This document shows, one piece after another, positions 1 to 52,433 of a stretch of 52,433 nt of DNA. Position numbers and translations under genes: made by a program. The notes under the pieces are model-generated. The model saw only the letters and a list, made by a program, of their open reading frames with translations, was not told the DNA's origin and made no database searches. Within the stretch, counting starts at the first letter, position 1, and each line of letters starts with the position of its first letter. The stretch comes from Escherichia virus TH23, in the sequence record MT446397.1; one strand, given 5' to 3'.

Positions 1-433
1 CGTGCTCTGATTGCCTTTGACCTTGACCCACTACCTAACTTGGTGTTGATTGAAAGCCGATAGGCTATAGGAAAAAGTTGGGGTAGGGACCGTATTTAAG
101 TCCGATAGGACGTTGGGCTTCCCCTCCTCGGAGATAAAATTTTAAAAATAATAATGACACAACTTCCCCCCCCCGCCACCTCAAAAATAAAATAATATCG
201 CCACAATTCTAGTCTCATTAATATTGAAACAATTCGAGTCTCATTAATTCCGTAGCAATATTTAAATTAAAAAAAAAATTATATAAAATTTTTATAACAT
301 AGTCGGGCTTCTGTTCGAACAAATTTCGGCTAGATACAGCTGACCGATTGTGAACGAGTCTATGTCCAGATACAGTTGACCGATCATTTACCATTTGGTT
401 TGAACTTTACGCATTCCTAATATTACTTTAAAT
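1..433. repeat. Direct terminal repeat, left copy (equals 52000..52433 except poly-C run of 9 vs 10)
   Basis: Window start cgtgctctgattgcc...tattactttaaat recurs at the window end; AT-rich, contains poly-C, poly-A and short internal direct repeats. True repeat may extend beyond the window edges. Confidence 0.85.
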
Positions 434-565
434 ATTGTAGCAATATTGGGAATAAGTAATATTGAAAACTTACTTATTTTATTCTAGCTCAAAGAGAAAC
501 GACGCTAACGCATCGAATCTCTTCTCACATATTAACTGACAAACGTCAGCCTTCACCATACCCAA

Positions 566-1684
566 TCATAATTCAAATCCACCTAGAGCATCAGTATCAA
601 CTTCGGAGTCAATTTGCCCGACCAGATAGGAACTAATCTCCGTTTCCTGTGGAGCAACCTGTACAGCATCCGAATTCAACCATGCGTTAATCCACGGAAT
701 CGGGTTAGTTGCACCTTTGAATGGAGCATCTAATCCAACTGCTTGCATACGAATATTCGTGATATATTCCACATACCCGCACAGAATTTGCTTGTTTAAG
801 CCAATCATGGAGCCATCTTTGAACAGATAATCGGCCCAATCTTTCTCTTGTTGAGCAGCATCTTCGAACAATTTCTGGCACTCTTCACGGCATTCTTGGG
901 CAATTTCACCCATTTCTGGGTCATCTTTACCACTCGCAAGAATATTCAACATGTGCTGAGTTCCGGTCAAATGGAGTGCTTCATCTCGTGCAATCAGTCG
1001 AATAATCTTGGCATTTCCTTCCATTAACTTGCGTTCAGCGAAGGCAAATGAGCAAGCAAAACTAACATAGAAGCGAATTGCTTCAAGTGCGTTGATAGAC
1101 ATGAGGCATAAATAGAGCTTCCTCTTCAACTCACGAAGACTAATTTCATGACCAGCATGGTTCCCTTCTCCGAACAATTGCCATAATGCAGTGAGTTGTT
1201 GAAGCTCGTCATAATATTGGGAGATGCCAATTGCTCGTGCTTTGATATGCTCGTTAGTTACAATTTCATCAAAGATAATGCTTGGGTCTGTAACGATGTT
1301 TCGAATAATGTGGGTGTAAGAACGTGAATGGATAGTCTCGGAGAAAGACCAAGTTTCAATCCAAGTTTCAAGCTCAGGAATGCTCACGATTGGGAGCAAA
1401 ACTGTGTTAGGTCCACGTCCCTGAATGGAGTCCAGAAGGATTTGATAGCGCAAATTACTGGTGAAAATGTGCTGTTCGTTTGGTGGAAGCTTCTGGTAAT
1501 CAATGCGGTCTTGTGAAACATCTACCTCTTCCGGTCTCCAGAAGAATGACAATTGTTTCTCAATCAACTTCTCGAATATGCCATACTTCTGTTGGTCATA
1601 GCGAGCAACGTTGACGTTCTGACCAAAGAACATTGGTTCTAATAGTTGGTTATTCTTGGTTTGTGAAAAGGTAGTGTAAGACAT
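566..1684 (-). CDS. nrdB: Ribonucleotide reductase class Ia beta subunit (NrdB), very close to E. coli NrdB
   Basis: 372-aa ORF nearly colinear with E. coli NrdB as recalled ([11 protein letters not shown], [18 protein letters not shown], [38 protein letters not shown], C-terminal [15 protein letters not shown]). Two-nt gap to the upstream gene. Confidence 0.93.
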
Positions 1685-1686
1685 TA

Positions 1687-2247
1687 TTATTTATTTCCTA
1701 AATACTTATAAAATTTATGTCCACCATAGGTTCCTCTTCCAACAACTCTTTTGAAATTACATTTCTCTGTAGCTGTGCAGAAGTGGGTGGCATCGGTTAC
1801 ATCTGGGGCATCCAACAATGCGAAGCTAATTGCCACATTCATGGCGTCCCAAACCTGTTTTGATTCGGTCTTCCAATTTGTTTTAACTATGTTCTTCCAC
1901 TGAGCATTCTTCTTCTTTGCTTCTCTTGTCCAAGCAAACTGGTTGCGTTGATATACTACATCGCAAACGGTGTTAGCGAATGGCTTCCCGAATTTGATTC
2001 GATTACGGACGACATTAGCTACCAGAATCTTTCCATGTTTGCTTTCTCCACGAGCTTCAAACCAAATTACTTTGGCATAGCATTCTATATCTTTGCGTTG
2101 AGAAATAGATAGTTTCGGATTTCCATTTAAATAGGATTGACTTGCAAAATCTGTAATAGTGGCGTTCACTGCCCCAGCCGAAGCTGGGACATTTGCGTGA
2201 AACAGACTTACCAACAGAAATGCAAGAACTTGTGCTGAGGGCATCAT
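1687..2247 (-). CDS. SleB/Hydrolase_2-like cell-wall hydrolase with N-terminal signal peptide (endolysin candidate)
   Basis: 186 aa; hydrophobic N-terminus [26 protein letters not shown]; WFEARGES...VANVVRNR...QF.AW...ATHF motifs recalled from SleB-type hydrolases; directly downstream of a holin. Confidence 0.55.
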
Positions 2248-2262
2248 AGTTCCTTGTTTGCA

Positions 2263-2604
2263 TTATTTGGCCTTCTTAAACCAATTGAGTGGGTTGAGTT
2301 GTTTGATTGCAGCAGTGAAGCAATCTCGAATTGTGGTAATGATTAGGTTAGCCCCAATCAAACCAATCACCATTGCAGCGATTGTGGCATAACGTGGTTC
2401 ATCTTTGAATATGTCCACGAAGCCAGGGAGGGAGAAAACAAACGTACCAATAACCACACAAAGCAGAGCATCGAGAATTGCTTTCAGCAAGCCTTCCTTT
2501 TCATATGCCCCACGAATGAGTGCAGTCAATCCAGCCAGGAGTCCATGAAGAACTCCATACTGGTGCATTGCTTCCCAAATCATCTGGAAAGTTTGTCTAT
2601 CCAT
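2263..2604 (-). CDS. Holin, lambda S-like (three predicted transmembrane segments)
   Basis: 113 aa; three hydrophobic helices; ALIRGAYEKEG...ILDALLCVVIG resembles lambda S AYLRGRYNGG...IDATMCAII (from memory); charged C-terminal tail. Confidence 0.6.
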   Translation of the reverse strand: MDRQTFQMIWEAMHQYGVLHGLLAGLTALIRGAYEKEGLLKAILDALLCVVIGTFVFSLPGFVDIFKDEPRYATIAAMVIGLIGANLIITTIRDCFTAAIKQLNPLNWFKKAK

Positions 2605-3134
2605 TAGATTTCATTCCAGTCGATTGTCTTAGTTAAGTCCATTCGAGATACAAGGATTCGCTTCTTCTTCAATTCAAGAAGAGCTTCTTCATCACCTTTC
2701 TCTTGCATCTTGAGTTCAAATACACTATCGAGCAGAGCAATCTGTTCTGACAGGCGTGAGATTGCTTTGCCCTGACGGAACTTGTTGAACAGTATGCGGT
2801 TCTCGGTGTGAGGTACAAACTTCTTACCATCAAACTTCCAGAAGTGCATTTCTTCTGCGACACCTTCTGGCAGGGCATCCAATTCAACTATGTTTCCACC
2901 TAGCGGCGTAGCCACAGTGTCACCAGGTCCAAAGTCGATATGACGAATAGAGCCATCATTCTCATACACAACCTTGGCAGTTCCATCTTTAAGACTCTTT
3001 CGAATCTTATACCAGCACTTACCATTCTCGTCACACCCGAAGATAATTTTGTGCTCGTCCTTGAGCACTTGCTGGTTTTCAGTTAAGTTTGTGTTCTCAA
3101 CAAACCCTTTATAGTTACACAGAATAGCTGTCAT
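2604..3134 (-). CDS. Putative tail fibre assembly / chaperone-like protein
   Basis: 176-aa ORF immediately downstream of three fibre-like genes; position-based call, no diagnostic motif. Confidence 0.3.
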   Translation of the reverse strand: MTAILCNYKGFVENTNLTENQQVLKDEHKIIFGCDENGKCWYKIRKSLKDGTAKVVYENDGSIRHIDFGPGDTVATPLGGNIVELDALPEGVAEEMHFWKFDGKKFVPHTENRILFNKFRQGKAISRLSEQIALLDSVFELKMQEKGDEEALLELKKKRILVSRMDLTKTIDWNEI

Positions 3135-4467
3135 ACCATGTTCCGTTCATATATTTCTGCAATTTACGACGACCAACGTAGTCAATAAATTCATCAGAAG
3201 TTGTGTTATAGCACGATGTAATGACCCAACCAGATTCATCGCGGTAGCCAGGGCCACGCCATGCAGCAGTTTCTTGGTAGGATGCTAAACGAATGTCACT
3301 CATGAAATAGGCATTGACCCAATTCTCTCGTGCAAATCGGAAAGGACCGCCATTACCAGTGTAGTCGATGTTACCATCAAGGCCGAACATCCAGTTATGT
3401 ACTGCTCCGTCATCGCTTCGGCGTGAAATTACAGGACTTGAGAAGTCCGATGTTCTGGTGTATGCACCAAAGGAAATCCAAGAGCCATATCCATAACCAG
3501 TTGTGATTGTGTTCAATGTTGCAAGAGGAACCCAGGAATCTGGGCCAACTTCACAACTGTACACACCATAAGGAACGTTGCCATCTGCCTCTTGTCCCCA
3601 GCCACGACCCCAAGTTATGCCGCGATATTGACCAAGCAAGTGGAGCTTAAAGTCTTGACCAGTGCCAAGTAATTTAAGTTGGTTGTACCCTTCTGCGATA
3701 AGACGTGCAGTGAAGTCTAAACCAGAGTTTGCATAGTGGAAGTCAATAAACGGCGTATTGTTATACAACTCTATTGCAGCAACTTCTGTGGTGCGGTCAC
3801 GCTGCAAGACTCGTGCAAGCTCTCTCCAGTTGGCCCAATTCTGCGAGGCATCTAGTGTACGACTTCGAACCCAGACGTTGCCATAGATTGAAGTATAGCG
3901 TTGCTGAACATTATACGCAGATGGAAGAACTTCCAAAGTACCAGCCATTGCTGCCGGATAGCCGCCAGCAGAGCCAGCAACAGCATCAGACTCTTGATAG
4001 TAGATACCAACATCTGACGCACCTGTAAGCAGGTTAATGTTCATGTTTGAGGCATTCTTACAAGTCATTACAGCATGTGCTGTGTACACCCTGCTACCAG
4101 ATGTGCCTTGCGAGTAGTACATAATCGGAGGCCGTGCTGCGTTACCATGTGTTACCAAGATTGAAGCATTGCTGTTATCAGACACGCCAAGAACAGTAAT
4201 GATTACATACGCACCGCTTACAGAAGATAAGTCCCACTTCTGCAACTCTGGGGGAACGTTGACAGCAGAGTTCATCTCAACGTAGAGAACTTCACCATTT
4301 ACAAAAGTGTATGTATTGAAGTTGAAGTTTCTTACAAATGCCGTGGTTGGAATCTGGGCATTCTTTTGTCCAACAGTGATTACCTCACCACGAGCAGTAC
4401 CTGCATTTAAGAATGCAGCAGACTTTAAGGCGGCAACTAAGCCGCCAAATGACCAACCTTTAGCCAT
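3115..4467 (-). CDS. Tail fibre / receptor-binding protein (distal)
   Basis: 450 aa, G/S/T/N-rich, last of three consecutive fibre-like ORFs. Confidence 0.4.
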   Translation of the reverse strand: MAKGWSFGGLVAALKSAAFLNAGTARGEVITVGQKNAQIPTTAFVRNFNFNTYTFVNGEVLYVEMNSAVNVPPELQKWDLSSVSGAYVIITVLGVSDNSNASILVTHGNAARPPIMYYSQGTSGSRVYTAHAVMTCKNASNMNINLLTGASDVGIYYQESDAVAGSAGGYPAAMAGTLEVLPSAYNVQQRYTSIYGNVWVRSRTLDASQNWANWRELARVLQRDRTTEVAAIELYNNTPFIDFHYANSGLDFTARLIAEGYNQLKLLGTGQDFKLHLLGQYRGITWGRGWGQEADGNVPYGVYSCEVGPDSWVPLATLNTITTGYGYGSWISFGAYTRTSDFSSPVISRRSDDGAVHNWMFGLDGNIDYTGNGGPFRFARENWVNAYFMSDIRLASYQETAAWRGPGYRDESGWVITSCYNTTSDEFIDYVGRRKLQKYMNGTWYDSYSV

Positions 4468-4476
4468 TACATTACC

Positions 4477-5868
4477 TTATAAAGTGGATATTTGGTTTGG
4501 TGTCATCTTGAAATCCCAAACTCGGAAGTTACGAACCGCATAGTTTCTTGATGTTGGGCGATAGTGAATCTGTGGGTATCTTCCGACACATGCAGCAGCA
4601 GCATTCTGAGAAGTATCAGAAGCTACACGAACACCATCAACATAAATCTCAAGGCCAGTGGTTGTGCTAAGGGTTGCAACAATACGATACCAACGATTCA
4701 CCTGGGCAGGAAGATTATAGTAAATCCAATCACTAGCTCCAGAGGCATTTCGGTTAATATTAAGCTGACCTTTGTTCTGCAAATAGAAATCTATGTTCTC
4801 GTTATTCAACCCATTTAAGGAAAAGAATACGCCAACAGAATCATCACTACTCGGTGCACGAGGTGTATTAGATAGGATGTCTACACAGATTGTGCAGTCC
4901 ATAAAACCATATCCAACACCTTCATACATCACATCCAGATTATCTTGTCCAGCAGGTCGATACAAAGCACCACCGTAAGCATTGTTGAAGTACAAGCTAT
5001 CGGGGGCGTTAATTGCACCCTTTCCATAATAGATGTTGAAATCACCAATCAAATGCTGGCAGAAGTTTGGTTCTGGTACAGCATACTTTGGTTCTTCACG
5101 AGCCTTAACTTCTGCAAATGTTGCATCAGTAATGATTCGAGAGTTGGTGTTTGTTGAAGCCTTTCCAACAACTGGAACACCACTGGCATCCAGACCAATA
5201 CGTGTATCACCAGACTGCATGTAGAAGCCAGCAGGACCGAATGACAACTTTGTGGTTCCACTTGCATCAAACAACATACCTTGCTGGAACGTAACAGGTC
5301 CGGTATAAGTGCCGCCAATGATAGGTACAGCACCTGCCTGAGCAGCAGTTACTTGATGGGGATTGTTTCGGTCGTTGGCGTGACTTGCAACAAGGGCATT
5401 ATATTGAGCAATCAACGAATCGATTTGTGCTTTGTTGTATGCACCAATCATGTTGGCTGTTAGTCTGTGTGGGTTAGAAGTAACATCTGCAATGTGTGCA
5501 GAAATCTTACTAACAATATCGTCGTAGTCATAACGAGATACTTGAATCGCACTTGCAGCCCACTGCCCTAAGTTCTGGCTAGGGCGCAGAGTACGACTAG
5601 GAGAACCAACAGTTGCAACATAAACAGTTCGAGTTGCATCATCCCACACAAGGGAACCAAGTCCGTACTGAACATCGGTTCCCCATTCGAAGACACCACG
5701 TTCAGCTAATGCCAGAAGAGTAGTGTCAACCTTATACTGCAAATAGTTAAGAACCTGGAAGGTTGGGATTTCTGCAATCCACCCTTGAAGATATTTAGCA
5801 TCTCCTGGGTCACGCCGTAAGTTGGCGTTGTTCGAAGTCCAGACTCTATTAAGTTTTGGTCTTAACAT
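4477..5868 (-). CDS. Tail fibre protein
   Basis: 463 aa; NPHQVTAAQAGAVP motif typical of phage tail fibres; repetitive beta-rich composition. Confidence 0.55.
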   Translation of the reverse strand: MLRPKLNRVWTSNNANLRRDPGDAKYLQGWIAEIPTFQVLNYLQYKVDTTLLALAERGVFEWGTDVQYGLGSLVWDDATRTVYVATVGSPSRTLRPSQNLGQWAASAIQVSRYDYDDIVSKISAHIADVTSNPHRLTANMIGAYNKAQIDSLIAQYNALVASHANDRNNPHQVTAAQAGAVPIIGGTYTGPVTFQQGMLFDASGTTKLSFGPAGFYMQSGDTRIGLDASGVPVVGKASTNTNSRIITDATFAEVKAREEPKYAVPEPNFCQHLIGDFNIYYGKGAINAPDSLYFNNAYGGALYRPAGQDNLDVMYEGVGYGFMDCTICVDILSNTPRAPSSDDSVGVFFSLNGLNNENIDFYLQNKGQLNINRNASGASDWIYYNLPAQVNRWYRIVATLSTTTGLEIYVDGVRVASDTSQNAAAACVGRYPQIHYRPTSRNYAVRNFRVWDFKMTPNQISTL

Positions 5869-7067
5869 TATCGTCTCGCAAGCATAGAGATTTGGTTGGC
5901 AGAAAGTCTTGGATATACGGCAAAGAATCTTAGAGCCATAACAGTCTTATCTGCAAATAAGTTATTATCAATGTAGTCCTTCAAATCAAGTCCGTCAGGG
6001 AAGTTGAAGGAATCACCATCAGCAGTTCGCATGACCACATCGACTTCATCGGTAGTAACCACAACAACCACAGTGGTCGGTATATCCAGAATAGGACCAA
6101 AGAATTTCAACCCATTGTCAGAGATTTTAAATCCACCATACCAAAACTCTGGGTCAATGGTTGTCTCGACAGTCCACAAACCAACAGACTCTGCGTCATT
6201 AATATCTTCATGGAAGTTGGCACGGAGCATTGGCACAGGAAGTGCAAACTGATTACCATACTTAATGTTGAAGCTGTTGTAGTTTGCTTCTGTGATGATT
6301 TCAAAAGCACCCGCAGAGTTGATGAACCACGCGTGTCCACCACTGTCCACACCGATTGCAGTAGTTCCGTTGACCAATTCAAATACGCCGGTAGAATCAT
6401 TTCGATGTGCATATTGTGAAACACCGCTACCAGCATATGCTTCTTCAGTGAAGACTATCGGACCTGTGAAGGTTCCACCAGATGTTGGAAGTGTTCCAAG
6501 TTGTTCTGGAGTTACCCTGTGAACAGATGCACCAGTTCTGGAGATGTGATACGGGATTGTTGTAACTCGTTCGTCACTGGCAAACCTGTCATACACATAA
6601 TCTTGAAGGTAGGTTCCATCAACAATTGTGTCTACAGTATCCTTGTGCGGGTTCTGTTCTGCCATGTGGGCATTGAACGTGTTCTTGAGATATTGGACCT
6701 TTTCACTATACTGAACGAGGTTAGTCTCAAGAACTTCCTGCCACCCACTTCCAGAGGTTGAAGGATTTATATTCCCAGGAATCTCTTCCCGCTTCTGATA
6801 AATCTTACCATCAACTAATGCAAAAGCACCGAGTGAGTATGTTACAGTGTCGCACCATTGAAGTATGCCACCAAGCAACATCTCTCGAATCTTGACGTCA
6901 GTGATTTGAGTTAAGAAGTTCTGCCATTGTTCAGGAGGCTTTTCAGCTTCCCAACCAACAGTGGCATATCGGTCTGGAATATAGGATGGTGCAGTTGTAT
7001 CCAAGTCGGGGTCAAGTGCTTCGCCATCCTGCGCCCAATATTCTGGGTAATTCAAACGATTTGTCAT
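5868..7067 (-). CDS. Tail fibre protein (proximal, gpH-position)
   Basis: 399 aa; follows gpI-like baseplate gene in P2-like order; NPHKDTVDT segment similar to fibre motif. Confidence 0.45.
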   Translation of the reverse strand: MTNRLNYPEYWAQDGEALDPDLDTTAPSYIPDRYATVGWEAEKPPEQWQNFLTQITDVKIREMLLGGILQWCDTVTYSLGAFALVDGKIYQKREEIPGNINPSTSGSGWQEVLETNLVQYSEKVQYLKNTFNAHMAEQNPHKDTVDTIVDGTYLQDYVYDRFASDERVTTIPYHISRTGASVHRVTPEQLGTLPTSGGTFTGPIVFTEEAYAGSGVSQYAHRNDSTGVFELVNGTTAIGVDSGGHAWFINSAGAFEIITEANYNSFNIKYGNQFALPVPMLRANFHEDINDAESVGLWTVETTIDPEFWYGGFKISDNGLKFFGPILDIPTTVVVVVTTDEVDVVMRTADGDSFNFPDGLDLKDYIDNNLFADKTVMALRFFAVYPRLSANQISMLARR

Positions 7068-7708
7068 TGGTTCTCCGGTGGATAAACTTTAGAGACGTAT
7101 GGAAGGTCAATAGCACCACCATTGTCTGCAAGGGTTATGGAGATGCCAACAGGTTTAAAGTCTGGCAGCATGTAAGCTAACAAGACTTTCTCAGCAACTG
7201 ACAAGGTATTATGAACCTGATAGTGTAACGTCTGGAACCCTTCAACAATTTCAAGATTCAAGTTACGACCAAGAACAAGGTCTACATAAACAATCAGTTC
7301 TTCGATTGTACAGCTTCCGACAATCTTGCGAATACGAGCACGTATCGCATCTTTAAGCTGAGTGTCGGTACGAACAAAGTCACCAGAGTCTCGGTCACTA
7401 TCTGACTTCAAGACACCACCAACGCCAGGATTATTGTCATCTCCAGCAGGGAATGCACTTGGGTCAGAATAGAAGCCGAAGTACCCAAGTGGTGCAGCAC
7501 CATAGATAGTACGGCTGGCACCAACGAGATATGCAATATCATCAACCATGACGCCGAATGAATCAGCAAGGTAGCGATATTTAACAGACTCTTCTTGAGC
7601 ATTTTGAACGAGCTTTAACTCGTCCAAGAAAATCTGGATATATGCCCGTAAGTTTGGAGAATCGCTATACTGCATTAGCAGCATATCTAAACCAGATTTA
7701 CCAGCCAT
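7064..7708 (-). CDS. Baseplate protein, P2 gpI-like (by position)
   Basis: 214 aa, between J-like and fibre genes. Confidence 0.35.
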   Translation of the reverse strand: MAGKSGLDMLLMQYSDSPNLRAYIQIFLDELKLVQNAQEESVKYRYLADSFGVMVDDIAYLVGASRTIYGAAPLGYFGFYSDPSAFPAGDDNNPGVGGVLKSDSDRDSGDFVRTDTQLKDAIRARIRKIVGSCTIEELIVYVDLVLGRNLNLEIVEGFQTLHYQVHNTLSVAEKVLLAYMLPDFKPVGISITLADNGGAIDLPYVSKVYPPENQ

Positions 7709-7716
7709 GATTAACC

Positions 7717-8871
7717 TTATGGTGTTTCAGTGAAAATTACAGATGCAGTTGTAGCTTCCGCTTTCTTATCAATGTCCAGTTCGATTGTAGCAATTCCAGT
7801 AGGACTTGCAGAAGTACCAATGAACAATGAATCAACCTGAACACCATTAGTGGCATCCATGATAGGCTTGAAACATTCTGACCAGATAACAGAATCACCT
7901 GGGTTCAGGGAGTTGATGTAATCCATCATAGCTGTTTGTAACTGACGGGCAGCATCATTGGAACTAATGTTAGAACCAGGGCGACGCTTGAATGTACCAG
8001 TTACATAAATGATTTCATCTTCTGGACGACTGAACTTAACTTCGTGTGGATAACCTTTACTGTCATAAATAGACACAGATGTAGTCCCATGAGTTGGGAC
8101 ACCGCCCGTTTTGGAAGAGTAGATTCGACGAGCAATTTCGTCTTCTGTTCCACCCTCTACGACAACAAAGACTGTACCCGAAGGCTGAGTCCCAATAGGA
8201 GCGCCGGTATCATTATCACGAATACGAAGGTAAGATAGATTAAGGTCAGCGAGTGCAGCGTAAATAGCTTCAACAAAGGCCGAACCGCTGTGCGCAGTAG
8301 TCCTGTCACGGCGAGTACGAAGTGCTGGGTCAGACTCATAATCCACACCTGTTTGACCAATCTCTGGGTTGTTAACTGATTCCCAACCTGCGACTGGTGT
8401 ATTGATTTTATTAACAGTGTCGGCAGCAATATAATATTCACCAGTTTCTGTGGCTACTGCCGTAACAGTTCCTGGAATAATGCAATCATATTGCGTCTCA
8501 AAATCCATTGTTCCATCACTGACAATAGAGCCAGCAGGAACAAGGGTGCCAGCCTGACCAGCACAACGGACACCAACACGAGAAGGCCAGTTGACCAATC
8601 GTTTAGTGAATGTCAGTTCACAGATGTTGTCCAGACCAATCTTCTGCATTGCACCAGGACGATAGGCATTGTATACCATTTCAGCCTGTTGCCAGCACTT
8701 AGAGATTTCTTCCGAAATGATTCCAATAACCTGACCATCTGGGCCTTCTGGACTAATGTCAAAGTTGGCACCAAACACGCTAAGGAATCTGCTATTAATG
8801 TGCGACACGATTTCTTGAACAGGCTTCTGTACGAACCCGTTTTCAGTCACGCCGTACTGGATTGTTGCCAT
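7717..8871 (-). CDS. Baseplate J-like protein
   Basis: 384 aa; size and position in a V-W-J-I gene order; general resemblance to Baseplate_J family. Confidence 0.5.
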   Translation of the reverse strand: MATIQYGVTENGFVQKPVQEIVSHINSRFLSVFGANFDISPEGPDGQVIGIISEEISKCWQQAEMVYNAYRPGAMQKIGLDNICELTFTKRLVNWPSRVGVRCAGQAGTLVPAGSIVSDGTMDFETQYDCIIPGTVTAVATETGEYYIAADTVNKINTPVAGWESVNNPEIGQTGVDYESDPALRTRRDRTTAHSGSAFVEAIYAALADLNLSYLRIRDNDTGAPIGTQPSGTVFVVVEGGTEDEIARRIYSSKTGGVPTHGTTSVSIYDSKGYPHEVKFSRPEDEIIYVTGTFKRRPGSNISSNDAARQLQTAMMDYINSLNPGDSVIWSECFKPIMDATNGVQVDSLFIGTSASPTGIATIELDIDKKAEATTASVIFTETP

Positions 8872-9218
8872 GTTAAGTAATCCTCAAGATTCCCGTAATC
8901 GGAGATAGCAATGAAAGAAATTCTCACTTCACGCTCACGGAAATCAGCATCAATGTTTATAGAGATAAGTTGTTGAACACCAGGAGTGCTTCGAATGACA
9001 TTGGCGATAGCCGCCTCAATGTCGGCAGTTCGAACAGTTTTAGTGAAGATTCCTTCAAACCAAGGAAGACCAGTGGTCGGGTCATGTTTCCATTCTCCGA
9101 ACACCGTCAGTAATCTGCACTTAACTATTTGAGCAACTTCTTCTACACCACCAACCCTGGTTGCACCACGACCAATAATAATATCGTGGTTAGAATCTAA
9201 TAGTAAGTTTCCAGCCAT
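8847..9218 (-). CDS. Baseplate wedge protein, gpW/gp25-like
   Basis: 123 aa, between spike-like and J-like genes. Confidence 0.4.
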   Translation of the reverse strand: MAGNLLLDSNHDIIIGRGATRVGGVEEVAQIVKCRLLTVFGEWKHDPTTGLPWFEGIFTKTVRTADIEAAIANVIRSTPGVQQLISINIDADFREREVRISFIAISDYGNLEDYLTWQQSSTA

Positions 9219-10012
9219 TATTTCATCGGCCCTACATCGCCGCCTTCTGGGTTAGTGTGAGTGTGTTCGTTAACCGTGACCCCGTTAATGGTGAACGTAC
9301 CCTGTTGAATCATGTTGCCTGTGATGGACATTGTTCCACCACCACTGCCACCGGAAACGGACATTCCACCAAGTACAGTGAGTGATTTGGTAACTGTTGT
9401 GTCGCCATCCAGAAGGATTTGCGGCGAGATAACAGACGCTTTCTCTGTCGCTTCAATTACTATCTCCGAATCTTTCGTGATTGTAATCTTTGCAGCACCA
9501 GTAATAAGTTCTACCTTTCCGTCACCATGAAGTGTCAGACGTTGGTCACGACTTGCATTTCGGAGTTCAGTAACTCCTGCATTAAATCCTGGTATTGCAC
9601 CTGGAATTGGTTGTGTCCCAATAATGCACACAGCAGAATTGTGGGAGAACAATTGGCTGAATGCTGGGGCAGGTCTTCCACCAATCATGCCAGCAGAGTC
9701 TTTATTCTCTGCCAGCCAATGTTCGATTCCACGTTGAGCAAAATGAACATAGCAAGGAGTACCATCTGGGACTGGATGCGTTAAACTCCAGCCACCACCC
9801 TGAATGAATTGTACGGGAACATTTCTGAGCCGCTTCTTCTTCTCCAGGGTGTAGGCATTGGTGTAGCCTGTGAATAGGTTTTCGATTGCAAGCTGCACCT
9901 CACATGTTTGAGTTACAGCATCGAAGTTATAAATATGGCCTGGGTATCCTGTGTTAACAGTTGCAGACTTTACATCGTTGTTATGACTCGCCACGTTCAA
10001 GCACACTCGCAT
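9218..10012 (-). CDS. Baseplate central spike, gpV-like
   Basis: 264 aa; G/S-rich beta-helix-like C-terminal half (SGGSGGGTMSITGNMIQQGTFTINGVTV). Confidence 0.45.
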   Translation of the reverse strand: MRVCLNVASHNNDVKSATVNTGYPGHIYNFDAVTQTCEVQLAIENLFTGYTNAYTLEKKKRLRNVPVQFIQGGGWSLTHPVPDGTPCYVHFAQRGIEHWLAENKDSAGMIGGRPAPAFSQLFSHNSAVCIIGTQPIPGAIPGFNAGVTELRNASRDQRLTLHGDGKVELITGAAKITITKDSEIVIEATEKASVISPQILLDGDTTVTKSLTVLGGMSVSGGSGGGTMSITGNMIQQGTFTINGVTVNEHTHTNPEGGDVGPMK

Positions 10013-10343
10013 CTACAATGAAGAGGAACATTTGTCGCCAAGTGTAGACCTCTTCTCCTGGGCTTACAGTATTCGTAACGTACATGTTCGGAAGTGGTGT
10101 ACTGTATTGCTTAAGAATATCAATACCACCACGAATTGGGATTCCGTAAATCTTTTCAGATGCACCCCAAGCAAGGTCAAACATGTAACAGTTTAAATAC
10201 TCGTTTAAATACAATGCAGACATTTTGACTGTGATTCCACGAAACTCAAAAGATACATCCTTTGAAATATCGTATGGAACAGTCTTCACATATCCTGGAG
10301 GGAGTAGTGATAATATTTCTTGCAGTGCTTGTTGTTCTGTCAT
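9981..10343 (-). CDS. Hypothetical tail/baseplate protein
   Basis: 120-aa ORF inside the structural operon. Confidence 0.3.
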   Translation of the reverse strand: MTEQQALQEILSLLPPGYVKTVPYDISKDVSFEFRGITVKMSALYLNEYLNCYMFDLAWGASEKIYGIPIRGGIDILKQYSTPLPNMYVTNTVSPGEEVYTWRQMFLFIVDASVLERGES

Positions 10344-11290
10344 TTGAACAGTCTTCCTTTAACCGAGGACAGTGGAGATTCAAGTTTGGCAAGTTTGTCT
10401 TTCAACGTACCAAGTTGACTCACTGCCGTAGCACCTACTGCACCCAGACCTGGGAGAGATATGCCAGCACCACCGAGAGCACCTATTCCAGCACTTTGAG
10501 CAATCTTCCCAAACTCAGAGTAGTCTGTCATGGATTGCATTGCTTTACGTGCTTCGATTGCCAATGTATCTTCACCAATAACCTGCAATTCTTCCAGCGT
10601 GATTTCAACAGCCAGTATCGCAGAAGTCATCTTGTCAGTCTTAGTTCGAATGCCTGTTACTACGCAATTCAAATAAGGCCCAATGATGGTGGAGATGTAC
10701 AGCTTGGTTCCGGTCGAACGGAAGTTGTTGAACAAATCATAGGTAGACTGAATTCGGTTGCTTGTTTCAAATGCAGAAGCAACAGCACCAGCAGCAGCAC
10801 CAATGATTGGGATGATTGGGTTATTAAAGATTGCACCAGTGGCAACAGATAAACCCTGAACAGAAGCAGTCCACATTGCAGCGTTCTGCATGTTTGTTGC
10901 AACAGCAGTTAGCTTTAGGATTCGGTTCTGTTTGATGATGTGGTCACTTACCATGAAGCCCGAACTTACAGGGAACTTGGTAACGACTGATTGAGCATCA
11001 TGCTCTTCACTAACCATTGCATCAAACTTAAAAGAGTTGAAGCTCTCTGGAACCGAAGACATAACAAGGGATTCCATTGTCTTGGCAATGCCGCCAAAGG
11101 CTTTACCAAACAATCCTTCATCTTCTTTCTGAACCGATGGGCCATTTGACCACATGATTACAGATGGGTTATGCCCGTAGCTAAATGCTTTTGACAGGGA
11201 TGATAATCCATCCCCGATAAGACTTGTATCAATTAATGCCATTAGAAAGACTCCATAGCCATTCCACTGTTTAGGTAGGCTTGCTGCCAA
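10340..11290 (-). CDS. Hypothetical tail protein
   Basis: 316-aa ORF, A/G/S-rich, in tail operon. Confidence 0.3.
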   Translation of the reverse strand: MAASLPKQWNGYGVFLMALIDTSLIGDGLSSLSKAFSYGHNPSVIMWSNGPSVQKEDEGLFGKAFGGIAKTMESLVMSSVPESFNSFKFDAMVSEEHDAQSVVTKFPVSSGFMVSDHIIKQNRILKLTAVATNMQNAAMWTASVQGLSVATGAIFNNPIIPIIGAAAGAVASAFETSNRIQSTYDLFNNFRSTGTKLYISTIIGPYLNCVVTGIRTKTDKMTSAILAVEITLEELQVIGEDTLAIEARKAMQSMTDYSEFGKIAQSAGIGALGGAGISLPGLGAVGATAVSQLGTLKDKLAKLESPLSSVKGRLFK

Positions 11291-12348
11291 GCCGCTTCTT
11301 TACCGCCCATTGCAGTATTGCCACCAAGCATTGCAGTGATGGTTGTTTGGAAAACAGTTTCATGGGTTGAGCCATGATGGACAACTTCTGTAATGAAGTA
11401 TTTATCTTCCATCGCCCAACGGAACACGCTCTGGTCTGTGTTAAGAACAACACCCTTTCCAGTTACAGAGGTTACACCATTCGCCAGCAATTGTTCTCCC
11501 AACAAAGGAGATACATCAAGAATCATTCCTGGCTGATAACTCGCATTCAGAAATGTATTCAATGAATATGTTGCAATGCCAGCAATAGGATTCCCAATAA
11601 CCTGGTTGGCATCCAGCTTGATTGGTTCACGGTCTTTTGACATTCTATCTACAGCATCTTTGTTGCCGTAGGTATCTGGGAAGATTTGAATCTCACCAGT
11701 AGTTACAGAGAATAGTAAATTGTATTCTCCAAGCAGGGTTCGGAACTCTTCCAAGAATGTGTCATGGAATACTCGACCCAACTTCAACTGAGATTTGAAT
11801 ACAGACTCTTCAACACCAAAAGATGAAATAGTGGAGAAGCCGTAATCCGCACACATAGAACGAATGGCATCTTCCAACGTTGCACCATTTGGAATATCTT
11901 TCATCTGAGTAAATTCAGTAGATGCACCATAGGCTTTGGAGATGCAGAACAATTGTGTTACGTGTTCTGGAGGACGTCTGAATCCAACTGCGTTTGTTAC
12001 TATGCCAGAGAAGATTGTTGGGAGGATTTGACCAATCTCAATCCTTACTTCCGAATCAGCCTGACTTGGGCTTTGATACTTACTGTGACCAGCATTAACA
12101 ATGCGCTCGTCTTCATAGTATCCTGCACGAATTTCAATATACATATCACCATAGGACTTGTCTTGAAGGAATTTAACTTCATCAACGCCCAGGTTGTATA
12201 GAGTAATATCGGCAGTATCTGCGGGCCAACCAACAGTTGACCGGATGGTGAAATCAATCTTGTGCGCTTTAAACACAGACTTGGTTTCTGGGTCATCCTT
12301 TCTTGAGACAACTATCTCTATACCACGCATCCACGGCATGTTATACAC
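11242..12348 (-). CDS. Tail protein (possibly P2 gpD-like)
   Basis: 368 aa, immediately downstream of the tape-measure gene. Confidence 0.3.
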   Translation of the reverse strand: MYNMPWMRGIEIVVSRKDDPETKSVFKAHKIDFTIRSTVGWPADTADITLYNLGVDEVKFLQDKSYGDMYIEIRAGYYEDERIVNAGHSKYQSPSQADSEVRIEIGQILPTIFSGIVTNAVGFRRPPEHVTQLFCISKAYGASTEFTQMKDIPNGATLEDAIRSMCADYGFSTISSFGVEESVFKSQLKLGRVFHDTFLEEFRTLLGEYNLLFSVTTGEIQIFPDTYGNKDAVDRMSKDREPIKLDANQVIGNPIAGIATYSLNTFLNASYQPGMILDVSPLLGEQLLANGVTSVTGKGVVLNTDQSVFRWAMEDKYFITEVVHHGSTHETVFQTTITAMLGGNTAMGGKEAAWQQAYLNSGMAMESF

Positions 12349-12390
12349 CTATTGAAATTAATACATATTCAAATAATATTAAAGAGGAAT

Positions 12391-12408
12391 GCCGAGACGA
12401 ATCCCGGC
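12391..12408 (-). terminator. Weak hairpin followed by T-rich tract after the tape-measure gene (possible attenuator)
   Basis: gccgggattcgtctcggc on minus strand followed by attcctcttt; short stem. Confidence 0.2.
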
Positions 12409-12414
12409 ACTTTC

Positions 12415-15400
12415 TTATCTACGTTCCATTGCACCATTACCCATGTTGATTGTTTGGGTAACAGTTTGACCGTTCGGAGTTGACACGGTTGCAGACGCTT
12501 GCTTGTTGTTCACAGTAGCTTTGACTTCAACGTTAACTACAGTGGCCTGTGTCTGACCATAAGACAGTCCGTTTCTGGTGAAGCCAGTTGCACCTTCTGC
12601 GATAGAATCACCCTGAGAAGCCCATTCACGGTACTTCTTGACGCGGTTCTGTGCCTGTAGAGGAACAGCATTGAGCCAGTCGGTTCCGTGTTTGTTGATA
12701 GCATCATCAACAGTTCCAGCACCATCCGTATACGCCGCCATAGCCTTCTCAGCGTCACCATTATAACGCTTGAGCATTGCATCATAGTAGTCACGACCAA
12801 CGCGAGCACGTTCTTCCAGTGAGTTATCACGGGCAGGTTTAACGCCAAATCCTGGGTCACGGGAAGTTGAATCAAGAACCTGCATACGACCTTTGGCACC
12901 AGTCGGAGATGTAACCACCGAACCATCTGCGTTCAAATCGCGGTTCCCTGACTCTTCTCCTGCGATAAAGTCATATACCGTTCTGGTAGTATCAGCTAAA
13001 CCATTTGACGCTGTACGCGCTACTCTGGCCGCATCTCCACCTGCTTCGATAAATGAACTCCCGTATGATATTGCAGCTTGCGGGACTGCGTATCCTGGCA
13101 GCACCCCAGCACGCTCCGTCTGCGCTATTCCTAGCTGTGCAATACCATCGGCATACTGTGAGTTGGCACCACGGCTTACGTTCTCCTGAGCCTCGTTCAC
13201 GCTGTAATCTGTACGGTCATAGGCGCGAGCCATGCCATCCAGACCTGCCATCTCCATAGCGCCAGCGATACGAGCCTGACTCCAGCCCCGCTCCTGACCA
13301 CGTTCACGCATTACCCGCGCTAAGGCCACAGGGTCGCCCTGTGCCGCACGAATGTCGCCAATAGTGATAAGACCACGGGTTCCCTGAACGATGTTGACAG
13401 CGCCGCTAGGGTCGCCATTCAGGAGGGTGTTATAGGCACTATGTGTGGTTCGATTGAGTCGGCCAGCTTGTTGCTGATTAAGCCCCAACATCTCCAAGCC
13501 CTGTGACATGGAAGAATATTCATTAGGGTTATTGACACCAGCGTCTAAAGAGTTTCCGTAGAAATCGTTCAGACCTTCGAGCGCCTCGTTACCAATCTGG
13601 GTAGCACCGATAGCCATACCCGCCACACGTCCCCACGGGGTCATCATGAGGGCATTCATTGCACCATTGGATAGTGAGCCTATGCTACCGCCAGCTACGC
13701 CAGCAGCCAATGCGCCACCAGCACGACCGAAGTCATCTGAGAAGCTGCCACCAGTATTCCAACCACGACCGCCACCGCCACCGGAACCACCCCCACCAAT
13801 GCCATAACTACTAGCATCGAAGGTGTCCCAGAAGCCGCCACCACCGCCACGACCACCATTGTCCCCGAAGTCGGCATCTTGTCCACGCAGCTTATTTTCT
13901 TCCTGAGCAGCGAGGATACCTTTCTTGACAGATACTGCCATCAAGTCATTGCCAGTTGTGCTGTCAGAGCCTACGGCAGAGGCTGTGGCTTCCCCAACTC
14001 CAGCACTGGTACGGTTGCCTATGAATGGGTCATCGGCTGTACCAGCAGCGGCAGAGTAGCCACGCGTTGACTTCTGCTTAACATCCTTCCAGATACCATC
14101 GCCAGTCATTGCAGCACGAGCACCTTTGATTAAATCATCATTGGACAAGTCTGAATTAGCTTCAACAAACTCTCGACCAGCATTAAGACGACCAATAGTA
14201 GAATCAATCTTATCTTTGTTGCGTTCGTACCATCCCTCGTCCTTCTCAATCCATTCCGATACCGTCTTGTCTCCGATTGTCTGAGAGAACAATGCACGAC
14301 TACGGCCAGATACAAGCATGCCAAATTGAAGTTGGTCGAGATAGTCCTTATGCTCACCAGCAGACAGGTTAGAAAACTTCTTAGCCCTTTCAGGGTTCTT
14401 GTGTTCCCAAATCGCGTCATCACCGATAAGACCATCTGGGGAATACATGAACGACGGATAATTGTCATTTGTTATTGCGCCAGCTTGCTCAATGTCGAAT
14501 CCAAATTCTTTGGCGACACGGTTACGAGCAACTTCTTCCGTCCGATGACCTGCTTCGAACATTCGTTGAGTAAATTCACTTGGCCCCTTTCCGCGTTGTA
14601 GGCCAATCTTATCAACCATTGCAGCCCAGGGTCGGTTGTATTCATTGTTACCAAGAAACGAGCCAACAGTGGAACCAGTAATGTCATATTGCTTGCGGAA
14701 GTCTAACCATTCCTGAGTGCCCTGTTCCATGTTGTGATAACGGATTGGGCCTTCTTGCGGAGCTGGCTGTGGAGCAGAGTCCAAATTAGATATAGCAATG
14801 CTCTCACGACGAGAGCGAGCAGAGTTCCAACTTGTTGGAGAATCAAGTTGTGCAATAAACTCTGTTGAAGGACTTAATTCAGTAGGTCCAGTATTTCTTA
14901 AACGTTCAGCAGGGTCAAATGTTCGAGAAACTTCTGCCTCATTATATTGGTGAGCATTCTCAAGAACACCACGAATTGATGTACCAGAGTAACGAGGGTC
15001 GTCACCAATATCTTTCTTAAGGTTATCGTAACCGGAACGAACATCTGCAATGTCTGCATAACGAGAAGCAGAGTCCAGGATTAAATCTCTGTCAGAAGAT
15101 TGAGTGCGATATGCATTCATTCCTCTTTCAGCACCACCAGAATAAACCTTTGCCGCAGATTTAACTACGCCAGAAACATCTTGGTAGAGTGTCTTGCTTG
15201 CATCAGACCAACCTGGAGAACCAGACAAGGATGCAGATAGGGAATATTCAGACTTGATACCTCCACCAAATGAACCTATCGGAAGACCAGATGCGTTAAG
15301 AGGCTGTCGAGGATGCAGAATATCTCCAACAACAGATTCAGAACCAAGTTGAGGTAATGAATCCATGTATGAAAGTTTTGGCCCCGACTTATTTCCTACA

Positions 15401-16092
15401 TTCATTGCAGATACGGCAGCAACTTCTCGGAAGTTTTGCGGCAATTCTGATTCTAAACGTTTGGCTACACGATAAACATCTCGTGCATAGCGGTCTGGGT
15501 TGTCGTATTGTTCACGGTCAACATACATGTGAGCAAGATAGCCAAATGACTTGGCAATATCTCCACGGTTTGTGGAATATTCATCCATAATATTACCGGT
15601 ATAGTGTCCGGCAAGTTCAGGCATTATATCTTGATGACCTGCAAGAGTATCTCGCATGTACGAGTTAAGCATTCCCCAATGACCTTCCGGCTTGTTGGGG
15701 TTGGCTTTAGGCATGTGCATCCAAACATCATCAGCGGATACACCAAGTTGTTCCATGTATGCGTGAACTGCTTCTACATGGTGTCCTGGTCCGTTCATTG
15801 CAGCATGGAATGTTTCAGTCAGCCCAGCGCCAGAAATCATCTGTGCTATATGTGCTGCATCTGAAATCATATCAGAAGTCCCGTATGAAGTTTCATCCTC
15901 ATACATCTGGGAATCTGGTTCGCCCAAAAGCTGTGAATTTGTTTCCATCCAACCTGACGCAGCACTTGATTCAAGTTGCTGGGCCATATCTCGTTTGCGC
16001 ATACCAGGATTGAAGGACAGACCGTACTGAGCACCCATGCCGATTAGTTCGGCCTCGGATAGCTTCATTAAATCTTTTAAGTTCTTAGCCAT
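12415..16092 (-). CDS. Tape-measure-like large tail protein with an internal YqaJ-type nuclease-like segment, a glycine-rich tract and a C-terminal lytic transglycosylase (SLT) domain
   Basis: 1225 aa between chaperone and baseplate genes; QGTQEWLDFR...YSPDGLIGDDAIWEHKNP resembles the YqaJ/lambda-exonuclease motif; GGRGGGGGF...GGGGSGGGGGRG tract; ESGNRDLNADGSVVTSPTGAKGRMQV resembles the SLT catalytic region. Confidence 0.55.
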   Translation of the reverse strand: MAKNLKDLMKLSEAELIGMGAQYGLSFNPGMRKRDMAQQLESSAASGWMETNSQLLGEPDSQMYEDETSYGTSDMISDAAHIAQMISGAGLTETFHAAMNGPGHHVEAVHAYMEQLGVSADDVWMHMPKANPNKPEGHWGMLNSYMRDTLAGHQDIMPELAGHYTGNIMDEYSTNRGDIAKSFGYLAHMYVDREQYDNPDRYARDVYRVAKRLESELPQNFREVAAVSAMNVGNKSGPKLSYMDSLPQLGSESVVGDILHPRQPLNASGLPIGSFGGGIKSEYSLSASLSGSPGWSDASKTLYQDVSGVVKSAAKVYSGGAERGMNAYRTQSSDRDLILDSASRYADIADVRSGYDNLKKDIGDDPRYSGTSIRGVLENAHQYNEAEVSRTFDPAERLRNTGPTELSPSTEFIAQLDSPTSWNSARSRRESIAISNLDSAPQPAPQEGPIRYHNMEQGTQEWLDFRKQYDITGSTVGSFLGNNEYNRPWAAMVDKIGLQRGKGPSEFTQRMFEAGHRTEEVARNRVAKEFGFDIEQAGAITNDNYPSFMYSPDGLIGDDAIWEHKNPERAKKFSNLSAGEHKDYLDQLQFGMLVSGRSRALFSQTIGDKTVSEWIEKDEGWYERNKDKIDSTIGRLNAGREFVEANSDLSNDDLIKGARAAMTGDGIWKDVKQKSTRGYSAAAGTADDPFIGNRTSAGVGEATASAVGSDSTTGNDLMAVSVKKGILAAQEENKLRGQDADFGDNGGRGGGGGFWDTFDASSYGIGGGGSGGGGGRGWNTGGSFSDDFGRAGGALAAGVAGGSIGSLSNGAMNALMMTPWGRVAGMAIGATQIGNEALEGLNDFYGNSLDAGVNNPNEYSSMSQGLEMLGLNQQQAGRLNRTTHSAYNTLLNGDPSGAVNIVQGTRGLITIGDIRAAQGDPVALARVMRERGQERGWSQARIAGAMEMAGLDGMARAYDRTDYSVNEAQENVSRGANSQYADGIAQLGIAQTERAGVLPGYAVPQAAISYGSSFIEAGGDAARVARTASNGLADTTRTVYDFIAGEESGNRDLNADGSVVTSPTGAKGRMQVLDSTSRDPGFGVKPARDNSLEERARVGRDYYDAMLKRYNGDAEKAMAAYTDGAGTVDDAINKHGTDWLNAVPLQAQNRVKKYREWASQGDSIAEGATGFTRNGLSYGQTQATVVNVEVKATVNNKQASATVSTPNGQTVTQTINMGNGAMERR

Positions 16093-16260
16093 TGTCTTCT
16101 TCTTTAGGTTTTAGTTCATTACGCAAATCAAGTATTGCGTGGAAAGTTAACAAATCCATAATAGAGTAGGTCCCGTCCGAGAGTTCTTTAAGAGAACAGA
16201 GAGAACTGTCCTCTATTACAGGACGGTGCAGGAAGTATTTTATTTCCGGGAACTTCTGAG

Positions 16261-16719
16261 TTAAATCGTTTCCGGACTCGAATTCTTCTGCTCGGCCATT
16301 TTGGATGCTTCCACCGCCTCCAATTGTCTGCGTTCGTTGAGTTCGAGCCCTTGCTTGAAAAAATCAAGGAAGTTCGATTCAAGAACAAATGCAAACACAT
16401 GGTGCATGAGCATTAAATTGCCGTTGTACTTCATCTGCATAGTGCGTGGATTAACTTCGACACCATCAATGGTTGCCATACACACTACACGTTTAATTAA
16501 TTCTGTTACTTCCGTATGAGTTCCACCCTGCTGCATCAAATGAATAATGTCTGCAAAGTTATATTTGTTCTCAACGAATGGGAATATCGAAATACCGAGT
16601 TTCTGAACAAGCTCGACTTGGAGGTCAAGAGCTTGGCTGGCACCGAGTTGTCGCGTACCAACCAAGACTGTCTCACCAGAGTCGGCTTGTAACTCGCGTT
16701 GGCGAAGTTCACAAGCCAT
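16261..16719 (-). CDS. Tail assembly chaperone (possible frameshift extension into 16188..16400)
   Basis: 152 aa between tube and tape-measure genes; an overlapping ORF in another frame covers its 3' end. Confidence 0.4.
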   Translation of the reverse strand: MACELRQRELQADSGETVLVGTRQLGASQALDLQVELVQKLGISIFPFVENKYNFADIIHLMQQGGTHTEVTELIKRVVCMATIDGVEVNPRTMQMKYNGNLMLMHHVFAFVLESNFLDFFKQGLELNERRQLEAVEASKMAEQKNSSPETI

Positions 16720-16733
16720 GCTCTTACCTTATA

Positions 16734-17189
16734 TTAAACGCCGATTTCTGGATACTGGCCAGTCACGATGGTGAGGCGTTCTACAAACACAGCCCACATA
16801 TTCGAAGTGAAGGTTACACCACGAACGATTGCTGGCTGTTGCAGAATTGCACCGTTGACACCGTTAACCAGTACGTCACCCATCTTGTCAACCAATTGCA
16901 ACTGCAAAGGTTCCCAGAGGGATTTGTTACCAGACAAACCAGTTGCACGAGTAAGCTGTGCACGTTGGTAAAGGATTTCGTTCCAGTCTGCCGTTTGCAG
17001 CAGTGGGAAAGTGATAACCCCAGACTGGTCAGCAGTGGTTGCTACAGCAAGTTTGCCGTAAGCATCCATAACAGGAACATGCTGTGGCACGTTGTAGCGT
17101 GCCGTAATTACAGATTGCCCTGCCTGAAAACCGTCTACACGAGCACCGTCAATCAGGAGGTCTGTATTATAAAACGAATATTGCTTCAC
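16734..17189 (-). CDS. Tail tube protein
   Basis: 151 aa immediately downstream of sheath gene. Confidence 0.5.
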   Translation of the reverse strand: MKQYSFYNTDLLIDGARVDGFQAGQSVITARYNVPQHVPVMDAYGKLAVATTADQSGVITFPLLQTADWNEILYQRAQLTRATGLSGNKSLWEPLQLQLVDKMGDVLVNGVNGAILQQPAIVRGVTFTSNMWAVFVERLTIVTGQYPEIGV

Positions 17190-17198
17190 TGTTCACCC

Positions 17199-18647
17199 TT
17201 ACTGAATGAAGTTGCCAGAGATTACAGCACCCTGGATTGCACCGGAACCGATAGCAATAAAGGAAGTACCTTCCCAAATACGTTCACCCTTCTGCGACTG
17301 CAAGAGTTCTAACGGAGTAGAAATAACTTTGTAGCCTTCTGGATAGAAGACGCCTTCGTTATCATAGCCAGGGGCAATGAGGCCGTTAGTCTTAGCGAGT
17401 TCGAGCGCCAGGGTTACTTGCTGGTTAACCATTGCTACACCAGTGTCCGTCCAAGGAATCTTGGTAGTGGAGGTGTAGAACAAGTTGAACACGTTCAGTC
17501 GAACTTTCTGAGTCAGCCATTCAACACCTTGTACGGAGTCGAACCATGTGCCGTCAGCCATACGACCGTTGTAGAACATTACGTTGCCAGCAACAGAAAT
17601 GAATGCGTTACCACCACAAGAAAGCAGCGCACTTACCTGCCCAGAAGACAGGTCAGCAGTGGCGATACCTGGACCTTTCTTGTATGCCAGAATAAGAACA
17701 GAGTTTGCAACGTTAAAGTTAACAGTTGATGCACGACCCAGGATAGAAATTTCCGGATATTCATCACCATTCGCAGAAGCATCGTAAACACACAGAGTGT
17801 TACGCAGGTTCTGGTTCTTAGCACGACGGAAGCTGTTATCAGTGCCGTTGATAAGAATGTTCTTGTCGTTATCACCCCAGCCAAATACTTTGCTGGATGC
17901 TTCACACCACTTCGCCACAGACATTTGGTTGTCTACTGGAGAGGTTTTGCCACGATACTGGCGGTCAAGGCCCACATAGAAGAAGTTGAATGGAGCATCT
18001 GCAATATTAGACAAGTCGGAAGAAATGGATAGCTCGTTCTTACCAGCAACAATAACTGCGCTGTCAGAAGATTGCAGTTTCAGTACTTCACCAACTTTAC
18101 CACCAACGTTGCTGATAGTTGCGTTGATGCCAGTTGCAGAAGTGGTCAGCTTGAACTTGCCAGCTTCCTGAGTAACAGTTACGCCAGCACCAACAGAAGA
18201 TAGTGCAGTAGTTACTAGAGTTGCAACTTCTTCGAAGTCAGCAGCAGCAGAGAAATCAATCGGGTCAGTAACATACTGAACACCGCTAACACTTAACTGC
18301 ATGGTTGCAGCAGTTTCCAGCTTAATGGTTGCCAATACAGCAGCAGTTGCAGCAGTAACAGTGGCAGGAGTTGCTGGAGTCAAAGTATCGTACTTGATAG
18401 CACCAACCAGGAAAGTCTTCGGAGTTGGCTTCTGCGAGTACCAAGAGGTAGCAGCTTTAGCAATCTCACCACCAGGGAAGTCTGCGAGAACTTCTTTCAA
18501 ACTGGTATAGGAACGAACCGGATATACATCAACGGTCGGTACAAACTCTTTGCTCATAAAGAGCAATGGCCCAAAACCATCGGTCGCAATGGCGTTCGGG
18601 GAGATTGCGATATCAACCTGAACTAAATCAGAAATTGGGATTGACAT
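17199..18647 (-). CDS. Contractile tail sheath protein
   Basis: 482 aa; size, composition and position before the tube gene. Confidence 0.55.
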   Translation of the reverse strand: MSIPISDLVQVDIAISPNAIATDGFGPLLFMSKEFVPTVDVYPVRSYTSLKEVLADFPGGEIAKAATSWYSQKPTPKTFLVGAIKYDTLTPATPATVTAATAAVLATIKLETAATMQLSVSGVQYVTDPIDFSAAADFEEVATLVTTALSSVGAGVTVTQEAGKFKLTTSATGINATISNVGGKVGEVLKLQSSDSAVIVAGKNELSISSDLSNIADAPFNFFYVGLDRQYRGKTSPVDNQMSVAKWCEASSKVFGWGDNDKNILINGTDNSFRRAKNQNLRNTLCVYDASANGDEYPEISILGRASTVNFNVANSVLILAYKKGPGIATADLSSGQVSALLSCGGNAFISVAGNVMFYNGRMADGTWFDSVQGVEWLTQKVRLNVFNLFYTSTTKIPWTDTGVAMVNQQVTLALELAKTNGLIAPGYDNEGVFYPEGYKVISTPLELLQSQKGERIWEGTSFIAIGSGAIQGAVISGNFIQ

Positions 18648-18649
18648 TA

Positions 18650-19168
18650 TTAAACCTTTTTGGTTGTGATAAGTGTATTACCATCATAGAAGTTGCCACC
18701 AACATATGCGCCAGACATGACTCCGATAGGACTCAAATCTTCACGAATAACATTGAATTGCATTTTAACCGCTTGGCGAACTTCCCAATTGGTTTCCATT
18801 TGTATGGTGGCAAGATTTAAAGGTTCTTTACCAAGAGCAGCAAACTTCTCCTGCTTCAATTTGGCTTGAACATCGGGACGGTAAAACGAATTATCAAACT
18901 TGATAAATTCATCACCCTCACGAGAAAACATTATTGCAAATGTCAGAATACGAACACCACGAGTACGGAATATCTCTTCGCCATTAATGGTTACTATTCT
19001 GTTCTCGTCAAAACCTGGGTTGGTGCTTGATAAACATTTGATTGCAGCATACTCACCATGGGGTCGGGGAGCGTTAATCTGCATGTTGTATGTAAATTGT
19101 GGGATGCCCACACATACATCTACAATCTCTTTCATGGATTGTAGTTCTTCAAGTCTAATATCCATCAC
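18650..19168 (-). CDS. Hypothetical neck / tail-completion protein
   Basis: 172-aa ORF between head and tail modules. Confidence 0.3.
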   Translation of the reverse strand: MMDIRLEELQSMKEIVDVCVGIPQFTYNMQINAPRPHGEYAAIKCLSSTNPGFDENRIVTINGEEIFRTRGVRILTFAIMFSREGDEFIKFDNSFYRPDVQAKLKQEKFAALGKEPLNLATIQMETNWEVRQAVKMQFNVIREDLSPIGVMSGAYVGGNFYDGNTLITTKKV

Positions 19169-19581
19169 TTCTCCAGTACGCGAGCGGCAATCACGGAGAA
19201 GAACCCAGCATCTTCATAATCGTTTATTGCTATAACTTTATACTGAATGCCGTAAACAGTGATAATGGATTTCATAGGCATCTTAGTACGACTATGAATC
19301 TTCATGAATGCTGGCTGACGTTCGCCAACATCAGTCGCTTTAAGCTGTTGACCAGCTACACCTGAATCCCTGTCTCCATATGCAATGGGAGTACAGCGGA
19401 ACTTCTTCGGAGGTGCCCAGGAATCTTCCACCCAGTTATTAAGATTGTCGTAATAACCTTCTATATAAACTGCAATGGTGGGTCGGTTTGTGGTTGTGTA
19501 TCTGTTAAATGCTCGACGTTGATTTATCACATCTGCCACCCTGGAGAAATTCGAGGGCCAGCAAAAGCCATACGTCGCCAT
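19165..19581 (-). CDS. Hypothetical head-tail joining protein
   Basis: 138-aa ORF, position only. Confidence 0.3.
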   Translation of the reverse strand: MATYGFCWPSNFSRVADVINQRRAFNRYTTTNRPTIAVYIEGYYDNLNNWVEDSWAPPKKFRCTPIAYGDRDSGVAGQQLKATDVGERQPAFMKIHSRTKMPMKSIITVYGIQYKVIAINDYEDAGFFSVIAARVLEK

Positions 19582-19916
19582 TGCAAATAACGTTGCCCAT
19601 AAACGGTAGACATGAGGTCAGCTTCAACATAGGGAATTGTTGAAATGATTCGGTCGCTAAACTCTACCTGCACATCGTCAACATCTGTACGACTTACAGG
19701 TATAGATGGCATAGCAGCATCCCCAGGCAGTAGGTCGTCAATTGTTGAAGACCAATGCGCAATAAGGGATGCCATTGCTGGGTCATAAAACCCACACCAA
19801 CGCGATTCGATTGTTCCCATCATCAGTTTTGCATCTTCAACTAAGATTTCAAAACGGTCTTGGGTCATGTCAGCCATTGCAGGATAACGTTTAACCAAAT
19901 CGGTTAGTGTTATCAT
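19527..19916 (-). CDS. Hypothetical head-tail adaptor
   Basis: 129-aa ORF, position only. Confidence 0.3.
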   Translation of the reverse strand: MITLTDLVKRYPAMADMTQDRFEILVEDAKLMMGTIESRWCGFYDPAMASLIAHWSSTIDDLLPGDAAMPSIPVSRTDVDDVQVEFSDRIISTIPYVEADLMSTVYGQRYLQWRRMAFAGPRISPGWQM

Positions 19917-20357
19917 TTACGCCAACTTATCGTAGAGGGCCAGTTTAGCTTCTTCCGGCATATCTTTGATGTTCACGCCGTTAGCAACCAACACTTTATC
20001 AATGTCAGGCATACCAACTTTCACGCGTTCAACAATAGACAGACTGCCAGCTTTGATAGCTTCTTTGACCAGGTTTACTTTACGAGTTTTACCCGTGGTG
20101 TAATATTCCTTAATCACGAGTGCTTCTTTGCCAGACTTAACGTCAGCACCAATGTTGGAGTCGTCCAGCTTAACTTCTTCTTCACGCATCACTTCAACTT
20201 CAGTGACAGAAGAGGTAATTGCTTTATACACTTCATCATCAATTTCAACAGTTGCACCGCCAGGAATGTGTACAAAATCCAGTACAGGTTTGCCAGATTT
20301 ATCCTTCTTATAGAAGAAGAATTGGAGGTTGCGAGTTTCGTTGTTCTTAAGCTGCAT
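19917..20357 (-). CDS. Hypothetical head protein
   Basis: 146-aa ORF directly downstream of the capsid gene. Confidence 0.3.
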   Translation of the reverse strand: MQLKNNETRNLQFFFYKKDKSGKPVLDFVHIPGGATVEIDDEVYKAITSSVTEVEVMREEEVKLDDSNIGADVKSGKEALVIKEYYTTGKTRKVNLVKEAIKAGSLSIVERVKVGMPDIDKVLVANGVNIKDMPEEAKLALYDKLA

Positions 20358-20359
20358 TA

Positions 20360-20395
20360 CATTTCTCTTAAATTAGGCGAGATTTCTCCCGCCAT
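20360..20395 (-). terminator. Possible attenuator hairpin after the major capsid gene
   Basis: ggcgggagaaatctcgcc followed by A/T-rich run between the capsid stop and the next start. Confidence 0.2.
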
Positions 20396-20400
20396 CTGGG

Positions 20401-21408
20401 TTAAATACCGGAGTTGATGGAGATTGCTGCCGGGTACATTGCCTGGAAGCCAGCGAAACGGCCACGACCAGGTACTTCATAAACCAGACCATGCAGCTGA
20501 ACTGGTTGCCAAGTTAACGGCAGCGGTTCACGCAGACGGAAGGTGCGGTTGCCCATAGCTTCACGGCACACAACTACGAAGCAATCTGCGCCAGAAGCAC
20601 CGTGACCTTTGATTGCATTAAGGCCCTTGATTTTGTCACGGGAATTAATGAACTGGTTGTTGTCAATGAAGAACTGACCGATAGTCTTATCAGACTGCTC
20701 AGAACGTGCGGTGTTGAAGATGTACTGCTCATGCTCAACAGGCATCCAGATTTCAGAAGGACGCATGATTTTCAGAGTAGATGCGTACATTGCAGACACA
20801 GCAGTGGTCAGGTCAGCAATAACTTCGGTCGGAGTCTTCTCGTTCCACTTGGTAGAACTGCCAGCGCCCTGAGCAACAGTTGCTTTGGTAACGTCTGGGT
20901 TTTCGAAGAAGCCAACAAAGCCGTTAGCCTGGTCGCCGTACCATGCAGCGGAGTTTACATACTGCTCGTAACCACGAATCGCAGCATTTGCTTTACGAGT
21001 TTCCAGCGGCAGACCAGTTACAGCAGCAGATGCAACTTCGTCAATGTCATAGTCGAATGCAGTACCAACAGACTTAACTGTTACGCTGTATTCTTTACCA
21101 GAAATGCTGGACTTCGGCAGGTCGGTTGCACGGGCGTTGATTACCTGAGCTTTACCAACATGGTTGTATGAACGGTAGGTCAGCGTGTTAACACCAGCGC
21201 CGCCAGTAGTATCAACACCGAAAGCAGCACGAGCTTCCAGTTCAGGATACAGGGTGTCGTAAGTTTGAGCTTCAATGAACTCAAGCTGACGTTGAAAGAA
21301 CACTGCGTCGTCGTCATTCAAAACAACGGTGCCAGAGTCCTGGATACGGGTGATGGCATCATTCAGTTCAAATTCAGAACCGTCGGCCAGTTTAATCATC
21401 TTTGGCAT
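20401..21408 (-). CDS. Major capsid protein
   Basis: 335 aa, strong Shine-Dalgarno, between scaffold/decoration-like and neck genes; no motif verified. Confidence 0.55.
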   Translation of the reverse strand: MPKMIKLADGSEFELNDAITRIQDSGTVVLNDDDAVFFQRQLEFIEAQTYDTLYPELEARAAFGVDTTGGAGVNTLTYRSYNHVGKAQVINARATDLPKSSISGKEYSVTVKSVGTAFDYDIDEVASAAVTGLPLETRKANAAIRGYEQYVNSAAWYGDQANGFVGFFENPDVTKATVAQGAGSSTKWNEKTPTEVIADLTTAVSAMYASTLKIMRPSEIWMPVEHEQYIFNTARSEQSDKTIGQFFIDNNQFINSRDKIKGLNAIKGHGASGADCFVVVCREAMGNRTFRLREPLPLTWQPVQLHGLVYEVPGRGRFAGFQAMYPAAISINSGI

Positions 21409-21452
21409 TAAATTTATTCCATTAGGCGCAGATTATTCTACGCCAATTAAAC

Positions 21453-21704
21453 TTAAGGATGCGTAATGGTGATTGCTTTAGTAGCAGTTACACCAGGAGC
21501 AGTCTTATGAGTTGCTTTGATTGTTGCAGAAGTCGCAGTACCAATCGTCGCAGTTGCAACAGTTACAGTACCATTGGCCGCCACAGTTACTCCAGTGACC
21601 GCTGGGTCAACAGTGAAGTTGTAGTCACTTGCAACAGAGTTTGCAAACGTAAACAGTTTATCAACAGTTACGGTAGCATTTACAGTTGAAGCATCAGCAG
21701 TCAC
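21453..21704 (-). CDS. Small T/A/V-rich head protein (Ig-like decoration?)
   Basis: 83 aa, threonine-rich beta-strand-like repeats. Confidence 0.3.
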   Translation of the reverse strand: MTADASTVNATVTVDKLFTFANSVASDYNFTVDPAVTGVTVAANGTVTVATATIGTATSATIKATHKTAPGVTATKAITITHP

Positions 21705-21745
21705 AGCCGCCGCTACCGCAGTAACGGTCGGTGCTGGAGGTGGCG

Positions 21746-22219
21746 TTACGACTTTGGGACTACGTTAATCATGACCGGAACAACATCACCAGCAGCAGCC
21801 GGATAGCGAAGTGCAGTCAGGTTGGTTGCCTTAGTATAGCCAGCGCCAACACCACCAAATTGACCAGTGGCAGACACGCCAATGTTCTTGTCAGTGATTG
21901 CAGTAACCAGTTTAACCATGATTGGGCCAGACAGCATAACGCCCAGAGGCCAGCCAGCTTTGATTGCAACAGTGCCGTCACCAGGACGAGTTGCGGATTC
22001 GATGTTAATCTGGCGCATAGTAATGCCCAGAACAGTGCCGTCGGCTTCAATACCAGGCTTAACCTGATTAGAAGCAGTACCCTGAACAACAGCTAAACCA
22101 AAGTTAGCCATTTCAGCTTCAGCATTGAAAGTCAGGCGCTGAGAGTTAGTGGTAGCCAGGCCATATTGCTCACCCGCATATGCTGCACCAGTATTAATAG
22201 ACCAATCTTGCTTTGGCAT
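21746..22219 (-). CDS. Hypothetical head protein (decoration/scaffold-associated)
   Basis: 157-aa ORF. Confidence 0.3.
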   Translation of the reverse strand: MPKQDWSINTGAAYAGEQYGLATTNSQRLTFNAEAEMANFGLAVVQGTASNQVKPGIEADGTVLGITMRQINIESATRPGDGTVAIKAGWPLGVMLSGPIMVKLVTAITDKNIGVSATGQFGGVGAGYTKATNLTALRYPAAAGDVVPVMINVVPKS

Positions 22220-22228
22220 TGTCTTACC

Positions 22229-23248
22229 TTATAAAGAGTTGAAGCGTTCTAAACGACGTTTGTTAGCTTCTTCGGAAATAGAAACTTTAGGCTTACGAGC
22301 TTCTGAATCTTTCTTAGCAGAGAATTGCATAGATTGGTTCAGTGCATCGCCCAAAGTAATGGAATCACAATCTTCAAGTGCTGCATCGAAACGAGCAGAG
22401 ATATAATCTTCACTCTTATCGCTGAAATCCTTGTCATGCAATTTATTAACTACAGCCAACTTAACTTCTGAATCGGACTTGCCGGAGAAATCAAGACTGG
22501 AGAATTCGTCGCCAAGACGGGCCACATCAATGAGAAGTGCTGTACGAGCAACAACACGTTTGTCTACCTCAGCCTGAATGGCTTCATCGGATAGTCGTGC
22601 AGTTTCTGCATCAGCAAGTTTCTGCTCAAGGGTGCTAATCTTGTCAAGCGCCGCATCACGCTCTGCTTCAACAACATCAAAGGTTGCCTTATCGACAATG
22701 GAAATCTCTTCACCAGAGTCACCAATGCGAGTAGTCTGAGCACGACCACGAACAACAATTGCAGCATGGTTAGGGATAATACGAACTTTGTCGAAGTCTG
22801 CATCGGCATCTTCTGCAACAGCCAGTTCTGCATTATGCCCCAGGGAGATTTGGTCAACGCCAGAATCAACTAATCGAATGGCTTGCTCGTCATTCAAAAC
22901 GATTGATGCAGCCAAGAAAGAACCGTCTGCAATTGGACGACCTTCGATGAACCCTTTCTGGAGTTCTTTGTTGTTCTTGATATTGACGTCATCTTTTGGA
23001 TGGCCGATAGTAACCGGAATTGAGCGACAACCTTCGATGGTTGCTTCATCAAATAATACTTCCGGTTTGGTGCGAACACGGCAAACAGATTCTGGGTCTA
23101 GATGTTTTGCAATCTCACCAAGTTCTTTCGCTTTGTACAGCATAATGCCAGTACGAGCAATGGTGCATTCTGCAATCATTTCGCCAGAGTCGCGTAAACG
23201 ACGGGTCGTCAGAGTAGCCTTGTCGGTTAACAAAACTACTTCATTCAC
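22229..23248 (-). CDS. Putative scaffold / prohead protease
   Basis: Long ORF between portal and capsid with coiled-coil-like LEQKLADAETARLSDEAIQAEVDKR; listed ORF start (23470) overlaps the portal, so the start given here (a GTG near 23248) is a guess. Confidence 0.35.
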   Translation of the reverse strand: MNEVVLLTDKATLTTRRLRDSGEMIAECTIARTGIMLYKAKELGEIAKHLDPESVCRVRTKPEVLFDEATIEGCRSIPVTIGHPKDDVNIKNNKELQKGFIEGRPIADGSFLAASIVLNDEQAIRLVDSGVDQISLGHNAELAVAEDADADFDKVRIIPNHAAIVVRGRAQTTRIGDSGEEISIVDKATFDVVEAERDAALDKISTLEQKLADAETARLSDEAIQAEVDKRVVARTALLIDVARLGDEFSSLDFSGKSDSEVKLAVVNKLHDKDFSDKSEDYISARFDAALEDCDSITLGDALNQSMQFSAKKDSEARKPKVSISEEANKRRLERFNSL

Positions 23249-23261
23249 AGTATCTTCGTCG

Positions 23262-24578
23262 TTAAGCTGGACCAGGTTTTGGCTTTGCTTCACTTGCGTT
23301 ACCCTTTTGGATGTTAGGAGGTTTAGGATTTGGCTTACCAAGGTCACAAGTTCCGAACACGCCCGAATGGAACATGACTTCATTTGCAACTTGCGTAGTA
23401 ATGGTGCCGTTGTTAACCAGTAGGTCAACAGCAAATGCCAAATCTTTAGCTCGCTTCGCTTTCTCAACATTGGATTCAGGGAAGATATCTAACCATTCAT
23501 AGTCATATTCTTCAATGCCAAAGTGCGCTTGGACAATCTTGTCTACCACATCTAAACGAGGGTCGAACACAGAAGTCTGCAAGCCAGTCAACAAGTCGAT
23601 ATAGTTTACGAGGTCAGATTCGCCCGTAGCGTTCATACCGTCTGGAGATGCAGAAAGGAAACGTGTAGCCGGAATACCAACTGCGGCAGCAACTATCTTT
23701 AAGTATTCCCAAATCAAATCTTTCACACCAGATAGTGCAATTGACTTGGTGTCATACTTCTCAGTGTTGTCGAGAATTAGGACATTATAAATACTCTTTG
23801 CCAGCTTCATGAGTTTGAAGCGCTTCATCACAGCAGCTTCACCTTCCGGTGATGTAAGCAGAGATTGTAAGCCTTCAACAGTTACCACATCAATTGTGGC
23901 TTCTTGAGCAAGGCTGGCAGCAGCAGCAGCGGTTGTATAAAATTGGTCAATCGTTTTCAGCAGTGGAATAAGTACCGAATCAGAATACCACATGTTACGT
24001 TGGAATTCGAACAGTGGGAGTTCAGTACCCTCGAACCGAAGGAAACGAGTGTAGTGGATATAGCCGGGATACCCAGCCAAAGTGTAAAACTCTGGCAAAC
24101 CATAATGAGGACTCAAGGGGTCCAGCACCATAGTTCCTGCGGCAAATAAGCGTGAGCGGTCAATAACTCTCATGGATTTAATACATCCAGTCTTCAAGTT
24201 ATCCAGACGCAATGGTGTATCAAGTTTACCCGTCCCTTTCAGGTCGAGTAAAACAAATGAAGTCCCATAGAGTCTGGCCCATTGATATGCTTCACGGAAC
24301 AGTTTGCGGATACGAAGTTTCTTATCTGCTTTGCGCCCTTCTTCACTATCAATATGTCGCCACTTACGCGTCATGTCTTGAGGAATAACGGTACACACTT
24401 TCTGCGATACCCAATCCTCACGGAAGCGGTTCATTAGTTCGCGATAGTTCGCGTTCTTGTTGGAGAAAGACCACTGGTTAAAAGTAGACTTATCTGCCTG
24501 ACCGCCCAACCCTGTTACAAGGTTTTCTAATCCATCCGCAACTTTGACAGAGAGATTGTTTTTCTTTTTGGAAGTCAT
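23262..24578 (-). CDS. Portal protein
   Basis: 438 aa immediately downstream of the terminase large subunit. Confidence 0.55.
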   Translation of the reverse strand: MTSKKKNNLSVKVADGLENLVTGLGGQADKSTFNQWSFSNKNANYRELMNRFREDWVSQKVCTVIPQDMTRKWRHIDSEEGRKADKKLRIRKLFREAYQWARLYGTSFVLLDLKGTGKLDTPLRLDNLKTGCIKSMRVIDRSRLFAAGTMVLDPLSPHYGLPEFYTLAGYPGYIHYTRFLRFEGTELPLFEFQRNMWYSDSVLIPLLKTIDQFYTTAAAAASLAQEATIDVVTVEGLQSLLTSPEGEAAVMKRFKLMKLAKSIYNVLILDNTEKYDTKSIALSGVKDLIWEYLKIVAAAVGIPATRFLSASPDGMNATGESDLVNYIDLLTGLQTSVFDPRLDVVDKIVQAHFGIEEYDYEWLDIFPESNVEKAKRAKDLAFAVDLLVNNGTITTQVANEVMFHSGVFGTCDLGKPNPKPPNIQKGNASEAKPKPGPA

Positions 24579-24790
24579 TATTTCTTCCTTAGAACAGTTC
24601 CATTACCTTTAACAATTTGAATGTTGTCGGAGGTGTGGAGTCGCAGATTTGACTCGTGCTTTAACTTAACACAGTCACTCTCTGTGGTAGAAACTGCCTC
24701 AATCACGCACAGAATGTTCCCTTCCAAATCTTGAATCTGGAGGGAGTTGTTCTTGCGGGAGCGGGCATCTAATCGAGTGATTACCGCCAT
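24578..24790 (-). CDS. Hypothetical small protein
   Basis: Internal ATG of the 24578..24940 ORF just after the terminase stop. Confidence 0.25.
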   Translation of the reverse strand: MAVITRLDARSRKNNSLQIQDLEGNILCVIEAVSTTESDCVKLKHESNLRLHTSDNIQIVKGNGTVLRKK

Positions 24791-24791
24791 A

Positions 24792-26837
24792 TTACATCCA
24801 TGCCGAGTAGTTGGCACTTGGGCCGGAGAATTCGATTGCAACCATATCTGAAACGTTATCGACACAATCGTCGTGTCCAGTACCACTACCCAAAGAAGTG
24901 AATCCAAGTATTTCACGTCTAACGTGGTCAATGTGTTCATGACCAGCAGGGAAGAATATCCTCTTTTGAGAGAAATATGGGATTGCGTTAAGGAATCGAG
25001 TTACCTTGTCATTACCGTTAATGCCATCGCGAGGCAGTGGTAAGACTCGGACACTCCCATCTCTAATAAATTGTTGGTTCAAGAACTGTCCAGCAGACTT
25101 ATCTTCCATGTACAAAGCACGAGGAATGCAGCCTACATATTTCAAATCCAACTTATTGCATTTATTCCAGAAGTCGATAATAGCAGTCTTGAGTTCTGGA
25201 GTTTCAAACTTACCGAGCATGATATCTAAACAATAAACATCACGCTCTTTAGTCACGCCCCAATGCTTAAGGACCGAATAGTCAGAATAAGACTTGGCAG
25301 TAGATGCCGTGTCAGCAGTAATGAAACTTCTAACTATGCGACTTCTGTCGAAAGCGTCTGGCTCATACTCTTGCCACCAATCTTCTTTAACAAGGCCATG
25401 ACCTTGGGCAGACGGGTCGCCAGCATACTGTGAGTTGTATGTGTATGGGTTGGACTCCTTCATTGCCTCCAAAGATTCTAAACTCTTACGTGAGGGCCAC
25501 AATGCAGACTTCTCTTCTTTCCTGTTCAAATCATAGAGAATAGGGATAGCATGAGTGTAGTTCTGCTTCTTAATTAATTTGTCGTACCACTGAGCACTGC
25601 CAACACCTTTCTCAATAATCGCTGGGATGTTGAGATAATGATATTTATCAGAGGAACCACCACGGAGTATATAGCCAACTAAATCTTGGTCATGAACTCG
25701 CTGCATGATGATAACCATTGGAGTACGAGAGCACTTAATTTGGTTTCCACGAGAATCGGTTATGCACCCATCATTGGCAAGACGGGACATAAAGGTGTTA
25801 TCAAAGCGGTCGTTGATTTCTGCTCGAACTGTGTCAGAGTAGGCATCCTTAGGTTTGATAACGTCATCCACCACAAAGCAACCAGAGTAGTTTGCAACAA
25901 GAAGTCCAGCACCTTTACCAGTTAATTTACCACCAGTAGGTACTGCGTGCATAACTCCAGCTTTGGTCGTACCCCAGCGTTCAAGGGAACGTTTGTTGGG
26001 GTCGATTCTCACCTTTGGGAATATGCGTTGGAATAGTGGGTCCAGCATTACTGCGCGGATGTAACCGCTCGATTCCAATACAACGTCTTCTGCATAGGAG
26101 GTGATGATGTTGTGGCTTGATTCATTGTGGCAAAATGAATACAGTGGTAGTGCAATACTCATAAGCTGAGTCTTGGAATGTCGTGGTGGAATGGTGACAA
26201 TTAGTCGGTCAATCTCACCGTCAACAACTTTCTGACCTACTTTGAATATTACATCGTGAAAGTCTTGAGACTGGAATGGGAATCCCATTTGAATATGGAA
26301 CTGCCATTTACCAAATGCTTCAAAACTCTTCATCAAAACTTTACGGACTTGTTCTGCAACCTTGGCTGGGATTACAGATGGGTCAACGTTGTGTGGGTCA
26401 TAAAGGATTTTATCGACAAGCTCTTGAGTATTGTCGTGTTCAGAAGTTGGCTCTTCTAAAGTCGAACCAGCTACACGGTCTGATACCCCAGCTTGGATTC
26501 CTTTCTTCAACTCGTCGGCATACGCAGTTGAATCTTTCTTATCGCCAGAGCGAAGGCGCTCAAGTTGTGCTCGGAAAACGGAACGCAACACAGCATCGTT
26601 TTCCAGACCCTGGCCTTCTAACTCTGCTTGAATTTGTTCTTCATAGCTGTCAACTATCGCAGAGTTTTCTGAAATATATCGACGGAGCAATGGCAAAGAT
26701 AGAATGCAGAATCTTTCTCTTGAGACTTTTAATACGTCACCGTAGTGTTTGGCAAGATACGAGGCTACTGTATCATTAAACTCCGGTCCGAGGTCATCAG
26801 TCTTTGACATTGATTCGTTCTCTTTGGTTTTAATCAC
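24792..26837 (-). CDS. Terminase large subunit
   Basis: 681 aa; Walker A-like VTIPPRHSKTQL, acidic FVVDDV, C-terminal nuclease-like GTGHDDCVD; GTG start with roughly 100-aa N-terminal extension, so the true start may be downstream. Confidence 0.7.
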   Translation of the reverse strand: MIKTKENESMSKTDDLGPEFNDTVASYLAKHYGDVLKVSRERFCILSLPLLRRYISENSAIVDSYEEQIQAELEGQGLENDAVLRSVFRAQLERLRSGDKKDSTAYADELKKGIQAGVSDRVAGSTLEEPTSEHDNTQELVDKILYDPHNVDPSVIPAKVAEQVRKVLMKSFEAFGKWQFHIQMGFPFQSQDFHDVIFKVGQKVVDGEIDRLIVTIPPRHSKTQLMSIALPLYSFCHNESSHNIITSYAEDVVLESSGYIRAVMLDPLFQRIFPKVRIDPNKRSLERWGTTKAGVMHAVPTGGKLTGKGAGLLVANYSGCFVVDDVIKPKDAYSDTVRAEINDRFDNTFMSRLANDGCITDSRGNQIKCSRTPMVIIMQRVHDQDLVGYILRGGSSDKYHYLNIPAIIEKGVGSAQWYDKLIKKQNYTHAIPILYDLNRKEEKSALWPSRKSLESLEAMKESNPYTYNSQYAGDPSAQGHGLVKEDWWQEYEPDAFDRSRIVRSFITADTASTAKSYSDYSVLKHWGVTKERDVYCLDIMLGKFETPELKTAIIDFWNKCNKLDLKYVGCIPRALYMEDKSAGQFLNQQFIRDGSVRVLPLPRDGINGNDKVTRFLNAIPYFSQKRIFFPAGHEHIDHVRREILGFTSLGSGTGHDDCVDNVSDMVAIEFSGPSANYSAWM

Positions 26838-27015
26838 AATCCACTAATGGCTGAGTTTGCACGGGATTGATGCGAATGATGTTGCCCAAACTAGAATCAG
26901 CTTTTAAAATGAGCCGATTTAGCGGCATGAATGAATCACAGATAGGACATTGTTGGGTGATAAAATCATCCTCTGCCACTTCGTAATGGCAGTTACTACA
27001 TTGAATTGTGCGCAT
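26830..27015 (-). CDS. Small zinc-ribbon protein
   Basis: 61 aa with CSNC...CPIC. Confidence 0.3.
   Translation of the reverse strand: MRTIQCSNCHYEVAEDDFITQQCPICDSFMPLNRLILKADSSLGNIIRINPVQTQPLVDCD
26833..26850 (-). promoter_or_regulatory. Conserved intergenic motif copy (candidate phage promoter), upstream of the terminase gene
   Basis: Minus strand CCATTAGTGGATTGTGAT; matches the family consensus ACATTAGTTGGATGTGA. Confidence 0.3.
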
Positions 27016-27069
27016 AAGCGACTCCGAATAAGATAGGAGGCCAGATAGCCTCCCTATTATGCGTGCCGC

Positions 27070-27399
27070 TTAATATTTAATATCGCTCCAATCCATATCT
27101 TTAAAGAAATCTTCAAAATACTGCTGGGTAGAACCAACAACCACCACAATCTTAAATGGCAGTATCAGCGGCTTTACAGCCGACATTAAATCTTCGCGCC
27201 CACGCTTGATACGTTCGACGTTCTTGATTGTATTTTCACCACGAGGAAGCATGAAAACGATAACATCCGCACCTGTTTCATTGCGCGTTGCAAGTGCACG
27301 GGTGAGATAAGTACCACCGCCAGTTGAAGTGACGGTGGATTTCAAATATGCAAACTTGACTTTGCGATTATTTACAACAACAGGTGAGGACAGTTTCAT
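27070..27399 (-). CDS. Hypothetical protein
   Basis: 109-aa ORF with Shine-Dalgarno, between dUTPase and terminase. Confidence 0.3.
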   Translation of the reverse strand: MKLSSPVVVNNRKVKFAYLKSTVTSTGGGTYLTRALATRNETGADVIVFMLPRGENTIKNVERIKRGREDLMSAVKPLILPFKIVVVVGSTQQYFEDFFKDMDWSDIKY

Positions 27400-27428
27400 T
27401 CAGATAGGTTCCAAATAGTTACTAATTA

Positions 27429-27881
27429 CTAAACTCGTCCAGTTGAACCAAACCCACCTTCACCACGAACAGTGGAATTTAAGTGGTCAACTTCAACGAA
27501 ATGGTGTTGAGTAGCTTTACTAACTTGCACTTGACAAACACGTTCGCCTGGTTGAATAACAAAGGCTGTGTCCGAGTCGTTGTGCAGCTTAACCATAAGA
27601 TTACCGCGATAGTCGGAATCCAGAATGCCTGTGCAGTTTGCAAGGCGAATACCAGACTTAAAGCCGTGACCAGAACGGCTATGCACTTTGAGTTCGTATC
27701 CAATTGGTACTTCGAACTGGAGGCCAGTATCGACAACAACAGAAGAGCCGGGATTGATAACAACAGTGGTATCGGATACAGTACAAACATCAGCAGCAGC
27801 AGCGCCAGCTGTAGCATACACAGGTAATTTCGCATTAGGGTGTACTCGTTTAACTGCAACAACTTGGGTCATACAAGACAT
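27429..27881 (-). CDS. dut: dUTPase (trimeric Dut family)
   Basis: 150 aa; LPVYAT.GAAA.D, SRSG, GILDSDYRGNLMV, IQPGERVCQ and C-terminal RGEGGFGSTGR motifs match E. coli Dut as recalled. Confidence 0.88.
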   Translation of the reverse strand: MSCMTQVVAVKRVHPNAKLPVYATAGAAAADVCTVSDTTVVINPGSSVVVDTGLQFEVPIGYELKVHSRSGHGFKSGIRLANCTGILDSDYRGNLMVKLHNDSDTAFVIQPGERVCQVQVSKATQHHFVEVDHLNSTVRGEGGFGSTGRV

Positions 27882-27883
27882 GG

Positions 27884-28510
27884 TTATTTCTCTACTTGAT
27901 AAGTTATGCGTTCAATCCAATTGAACACTTTGAATACGGAATCGTCCACCTTACCATCAATTAGATGTTCATCCACTGTTACGCGGGTAGGTGTATTTGG
28001 GAGGTTGATGTATCTGCGAGAATCGCCCGTGAAATCAAAACCATCACGATGCAAACGCACAATGATGACGAAATCATAAGCAGACTCAACGGCAACGACT
28101 TCATCACCAAAACCGCCATCGGGATAAATGACATTAATAACGCCACCCATACGCCCCGTGAGTTCTTCAACACGAGCAGCTTCAACCTTACCGAAGTAGT
28201 CTTGTCCGTAGCGAGGTTTATAGATGTCTTCACTAGCGTGAATAAGAGCTTGACGAGGTGTTCTGCCACCAAGACCTGCAAGGGAGATAGAGTCTTTGAG
28301 GTCACGGTCCGAAGCATAGTGGATAAACTTGTCCACATCGACTTGAAAGTGTTTGGCAGTATGCTCATACAGTGCATCCTTAAACTGGTGTTTAGTGAAT
28401 CGGCGCTTACCGAGAAAGTATGATTCCTCGGCAGCAACTATCTTGTTGGCAATTGTGTCTTTACCACAGCCAGGTGGGCCATTAAGAATGACAGCTAAAC
28501 GCTTAATCAA
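27884..28510 (-). CDS. P-loop nucleotide kinase (dNMP kinase-like)
   Basis: Walker A ILNGPPGCGKDT; listed ORF start overlaps the upstream gene by about 110 nt, and a TTG at 28510 preceded by GAGG is the likelier start. Confidence 0.45.
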   Translation of the reverse strand: MIKRLAVILNGPPGCGKDTIANKIVAAEESYFLGKRRFTKHQFKDALYEHTAKHFQVDVDKFIHYASDRDLKDSISLAGLGGRTPRQALIHASEDIYKPRYGQDYFGKVEAARVEELTGRMGGVINVIYPDGGFGDEVVAVESAYDFVIIVRLHRDGFDFTGDSRRYINLPNTPTRVTVDEHLIDGKVDDSVFKVFNWIERITYQVEK

Positions 28511-29258
28511 AACTTTCCTCGCTCTTGTCTGTGCGAAGGCGAACCAAAGAAGGGAAGCGGAATTTACCAGCTTCTGTCTTCTCACGATATCGAACTTGCA
28601 TAATCGAACCAACTAGCTCGTTACGATGTTCCCACAACCACTTACGGATTGCGGTGTTTGATTCTGGAATACCGTGGTCTGCCAGACAATCTTTCACCAT
28701 TGAGCCAGCACTGCCGTAGTTAGAAGAGATAGAGCCACACATACCTTTGAGAGCACCAGTACCTTCTTTCATACCAGTAATCTTCACATCGGCGTATTTG
28801 TATGGTACAATCTTCCACCACTTACCTTTTGCATCTCGGACGATAATACCCTCATGACCAAGCGCCAGATATTTATCCATCAATGCCTTAAGGTTTTCAT
28901 TGCTTGGGTCCTTGCACCAGCCGATGTACAGGCGTGGGTCAACAGCACCATCACTCAACTCATACACGTTTTCTTGAGTTAGTGCGACCGTAGGCGGGTC
29001 AATACGACCGAGGATGCTAGAAGTCTCATTCCAACTATTACGGAATATCTCAGCATCTCTGAACTCCAGGTGCGATAAATGAGGTAAGGGTTTGGAATTA
29101 CGACTCCAGACACCACCTGCTTTATTACGGATAGCTCGAATTCCGTCAATCTTGATGAAGAGTTCGCAGCGTCCTTTGATTTGGCAGTCTGGGTCTTCCC
29201 AATCATGAGCATGGGCCTTCGTATATTTTGTACCATCATCGAGAAGCTTAATAGTCAT
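28503..29258 (-). CDS. Small ATP-dependent DNA ligase-like nucleotidyltransferase
   Basis: 251 aa; motif I KIDGIR, motif IV-like EGIIVRDAKGKW. Confidence 0.5.
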   Translation of the reverse strand: MTIKLLDDGTKYTKAHAHDWEDPDCQIKGRCELFIKIDGIRAIRNKAGGVWSRNSKPLPHLSHLEFRDAEIFRNSWNETSSILGRIDPPTVALTQENVYELSDGAVDPRLYIGWCKDPSNENLKALMDKYLALGHEGIIVRDAKGKWWKIVPYKYADVKITGMKEGTGALKGMCGSISSNYGSAGSMVKDCLADHGIPESNTAIRKWLWEHRNELVGSIMQVRYREKTEAGKFRFPSLVRLRTDKSEESFD

Positions 29259-29772
29259 TAAGATTCAGTCTCAAGTATTCTCGGACAGCATTCTTACGTC
29301 CGATTTTGGTTTTAGGGATTGGGTCAATCTTGGCGAGTTTGCACTTAGCAATTTGCTCGTCATCTTTCAATTTGGCGAATGCAATACACTTCTTCTCTAT
29401 GACTGCATCTCTACGAGATACCCCATATCGTTCCATGTATGTTATGATGCCATGACAATCATGACACAACAGTTCCAAATCTTCCGGCTGAACCAATAGA
29501 AGGTTGTCCACAAAACGGTGAAGGTCTTCCAGCTTAAGGAGTCCTCCAACCTGTTTCTTGTGGTTCACTTCAATCTCTTTCAACTTATACAGTTTCTTAC
29601 AGTGATAGCACTGAATGTGGAATATTGGTTTGTTGGATGTACCAACTTTCAACGCCACACGTCGAGCCTGGATAAGAGATAGCTTGCTTGGATGTTTAGA
29701 CCAAACACTGCGAATAGCAGACTGGAGCCAAGAAACAAACTTGGCTTCCGTACCGCAATAACCGTAAGCCAT
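29248..29772 (-). CDS. HNH endonuclease
   Basis: 174 aa; CYHCKK...HDCHG cysteine/histidine pattern. Confidence 0.45.
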   Translation of the reverse strand: MAYGYCGTEAKFVSWLQSAIRSVWSKHPSKLSLIQARRVALKVGTSNKPIFHIQCYHCKKLYKLKEIEVNHKKQVGGLLKLEDLHRFVDNLLLVQPEDLELLCHDCHGIITYMERYGVSRRDAVIEKKCIAFAKLKDDEQIAKCKLAKIDPIPKTKIGRKNAVREYLRLNLNDY

Positions 29773-29783
29773 TTCAACTCCAA

Positions 29784-30845
29784 TTATTTCTGGAGATACT
29801 CTGCATGAGGGATTATACGGTTCTCTTTAAGATGGAATCGGTCGATGACACCTTTATAGTGCCACAAGCGAACGAGGTTTCCATCATCAATTTGGTGATG
29901 CATGTACACGAGTCGGCCAACTTTGAGAAGTTCTTCTTCCCAACCGTCTCCGAATCGCATGATAAATGCACCAATAACTTTCTTCAAACCTTCTGCATAA
30001 GAAGTGGTCTTATCCAAAAGTTCGAAAGATTCGACAGCACCGACACCGCTTCGACGGAAGTATGTTTCTCCAGCCTTGGCACCAGTCTTGTAAATCTTCT
30101 CTTCCAGAACACCACAACCCATAACGTTATCCGTTGAGTCGCCGATAAGAAGTTGATGCAAGAAGAATTTAGGGCCACAGCCTTTGACTTCTTTCTTCTT
30201 AGATTTACCGTTGTCTTTGATAATTAATTTGAGTTCACCATAATCCTTCGGGATTACAATCTTCTCACCAATGTTCTGAGATTCACGTTCCCATTGGTAG
30301 TGCTTGATTACTGGACCAGTGTCGCCGAATTGTCCGATTTGGCGCAAGTCTTTGTCAAGCGACGCAATCCAAACTTCATCATATGTGCACGGACCAATAC
30401 GCGTGAGGCTCTTAATCTCATTACGTTTACCCATTGTTGCTTCGTATTCATGACGGGCGAATACAGCCAGAAGGTCATCTGCTTCCAGACCCTTCATCCA
30501 CATTCCGTTCCATGCAACCATGAGATGTGCTTTCGCATTCTTAAGGTTTTCTGGACGCCATACGCCATCACGGTTGCCCTTATAATCAGGAGCAAATTCG
30601 TTGCGCATGGTTTTGGATGGTGAAATGAAAGTAATTACTTCTGTAGCACCAGCACGTTTGGCGAGGAATTCCATTTTAGAATCCATCGACATTTGAATCT
30701 TAGCAAAGTTAATATCTTCGGGGTCTTTGCCGTGCTCTTCAGCAGCACAGTGGCTGAATGCAACCATGTCGCCGTCTACCAGCAACAATACTCGTTTCTT
30801 ACTCACTTTGGTAAGCTCCAAACTAAAGGCTCCCGAAGGAGCCAA
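29784..30845 (-). CDS. 5'-3' exonuclease / flap endonuclease (T5 D15 / T4 RNase H family)
   Basis: 353 aa; LLLVDGDMVAF and EADDLLA acidic motifs. Confidence 0.65.
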   Translation of the reverse strand: MAPSGAFSLELTKVSKKRVLLLVDGDMVAFSHCAAEEHGKDPEDINFAKIQMSMDSKMEFLAKRAGATEVITFISPSKTMRNEFAPDYKGNRDGVWRPENLKNAKAHLMVAWNGMWMKGLEADDLLAVFARHEYEATMGKRNEIKSLTRIGPCTYDEVWIASLDKDLRQIGQFGDTGPVIKHYQWERESQNIGEKIVIPKDYGELKLIIKDNGKSKKKEVKGCGPKFFLHQLLIGDSTDNVMGCGVLEEKIYKTGAKAGETYFRRSGVGAVESFELLDKTTSYAEGLKKVIGAFIMRFGDGWEEELLKVGRLVYMHHQIDDGNLVRLWHYKGVIDRFHLKENRIIPHAEYLQK

Positions 30846-30851
30846 TTATAA

Positions 30852-40586: not shown

Positions 40587-40858
40587 TCGCGAGTTGCAAT
40601 TTGCATGGACTTGTTTGGTCCGAGGTAGAAGTATTTCTTAACTTCCTCAAGTGTGTATTTAGCACTGCTTCCGAGTATGTCTTTGAAAGTGTGCTTCCAG
40701 AACCCATCTTTCTCCGAAATTCCTACGGTAAAGTCGTTGGTGCCGTTGTACCACCAACGTCCGCCAACCAGGACGAAGTGGATTGTTTCTTCCTCACCTG
40801 TGGGAGCTGTTGTTACATTTCTTAATGTCAAAACTTTAGCAGAATGCTTGCGAATCAT
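40547..40858 (-). CDS. Hypothetical protein (C-terminus ...YGVPF)
   Basis: 103-aa ORF with GGAGAG Shine-Dalgarno. Confidence 0.35.
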   Translation of the reverse strand: MIRKHSAKVLTLRNVTTAPTGEEETIHFVLVGGRWWYNGTNDFTVGISEKDGFWKHTFKDILGSSAKYTLEEVKKYFYLGPNKSMQIATREWTTNQPTYGVPF

Positions 40859-41493
40859 AGGAACTCTCCAATTTTCGATTCAGTGTTTGTGACTTCTCTT
40901 CTCATCTTTTGGCCCAGGAACAGGCCACAGGGTAGCGCAGGAAGGCCGAAAATCGGGCCACTGCCTACCGTTTGTGTCAATTCTGGATAACTGCATTGGC
41001 GAAGGGTTACTCCCGTTAGGGTGCGATACGCTAATCACATGAGTGTCGTCGCCATACGGCTCAGGCGTGTCACAGAGGCTTTGCAACCCTTCCCAATACA
41101 TTCACCCAAATCCCAGCGTTGGCGTAGCTGGTGGCTCGGTTTTGTGCGGATTATGCCACTCTAAGCCCTGTTTGTCCGACTTTCTCGGAGCACCAGCGAC
41201 TTGTGGCACAAACCTATTTTCGAATGACTAACATAAGCATGAGGCATAACCCTCTAATTATTCAGCCCTAACAGCTTGCTTATTTAGTACCAATTCAACC
41301 CAATACATCGACCTATAACAAGTGATTAGCTTCTGCGAAGAAGTATTCTGGCCCTTTGGCCTATGTTAAAAGATAAGTGTATTTGATGGAAACATTCCAT
41401 CGAAAATAACTTTGTAGAATGAGTTGAACATTCTCGCACGTTATCGGCCGTAACGGTCTACCGAGTTACAAAGTTATTATCTGATGTTGTTTC

Positions 41494-41510
41494 TTCAATT
41501 CCAACTAATG
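41494..41510 (-). promoter_or_regulatory. Conserved intergenic motif copy (candidate phage promoter)
   Basis: Minus strand CATTAGTTGGAATTGAA, at the upstream edge of the 40.9-41.7 kb island. Confidence 0.3.
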
Positions 41511-41540
41511 TTTCAGAATTATTCCAATATTCCAAACAAA

Positions 41541-41609
41541 AAGAATAATAAGAATAAATTAAATAAATGAAGAAAGTGCTTGACACCCATTTGGCTATAA
41601 GTGTATAAT
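41541..41609 (+). promoter_or_regulatory. Consensus sigma70-type promoter with A-tract UP-like element, oriented opposite to all genes
   Basis: TTGACA at 41580..41585, 18-nt spacer, TATAAT at 41604..41609; upstream A-tracts aaagaataataagaataaattaaataaatg. Confidence 0.5.
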
Positions 41610-41634
41610 GCCTTTCTTCCCTAAGAGGTCAGAA

Positions 41635-41650
41635 TCAAATCCCACTAATG
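41635..41650 (-). promoter_or_regulatory. Conserved intergenic motif copy (candidate phage promoter)
   Basis: Minus strand CATTAGTGGGATTTGA; shares a 14-nt identity (actaatgtttcaga) with the 41494 copy. Confidence 0.3.
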
Positions 41651-41720
41651 TTTCAGACTAAAGCCGAAGGCCAATGCGAGTACAAAACCCGCTTGGCACT
41701 TCGAAGAAACCCGCCTGGAA

Positions 41721-41924
41721 CTATAGTGTTTTCCAGTCTGAATCAAACATTACAGTTGGTCGAGTAAAGATTGTTGAAGAATCGGTGCTCAAGAAGGTAT
41801 GATTCCCATACCGTTTAACTTCCTGATAAGCAAATCCCTCAATCCACTCTCCGCTGGTGGCTTTAATCTTCGTTGGCCCCAGAATACGGTAATAAGTATT
41901 TCTTGGCTGGTGATGAACAATCAT
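41721..41924 (-). CDS. Hypothetical protein
   Basis: Internal start of the 41721..42026 ORF after the upstream gene stop. Confidence 0.25.
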   Translation of the reverse strand: MIVHHQPRNTYYRILGPTKIKATSGEWIEGFAYQEVKRYGNHTFLSTDSSTIFTRPTVMFDSDWKTL

Positions 41925-41937
41925 CTCAGCTTCGATT

Positions 41938-42558
41938 TCAGATGTTTTCAAGCTGCGCACGAAACAATACCCCATTTGAGAAGATGAAGTCTGAACCATA
42001 ATCGTGAACAAACTTCTCCCAATCAATGTAGTTCAGTAAATTATCAGGAATGCCATACGAATCGCTTTCCTGTCGGAAATACTGCTCCATAGAGTCAAAT
42101 TCTCCGATATACGCATCAAGCAAATTAACTTCTTGATAGAAGATATCAATTTCATCACTGTCGTATGCAGCCATGATAATTTCTTCACTAACTTCTGTCA
42201 GCAAATTGTTATAATGGTCGTAGCGAGTGCGACTAAAGACACCTTTAATAAAGCAGAGCTTGGTTACGCTGTCATCATCTGATTCGATAATGTCATACGT
42301 GCCGGTTTCAGGGAATTCGATTCCGTATTCTTCATGCAGATACTCCTGCATATTGAAGTCATAGAGCCGCCATGCCAGACCATCAATCCAAACATCTTCA
42401 AATTCAGAGTTGTTTTCGCCTGTGTAGAAACGAACCAATAAGGTTTCATCTCTACGCCAGGACTTAAGTTGTTCCACTGCTTTAGTAATGTTATCGTTTT
42501 GCATTAAGTTTCTCCCACATACCTTGAAGTTCCATGTTAAGGATTTTGAGCTGTTCAA
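41938..42558 (-). CDS. Acidic protein, ArdA-like antirestriction candidate
   Basis: 206 aa, strongly acidic; C-terminal NYIDWEKFVHDYGSDFIFSNGVLF resembles the ArdA region as recalled; true start may be the internal MQNDNITK. Confidence 0.35.
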   Translation of the reverse strand: MNSSKSLTWNFKVCGRNLMQNDNITKAVEQLKSWRRDETLLVRFYTGENNSEFEDVWIDGLAWRLYDFNMQEYLHEEYGIEFPETGTYDIIESDDDSVTKLCFIKGVFSRTRYDHYNNLLTEVSEEIIMAAYDSDEIDIFYQEVNLLDAYIGEFDSMEQYFRQESDSYGIPDNLLNYIDWEKFVHDYGSDFIFSNGVLFRAQLENI

Positions 42559-42781
42559 TTCGCCCTTTCCCGCCCTTTACTAGTATGTCCAGGATGGCGG
42601 TCTTCTCTTCATATGTTACTAGATAACAGCATCTGCCAACCTCAATTTCGTGTCTCAGACTACGGGAATCTTGCACATGATTTGACAAATGTTGGTGGAG
42701 TTCTGCCTCTGCACGAGACGTACGCTCCTGCATACGCTCTAATTCTTTCGGTATTTCCTGATATTCCATCGGATACTCCAT
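42491..42781 (-). CDS. Hypothetical coiled-coil protein
   Basis: 96-aa ORF. Confidence 0.3.
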   Translation of the reverse strand: MEYPMEYQEIPKELERMQERTSRAEAELHQHLSNHVQDSRSLRHEIEVGRCCYLVTYEEKTAILDILVKGGKGRIEQLKILNMELQGMWEKLNAKR

Positions 42782-42789
42782 TGATGAAG

Positions 42790-43185
42790 TTATGCTGGAA
42801 GTTCGAAGTGCGGTGCGTCGAGGAATTTAGCCCATTTCACTGGCTTAGTGAATGAACGTTCCCATGTTCCACCCCAACGAATAACAATTCCAAGCTCCTC
42901 TGCGGCTTTGAACATGTGTTCAGCTACAATTTGGAATCGTTCAAGGTCATTCCAGTCAATTGGGTATGGTGCAATGTCCAAAGCGTTGCCTGACATGTGT
43001 CGGCTAATAGAAACTTTGGTTGCACCCTGCTTTAAAAGCTCTTGTTGACGTTCATAAGAGCGTAAACCTTCCAAAACAGTTACATCAAAAGGCATGGTTT
43101 CACATGCCCGTTTGAAAACTGCAACTAATGAAGGATTTACTCCCTTAAGTCGGTCTAAAGAACGTTGGCCGAGCTTAACATTCAT
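42790..43185 (-). CDS. Peptidase M15-family L-alanyl-D-glutamate endopeptidase (T5 Lys-like endolysin)
   Basis: 131 aa; LEGLRSYERQ, SRHMSGNALDIAP (H-x6-D) and DAPHFE zinc-ligand motifs. Confidence 0.65.
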   Translation of the reverse strand: MNVKLGQRSLDRLKGVNPSLVAVFKRACETMPFDVTVLEGLRSYERQQELLKQGATKVSISRHMSGNALDIAPYPIDWNDLERFQIVAEHMFKAAEELGIVIRWGGTWERSFTKPVKWAKFLDAPHFELPA

Positions 43186-43460
43186 TATTTACCCTTTAAT
43201 GCATCGTTTAAAGTGTTGTTCAACAGTGTGTTGAGTTCATCAAGCTCGTCAAATGCTGCCTGAGCTTTGTTAACTTCGTCAACAAGTAGTGCTCGAAGGA
43301 CTGCATGCTCAACAAGCACCCATCCGTTAATACAGTCGATGAAAACTTTAACTTTATCAACTGGAGCATTTAAATCAAAGGCCGACAAGTCGGATTTGGC
43401 ATTGTCCAACTTTCCTTTTGCCTTACTTAGTTCAACAGGAACTTGGTCTATAGAAATCAT
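43185..43460 (-). CDS. Hypothetical coiled-coil protein
   Basis: 91-aa ORF whose stop overlaps the next start. Confidence 0.3.
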   Translation of the reverse strand: MISIDQVPVELSKAKGKLDNAKSDLSAFDLNAPVDKVKVFIDCINGWVLVEHAVLRALLVDEVNKAQAAFDELDELNTLLNNTLNDALKGK

Positions 43461-43690
43461 TGAAAATTATTTCCACTAGGGTGAATGGTTAATTTGAAGG
43501 ATACTAATTCCCTATTGATTGAGGTTGTTCCTAGAACTGTTGCCTCAAACAACATGGATTTGGAAGTTTCCTTACCTACACGTTCCAAGTATTTTACAAC
43601 TCGGTCGTGAATTACTGCCCATTGGCGATATTCGCAATCGGATTCCAGCAGGTATTGAACTCCATCAATGGTAAATTCGGATGACGTCAT
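43457..43690 (-). CDS. Hypothetical protein
   Basis: 77-aa ORF. Confidence 0.3.
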   Translation of the reverse strand: MTSSEFTIDGVQYLLESDCEYRQWAVIHDRVVKYLERVGKETSKSMLFEATVLGTTSINRELVSFKLTIHPSGNNFQ

Positions 43691-44037
43691 TTAACTTCCT
43701 TACAATAGGTTGATAACAATGGAAATTTGGCATGAAAGAAGTCAATGTCACGATAAATCTGTAGCACCAAACGTTCCTCAGCGTCAACACCAACTAAGGC
43801 CAGCTTACTGCTCTGTGTATTGTAGAACACTGTTGACATTGGATTAGGATTTCCATTATCTGGAATCTCAATCCATGTACCTTCGTGCAAAGAAATTGTT
43901 GCAATGAGTGGCTGGCTCATTGTAATTGTTTCAACGGACATTTTGTACCCGCCACACTGGAAGCTGCGAACAGATGCTTCTGATTTGAATGCGAATACTC
44001 CAAACAAAATTGTGAGTGCAATGTATAAAGTTTTCAT
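43687..44037 (-). CDS. Secreted/periplasmic small protein (signal peptide)
   Basis: 116 aa; MKTLYIALTILFGVFAFKSEA signal-peptide-like N-terminus. Confidence 0.35.
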   Translation of the reverse strand: MKTLYIALTILFGVFAFKSEASVRSFQCGGYKMSVETITMSQPLIATISLHEGTWIEIPDNGNPNPMSTVFYNTQSSKLALVGVDAEERLVLQIYRDIDFFHAKFPLLSTYCKEVK

Positions 44038-44092
44038 AAATGCTCCAGTGATAATTAATCGAGGCCACTCGAAGTGGAATGACCTCTGTTAA

Positions 44093-44995
44093 TTACAGCT
44101 TCTTAATAAGCTCTGCGGATTTGCTTGCGGCAACTTTCATTTCATCGCGTGCGGCTTTAGTGATTGATGCCTTGTCCACGCGAATATTGCAGTTGCCAAT
44201 TGCAATCTTGCCATCTGCTGTTGGTGCAAGCTGCTGTAAGTCAAGCATTTGCTCCAGCTTTTGCAGAAGAATACGCTGCGCTTCGATTGCATTTTGGATA
44301 TTTAAAGTTTCCATAACTGCTCTTACCTTTCTTGAAAATGTTCCGGTTAATGCGAGGCGTACTTGTAGACCTTTAACGTTTCCATAGTCTACATTTACTT
44401 TATTGGCTGGTGAATGTGGATGTTTGTACACGTTTGTTACAGTTGCCCAATTATTATTTACCCAAATAACATCACCAACTTCCACATCTTTTCCGAGAAC
44501 ATCTTCTTCATCGGATACTTTCTGCTTCTTAGATTCTTCTACAGGAAGGAATACTGGATTTATCTGATTAGGGAACTCAATTGTTGGTGAGTTTGACATT
44601 GGTCCTGGGTTAACAATATAAACAACCCTACTCTTAACAAAGTCGAAGTACCCTTTTTCGTGGTGCAGACGAACATCCGAGCCATAATCTTCTACGCGAG
44701 TAATGTAGAAGAAGTTCACACCGTAGCTCAGTGTTTCACCTGCTACAACCATACAAGCTTTTACTGGAGTAACCTTTGGCAACTCTTTATATGTACCAAT
44801 GTTACATAAAATTTCAACAGCCTGCATATTCTCCAGATTGAAGTATCCCTGTTTTGTGTGGTTTATTTGCACACTGTCTCTGAGTTGAATAACGTCAGCT
44901 ACAGGATATTCTTCTCCCTCATGAACTATTACATCACCTTTCTTAACCAGATTGGCTGGAATCTTTACAACCTTAATTCCCATGATATTCCTCAC
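44093..44995 (-). CDS. Hypothetical protein
   Basis: 300-aa ORF, largest early gene. Confidence 0.4.
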   Translation of the reverse strand: MRNIMGIKVVKIPANLVKKGDVIVHEGEEYPVADVIQLRDSVQINHTKQGYFNLENMQAVEILCNIGTYKELPKVTPVKACMVVAGETLSYGVNFFYITRVEDYGSDVRLHHEKGYFDFVKSRVVYIVNPGPMSNSPTIEFPNQINPVFLPVEESKKQKVSDEEDVLGKDVEVGDVIWVNNNWATVTNVYKHPHSPANKVNVDYGNVKGLQVRLALTGTFSRKVRAVMETLNIQNAIEAQRILLQKLEQMLDLQQLAPTADGKIAIGNCNIRVDKASITKAARDEMKVAASKSAELIKKL

Positions 44996-45105
44996 GCATT
45001 GCTGAACAGTGCTTACACACCCAAAAGGTTACATAATCGTTTTCATGCGAAATTTCCCAATTATGTAGCCCTATAAAACATAAAATTTTCATAGGGCATC
45101 TCCAA

Positions 45106-45483
45106 TTAGAATGGAATATCGTCGTCGAAGTCTTTCGGCTCGTTCGGATTGTAGTTACTGTTCTGCGTCTGTTGCTGAATAGGTGCTTGCTGTTGTGCAG
45201 CAGGTTGCTGGCGTTGCTGTTGCTGTTGAGCAGCAGCTTGAGGTTGAGCTTTGGCTTTAGCTTTCTCTTCACGCTTACGCATCATTTCATCAACTTGTTC
45301 TTGGGTCATGATGGTGAGTGCCAGCGAGGTAAATTCATTACCATTGGCTTGCTTGTTCCAACCAGACACCCAATACCAGATTCCGTCAACGTTAATACGT
45401 CCACGAACGTCAGGATGTTTTGGGTCTTTCTTAAAGCCATTGGAACCGATGATGCCAGTGTTTACGTCTGAATATTGTGCCAT
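45106..45483 (-). CDS. Small protein with Q/P/A-rich linker and C-terminal DFDDDIPF (SSB-tail protein; minimal SSB or SSB-tail decoy)
   Basis: 125 aa; last eight residues equal the E. coli SSB C-terminal peptide; N-terminal region about 70 aa (GRINVDGIWYWVSGW); conserved motif about 80 nt upstream. Confidence 0.5.
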   Translation of the reverse strand: MAQYSDVNTGIIGSNGFKKDPKHPDVRGRINVDGIWYWVSGWNKQANGNEFTSLALTIMTQEQVDEMMRKREEKAKAKAQPQAAAQQQQQRQQPAAQQQAPIQQQTQNSNYNPNEPKDFDDDIPF

Positions 45484-45554
45484 GATTAAGATTCTCTTAA
45501 GTTAATTTACGGTTTAAGTTTCAGCGACATTGCTAACCACGGAATAGCTTTGTC

Positions 45555-45572
45555 TCTCACATCCAACTAATG
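45555..45572 (-). promoter_or_regulatory. Conserved intergenic motif copy (candidate phage promoter)
   Basis: Minus strand CATTAGTTGGATGTGAGA, about 80 nt upstream of the SSB-tail gene start. Confidence 0.35.
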
Positions 45573-45731
45573 TTGAATTAATCAGGAACACTCAATGAAT
45601 GCTCCTTGTTAATTTAACGCGCCAGTTTATATTCCTGCTTGTAATAGCAGCAGGTTGGCAAAGCCTATAACAATCGTAATTATAACAACGCTAATAGTAA
45701 GTGTCAGTATTAGGTATTTAATATTCAATCC

Positions 45732-46019
45732 TCACATCACCTTCGATACAGGAATTGGGTCAATGTTTGATTCAGGTTTATACCAACTAACTTCACCAGA
45801 ATCTTTCACAAGTTCCCAATTATCGGAGAATGTACGATAGAGTAGAACATTGTTATCATCAATAACGACAAAACCCAAAGGAGATTGAATATACGCACCT
45901 AATGTACCACTGTTTCGAGGAACTCCGTCACCACGACCTGCGACGATTTTGTACTTCTTGCCTTTGGTAAAGCTGGAATTAGTTTCACCAACATATTTAA
46001 CGATTGAATTCTTGTTCAT
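45732..46019 (-). CDS. Hypothetical protein
   Basis: 95-aa ORF with GGAGAA Shine-Dalgarno. Confidence 0.35.
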   Translation of the reverse strand: MNKNSIVKYVGETNSSFTKGKKYKIVAGRGDGVPRNSGTLGAYIQSPLGFVVIDDNNVLLYRTFSDNWELVKDSGEVSWYKPESNIDPIPVSKVM

Positions 46020-46230
46020 TGCTCTAGTTTCTCCAAAGCTGCCAAAACTGAATCACCAGAACCGCTAATTACAAGCGACTCTCCTGGAAGATTGTAGGAT
46101 ATATAAGAGAACGTCCATTTTACAACAGTTCTCTGATATTAGGAGCTGTATTTATCAGACAGCTCTACATCTTGTCTTGCATCATTTAATAAGAACTCCT
46201 GTCCATTGACATTGAGTCTTTTAAACATTT

Positions 46231-46533
46231 CTATATAGTTCTTACCCACGGTTTCATCTTCTCCCATTTAGACAAACCACCTTCAAGACTAAAGATTCGG
46301 TTACAGCCAGATTCATCTTTAATGACAAATTGAGTTCCTGTCAGTTGAATTGGCTCAAGTGCGCCAAACAACACTTTAGGTTTTGACAAGCTGGTGGCAA
46401 GAACCACATAAACTTTGCTTGGGCAAATATCAAAAGCAAAGTCGCGAGTGTAAACTAAGTCACCAACTTTCAAATATGCTGGCAACAGGCGACCTGTGGC
46501 TGGGTCACGTTGTAAACGAGTACGTTGTTTCAT
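46231..46533 (-). CDS. Hypothetical protein
   Basis: 100-aa ORF. Confidence 0.35.
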   Translation of the reverse strand: MKQRTRLQRDPATGRLLPAYLKVGDLVYTRDFAFDICPSKVYVVLATSLSKPKVLFGALEPIQLTGTQFVIKDESGCNRIFSLEGGLSKWEKMKPWVRTI

Positions 46534-46596
46534 AAATGCTCCAAGTTAATTAATAATATTCAGCAACCACTCTCATTATAAGAATGGTTGAGGAAA

Positions 46597-46827
46597 TTAT
46601 TTGACTTCTTTCCAAGTCCAAACACTGCCGTTTAATGGGACACTTTCACCAATGCTCCAGTAGGGTCTGCCATTGGCAGCCACTCGGTCCCCAACATTCG
46701 AAACAATTATTCGAGGGTCGATTCCGTGTTTTCGCTGTTTGTGGATAAGTTCTCCTTCAATCACATCTCCAACTTTTGGAGTATGTTCGGATGAAGAAGA
46801 GGATTTTATACATACAAACTTTGTCAT
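46597..46827 (-). CDS. Hypothetical protein, paralog A (NG-x-W-T-W family)
   Basis: 76 aa; shares KF.C...VGD.IEGE.I...VP.NG..WTW with the adjacent gene. Confidence 0.35.
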   Translation of the reverse strand: MTKFVCIKSSSSSEHTPKVGDVIEGELIHKQRKHGIDPRIIVSNVGDRVAANGRPYWSIGESVPLNGSVWTWKEVK

Positions 46828-47051
46828 TGTAATACACCTTGTTCACAAATGTCTGCAAACTCTGCACGATGGTCACGCTGCCATGTCCAGAATGCACCAT
46901 TCATAGGAACGACAGCACCTTTACGAAATGCTGGAGAGAACTCCTCAGCAGATTTGGTAACTTTAAATTCCAAAGGTGAAATAGCTTCACCCTCAATGAT
47001 TAGGCCAACTGGAACGTAGTCTTTGTTGGAAGCAACACATTTAAATTTCAT
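46824..47051 (-). CDS. Hypothetical protein, paralog B (NG-x-W-T-W family)
   Basis: 75 aa; tandem with 46597..46827, stop/start overlap. Confidence 0.35.
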   Translation of the reverse strand: MKFKCVASNKDYVPVGLIIEGEAISPLEFKVTKSAEEFSPAFRKGAVVPMNGAFWTWQRDHRAEFADICEQGVLQ

Positions 47052-47304
47052 GGTATAAAACTCCTAATTCAGATTCTAATTTAAATTCACGGAAGAAATC
47101 CATTGTTACAAATCGGACTTTACCTTCGTCATCAACTACGTTACAGGAAATGTCGGAGTGGACCATCCTGCCTAGCTTCAAAGCAACTTCTGAAAGATTC
47201 GCTTCGCCAGTCCCTGAGATTACACGGTAGATGCGATATGGTGTAAAGCCGCTTAAAGAGTTATTACGGCTTGGGACAATCATCATGCCTGTTTTAGTAG
47301 CCAT
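47041..47304 (-). CDS. Hypothetical protein
   Basis: Internal ATG (MATKTGMM) of the 47041..47355 ORF, preceded by GGAG. Confidence 0.35.
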   Translation of the reverse strand: MATKTGMMIVPSRNNSLSGFTPYRIYRVISGTGEANLSEVALKLGRMVHSDISCNVVDDEGKVRFVTMDFFREFKLESELGVLYHEI

Positions 47305-47400
47305 AATAACTCCAATATTAAAAGTACATGAATGCGCCAATAGTAAGTAGCACAAGTGGGAACATCAGAATACAGAATACTAATTTCTTTACGATATCCA

Positions 47401-47574
47401 TTATTTCACCAGGAAGTAGAGAACAATAGCAACACCAACACATGTAATGATTGTTGGCATATAATTATCAATTTTACGATATTTACGTTCGACTGGCTTC
47501 TTGCCTTCGATGGCATTCATCAGTTCTTGATGATTAATCTGCTGCATTAATGTGTTGAATTGCTGGTCGTTCAT
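47401..47574 (-). CDS. Unlisted small membrane protein (57 aa, C-terminal transmembrane helix)
   Basis: Hand translation: MNDQQFNTLMQQINHQELMNAIEGKKPVERKYRKIDNYMPTIITCVGVAIVLYFLVK; its ATG overlaps the upstream TGA as ATGA. Confidence 0.35.
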   Translation of the reverse strand: MNDQQFNTLMQQINHQELMNAIEGKKPVERKYRKIDNYMPTIITCVGVAIVLYFLVK

Positions 47575-47759
47575 TTTGCCTCCAGAATTTGGCTTAATGA
47601 GCTGAACACGATTTCCTCATGTTCGTCAGGTGTACATGCATTGATGTAACCAAAGTCATAACCAACAAACTTCTCTGCCCACTGCTGTAAACGAAGTAAA
47701 GAATTGAAGTACAAACTTTGCTCTACACCATTTAACTTAAAGTAGACGATGAAGTCCAT
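47571..47759 (-). CDS. Hypothetical protein
   Basis: 62-aa ORF. Confidence 0.3.
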   Translation of the reverse strand: MDFIVYFKLNGVEQSLYFNSLLRLQQWAEKFVGYDFGYINACTPDEHEEIVFSSLSQILEAK

Positions 47760-47849
47760 GATTAACCTCGGGCTTTAATGAAGTGAGGGTGAGCAGCCAT
47801 TGCCACAATTTTGTTGTGCTTGTCATTTTGAATTGCAAGCCAAACATAT

Positions 47850-47999
47850 TCAGGGTGTGCAGCAGGTTTCCAAACCAGACGCCCCCCTTTCTCCATAAAT
47901 CATCGTGTCAGCCAACATCACTGCCTTAGTTACAGTATTAACCAAAGCATGTGAAACAACACCGTCACGATTGATGTACTGATACAGTGCATAATTCAT
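47850..47999 (-). CDS. Hypothetical small protein
   Basis: Internal start of the 47850..48059 ORF just after the upstream stop; weak. Confidence 0.2.
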   Translation of the reverse strand: MNYALYQYINRDGVVSHALVNTVTKAVMLADTMIYGERGASGLETCCTP

Positions 48000-48000
48000 T

Positions 48001-48252
48001 TCAGAATCCTTTAGTGTATCCAACAGTTTTACGTAGAATGATTTCATCATTTGAACCACCTGGCTCTAATTCGATTTCGATTTCAACAACATCACTGTCT
48101 TTAAGTTTACATGCACGGCTTGAGTCATAGAATCTTACAGTGTTGTACAGACCACACTCACCCTCCACCTTAATACATTTGATAGAATTGTAAGTGAAGA
48201 TTTGACCTTCTGACAGGTCAGCAAATTTTGCACGTTTGTTGATGGTGTCCAT
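48001..48252 (-). CDS. Hypothetical protein
   Basis: 83-aa ORF. Confidence 0.35.
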   Translation of the reverse strand: MDTINKRAKFADLSEGQIFTYNSIKCIKVEGECGLYNTVRFYDSSRACKLKDSDVVEIEIELEPGGSNDEIILRKTVGYTKGF

Positions 48253-48288
48253 TATAGCTCCGAAGTTGGAGGGTTACTCCCCCCCATA

Positions 48289-48507
48289 TTAAACTGAAAT
48301 TGGCTCTTGAACTAAATCAGAAGCTGAGATTTCTTTAAACTCTTCTTCTGTAAAAGTTCTCTCATTGTCATTTAATAAAACACCAATGTTAGAATCACCA
48401 ACGAACACAGCATTTACATTAATGTCATCTTCCAAAACCTTTTGCAGATGTTCCCCACCACGCGTGAAGAAGATTGCACCATCTTCCAAATCTTTAAAAC
48501 GAGTCAT
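48289..48507 (-). CDS. Hypothetical acidic protein
   Basis: 72-aa ORF, first gene after the repeat-rich region. Confidence 0.35.
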   Translation of the reverse strand: MTRFKDLEDGAIFFTRGGEHLQKVLEDDINVNAVFVGDSNIGVLLNDNERTFTEEEFKEISASDLVQEPISV

Positions 48508-48797
48508 TTTATTCTCCTAAGTTAAAAGAAAACTCCCGTCATAACGATTGTGGAGGTCTTGTATTACCTTAATCCACCTTAAAGAATCAGGGAGTTATAT
48601 AGTATTCCTGTGTGTGCCGCCATCATGGACTTCCTAGTCTGGTGGGCGCGTTGCAATCCAGCAATAAACCACACGTTTTTCACAGGCTATATATGTGACA
48701 CACAAAGTGTCTAAAAACTACAATGATTAGCTTGGAGACATAATCTCTCTAAAATCTGTCACACAATTTCAGCAGAATTCACAGAGATTTGGTCTTA

Positions 48798-48814
48798 TTC
48801 ACATACAACTAATG
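48798..48814 (-). promoter_or_regulatory. Conserved intergenic motif copy (candidate phage promoter)
   Basis: Minus strand CATTAGTTGTATGTGAA. Confidence 0.3.
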
Positions 48815-48859
48815 ATAAATGAACATGCTTAATTGCAACTAACTCATCTGCCAAATAGA

Positions 48860-49715
48860 CGAATTTTGTCACAATTAAACATGCGTCATTAATTACAGGT
48901 TTACTCCCACCTTGAATGTATTTGGCACATTAAGATTGGAGCAAGCAGGTACGGAAAACCGACCATGTACAGCATAATAAAACTAATTAAATAAAGGGTT
49001 TTATCCCAATATTGTCACAATATTTACATGCGATGATAAAGCCTTCGCTTGGCTGGAAGCCAGTATTCATGCGGGTTGCAAGAATATTGGGTCAATACTG
49101 ATACAGCTATTACATGTGAAATTGGCACAAATACTGTTACAAAATTAACATGCCGGATTGGTAGACAATTGTATCTTCGAGGTGATTAGTCCTCTAACAA
49201 TTCTGCCACATTCTAACATGCCAATTTGTAGCAATATTTACATGCCATACTGTGACGCAATTGTCACAATATTTGTTGCTCAAAATCGGGGCGGGCTACG
49301 GGATTAGTTTCGCGGCTTTGCTCCGACTCTTCTCTTCTTTCGAATTAAGATAGAAAGAAAGAAGCATGTCCAAAAGTTCCAGTCTTGCCAAAGTTATCTC
49401 CCGGCTTGTGGGTGGGCCTTTATAATAGGAGATGGAGCAATATTGTCGCAATTGAACATGCTTTAGTTGAAGAACAGTTTCGAATGATAATCCTACTTCA
49501 CACATGGTTGCTGGAACTTTGTCTGGCCAAAGACAGGGAGTTCAATGATTGCCACATCATTACAACGCTGTGTGTTTAGTTGACATGCTGAAATGTTTCT
49601 AGAATGATTTCAACATGACATGCGGAATACTTCTCCGTATTCTGTTACTTCACATCCAACTAATGTCGAATATTGAAACAATATTACATGCAGCAATATT
49701 GCTTGAATATTGGGA
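48860..49715. repeat. Cluster of at least nine degenerate copies of an AT-rich 20-mer (consensus TTGTCACAATATTTACATGC), mostly one orientation, one palindromic unit TGTGACgcaattGTCACA
   Basis: Copies near 48866, 49011, 49122, 49201, 49225, 49249-49280, 49441, 49550 and 49676; related copies near 199-270 and 435-470. Confidence 0.6.
49649..49665 (-). promoter_or_regulatory. Conserved intergenic motif copy (candidate phage promoter)
   Basis: Minus strand CATTAGTTGGATGTGAA, about 75 nt downstream of the RNA polymerase terminator. Confidence 0.35.
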
Positions 49716-49737
49716 ATTAAAGGATTTAATTAATAAA

Positions 49738-49774
49738 GAATAAAGAAAGGGCCATCACCTTTCGATGACAGCCC
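49738..49774 (-). terminator. Intrinsic terminator immediately downstream of the RNA polymerase gene
   Basis: Minus strand: stop codon, gaaaca, GGGCUGUCAUC-GAAA-GGUGAUGGCCC (about 11-bp stem, GNRA loop), then UUUCUUUAUUC. Confidence 0.55.
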
Positions 49775-49782
49775 TGTTTCTC

Positions 49783-51897
49783 TTATTGACAGAAGTAGTA
49801 AGCGTGTTCGCTCATCAGAAGCTCTTCGGTTACGATGTTCTCATGATACATCTGAATGCCACCAAGTTGCTTAGACAGATTCTCGAATTGATTGTTGGTT
49901 ACGAAGATTTCAACATATGCTGCACGAATAACTTCCATCATTTTAGGAGCATCAGCTAAGCAGCAACGGAAACAATCATGGATTGAAGTAAAGCCACGAA
50001 GACCAGCTTCTTTAGCTTTGACTGCAACAGTACGAGCAACCAATGCGTCAATACCTTGAATGTAGTTAACAACGAAGGTACGTTTGAATTCCTCTTTAGT
50101 TGGATTGGACTCACGAATGGTCCAAGGCTTATTCTCCTGAATCTGACCAAAGATGACACGAGTTTGAGAGTCAACACGAATGCTGAATGCATCACAAACA
50201 TCACGAGATGGGAAGCAAGGTTTCATTACAACTTGACCATCAGTGTGCTTATATGTGATGTACTCTTTGTTGAGTTCAACACAACGAGCAAATGCAGCAT
50301 CAGCAGCTTTCTCGATGAACATGTTAATCTTAGCACCCAATGCGTTATGGATTGCTTCAACACAAAGTTCAGCAAATGCTTCGGCTTTCTCCATAGGAAT
50401 CTGGAGAGCTTCTGTCATGTATGCGGTGAAATCAGAAGAACCAGTCAATGCAGCTTTACCACCACCATATTGGATAGCCATGTATGGAGTTTTGATAAAC
50501 TTACGACCAGCTTTCGGATTCAAGAATTCATCCATAATTTCAGCGGATGGTTTCATTGAAGAACGGTCAAGCAACTTCAACAGTTCACGAAGAGATAACT
50601 GGTATGGGTCAGATGCTTTAGTCTCAGAATCAACCAGACCTGTAGCACGAGCCATTTCCATGTTACCAGCAATGAATGCCAAGTATTGGGTACCAGAACA
50701 TTTAGCATCTAAGCCAAAGCCTACACGAGAATCACACTCACCTGTAGTCTCAAACTTGAACCAATCCAGAGCCAGACGAACATAAGTGAATGGCTTAGAA
50801 GGACGCTCACCTTTAGGCATGTTCAGCATACGAGCCAAAGAACCAGCAGGATTCTGTGCAACATAAGTTAAACGTTTTGCAGAAGTCCAGTCTCCACCAG
50901 CAATATCTTCCAGCTCAAGCATGAACATGTTGTATGCCAGAGTTGTTGAGCCATCATCATTAAACTTGCTCACAGTGTTCTCAACATTGTGGGAATACAG
51001 GCAACGAGCAAAGTCGGATGATTGTGGGTTAGGACCAGCACATGCTACATGATACAAACGACCACGGTTATCAGCAAAGTAGTCAGAGAACAGAGTGTCC
51101 TGCCCAACCATTGCTACAGCATTGTTCCAAACATGGAGTTCAGTCTGGATTGCTTCTGGCATCTGTAAGCCACCAAAGGTACGTTGTTCTAACATGGAAG
51201 AGATAACCTTAACCATTGTTGCATCAACGTGATATTCAGTATCTTGCAGGAATTCGATTGCAGCTTTCAGAGTCTTGGATGGCTTAACTTTGCCACCTTT
51301 AACGAAAGGCTTGCGACGAGATTCAGTTGTTACACGCTCAGTGAATGGAACTGAGGTATCTTTGGTTGTAACCAGCTCAACCCATGCATCAGTCATCTGG
51401 AACGATTTGTCCTCGTTCATGGTGATGAAACCGAAGTGCTTAGCTAAACCAATGAGGTTGATAGCTGGGTCAACATAGTGCATTGCTTTCAGGTCGTTGT
51501 TATAACGGTTGGCATCAGCAATAGAAGCAGAAGCCAGCTCGACCATTGCAATGGCTGGGACAACATCATCACGAGTGAATGACGTCATCATCTTGAAGAT
51601 TGCAAGAGCAGCAATAGCACAGGTCTGAGGCTGCATGTAATTCTGTTTCTCTTTGGCACGGTATACCAGAGCCGTGATAGCAGGGACAACGGATTTGATA
51701 GTTTGAGTTGAGATAGTTGTCATTTTGCGAGTCTCCAAGTTAGTTTCGGTTTTAGTTTCGGATTGTGTAGCAGCAGTGATTTCGTCAACCATTTGGTTGC
51801 AACGGTCCATCGTATCAAGCACGTCTTTCCAACCGTGGCCTTCTTCTTTTAAGCGAGCGCCATCAGCAGCCAGTGCGCGATATTCTTCGTTAGTCAT
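49783..51897 (-). CDS. Single-subunit T7-like DNA-dependent RNA polymerase (small, 704 aa)
   Basis: Motif A FGLDAKCSGTQYLAF (T7 FDGSCSGIQHF), motif B RKFIKTPYMAIQYGGG (T7 RSVTKRSVMTLAYGS), motif C FTSIHDCF...ADAPKM (T7 ALIHDSF...ADAANL); GGAG Shine-Dalgarno. Confidence 0.85.
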   Translation of the reverse strand: MTNEEYRALAADGARLKEEGHGWKDVLDTMDRCNQMVDEITAATQSETKTETNLETRKMTTISTQTIKSVVPAITALVYRAKEKQNYMQPQTCAIAALAIFKMMTSFTRDDVVPAIAMVELASASIADANRYNNDLKAMHYVDPAINLIGLAKHFGFITMNEDKSFQMTDAWVELVTTKDTSVPFTERVTTESRRKPFVKGGKVKPSKTLKAAIEFLQDTEYHVDATMVKVISSMLEQRTFGGLQMPEAIQTELHVWNNAVAMVGQDTLFSDYFADNRGRLYHVACAGPNPQSSDFARCLYSHNVENTVSKFNDDGSTTLAYNMFMLELEDIAGGDWTSAKRLTYVAQNPAGSLARMLNMPKGERPSKPFTYVRLALDWFKFETTGECDSRVGFGLDAKCSGTQYLAFIAGNMEMARATGLVDSETKASDPYQLSLRELLKLLDRSSMKPSAEIMDEFLNPKAGRKFIKTPYMAIQYGGGKAALTGSSDFTAYMTEALQIPMEKAEAFAELCVEAIHNALGAKINMFIEKAADAAFARCVELNKEYITYKHTDGQVVMKPCFPSRDVCDAFSIRVDSQTRVIFGQIQENKPWTIRESNPTKEEFKRTFVVNYIQGIDALVARTVAVKAKEAGLRGFTSIHDCFRCCLADAPKMMEVIRAAYVEIFVTNNQFENLSKQLGGIQMYHENIVTEELLMSEHAYYFCQ

Positions 51898-51959
51898 GAT
51901 AAGTCTCCAATTGATTATGATTTAACTGAAACGGATTAGACTTGCGTAGCCTATTCATA

Positions 51960-51977
51960 ATCACAACCAACTAATGG
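51960..51977 (-). promoter_or_regulatory. Conserved intergenic motif copy (candidate promoter), upstream of the RNA polymerase gene
   Basis: Minus strand CCATTAGTTGGTTGTGAT, about 70 nt upstream of the polymerase ATG. Confidence 0.3.
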
Positions 51978-51999
51978 TAAGGCTAGCTCGTTACAACAG

Positions 52000-52433
52000 C
52001 GTGCTCTGATTGCCTTTGACCTTGACCCACTACCTAACTTGGTGTTGATTGAAAGCCGATAGGCTATAGGAAAAAGTTGGGGTAGGGACCGTATTTAAGT
52101 CCGATAGGACGTTGGGCTTCCCCTCCTCGGAGATAAAATTTTAAAAATAATAATGACACAACTTCCCCCCCCCCGCCACCTCAAAAATAAAATAATATCG
52201 CCACAATTCTAGTCTCATTAATATTGAAACAATTCGAGTCTCATTAATTCCGTAGCAATATTTAAATTAAAAAAAAAATTATATAAAATTTTTATAACAT
52301 AGTCGGGCTTCTGTTCGAACAAATTTCGGCTAGATACAGCTGACCGATTGTGAACGAGTCTATGTCCAGATACAGTTGACCGATCATTTACCATTTGGTT
52401 TGAACTTTACGCATTCCTAATATTACTTTAAAT
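52000..52433. repeat. Direct terminal repeat, right copy
   Basis: Matches 1..433 with one extra C in the poly-C run. Confidence 0.85.

Follow-up and report, generated by a model that had tools for sequence, protein, structure and literature searches.

The 125-aa protein encoded at 45106..45483 on the minus strand of Escherichia virus TH23 is probably a real, non-canonical mini-SSB, a small single-stranded DNA-binding protein whose host-type C-terminal tip recruits the partners of the host SSB. The window analyzed here is the whole 52,433-nt stretch of sequence record MT446397.1. That this gene carries an SSB label is already known from the annotation of its relatives; the new point is that the core has been swapped, with a DUF736-related, possibly PC4-like module of ~60 aa standing in the place of the OB core. 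The initial annotation had left open whether the protein is a minimal phage SSB of unusual fold or a decoy that titrates host SSB-binding enzymes. Our analyses favor the former, given the non-OB domain, the tips found throughout the family and the SSB positions occupied by its members.

In the mechanism that we propose, the DUF736-like sheet (residues 1-60) would bind ssDNA via an aromatic and basic face formed by W36, Y37, W38, W42, K18 and R29, and the mini-SSB would work as a dimer, as PC4-like proteins do. The disordered linker (residues 80-116) would project the host-type tip from the ssDNA-coating protein, and the tip would draw host SSB partners such as Exo I, RecQ, PriA, pol III chi, RecO and RNase HI. 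It may also, or instead, draw the annealing and replisome proteins of the phage.

The ORF starts with ATG, and its product reads MAQYSDVNTGIIGSNGFKKDPKHPDVRGRINVDGIWYWVSGWNKQANGNEFTSLALTIMTQEQVDEMMRKREEKAKAKAQPQAAAQQQQQRQQPAAQQQAPIQQQTQNSNYNPNEPKDFDDDIPF, with NEPKDFDDDIPF preceding the stop codon; both the ORF and the translation agreed exactly with those first quoted. The 3-kb region that holds the gene (44000..47000) matches Escherichia phages TH28 and TH33 at 100% identity, and its identity to ST32, MLP1 and further close relatives is about 86-94%. These relatives belong to the Chaseviridae (Cleopatravirinae, Carltongylesvirus) and are myoviruses, with a T7-like enzyme set consisting of a single-subunit RNA polymerase, a primase-helicase, a family-A DNA polymerase, a 5'-3' exonuclease and a ligase. 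TH23 is itself a Carltongylesvirus-like coliphage of the Chaseviridae, with replication genes of the T7 type. The 125-aa gene is flanked by the RNA polymerase gene on one side and the replication genes on the other. Its counterparts are ST32 gp19, MLP1 gp40 and the 'putative SSB' of phiEcoM-GJ1; the N-terminal domain is 97-99% identical to that of the ST32 and MLP1 counterparts and identical in phiEcoM-GJ1.

In these relatives, the homologous gene is annotated as 'single-stranded DNA-binding protein', and two PHROGs with the name 'single strand DNA binding protein' match the 125-aa protein (PHROG 7364, E = 8.2e-43, residues 1-91; PHROG 18154, E = 6.9e-17), the name being an annotation and not an experimental function. 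The SSB label in the relatives and the PHROGs appears to rest on the tail. The functions in the ST32 paper were assigned by BLASTp, and the ST32 RefSeq record for the SSB homologue carries the remark 'No experimental evidence'. GenBank remarks on family members likewise give 'no experimental evidence' for ssDNA binding.

Host-type tip and disordered linker

Translation and homologue alignment place an acidic tip of the SSB-Ct type, KDFDDDIPF, at residues 117-125 (45109..45135, minus strand). The last eight residues, DFDDDIPF, are identical to the C-terminus of E. coli SSB. This exact identity, on which the initial annotation was built, was borne out by the translation and by two further comparisons: in a tblastn search of E. 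coli SSB against the window, the sole match was the last 10 residues (45109..45138), and the PDB matches of a 34-homologue profile were confined to the last 40 residues of enterobacterial SSBs (7f2n_A, 2.3e-5; 1eqq_A, 5.5e-4). The tip is near invariant in the 34 homologues and invariant or nearly so across the Chaseviridae, and many relatives carry NEPPMDFDDDIPF, the last 13 residues of E. coli SSB. Because an exact 8-mer stands on a tail that is kept in every homologue, the tip is not a product of chance.

Identity to the host at the protein level would also be expected of a recent chimera, in which the 3' end of the host ssb gene was captured and the tip is a by-product of recombination. However, no significant nucleotide similarity to E. 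coli ssb was detected, the best match covering 39-42 nt at 81% identity (E = 6), and the tip is kept across genera and within a huge family whose linkers are unrelated. Recent capture is thus effectively refuted and, in our judgment, extremely unlikely. The lack of nucleotide similarity to ssb indicates that it is the protein sequence of the tip that has been maintained, as opposed to the tip being left over from a recent capture.

Upstream of the tip, residues 80-116 (45136..45246, minus strand) form a disordered linker, delimited by AlphaFold2 pLDDT and by composition. Q, P and A account for 73% of these residues, and the pLDDT is below 50 at residues 81-120, in agreement with the SSB-like, Q/P/A-rich linker described initially; among the homologues, the linker varies in both length and sequence. 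The protein thus has the feature that marks members of the SSB family at this end, DDDIPF at the extreme C-terminus after a disordered linker. Host-type tips are ordinary among phage SSBs. The tail of T7 gp2.5 can be replaced by that of E. coli SSB, and a host-type tip could therefore also serve a T7-like replisome. As for possible ligands, the SSB-Ct is the docking site of at least 17 partners (PMC10018359), and Red-beta and similar phage annealing proteins interact with E. coli SSB (PMC6393309).

An N-terminal domain without an OB fold

AlphaFold2 and the alignments delimit a DUF736-like, four-stranded beta domain at residues 1-60 (45304..45483, minus strand), the putative ssDNA-binding module, which in the models is followed by the amphipathic helix QEQVDEMMRKREEKAKAKA at residues 61-79 (45247..45303, minus strand). 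The conserved positions of the domain are G10, N15, K18, P24-D25, G28-R29, G34, W36-Y37-W38, W42 and S53-L54. AlphaFold2 runs on the 34-sequence alignment and on the domain in isolation confidently gave the same topology: four antiparallel strands (10/11-14, 26-32, 35-46 and 49-58; pLDDT about 85-94) and, after strand four, a helix extending from residue 61 to 75 or 79. Four strands plus a C-terminal helix correspond to the PC4-like topology, that of PC4/Sub1, the T5 PC4 homologue, YdbC, Whirly and Pur-alpha, here as a prediction only. In the alignments, the helix is kept in the Chaseviridae-type subfamily and missing in the tandem Vibrio form and many distant members. It is possible that helix 61-79 serves dimerization, as in PC4-like proteins.

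The N-terminal part had been considered too short for a canonical SSB fold, and the searches upheld this view. In Pfam, the 125-aa protein had no match above threshold. The NCBIfam SSB models TIGR00621 and PRK09010 scored 22 and 25 bits, where the cut-offs are 54 and 260, and aligned with residues 40-125 only, in matches driven by the tail, and the OB-fold domain of E. coli-type SSBs, as recognized by PF00436 or TIGR00621, was not found. The hhalign comparisons of the 50-sequence family profile gave probabilities of 0.3% for the OB domain of E. coli SSB, 0% for CspA and 0.1% for T7 gp2.5, so that an OB fold of the gp2.5 type was not recovered either. Among the fold matches listed, there was no SSB, cold-shock protein or other canonical nucleic-acid-binding OB protein. 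Taken together, two fold searches and the profile comparison show that the N-terminal domain is without an OB fold. The initial annotation had named an ordinary OB fold as the finding that would tell against it, and neither the fold searches nor hhalign returned one.

These results bear directly on the view that the protein is a shortened but ordinary OB-fold SSB of the E. coli, T7 gp2.5 or N4 type. Its tail and linker are indeed like those of a bacterial SSB, and the detection of OB folds from sequence is notoriously hard (PMC4889955). Nevertheless, a Pfam SSB match is lacking, the NCBIfam SSB models align with the tail only, the hhalign probabilities against the OB domain of E. coli SSB and against gp2.5 are those given above, and the model consists of four strands with a C-terminal helix, not a five-stranded barrel. 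We therefore regard a shortened OB-fold protein as very unlikely.

Regarding the fold that the domain may have instead, searches of PDB sequences with the single sequence and with 22-sequence and 50-sequence profiles found nothing for the N-terminal domain; the best sequence match, to 17 residues of the Shiga toxin 2 B subunit (E about 0.5), was at chance level and was rejected. The best two Foldseek matches were MoSub1 structures (E 0.26-0.4, TM about 0.35). When the family profile was compared with human PC4 by hhalign, using a PC4 sequence that was checked and found identical to 1pcf, the probability was 39.6-52.7% (P = 1.4e-4), while 30 shuffled PC4 sequences used as a control gave at most 6.6%. 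In this alignment, family residues 24-55 correspond to PC4 strands 2-4 and Y37-W38 fall on PC4 Y88-W89, so that W38 pairs with W89, the DNA-stacking tryptophan of PC4. The structural and profile matches to PC4-like proteins are all below significance and are mutually consistent, and from models and profiles of this kind, a PC4-like N-terminal domain is plausible. The remote-homology search and structure prediction that had been suggested for this part of the protein have thus returned a non-OB domain of four strands and a helix, with PC4-like matches below significance.

The conserved surface of the domain is rich in aromatic residues (W36, Y37, W38 and W42), as is the case in ssDNA binders. 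The domain contains 6 K+R versus 5 D+E and is near neutral in charge. Two features of the domain count against a mini-SSB, namely this near neutrality and the loss, in many distant members, of the helix that PC4-like dimers need.

Domain family and genomic context

A profile HMM search with the N-terminal domain recovered 2,320 cluster representatives at E <= 1e-3, of which 141 were at <= 1e-10, the clusters being defined at 50% identity. Most representatives are 70-170 aa in length. An ending of the type [IVLM]PF was found in 88 of the 149 best-scoring representatives (59%), in the form IPF in 64 of the 88, and IPY, IPW and DPF were further endings among these top 149. Typical tails are ...EDFADDIPF, ...DMDDDIPF and ...DLDDDLPF, and even distant members of 80-100 aa retain D-D-x-IPF. 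Several members have two domains in tandem before the tail, which parallels the dimeric and tandem versions described for PC4-like folds (PMC7549692). A 1,158-aa protein with 21 apparent domains (P0053) was discarded as a tandem-repeat artefact.

DUF736 was the only Pfam family matched recurrently by the domains of the relatives (12 of 50, best E = 5.8e-5), and several relatives bear the JGI name 'DUF736 family'. The 125-aa protein itself had no DUF736 match even at E <= 10, and thus did not reach the gathering threshold. As only 12 of the 50 relatives match, and weakly, DUF736 is better regarded as a distant relative or superfamily than as the family to which the domain belongs. In the phage collection, 134 records contained the domain, among them Chaseviridae as well as phages of Vibrio, Acinetobacter, Klebsiella and Burkholderia; on plasmids, only two weak matches to the family were found, suggesting that the tip-bearing family is essentially phage-borne. 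The literature searched contained no functional paper on DUF736, the domain family or a Chaseviridae SSB and no experiment or structure for the domain family, and a survey of viral replication proteins and SSB classes (PMC4889955) does not include a DUF736-like family.

The surroundings of the family members were compared in phages of different kinds, beginning with four metagenomic contigs of temperate phages that carry distant members. Phage SSB genes are usually located after annealing proteins or beside the DNA polymerase gene. In three of the four contigs, the family member is encoded in a module directly after an annealing protein, and the stop and start codons overlap; the gene order is Erf, YqaJ exonuclease and family member in two of them (L006 and L009) and Rad52-like protein followed by family member in the third (L007). 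The context in the fourth contig was uninformative. The family member directly adjoins the DNA polymerase gene in two phages with PurZ-type adenylosuccinate synthetase genes, Vibrio phage QH (VP2/VP5/phiVC8 group) and Acinetobacter phage DMU1, and the replication regions of these two phages (~20 kb) contain no E. coli-type OB SSB, no protein of the 299-aa family described below and no other candidate. A canonical SSB OB domain was likewise found neither in the TH23 window nor in four relatives. Family members thus occupy SSB positions in the recombination and replication modules of unrelated phages, and this genomic context is the strongest functional evidence for an SSB role.

The same contexts allow two other roles to be weighed. 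In the first, the protein is an adaptor, the domain of which binds a specific phage protein or DNA structure (for example, the annealing protein, the polymerase or an origin) while the tip links the resulting complex with the host proteins that bind SSB; as such, the protein would serve in recruitment and would not coat ssDNA. The overlapping-gene linkage to Erf and Rad52-like proteins and the linkage to polymerase genes fit such a role, as do the small size of the protein and the coexistence of a second SSB-style protein in TH23. However, the neighbors change from one context to another (Erf, Rad52-like proteins and two PolA types) while the domain remains constant, which is better explained by a common ligand such as ssDNA than by a specific protein, and the nearest fold analogues are sequence-independent ssDNA binders. 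We consider the adaptor role unlikely.

In the second, which is the alternative raised initially, the protein is a decoy that does not bind ssDNA: abundant free tips would fill the pockets of host SSB partners (Exo I, RecQ, PriA, chi, RecO and UNG, among others) and thereby shut down host repair, restart or nuclease attack on phage DNA, and the folded domain would serve only for oligomerization and avidity. Such a role would amount to a host-takeover mechanism aimed at the SSB hub. It would agree with an identity to the host tail that exceeds the minimal hexapeptide and extends to NEPPMDFDDDIPF in many relatives, with a domain that is small and near neutral and for which ssDNA binding is predicted, and with the second candidate SSB in the TH23 replisome cassette. 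A decoy, however, would not need a conserved domain spanning 2,320 clusters, nor would it be expected as a domain-plus-tip protein in the SSB slot beside annealing proteins, or beside polymerases in regions where the sequences fetched hold no other SSB candidate; the aromatic-rich conserved surface also resembles that of ssDNA binders. On balance, a pure decoy seems quite unlikely, and the non-canonical mini-SSB remains the reading that we prefer.

Other Phe-ended tails and the promoter-like motif

Three further proteins with PF-type tips had been pointed out in the window, and all three tips were found on the minus strand: NGMPF at the end of a 299-aa ORF (30852..31751), YGVPF at the end of a 103-aa protein (40547..40858) and EEAPVF at the end of a 112-aa protein (39122..39460). 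The assertion that such endings exceed chance holds if PF is specified in advance, as 3 of 82 ORFs (greedy set) end in PF versus 0.13 expected (P = 3.5e-4); however, some dipeptide reaches three occurrences in 61% of permutations, and the PF count alone is therefore weak. Conservation across genera appears to be stronger evidence than the count, and on this measure, the shared docking code suggested for these tips is upheld in part: the PF of the 299-aa protein and the terminal Phe of the 112-aa protein are kept across genera, while the tip of the 103-aa protein is kept in close relatives only.

The 299-aa ORF, which ends in GMPF after an Ala/Gln-rich C-terminal linker and is possibly related to the mini-SSB in this respect, probably starts at the ATG at 31715, giving 287 aa. 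Its gene lies between the DNA polymerase and 5'-3' exonuclease genes, and the cassette primase-helicase, PolA, 299-aa gene and exonuclease is kept even in distant contigs. The homologues bear xPF tips (GMPF, DMPF, GQPF and VIPF) in Escherichia, Pectobacterium, Proteus and Erwinia phages, with a PF ending in 85 of 120, and in those that are more distant, the tail is acidic and ends in PY, PW, EW or DW. The NCBIfam model NF046043 ('phage replication initiation protein, NGO0469 family') was found in 36 of 36 homologues, and the product name was 'hypothetical' in all 45 records listed, of 170 phage matches. Likeness to two known SSBs was rejected for this protein, as hhalign gave 0.2% for a gp2.5-like SSB and 0.1% for an N4-like SSB, with DUF669 in 1 of 36 homologues (0.0046); the family profile had no match in the PDB. 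Judged by its SSB-style tail, the 299-aa protein is a candidate replicative SSB or replisome factor. The presence of such a protein in the replisome cassette is the main reservation about the role of the 125-aa protein in TH23, which might be accessory.

The 112-aa protein, also possibly related, has an acidic, A/E/V-rich tail ending in APVF, and an acidic tail with a terminal Phe was found in five genera (APVF, QPMF, QPLF and EAIF). The 103-aa protein is the weakest of the three possible relatives; its YGVPF tip is kept in the 35%-identical ST32 homologue and absent in Erwinia phage Y2. From these tails, a docking pocket common to the PF endings would be a reasonable proposition. A broader and rather doubtful reading would make the DUF736-like proteins a widespread class of PC4-like, non-OB SSBs and, in Chaseviridae, would join the Phe-tailed proteins into a tip hub comprising the mini-SSB, the 299-aa protein, the 112-aa protein and perhaps the 103-aa protein. 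The tails would then compete for pockets on host SSB partners, on the phage polymerase or on both, by which the phage replisome would be plugged into the host SSB interactome and the host SSB would be starved of partners.

With regard to expression, an 18-nt motif, AACATTAGTTGGATGTGA, is located at 45557..45574 (minus strand), 74 nt upstream of the ATG of the 125-aa gene. Seven copies are present versus 0.08 expected; every one is on the coding strand, and all fall within the interval from 39.5 to 52 kb. One of them precedes the 112-aa gene by 78 nt, and another precedes the RNA polymerase gene by 64 nt. The motif looks like a candidate promoter. Early expression of the 125-aa gene, as predicted from its position, is plausible. 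Two other upstream elements were set aside: a sigma-70-like promoter at 45707..45679, with agreement at 11 of 12 positions, has no conserved counterpart in ST32 or MLP1 and was therefore given no weight, and AAATTAACTTAAGAGA, which is conserved immediately before the ATG, is not a motif that recurs.

Comparison with known systems

If the domain binds ssDNA, it would represent a further structural solution for SSB function, in a family of at least 2,320 clusters, and DUF736-like domains would gain a testable function. The proteins of 80-125 aa are also a small natural system for the recruitment of partners by a tip on a linker. They may be of interest in recombineering, as the mini-SSBs adjoin annealing proteins of the Erf and Rad52 types and RecET systems are already chosen by their SSB-Ct compatibility (PMC13490951). 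In addition, phage SSBs trigger the defence systems Retron-Eco8, Hachiman and DARNA (PMC13402713; 10.1101/2022.08.27.505566; 10.64898/2026.02.22.705581), and a non-OB SSB might evade or trigger phage-defence systems differently.

Among known systems, DUF736 (PF05284) resembles the N-terminal domain in so far as the 12 relatives mentioned above match it; we know of no IPF tail in typical DUF736 proteins. The similarity of the 125-aa protein to PC4, Sub1, YdbC, BPSL1147 and the T5 PC4 homologue (4bg7) is below significance, and many members of its family lack the helix of PC4-like dimers. To our knowledge, no PC4-like protein has a bacterial SSB-Ct tip of the DDDIPF type. T7 gp2.5 offers a parallel in setting, as the phage that it serves as SSB likewise has a single-subunit RNA polymerase, a primase-helicase and a PolA replisome; gp2.5 also has an acidic tail that ends in Phe, and its gene is directly preceded by a promoter of its own. 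It differs in being a 232-aa OB-fold protein with a DEDGDF-like tail that is not the host sequence. The N4 SSB and DUF669 group provides a precedent, as the SSB role of this DUF family was assigned from acidic tails and the absence of another SSB (Kazlauskas et al. 2016, PMC4889955). The N4 SSB is an unrelated protein of ~265 aa, thought to have a diverged OB fold, and this comparison is relevant, if at all, to the 299-aa protein and not to the 125-aa protein. Finally, the E. coli-type SSB (PF00436, TIGR00621) shares the overall plan of a core, a disordered linker and the acidic ...DFDDDIPF tip; however, its core is an OB domain of ~112 aa for tetramerization and DNA binding, whereas the 125-aa protein carries an unrelated domain of ~60 aa in the same place.

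A protein of the replisome cassette with an SSB-style tail

The protein encoded at 30852..31751 (-), a 299-aa ORF with a likely length of 287 aa, lies between the DNA polymerase gene and the 5'-3' exonuclease gene, and the cassette that holds it is kept across distant phages, with counterparts in the same cassette on two distant contigs (L012, 8001-8726; L013, 8001-8657). All of the family members (36/36) matched the NGO0469 'replication initiation' family, and the protein is recorded as 'hypothetical' in all phage records among the matches listed (45 of 170 matching). The tail resembles that of SSB, with a terminal PF in 85 of 120 homologues and an acidic run followed by Y or W in others. The protein is a candidate for an unrecognised replicative SSB or replisome factor.

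A Phe-terminated tail was also found in the 112-aa protein at 39122..39460 (-), which belongs to PHROG 17419 (function unknown). Its N-terminal domain is conserved, and in five Chaseviridae genera it is followed by an acidic, A/E/V-rich tail, with the homologues ending in APVF, QPMF, QPLF or EAIF.

Diversity of the putative DUF736-like SSB family

In phages encoding a PurZ-type adenylosuccinate synthetase (2-aminoadenine type), the DNA polymerase gene is directly adjoined by a gene for a putative SSB with a DUF736-like domain, the type of N-terminal domain carried by the 125-aa mini-SSB of TH23. This adjacency was observed in Vibrio phage QH, of the VP2/phiVC8 group (locus L014, 8710-9186), and in Acinetobacter phage DMU1 (locus L015, 9373-9675). 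The Vibrio protein is a tandem two-domain form with the C-terminal end NEPPMDFDDDIPF.

The SSB-type IPF tip is not always terminal: the sequence runs on beyond it in two homologues of the mini-SSB (P0004 and P0020) and in family members P0161, P0166, P0169 and P0069, with extensions such as APIGLQEGRRYLHCI, SAEFR, APEFR and AAHERGWVI, and with a hydrophobic segment in P0069. Tip-binding pockets normally need the terminal carboxylate, which would be buried in the extended forms.

The exhaustive family search also returned P0053 (1,158 aa, 21 matched stretches), a perfect tandem repeat with a unit of approximately 52 aa that is probably a translated satellite. It was rejected as a false positive, because its match rests only on the element PGYWYSSW.

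Small ORFs, window ends and a repeated upstream motif

A 39-aa ORF (MKILCFIGLHNWEISHENDYVTFWVCKHCSAMREEYHGN; 44973..45092, -) starts 14 nt past the mini-SSB stop codon, is preceded by the Shine-Dalgarno sequence GGAG, and is conserved but unannotated in the close relatives ST32 and MLP1. The Cys and His residues of its product show a zinc-ribbon-like spacing, and a hairpin (GCCCTAT..ATAGGGC, 45068..45097) overlaps its start.

The first and last ORFs of the greedy gene list (218..394 and 52218..52394, -) both end in ...ATELMRLELFQY, which suggests either a direct terminal repeat at the window ends or the wrap-around of a circularly permuted genome.

The 18-nt motif AACATTAGTTGGATGTGA occurs seven times in the window versus 0.08 expected, always on the minus strand (39538, 41495, 41635, 45557, 48799, 49650 and 51961). 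Each copy is found upstream of genes belonging to the early and middle region, among them the RNA polymerase gene. The motif is probably a promoter, and its pattern loosely resembles the SP6 and T7-type promoters.

What the first reader, a model, noticed from the sequence alone, without database searches (positions are those of the whole stretch)
48860..49715. AT-rich 20-mer repeat array between the polymerase terminator and the first early genes, with relatives near the genome end
At least nine degenerate copies of TTGTCACAATATTTACATGC occur in about 0.85 kb, including a palindromic unit TGTGAC-N6-GTCACA at 49249..49268, and related copies lie at 199..270 and 435..470. The location just downstream of the polymerase gene parallels the T7 primary origin. 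It could be a replication origin, an operator array, or a second promoter class.
Basis: partly seen in the sequence, partly recalled or inferred. Interest (0 to 1): 0.5.

Follow-up and report, generated by a model that had tools for sequence, protein, structure and literature searches.

The report
Oriented repeat array at terminal-repeat edge
A non-coding stretch after the RNA polymerase gene of this E. coli phage holds a dozen same-direction copies of a short motif; the copies are conserved across the phage subfamily, sit on both sides of where the genome's terminal repeat ends, and have an unknown, apparently undescribed function.

Summary
The window is the reverse complement of a Carltongylesvirus (Chaseviridae), 100% identical to phages TH28 and TH33. 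All genes lie on the minus strand.

Between the T7-like RNA polymerase gene and the first early gene there are 12 co-oriented repeats. On the gene strand each is GCATGT followed by a loose 17-bp dyad, AATATTG-N3-CAATATT. A matrix trained only on other phages finds 8 strong hits, all at 48884-49691, and no other gene-strand hit.

GCATGT is the constrained part. Ten of the 12 copies keep their position in at least 4 of 5 other genera.

By homology with five phages whose ends are mapped or predicted, the inner edge of the roughly 2.8-kb terminal repeat falls at about 49329, splitting the array 4 to 8. An Aeromonas relative has a different motif (GTATGAGACA) arranged the same way.

The array is only marginally AT-rich. 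It does not fit a sigma-70 promoter class or a regularly spaced iteron origin. The dispersed motif already proposed as the phage promoter is a different sequence that flanks the array.

My best guess, at about 0.3, is a recognition array for terminal-repeat processing or packaging. Rivals are a second phage-polymerase promoter class (possibly a T7-type origin), an operator array and an iteron origin.

The parts
49783..51897 (-). [quoted passage not shown] It lies inside the inferred terminal repeat.
   Evidence: Pfam RNA_pol, E = 2e-19. tblastn shows 94-100% identity to Carltongylesvirus RNA polymerases.
49748..49775 (-). Intrinsic terminator after the polymerase gene.
   Evidence: 12-bp stem with 6 GC pairs, followed by a T-run. 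Annotated as a terminator in SA91KD.
49649..49665 (-). M2 copy 1: CATTAGTTGGATGTGAA, the previously proposed phage promoter, at the upstream edge of the array.
   Evidence: Zero mismatches. Annotated 'putative phage promoter 1' in phiEcoM-GJ1 and as a promoter in SA91KD.
49669..49691 (-). Array copy 1: GCATGT plus a perfect dyad AATATTGTTTCAATATT. Inside the inferred terminal repeat.
   Evidence: Matrix score 23.6; listed. Positionally conserved only in phiEcoM-GJ1 among the five other phages aligned.
49601..49623 (-). Array copy 2: GCATGT CATGTTGAAATC.
   Evidence: Matrix score 14.8. GCATGT or GCATGA at the aligned columns in all 5 other phages aligned.
49566..49588 (-). Array copy 3: GCATGT CAACTAAACACA.
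   Evidence: Listed. The hexamer is conserved in all 5 other phages aligned.
49439..49461 (-). Array copy 4: GCATGT TCAATTGCGACAATATTG. This is the last copy inside the inferred terminal repeat.
   Evidence: Matrix score 22.4. Conserved in 4 of 5 other phages aligned.
49422..49429 (-). Conserved CCTATTAT box, which resembles a -10 element.
   Evidence: Lies 92-108 nt upstream of the terminal-repeat inner boundary in Mangalitsa, 4HA13, Myduc, Y2 and PM1. Part of a sigma-70-like match, TTGCGA-18-TATTAT.
49325..49333 (.). Inferred inner (right) boundary of the direct terminal repeat. The last repeat base is at about 49329.
   Evidence: Homology to the Mangalitsa PhageTerm boundary. The position is homologous to within about 10 nt in 4HA13 (with the alignment). 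It is comparable in 4HA13, Myduc, Y2 and PM1, judged by a constant 92-108 nt distance from the CCTATTAT box.
49223..49245 (-). Array copy 5: GCATGT AAATATTGCTACAAATTG.
   Evidence: Matrix score 20.0. Conserved in all 5 other phages aligned.
49199..49221 (-). Array copy 6: GCATGT TAGAATGTGGCAGAATTG. It is followed by about 50 nt of conserved sequence.
   Evidence: Matrix score 22.0. Conserved in all 5 other phages aligned.
49131..49153 (-). Array copy 7: GCATGT TAATTTTGTAACAGTATT.
   Evidence: Matrix score 19.8. Conserved in all 5 other phages aligned.
49095..49117 (-). Array copy 8: variant ACATGT AATAGCTGTATCAGTATT.
   Evidence: Listed. The aligned columns read GCATGT in 4 of the 5 other phages aligned.
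49050..49072 (-). Array copy 9: variant GCATGA ATACTGG.
   Evidence: Listed. GCATGA is conserved in 3 of the 5 other phages aligned.
49009..49031 (-). Array copy 10: the consensus copy, GCATGT AAATATTGTGACAATATT. It is followed by GGGAT and a roughly 40-bp AT/T-rich tract.
Evidence: Matrix score 19.8. The AT-richness of the downstream tract is kept without sequence conservation.
48862..48884 (-). Array copy 11: GCATGT TTAATTGTGACAAAATTC.
   Evidence: Matrix score 21.5. Conserved in all 5 other phages aligned.
48806..48828 (-). Array copy 12: GCATGT TCATTTATCATTAG.
48798..48814 (-). M2 copy 2: CATTAGTTGTATGTGAA, at the downstream edge of the array.
   Evidence: Annotated 'putative phage promoter 2' in phiEcoM-GJ1.
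48531..48596 (-). Conserved hairpin ACTCCC...GGGAGU followed by UUUUCUUUU, directly before the ribosome-binding site of the first early gene.
   Evidence: Fold of -21.4 kcal/mol. The outer stem is conserved, and it is reduced to a simple hairpin plus T-run in L016.
48289..48507 (-). First early gene after the array (72 aa, unknown function).
   Evidence: ORF listed. Matches phrog_2183, E = 2e-14.
52194..52262 (-). Three dyad-only relatives in 26-bp tandem units (dyad plus AATGAGACT), next to a tract of 21% GC. They lie upstream of the polymerase gene and outside the terminal repeat. This is the same DNA as window 194-262.
   Evidence: phiEcoM-GJ1 annotates a putative sigma-70 promoter across the homologous units.
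431..447 (-). Perfect dyad AATATTGTAGCAATATT, without GCATGT, in the same intergenic region (between the ribonucleotide reductase small-subunit gene and the polymerase gene).
   Evidence: Conserved in Faunus and L013.
52095..52103 (.). Inferred left end of the terminal repeat (...CCTATCGGA|CTTAAATACGGTCCC).
   Evidence: Homologous to the first bases of the Mangalitsa, 4HA13, Y2 and PM1 records, to within 4 nt.

Best explanation
I give this at two levels of confidence.

**Level 1 (about 0.8): what it is.** The array is a single-locus, cis-acting set of recognition sites for a sequence-specific factor that is probably encoded by the phage. Each site is an invariant asymmetric hexamer, GCATGT, read in the direction of the genes. 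In about 44% of copies a 17-bp dyad (nAwwTTG-N3-CAAwwTn) abuts it.

**Level 2 (about 0.3): the mechanism I commit to.** The sites mark the inner edge of the long direct terminal repeat and act in concatemer processing and packaging.
- A directional machine reads the co-oriented hexamers on both sides of the point where the repeat ends. That machine would be the terminase with its small subunit or an accessory dimeric protein, possibly coupled to transcription from the phage promoter just upstream.
- This positions or licenses the cut or nick that creates the right genome end, about 100 nt downstream of the conserved CCTATTAT box.

**Shown:** the motif, its orientation, its exclusivity to this locus, its conservation, and its position relative to the repeat boundary.
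**Inferred:** that a protein binds the sites, which protein it is, and the link to end formation.
For: **The array is specific to this locus.**
- A matrix trained on other phages finds 8 gene-strand hits, all at 48884-49691, and no other gene-strand hit in 52 kb. A packaging or end signal is expected to be a single locus.

**The hexamer is the constrained part.**
- On average 4.39 of 5 other genera are identical to the window at the GCATGT positions, against 3.34 for the rest of the region.
- None of 2000 random hexamer sets reaches that value.
- Ten of the 12 copies are positionally orthologous in at least 4 of 5 genera (alignment).

**All copies point one way.**
- ACATGC occurs 10 times on the + strand in 48600-49780, against 1 GCATGT there.
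- The same holds in all nine Cleopatravirinae genomes checked. This fits a directional process.

**The terminal-repeat inner boundary maps inside the array at a comparable position in five genera.**
- Y2 (2608 bp) and PM1 (2665 bp): the repeat length was read from records that carry both copies.
- Mangalitsa, 4HA13 and Myduc: PhageTerm annotations.
- In all five the boundary is 92-108 nt downstream of CCTATTAT.
- In the window this splits the array into 4 copies inside and 8 outside the repeat.

**A distant relative has the same layout with a different motif.**
- In Aeromonas phage ZPAH14, GTATGAGACA occurs 6 times, all on the gene strand.
- All copies lie within about 240 bp of the end of a 3373-bp terminal duplication, 4 on one side and 2 on the other. 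There are none elsewhere in 54 kb.
- A lineage-specific motif in a conserved layout points to a co-evolving phage factor rather than a universal host factor.

**The dyad has a mirror-symmetric information profile.**
- Mirrored positions 2/16, 5/13, 6/12 and 7/11 score 0.52/0.53, 0.51/0.56, 0.58/0.64 and 0.86/0.87 bits, and the centre is weak.
- 44% of copies are within 5 of 14 mismatches of the dyad, against 2.6% of random positions. This is the usual signature of a dimeric DNA-binding protein.

**From my own knowledge, not tested here.**
- Repeated short motifs flank the cut site in P1 pac.
- Terminase-binding repeats occur in lambda cosB.
- T7 has arrays of CCTAAAG heptamers beside its terminal repeat.
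Against: - **The co-location is weak statistically.** The array fills about 70% of the 1.2-kb non-coding region. A boundary placed anywhere in that region would probably fall inside the array. The equivalent figure for ZPAH14 is about 30%.
- **The spread is wide.** Copies lie from about 360 bp inside to about 500 bp outside the boundary, which is wider than known pac or cos sites.
- **The nearest DNA is the least conserved.** The sequence next to the boundary is the least conserved part of the region. The boundary keeps a fixed distance from the CCTATTAT block rather than from any GCATGT copy.
- **The left boundary differs.** It has no GCATGT, and its dyad-only repeats are missing in L016.
- **One mapped phage disagrees.** PYps23T has an experimentally reported 2339-bp repeat whose ends fall in two M2 copies (PMC8762354). 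If that is correct, the same array tolerates a different boundary.
- **No candidate binder was found.** No small terminase subunit or DNA-binding protein could be identified.
- **A transcriptional role fits the layout equally well.** The location upstream of the early genes and the co-orientation with them would be expected for promoters too.
Confidence: 0.3

Rival explanations
1. A second class of promoters for the phage's own single-subunit RNA polymerase, firing toward the early genes.

A sub-variant: the six copies at 49245-49031, together with the AT/T-rich tract after 49009, form a T7-type origin. In such an origin a transcript from a phage promoter primes replication.
For: **The motif can be laid out like a T7-family promoter.**
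- There is a weakly AT-rich patch upstream of an invariant specificity-type hexamer, GCATGT.
- An AT-rich 6-mer follows (consensus AATATT).
- G follows in 72% of copies.

**Other points in favour**
- The copies are strictly co-oriented with all genes.
- The motif is invariant across Cleopatravirinae and replaced by a different motif where the polymerase is only about 35% identical.
- The array sits directly after the polymerase gene, as the T7 phi1.1A/B origin does (T7 layout from memory).
- An AT-rich tract with conserved composition but unconserved sequence follows the consensus copy.
- The ICTV profile states that Chaseviridae promoters are still unidentified (PMC12842549).
Against: - No copy lies anywhere else in 52 kb.
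- The different motif CATTAGTTGGATGTGAA has the distribution expected of phage promoters. It has 9 gene-strand hits at up to 3 mismatches. By my reading of the sequence, most sit upstream of genes from the polymerase gene to 31.8 kb, and the weakest (25141) falls inside the terminase ORF.
- A single-subunit polymerase normally reads one promoter family.
- The G(G/C)ATGT-like stretch inside that motif varies freely between genera, so the two motifs are not read the same way.
- The spacing from the hexamer to G varies between 6 and 7 nt.
- Twelve tandem promoters with no genes between them would be unusual.
- The dyad tendency is left unexplained.
Confidence: 0.17
2. An operator array. A dimeric phage regulator binds the dyads and controls transcription crossing the region. 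That transcription would come from the flanking phage promoters or from host-type promoters such as the one at 49451-49422. The same regulator would also act at the dyad-only sites across the putative host promoter upstream of the polymerase gene.
For: - The dyad is 17 bp long with a mirror-symmetric information profile and a weak centre.
- Dyads occur only in the two non-coding regions that flank the polymerase gene.
- In phiEcoM-GJ1 a putative sigma-70 promoter is annotated across the dyad-bearing tandem units.
- The dyad of the 49461 copy overlaps the -35 of the conserved TTGCGA-18-TATTAT match.
Against: - Across genera the dyad part is no better conserved than the rest of the region (3.31 against 3.34), whereas GCATGT is (4.39).
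- More than half of the copies have a poor dyad.
- Strict co-orientation of an asymmetric hexamer is not needed for an operator.
- No helix-turn-helix or ribbon-helix-helix protein was detected among the early proteins.
- The dyad-only sites are missing in L016.
Confidence: 0.15
3. An iteron-type replication origin. An unknown initiator binds the repeats and opens an adjacent AT-rich stretch.
For: - The repeats are direct and co-oriented.
- Six copies lie within 215 bp (49245-49031) and are followed by a roughly 40-bp AT/T-rich tract whose composition, but not sequence, is conserved.
- A function confined to a single locus fits.
Against: - Spacing is irregular (24-216 bp) and shows no helical phasing; I derived this by hand from the copy coordinates.
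- The spacers are themselves conserved.
- GC is near the level of the flanking genes.
- The replication genes are T7-like: a primase-helicase and a family A DNA polymerase. From my own knowledge, this type needs no initiator.
- No initiator-like protein was found.
- A more origin-like stretch lies elsewhere, at 52200-52330: 21% GC beside 26-bp tandem repeats.
Confidence: 0.12
4. A cluster of host sigma-70 early promoters of the extended -10 type, in which the TGT of GCATGT is followed by an AT-rich -10. This would be the counterpart of the T7 promoters A1-A3 (T7 layout from memory).
For: - TG lies one base upstream of an AT-rich hexamer that has A at position 2 (68%) and T at position 6 (78%).
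- The best-conserved copy reads TGTTAGAAT (49221), and another reads TGTTAATTT (49153).
- The array sits upstream of the early genes, and a conserved hairpin precedes the first gene.
Against: - Only 2 of the 12 window copies fit TGnTAnnnT, by my reading of the copies listed.
- T at the first hexamer position occurs in 23% of 81 copies.
- The hexamer consensus is AATATT, with A at position 3 and T at position 5. From my own knowledge the sigma-70 -10 consensus is TATAAT, so these two positions are reversed.
- The A2/T6 pattern is equally well explained by the dyad.
- The invariant GCA is unexplained.
- There is no -35 element.
- The sigma-70 scan finds no excess of matches: 11 found against 10.2 expected.
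- The counterpart motif in ZPAH14 (TATGAG) lacks the final T.
- The putative host promoter of the polymerase gene has no GCATGT.
Confidence: 0.05

Closest known systems
Short-repeat arrays (CCTAAAG heptamers) next to the terminal repeat of phage T7 (recalled from Dunn and Studier 1983; not checked here)
   Same: - Many co-oriented copies of a short motif in non-coding DNA at the junction of the direct terminal repeat and unique sequence.
- The phage has a T7-type RNA polymerase.
- The function has not been established.
   Different: - The motif here is a 6-mer plus an optional 17-bp dyad, not a heptamer.
- The terminal repeat is about 2.8 kb and carries the polymerase gene, against 160 bp in T7.
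- The copies are 24-216 bp apart and the spacers are conserved.
T7 primary replication origin (phage promoters phi1.1A/B plus an AT-rich region downstream of gene 1; from memory)
   Same: - It lies immediately downstream of the RNA polymerase gene.
- A candidate phage promoter (49649-49665) sits at its start.
- An AT/T-rich tract follows the consensus copy.
   Different: - The repeated motif is not the proposed phage promoter.
- The region as a whole is not AT-rich.
- There are 12 copies over 0.86 kb rather than two promoters.
Terminase recognition repeats (P1 pac hexamers flanking the cut; lambda cosB R sites; SPP1 pacL/pacR; from memory)
   Same: - Short repeated motifs lie on both sides of the point where a genome end is made.
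- The locus is unique in the genome.
   Different: - The spread is much wider, about 860 bp.
- Neither binding nor cleavage has been shown.
- The left end of the repeat lacks the motif.
Proposed phage-specific promoters of phiEcoM-GJ1 (Jamalludeen et al. 2008, as annotated in EF460875 and OL960574)
   Same: - Same phage group.
- Same strand orientation.
- Two of these promoters bracket the array.
   Different: - The sequence is different: CATTAGTTGGATGTGAA.
- These motifs are dispersed upstream of gene blocks.
- The array between them is not annotated in either record.
Non-coding repeat region at the inner end of the T5 long terminal repeat (the 'injection stop' region; from memory)
   Same: - The long terminal repeat carries the first-expressed gene or genes.
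- It ends in a repeat-rich non-coding stretch.
   Different: - The T5 repeat is about 10 kb and its repeats are unrelated.
- Two-step DNA entry is not known for Chaseviridae.

Membership tests
T7-type primary origin | One or more phage-polymerase promoters directly upstream of the initiation zone | tested here: inconclusive
   A candidate promoter motif lies at 49649-49665. Its promoter activity has never been shown; the ICTV profile says promoters are unidentified.
T7-type primary origin | A strongly AT-rich stretch (about 60 bp) downstream of the promoter(s) | tested here: not met
   GC is 0.33-0.43 in the 300 bp downstream of 49649. Only a roughly 40-bp AT/T-rich tract occurs, 650 bp further on, after copy 49031.
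Iteron-type origin | Closely and regularly spaced direct repeats of about 17-22 bp | tested here: not met
   The repeats are direct and co-oriented, but spacing is 24-216 bp with no helical phasing (derived by hand from the coordinates). The spacers are conserved.
Iteron-type origin | A cognate initiator gene | tested here: inconclusive
   There are no Pfam or PHROG hits to initiators among 28 small, early or middle proteins. Most of these proteins have unknown function.
Sigma-70 extended -10 promoters | TGn followed by a hexamer approaching TATAAT (T at position 1, A at 2, T at 6) | tested here: not met
   T at position 1 occurs in 23% of 81 copies and the consensus is AATATT. By my reading, 2 of the 12 window copies fit TGnTAnnnT. 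The promoter scan shows no enrichment.
T7-family single-subunit polymerase promoters | A conserved asymmetric motif co-oriented with the genes, containing an AT-rich melting segment and a purine start | tested here: met
   GCATGT, then an AT-rich 6-mer, then G in 72% of copies, all on the gene strand. This is a match to a pattern, not a demonstration of function.
T7-family single-subunit polymerase promoters | Copies dispersed upstream of gene blocks across the genome | tested here: not met
   All matrix hits on the gene strand lie at 48884-49691.
T7-family single-subunit polymerase promoters | Initiation by the cognate polymerase | not testable with these tools
   This needs in vitro transcription or 5'-end mapping.
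Operator array of a dimeric repressor | Dyad-symmetric sites with conserved arms and a free centre | tested here: met
   The information profile is mirror-symmetric, and 44% of copies are within 5 of 14 mismatches of the dyad against 2.6% of random positions. However, the dyad is not conserved above background between genera.
Operator array of a dimeric repressor | A cognate regulator gene and overlap with a functional promoter | tested here: inconclusive
   No DNA-binding domain was detected. Overlap is seen only with predicted promoters.
Terminase recognition (pac/cos-type) repeats | Repeated motifs flanking the site where the genome end is formed | tested here: met
   By homology to five phages, the boundary at about 49329 splits the array into 4 and 8 copies. 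ZPAH14 shows the same layout with another motif. The ends of this particular phage were not mapped.
Terminase recognition (pac/cos-type) repeats | Binding by the small terminase subunit and dependence of cutting on the repeats | not testable with these tools
   No small terminase subunit could even be named. The 109-aa ORF upstream of the large terminase subunit gene matches only a PHROG of unknown function.

The most novel reading that the evidence does not exclude
The array could be where the phage's own RNA polymerase and genome-end biology meet. I see two versions.

**Version a.** The GCATGT sites are the long-sought promoters, or pause signals, of the Chaseviridae polymerase. The dyad has a 3-nt centre and could extrude as an N4-like hairpin. 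Transcription into the repeat boundary would then drive terminal-repeat duplication and packaging, as polymerase pausing at the T7 concatemer junction does.

**Version b.** The array halts DNA entry after the polymerase gene has gone in. The newly made polymerase would then pull in the rest of the genome from the promoter at 49665, giving a T5/T7-like two-step entry in a myovirus.

The comparisons with N4, T7 and T5 rest on my own knowledge and were not tested here.
Probability: 0.12. Interest if true: 0.75.

Novelty: new variant of a known kind. Interest (0 to 1): 0.5.

Why it matters
- **Gaps in the family's biology.** Chaseviridae are myoviruses that carry a T7-like RNA polymerase inside a 2.3-3.4-kb terminal repeat. 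Their promoters are officially unidentified (ICTV 2022, PMC12842549). None of the sources I could read describes how the long repeat is cut and duplicated.
- **What this adds.** The array is the most conspicuous conserved non-coding feature I found in the region around the polymerase gene. It sits at the repeat's inner edge and has a counterpart with a different motif in a distant lineage.
- **What it makes testable.** It gives concrete 23-bp probes and mutation targets for asking three questions: which protein reads the sites, how genome ends are made, and how early expression is organised.
- **Practical relevance.** Several of these phages are candidates for biocontrol or therapy, for example against Erwinia (PMC11512310) and STEC (PMC9699118).
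- **A correction to current annotation.** The published promoter motif and this array are two different things.

Tried and rejected
**RNA-level explanations**
- Rfam with an E-value threshold on 48000-52433 gave no hit.
- ARAGORN found no tRNA in the region.
- A sliding RNAalifold on 7 genera, both strands, gave a structure conservation index below 0.5 everywhere. The z-scores were meaningless because the shuffled alignments fold to about 0.
- Single-sequence folds of four conserved blocks gave z-scores above -2.
- I therefore found no evidence for a structured non-coding RNA. One small hairpin (about 49513-49543) shows two compensatory changes, read by eye.

**Protein candidates**
- Pfam and PHROG scans of 28 early, middle and terminase-adjacent proteins found no DNA-binding protein, initiator or small terminase subunit.

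**Promoter scans**
- The sigma-70 consensus scan showed no enrichment.

**Literature**
- The two papers most likely to describe the region are not held in the library: Jamalludeen 2008 and Born 2011. The ST32 paper was not found.
- The motif strings occur in no held paper.

**Host-factor sites, compared by eye from memory**
- None of these fit: CRP (the spacer is N8, not N6), LexA, DnaA box (6 of 9 at best), matS, Fis, IHF, LacI, Tus-Ter, sigma-54 and Chi.

**Other ideas rejected**
- Each GCATGT contains an ATG, so mini-ORFs are conceivable. I rejected this because no Shine-Dalgarno sequence lies upstream.
- I considered merging the array motif with the published promoter motif through a shared G(G/C)ATGT. 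I rejected this because that stretch varies freely among genera.
- The statistical support for the link between the terminal-repeat boundary and the array is weak, because both occupy the same roughly 1-kb non-coding region.
Full report
**Identity and layout of the window**

The window is the reverse complement of a Carltongylesvirus (family Chaseviridae, the phiEcoM-GJ1/ST32 group). The region 48400-49800 is 100% identical to Escherichia viruses TH28 and TH33. It is 86-96% identical to many E. coli and Yersinia phages.

All long ORFs lie on the minus strand. [quoted passage not shown] A primase-helicase, a family A DNA polymerase, a large terminase subunit and a ribonucleotide reductase small subunit follow it in the direction of transcription.

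Window 1-434 repeats 52000-52433, apart from one C in a homopolymer run. The sequence is therefore a circularly collapsed assembly, and the window ends are not genome ends.

**Checking the observation**

- On the + strand, ACATGC occurs 21 times in the window. Ten of these lie in the 1.18 kb between the polymerase gene and the first early gene. The complement GCATGT occurs once there.
- Anchoring on [GA]CATG[TA] gives 12 gene-strand copies. Their gene-sense starts are 49691, 49623, 49588, 49461, 49245, 49221, 49153, 49117, 49072, 49031, 48884 and 48828.
- A 24-nt matrix built only from six other phages scores 8 of them above threshold. It finds nothing else on the gene strand of the 52-kb window. 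Shuffles give 0.4 hits per strand.
- The dyad AATATTG-N3-CAATATT has 23 hits at up to 3 mismatches, against 4.7 expected. The hits cluster in the array and in the intergenic region upstream of the polymerase gene.

They carry the dyad but not ACATGC. The palindrome at 49251-49268 exists but is lost in other genera. GC in the array is 0.31-0.47, against about 0.40-0.48 in the flanking genes profiled, so "AT-rich" is only marginally right.

**Anatomy of the repeat**

I analysed 100 GCATGT copies from nine Cleopatravirinae genomes. The 17 bp after the hexamer have a mirror-symmetric information profile:

| Mirrored positions | Information (bits) |
|---|---|
| 2 / 16 | 0.52 / 0.53 |
| 5 / 13 | 0.51 / 0.56 |
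| 6 / 12 | 0.58 / 0.64 |
| 7 / 11 | 0.86 / 0.87 |

The centre is weak. 44% of copies are within 5 of 14 mismatches of the dyad, against 2.6% of random positions in the same regions. This is the usual look of a site for a dimeric protein.

Between genera, however, the dyad part is no better conserved than the rest of the region (3.31 against 3.34 of 5 genera identical). The hexamer is much better conserved (4.39). None of 2000 random hexamer sets reaches that value. Ten of the 12 copies are positionally orthologous in at least 4 of 5 other genera. GCATGT, always in gene orientation, is therefore the constrained element.

**Conservation of the whole region**

- Loci fetched with the polymerase protein and from GenBank records show 9-14 gene-strand GCATGT copies within 1-1.6 kb downstream of the polymerase gene. 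This holds in phiEcoM-GJ1, 4HA13, a Faunus-like contig, Myduc, Y2, PM1 and two metagenomic relatives. Antisense copies are almost absent.
- A six-genus alignment shows that the entire non-coding region is syntenic and that many spacers are conserved as well.
- The conserved spacers include a CCTATTAT(A/C)AAGGCCC...CACAAGCCGGG block.
- They also include a roughly 50-nt block after copy 49221.
- A third conserved element is a hairpin plus U-run directly before the first early gene.

**The published promoter motif is a different element**

The SA91KD and phiEcoM-GJ1 records annotate CATTAGTTGGATGTGAA as putative phage promoters, following Jamalludeen et al. 2008. In the window this motif has 9 gene-strand hits at up to 3 mismatches, from upstream of the polymerase gene down to 25.1 kb. 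Shuffles give 0.47.

Two of these hits (49649-49665 and 48798-48814) bracket the array. Nothing is annotated between them. The ICTV profile still calls Chaseviridae promoters unidentified. The motif strings are absent from the searchable literature.

**Relation to the terminal repeat**

Chaseviridae have long direct terminal repeats. Five phages from five genera place the boundaries at comparable positions:

| Phage | Repeat length (bp) | Source |
|---|---|---|
| Y2 | 2608 | read from a record carrying both copies |
| PM1 | 2665 | read from a record carrying both copies |
| Mangalitsa | 3234 | PhageTerm annotation |
| 4HA13 | 3120 | PhageTerm annotation |
| Myduc | 3202 | PhageTerm annotation |

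- In four of the five (Mangalitsa, 4HA13, Y2, PM1) the left end falls, to within 4 nt, at ...CCTATCGGA|CTTAAATACGGTCCC, which is window position about 52099. The start of the Myduc record is different, and its homology is uncertain.
- The inner boundary lies 92-108 nt downstream of CCTATTAT, which is window position about 49329. This is the least conserved centre of the array.
- The repeat therefore carries the polymerase gene, its terminator, promoter-motif copy 1 and four array copies. The other eight copies lie just outside it.

PYps23T is the exception. It has an experimentally reported 2339-bp repeat (PMC8762354), and both of its ends fall inside copies of the promoter motif. I could not resolve this discrepancy.

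In Aeromonas phage ZPAH14, whose polymerase is about 34% identical to the window's, the layout recurs with another motif:

- A 3373-bp terminal duplication ends inside a 1042-nt non-coding region after the polymerase gene.
- GTATGAGACA occurs six times, all on the gene strand.
- Four copies lie on one side of that end and two on the other. There are none elsewhere in 54 kb.

Vibrio phage VPs20 has a similar GTATGA-rich non-coding kilobase.

**Interpretation**

Several points are established. The array is sequence-specific and directional. It is confined to one locus. It is conserved in position, and it is lineage-specific in sequence while sitting in a conserved genome layout. That argues for a co-evolving, phage-encoded reader rather than a universal host factor.

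*Sigma-70 extended -10 promoters* fit poorly.
- T at the first hexamer position occurs in only 23% of copies.
- The hexamer consensus is AATATT rather than TATAAT.
- There is no -35 element.
- The promoter scan shows no enrichment.

*A regular iteron origin* fits poorly.
- Spacing is irregular.
- The spacers are conserved.
- No initiator was found.
- The replication genes are T7-like.

*A second class of phage-polymerase promoters* remains possible.
- The layout resembles a T7-family promoter: a specificity-type hexamer, an AT-rich 6-mer, then G.
- The consensus copy (49031) is followed by an AT-rich tract of conserved composition, as in a T7-type origin.
- Against this, the array motif is found nowhere else, and a different motif has the dispersed distribution expected of promoters.

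*An operator array* is supported by the dyad but not by its conservation between genera.

*Terminal-repeat processing or packaging* is the reading I rank first, at about 0.3. It accounts for the single locus, the directionality, the lineage-specific motif and the position astride the repeat edge. This rests on co-location, which is statistically weak because the array fills most of the non-coding region. The fixed distance of the boundary from CCTATTAT points to that block, rather than GCATGT, as the nearest determinant.

**What led nowhere**

- There were no Rfam hits and no tRNA in the region.
- Alignment folding and single-sequence folds showed no convincing conserved RNA structure.
- No DNA-binding protein, initiator or small terminase subunit was identified.
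- The 2008 genome paper and the Y2 paper could not be read.

**Verdict**

The operator and promoter readings are still open. The AT-rich origin reading is weakened.
- An additional reading emerges from the position of the terminal-repeat boundary.
- The feature appears to be undescribed. It is a new variant of a known kind, namely repeat arrays at phage genome-end and control regions.
- Interest is moderate.

Noticed in passing
window 1-434 and 52000-52433: The two window ends are the same sequence apart from a C9 versus C10 homopolymer run. The window is a circularly collapsed assembly of about 51,999 bp with a 434-bp overlap, and the terminal repeat appears only once.
   Followed up: yes
window 51960-51976, 49649-49665, 48798-48814, 45556-45572, 41634-41650, 41494-41510, 39537-39553, 31846-31862, 25141-25157 (minus strand): The motif CATTAGTTGGATGTGAA has 9 hits, all on the gene strand, against 0.47 expected. 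By my reading most lie upstream of genes and are followed by purine-rich sequence. It is annotated as the putative phage promoter in phiEcoM-GJ1 and SA91KD. No copy lies upstream of the structural genes.
   Followed up: partly
L002 1-2345 and L003 1700-1740 (Yersinia phage PYps23T): The experimentally reported 2339-bp terminal repeat of PYps23T begins and ends inside two copies of the promoter motif (...ATTAGTTGGA|YGTGAA). This disagrees with the boundaries of five other family members. Either its ends are genuinely different, or the PCR-on-ligated-DNA mapping jumped between the two 10-nt identities.
   Followed up: partly
window ~49329 and ~52099; L007, L015, L018, L021, L023: The inner boundary of the terminal repeat lies a constant 92-108 nt downstream of a CCTATTAT box in five genera. 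The last 40 nt of the repeat are purine-rich (0.60-0.80) in five of the six phages checked (4HA13, Myduc, Y2, PM1, ZPAH14). The left end falls in a conserved CCTATCGGACTTAAATACGGTCCC preceded by a T-run and a G-run.
   Followed up: partly
window 52100-52433 continuing into 435-565 (minus strand): The intergenic region upstream of the polymerase gene has several origin-like or pac-like features. It contains three 26-bp tandem units (dyad plus AATGAGACT), a tract of 21% GC and a G10 run. It also has two copies of ATCGGTCA(A/G)CTGTATCT and a cluster of four AATATT units. It looks more like a classical origin than the array does.
   Followed up: partly
L025 3132-3453 (Aeromonas phage ZPAH14); L020 2640-3060 (Vibrio phage VPs20): Distant Chaseviridae carry a different co-oriented repeat (GTATGAGACA, or GTATGA-N3-TGT) in the equivalent non-coding region. 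In ZPAH14 it flanks the end of a 3373-bp terminal duplication. The core ATGAGAC also appears in the 26-bp units upstream of the window's polymerase gene.
   Followed up: partly
window ~48600-48700: A roughly 100-bp insertion, relatively GC-rich and with imperfect inverted ends (CCTGTG...CACAGG), is absent from phiEcoM-GJ1 and from the four other genera in the alignment. It is covered in full by the TH28/TH33 and SA91KD matches.
   Followed up: no
window ~49513-49543 (minus strand): A small conserved hairpin, GAACU-CCC-UGUCU-loop-AGACA-A-AGUUC, shows two compensatory base-pair changes in other genera (UGUCU/AGACA becomes UGAGU/GCUCA). Its folding energy is not unusual (z = -0.3).
   Followed up: partly
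window 48531-48596 (minus strand): A conserved hairpin plus U-run lies immediately upstream of the ribosome-binding site of the first early gene. It could be a terminator or attenuator, or an RNase III-type processing site like the T7 R0.3 site (recalled from my own knowledge of T7).
   Followed up: partly
window 38081-38150 (minus strand): ARAGORN calls a tRNA-like gene with an undetermined anticodon. Relatives are reported to gain or lose a tRNA here (PMC8762354).
   Followed up: no
window 45106-45483 (minus strand): A 125-aa early protein ends in DDDIPF, the acidic C-terminal tail typical of single-stranded-DNA-binding proteins (from my own knowledge). It has no significant Pfam hit.
   Followed up: no
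window 49783-51897 (minus strand): The polymerase ORF is 704 aa from its first ATG, but most relatives align only from residue 53-68 and are annotated shorter. The true start may be internal.
   Followed up: no

Follow-up and report, generated by a model that had tools for sequence, protein, structure and literature searches.

A compact T7-like RNA polymerase gene with a fused upstream small gene, a putative promoter motif, and a terminator in Escherichia virus TH23

The presence of a T7-type RNA polymerase (RNAP) in a contractile-tailed phage is already known. A small T7-like RNAP gene defines the Chaseviridae, and Jamalludeen et al. reportedly described phiEcoM-GJ1 in 2008 as having a "podovirus-like RNA polymerase in a myovirus". 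Since that year, the combination has been a textbook fact of the family, which leaves the main point unchanged. We found no biochemical or transcriptomic work on chasevirus RNAPs in the literature searched, two recent phage RNAP surveys included. The ICTV profile lists chasevirus promoters as unidentified and gives terminal repeats of ~3 kb (PMC12842549); for PP101, eight promoters were predicted (PMC6989608). For ST32, the RNAP annotation gives TGGAGACttacaaATG and a product of 646 aa (PMC6266442). Outside the family, the 673-aa RNAPII of N4 has been called "one of the smallest" and requires gp1 and gp2 (PMC4496689).

Here, we analyzed the RNAP gene of Escherichia virus TH23 in a window of 52,433 nucleotides (nt), which is the whole stretch of sequence record MT446397.1 that was studied. 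An initial annotation had claimed a 704-aa single-subunit RNAP in a myovirus-like genome with a layout reminiscent of Chaseviridae-type phages. Two profile searches confirmed the open reading frame (ORF) as an RNAP: Pfam RNA_pol PF00940 matched aa 387-679 with 70.1 bits (gathering score cutoff, 22), and PHROG 414 "RNA polymerase" matched aa 45-703 (E = 1.8e-94). The contractile-tail genome was also recovered, with minus-strand genes for tail sheath, major head protein, portal, and large terminase, along with DNA polymerase, primase/helicase, and the small subunit of RNR. All genes run in one direction, and the RNAP gene is the leftmost. All features of the RNAP unit are on the minus strand (Table 1), which the initial annotation had not given.

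Table 1. Features of the RNAP unit and of the neighboring genome end, in window coordinates
Feature	Position	Strand	Remarks
RNAP ORF	49783..51897	-	704 aa; ATG start; zero internal stops (ORF read-out)
Stop codon TAA	49783..49785	-	read from sequence
Core single-subunit RNAP	49786..51723	-	646 aa (ORF aa 59-704)
Core domains			N-terminal ~aa 59-210; short thumb ~220-267; palm/fingers 268-704
Catalytic Asp codons	D397, 50709..50707; D641, 49977..49975	-	
N-terminal extension, clade-specific	51724..51897	-	codons 1-58
Retained ancestral RBS before M59	51733..51736	-	GGAG; family-wide start
M59 ATG	51723..51721	-	start codon in rest of family
5' leader	51898..51960	-	RBS GGAG at 51908..51905
Motif copy upstream of RNAP, off-consensus	51961..51976	-	reads CATTAGTTGGTTGTGA; 1 mismatch; 64 nt before ATG
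Intrinsic terminator	49738..49775	-	12-bp stem, GAAA loop, T-rich tail: AGGGCTGTCATC-GAAA-GGTGATGGCCCT then TTCTTTATTC
Perfect consensus motif copy, just past terminator	49650..49665	-	corresponds to GJ1 "putative phage promoter 1" (GenBank annotation)
Copy of window 1-433	52000..52433	.	1-nt indel in poly-C run
Region equivalent to Mangalitsa/JL1 long direct terminal repeat	49328..52103	.	by homology; includes whole RNAP unit

Comparison with related genomes placed the ORF in Carltongylesvirus (Chaseviridae; phiEcoM-GJ1 group) as the gene for a T7-like single-subunit DNA-dependent RNAP. The Chaseviridae-type layout was thus correctly recognized: the RNAP region is 91-95% identical at the nucleotide level to that of Mangalitsa, SKA49, phiEcoM-GJ1, the PYps phages, and SA91KD, which include classified Carltongylesvirus members. 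In all of these, the corresponding ORF is annotated as RNA polymerase. TH28 and TH33 show no difference over the RNAP region (100% nucleotide identity). The PYps phages, TH24, and TH25 are 92-95% identical to the first 25 kb of the window; identity to TH33 is 100%. We consider it very probable that the locus as a whole combines this identity with a position in the direct terminal repeat (DTR), a promoter motif with feedback and a terminator, a 646-aa core, and a fused small gene.

The catalytic center of the enzyme is intact. In a 66-sequence family alignment, D276/R278/R280/Y282, D397, R465/K469/Y477, H640/D641, and F702 were invariant. The first four residues (DxxGR block) align to T7 D421/R423/R425/Y427. 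Motifs A, B, and C, which the initial annotation had described as kept, are represented by D397, R465/K469/Y477, and H640/D641 and align to T7 D537, R627/K631/Y639, and H811/D812. Overall identity to T7 RNAP is 13-17%, and T7 H784 is replaced by Q614. The AF2 model of the RNAP had a pLDDT of 89, and a fold test identified it as a family-A polymerase that is closest to solved single-subunit RNAPs. The short length of the ORF compared with the 883 aa of T7 is the only point suggesting a pseudogene, in which a longer T7-type polymerase would have been truncated or frameshifted. We give this reading practically no credence: about 100 homologues share the same 630-650-aa architecture, the C-terminus YYFCQ (with F702) and every catalytic residue are conserved, the model is confident over the whole length, and substitutions cluster at third codon positions.

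The native size of a chasevirus RNAP is ~630-650 aa, not 704 aa. Among 108 homologues, 100 were 604-667 aa long, mostly 630-650. Taking 704 aa as the size of the enzyme was therefore mistaken, since the first 58 codons are a lineage-specific in-frame fusion (see below). The shortfall relative to T7 lies mainly in the N-terminal domain, as had been proposed; this domain comprises ~160 aa versus ~325 in T7, i.e., about half. A profile alignment located additional gaps in the thumb (~40 aa shorter) and in the fingers (~31 aa shorter). The specificity-loop region was kept at full length in both the profile alignment and the AF2 model. The T7-type N-terminal domain PF14700, which contains the AT-rich recognition loop and the intercalating hairpin, did not match the RNAP, permissive thresholds included. 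When modelled alone, the N-terminal domain matched winged-helix domains rather than its T7 counterpart, and it is predicted to be winged-helix-like. A literature search for winged-helix domains within single-subunit RNAPs gave nothing. As for packaging into the virion, the RNAP is not one of the twelve proteins that the legend to Figure 7 names in the 4HA13 virion proteome paper.

The setting of the gene also differs from that in T7, a podovirus in which the polymerase gene follows early genes driven by host promoters; TH23 is a contractile-tailed phage, probably with a long terminal repeat. N4 RNAPII is a heterodimer of gp15 and gp16, whereas the TH23 RNAP is encoded by a single uninterrupted ORF. 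With its 646-aa single-chain core, which is smaller than N4 RNAPII, it is a candidate compact transcription tool. Moreover, N4 RNAPII binds single-stranded DNA only, whereas the TH23 RNAP is linked to a defined motif of double-stranded DNA, the putative promoter described below.

The 58-codon extension arose when a small upstream gene was fused in frame to the RNAP gene; at least one relative has it as a separate gene. In L018, 72 nt lie between a 62-aa ORF with 47% identity to the extension and the 641-aa RNAP gene that follows. Compared with GJ1 and SA91KD, the extension is a 174-nt insertion with duplicated TTGGAGACT on its flanks. A helical hairpin (aa 3-44) and a disordered linker make up the extension (pLDDT, 62-70, dropping below 50 for aa 43-61). 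The linker corresponds to the translated former 5' UTR and RBS, with N-L-E-T-R-K encoded by AAC TTG GAG ACT CGC AAA. The small upstream gene has lost its stop codon, so that its reading frame continues through the former 5' UTR and on into the polymerase. A PHROG search with the extension retrieved only a marginal match (phrog_14095, E = 0.0055). A 55-aa ORF that precedes the RNAP gene in 4HA13 was considered as a relative and rejected, its acidic sequence being unlike the extension as judged by eye.

The fused 704-aa form is shared by Mangalitsa gp01 (YP_009850471, 704 aa), TH28/TH33, SKA49, Bp10, and JL1. In these phages, the core is 94% and the 58-aa extension 91-100% identical to TH23, and the upstream motif CATTAGTTGGTTGTGA and the position at the left genome end are the same. 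Mangalitsa differs by a 201-nt ORF (gp02) that follows the RNAP gene in place of the terminator. In contrast, phiEcoM-GJ1 gp01 (648 aa) and ST32 ORF1 (646 aa), whose cores are 93-95% identical to that of TH23, have no such fusion and begin at the codon corresponding to M59. They resemble TH23 in gene order, in the putative phage promoter after the gene, and in the terminator hairpin after the stop codon. Their upstream motif copy differs (TATTAGTTGGAAGTGA), as does the sequence of the terminator hairpin.

Because the old RBS and the M59 start remain, both a 704-aa and a 646-aa form are possible, and both may be made. We also considered that the functional polymerase starts at M59, the extension being the in-frame remnant of a neighboring gene, with the fusion scarce or the extension functionless for the polymerase. 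The family RBS and ATG are indeed preserved (TTGGAGACTCGCAAAATG), all other family members use this start, the extension is attached via a linker that is predicted to be disordered and derives from a 5' UTR, and its L018 homologue is a separate gene. However, the first ATG has a good RBS of its own, and there is no stop codon before the RNAP sequence, so any ribosome that initiates at this ATG necessarily produces the fusion. In addition, the variable sites in the extension are distributed over the three codon positions as 3/1/14, indicating purifying selection in this frame, and the extension is fused to the RNAP in each of the 12 phage records (10 genomes) containing it. We therefore regard an M59-only polymerase as possible, though rather unlikely, and prefer the reading in which both forms may be made.

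The reduced domains raised the possibility that this minimal RNAP, like N4 RNAPII and mitochondrial RNAPs, needs one or more phage cofactors to recognize or melt promoters, the candidates being the fused or adjacent small protein and other early small ORFs. Truncation of the thumb and the N-terminal domain is a feature shared with N4 RNAPII, which depends on gp1 and gp2 (PMC4496689), the match to the PF14700 N-domain is absent, the isolated N-terminal domain is modelled as winged-helix-like and not T7-like, and the fusion with an adjacent small gene suggests a joint function. On the other hand, the specificity-loop region is full length, the 16-nt motif is well defined, as with autonomous T7-type enzymes, and the small gene is missing from most family members. 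A cofactor requirement appears fairly improbable. If the fusion of the captured neighbor gene does signal cooperation, the small helical protein could act on the polymerase as its partner or regulator. Given also the winged-helix-like N-terminal domain of the models, promoter recognition and opening would then be novel for single-chain T7-type enzymes; this idea is tentative, and we rate it as rather unlikely.

The motif copy upstream of the RNAP gene, already noticed in the initial annotation, is one of eight copies of the 16-nt sequence CATTAGTTGGATGTGA. At ≤2 mismatches, 8 copies were detected in the whole window versus 0.10 expected by chance. All eight are on the minus strand, i.e., sense-oriented, and all eight are located between ORFs of at least 90 aa. 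A weaker ninth copy precedes the terminase gene. The ATTAGTTGG...GTGA core of the RNAP-upstream copy is invariant in four Carltongylesvirus genomes, while its surroundings have diverged. In the leader, the segment TAATCCGTTTCAGTTAAATCATA is invariant in the alignment of Carltongylesvirus relatives. The RNAP-upstream motif has syntenic counterparts in 4HA13, Myduc, and PM1; the one in Y2 is degenerate. Altogether, the motif occurs at syntenic sites in five genera, including Sabourvirus, Loessnervirus, Myducvirus, and Suwonvirus, with small genus-specific changes.

This motif matches phage promoters already predicted in the literature and is a putative promoter. It provides a candidate for a family whose ICTV profile leaves promoters unassigned. 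The RNAP would recognize a compact promoter of ~16 nt, transcription of the early-middle and replication blocks would start from the eight sense copies, and the weaker copy before the terminase gene could drive the late block. The off-consensus copy before the RNAP's own gene would give modest positive feedback. Alternatively, CATTAGTTGGATGTGA could be a cis element of another kind, for example one that binds a regulator or host factor or one that directs RNA processing, and the gene would then not form its own promoter-terminator unit. Consistent with this are the entry in the ICTV profile, the fact that the RNAP-upstream copy would require RNAP beforehand, and the coincidence of the PYps23T record boundaries and of a reported repeat with motif copies. 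Against it, the copies are strictly sense-oriented, between ORFs, right after terminators, and ahead of gene blocks; they are conserved over the five genera with genus-specific changes, and they do not show sigma-70 features. Promoters of the T7, SP6, and K11 type typically have a similar length and an AT-rich 5' half, as this motif does. We therefore judge another cis element to be quite improbable and retain the putative promoter.

The strong intrinsic terminator that had been claimed immediately downstream is indeed present. It begins 7 nt past the RNAP stop codon and has a folding energy of -23.4 kcal/mol (z = -4.95). Such a hairpin would insulate the RNAP gene, with the next consensus promoter ~80 nt beyond. 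In GJ1, Y2, and Myduc, the RNAP stop codon is likewise followed by a terminator with a hairpin and U-tract, in each case of differing sequence, and a terminator is annotated after the RNAP gene of SA91KD. In Mangalitsa and 4HA13, a small ORF and no terminator follows. The proposed RNAP-only promoter-terminator unit agrees with TH23, where both the promoter-like motif and the terminator were found, but it is not universal in the family.

The initial annotation had further placed the RNAP as the first gene after the terminal repeat, based on the 433-bp repeat at the ends of the window. This placement had to be revised. The 433-bp repeat is an overlap from circular assembly, not a physical terminal repeat, and it extends across the point at which the genome ends physically in relatives, as mapped there. 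Their left end corresponds to ~52098-52103, with the Mangalitsa PhageTerm end and the JL1 record end mapping to 52096-52103, and the Y2 record shows this sequence at its left end as well. In Mangalitsa and JL1, the repeat is bounded at positions equivalent to ~49328 and ~52100. In relatives, the DTR is 2.3-3.2 kb long and contains the RNAP gene, and in 4HA13 and Myduc, the RNAP gene is inside the annotated DTR. By homology, the TH23 gene probably also lies inside a DTR, and virion DNA would then hold two copies of it.

Between the mapped left end and the RNAP ATG, no sigma-70-like promoter scoring at least 10/12 or being positionally conserved was found in the window and nine relatives. In this stretch, no recognizable host promoter accounts for the first round of RNAP synthesis. 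The only good sigma-70 candidate was detected in GJ1 (TTGACG-18-TATTAT), ~50 nt outside the repeat; its counterpart in the TH23 window scores just 8/12. As a separate observation on record ends, the location of the PYps23T boundaries on motif copies hints at another role of the motif or at a recombination hotspot.

The polymerase ORF matched the Pfam profile RNA_pol (PF00940) with 70.1 bits (cutoff 22) and PHROG 414, "RNA polymerase", with E = 1.8e-94, in line with its initial annotation as a single-subunit RNA polymerase (RNAP). By BLAST, the RNAP region was 100% identical in TH28 and TH33 and 91-95% identical in SKA49, Bp10, Mangalitsa, phiEcoM-GJ1 (GJ1), the PYps phages, and SA91KD, and the first 25 kb of the window had the same identity pattern. 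Relatives with annotated records belong to Chaseviridae, Cleopatravirinae, and for the most part to the genus Carltongylesvirus, which bears out the family proposed from the layout; those of their records that were inspected label the homologous ORF as RNA polymerase. A tail sheath gene and other myovirus structural genes were found in the window, as the description of the remaining genes as myovirus-like had implied. Because a single-subunit RNAP is listed in the ICTV profile (PMC12842549) as a hallmark of the family and was already described in 2008, the core of the finding, a T7-like RNAP in a Chaseviridae phage, is already known. The original observation was confirmed; its interpretation was right on identity and family and wrong on the terminal repeat and on the meaning of 704 aa.

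Features of the RNAP unit and copies of the 16-nt motif
Feature	Position	Strand	Remark
RNAP ORF	49783..51897	minus	ATG start, 704 aa
Terminator	49775..49738	minus	12-bp stem, GAAA loop, then TTCTTTATTC; 7 nt after the stop codon
Motif copy upstream of RNAP, CATTAGTTGGTTGTGA	51976..51961	minus	64 nt upstream of the RNAP ATG
Eight motif copies	51976, 49665, 48814, 45572, 41650, 41510, 39553, 31862	minus	<=2 mismatches
Ninth motif copy	26849		3 mismatches, directly before the large terminase ORF

In a 66-sequence family alignment, residues D276/R278/R280/Y282, D397, R465/K469/Y477, H640/D641, and F702 were invariant. Sequence and profile alignments to T7 RNAP gave D421-Y427, D537, K631/Y639, and H811/D812 as T7 equivalents, showing that motifs A, B, and C are kept, as claimed. 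A truncated gene was ruled out, since about 100 homologues share the architecture and C-terminus. In the profile alignment, family positions 161-613 line up with T7 residues 317-850. About 160 chasevirus residues stand for the 325-residue N-terminal domain of T7, consistent with the shortened domain initially suggested; compared with T7, gaps of ~40 residues in the thumb and ~31 residues in the fingers (T7 about 590-620) were also seen. No match to PF14700 was detected in the RNAP at E <= 10. Within the N-terminal region, conservation is highest in a basic loop, RRKPxVKGGKVKPSK, and the domain is predicted by modeling to be winged-helix-like, a small addition of specialist interest. N4 RNAPII (673 aa), with its truncated thumb and N-terminal domain and its cofactor dependence, was called one of the smallest family members (PMC4496689); the TH23 core enzyme (aa 59-704, 646 aa) is smaller and a single chain.

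The length of 704 aa was found in only one of 108 homologue clusters, whereas 100 of the 108 had 604-667 aa, mostly 630-650. Relative to GJ1 and SA91KD, the window and Mangalitsa carry a 174-nt in-frame insertion flanked by a duplicated ribosome-binding sequence (RBS), TTGGAGACT. The start codons of the GJ1 (648 aa) and ST32 (646 aa) polymerases are equivalent to M59 with its RBS. The resulting 58-residue extension was present in 12 phage records (10 genomes), each time fused to RNAP. Its variable sites by codon position (3/1/14 in six genomes) resemble those of the adjacent core (1/0/16); therefore, the extension is translated and under constraint. Among 1.84 billion representative proteins, one real relative was found, a 62-aa protein 47% identical over 51 residues. 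Its gene is free-standing on a metagenomic contig, 72 nt upstream of a 641-aa RNAP gene, with a motif-like sequence of its own in front; behind it come a hairpin, another motif-like sequence, and the RBS of the polymerase gene. Because of this free-standing homologue, because the extension ends in N-L-E-T-R-K, which is the RBS region in translation, and because aa 43-61 are disordered in the structure model, we conclude that the extension is an upstream gene that was captured and joined to the core by reading through the former 5' UTR. Thus, 704 aa should not be taken as the size of the polymerase: the first 58 codons are a clade-specific fusion. Both 704-aa and 646-aa products are possible, and the fusion origin is likewise a small addition of specialist interest.

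Lineages differ in the small gene that they carry between the left-end motif and RNAP: an acidic 55-aa ORF in 4HA13 (194-361) and, in the metagenomic contig (461-649), the 62-aa homologue of the part fused in the TH23 clade.

The motif, a 16-nt putative phage-RNAP promoter sequence, occurred eight times at <=2 mismatches, against 0.10 copies expected by chance. All eight copies are sense-oriented and lie between ORFs of >=90 aa, and one is indeed found upstream of RNAP. Copy 49665 corresponds to "putative phage promoter 1" of the GJ1 annotation. Syntenic copies lie just after the RNAP gene in 4HA13, Y2, Myduc, and PM1 and before it in 4HA13, Myduc, and PM1 but not, at <=3 mismatches, in Y2, which has a degenerate copy there. 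Small changes are genus specific (e.g., CATTAGTTGAGTGTGA in Myduc), and the RNAP-upstream copy differs from CATTAGTTGGATGTGA at 1-4 positions in each of the nine genomes compared. For PP101, a set of eight such promoters has been predicted (PMC6989608); according to the ICTV profile (PMC12842549), family promoters have not been identified. We infer, with good support, that the motif acts as a promoter.

The strong terminator described immediately downstream of RNAP was recovered (-23.4 kcal/mol, z = -4.95). GJ1, Y2, and Myduc have a hairpin and U tract after the RNAP stop codon, each with a sequence of its own, and the SA91KD record annotates a terminator there. Mangalitsa and 4HA13 have a small ORF instead. 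A separate promoter-terminator unit for RNAP is thus common among chaseviruses, with exceptions. BLAST alignments with relatives break at the stop codon (49783) and close to M59 (51739), and the core RNAP gene behaves as a mosaic module.

The window ends are duplicated (1-433 = 52000-52433, one indel in a poly-C run). The 433-bp duplication is probably not the physical repeat, because relatives' physical ends map inside it: the Mangalitsa left end (PhageTerm) and the JL1 record end both map to 52096-52103, and the Y2 record has the same left-end sequence. The inner boundary maps to ~49328 for both the 3234-bp Mangalitsa repeat and the 2995-bp duplicated ends of JL1. The repeats annotated for 4HA13 (3120 bp) and for Myduc (3202 bp) both enclose the RNAP gene. 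In PYps23T, the repeat is ~2.3 kb by restriction digestion and PCR, and two places in the record match the RNAP gene. Repeats of ~2.6 kb in Y2 and PM1 are attributed to earlier reports cited in PMC8762354, and the ICTV profile gives ~3 kb for the family (PMC12842549). By homology, the whole RNAP unit (49328-52100) would lie inside the terminal repeat and would therefore be present twice per virion DNA. RNAP had been described as the first gene after the repeat; this is not supported, since the relatives' repeats of 2.3-3.2 kb contain it.

The duplicated window ends differ by one base in a run of ~10 C (166-175 and 52166-52176), typical of homopolymer length error or heterogeneity. The PYps23T record begins within the motif copy upstream of RNAP, and its reported 2,339-bp repeat ends in the next copy (2329-2344). 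These boundaries, unlike those of Mangalitsa and JL1, fall on two motif copies, for which recombination or an effect of assembly or PCR may be responsible. Past the RNAP terminator, a 1.2-kb noncoding stretch holds ~8-10 copies (48850-49720) of a ~27-nt element in which (T/A)ACATGC comes after a 17-bp palindrome (AATATTGTCACAATATT and variants). These copies, which may be an array of operators or iterons or else an origin, span the predicted inner boundary at ~49328, where an inverted repeat, TCTTCTTTCGAATTAAGATAGAAAGAAAGA, is also located.

In none of the genera examined was a conserved or strong sigma-70-type promoter found in the interval from the mapped physical end to the RNAP ATG. The host promoter annotated in GJ1, TTGACG-18-TATTAT, lies ~50 nt beyond the repeat, and its degraded counterpart in the window scores 8/12. 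The Figure 7 legend of the 4HA13 virion proteome paper names twelve proteins, and RNAP is not one of them.

Elsewhere, a strong extended -10 sigma-70 promoter (CTGACA-17-TATAAT, 11/12, TG before the -10; 45679-45707, minus) is found on the gene strand and shares an ORF-free gap with motif copy 45572. An antisense 12/12 match, TTGACA-18-TATAAT (41580-41609, plus), lies between copies 41650 and 41510.

RNAP homologues were also detected on Mb-sized chromosome contigs of Hafnia alvei (GCA_002206365.2, 52% identical) and Pseudomonas brenneri (CP122540.1, 36%), within integrated chasevirus-like elements adjoining integrase genes. The gene order is integrase, holin, hydrolase, RNAP, small ORFs, and ArdA in Hafnia and baseplate genes, lysozyme, RNAP, small ORFs, integrase, and ahpC in Pseudomonas. 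Although the family has been described as strictly lytic, these elements suggest that it has temperate relatives. Finally, within a 1225-aa virion structural protein (PHROG 19855; 12415-16092, minus), aa 432-640 match RecE-like exonuclease families and aa 1030-1200 match families of endolysins or lytic tail fibres.
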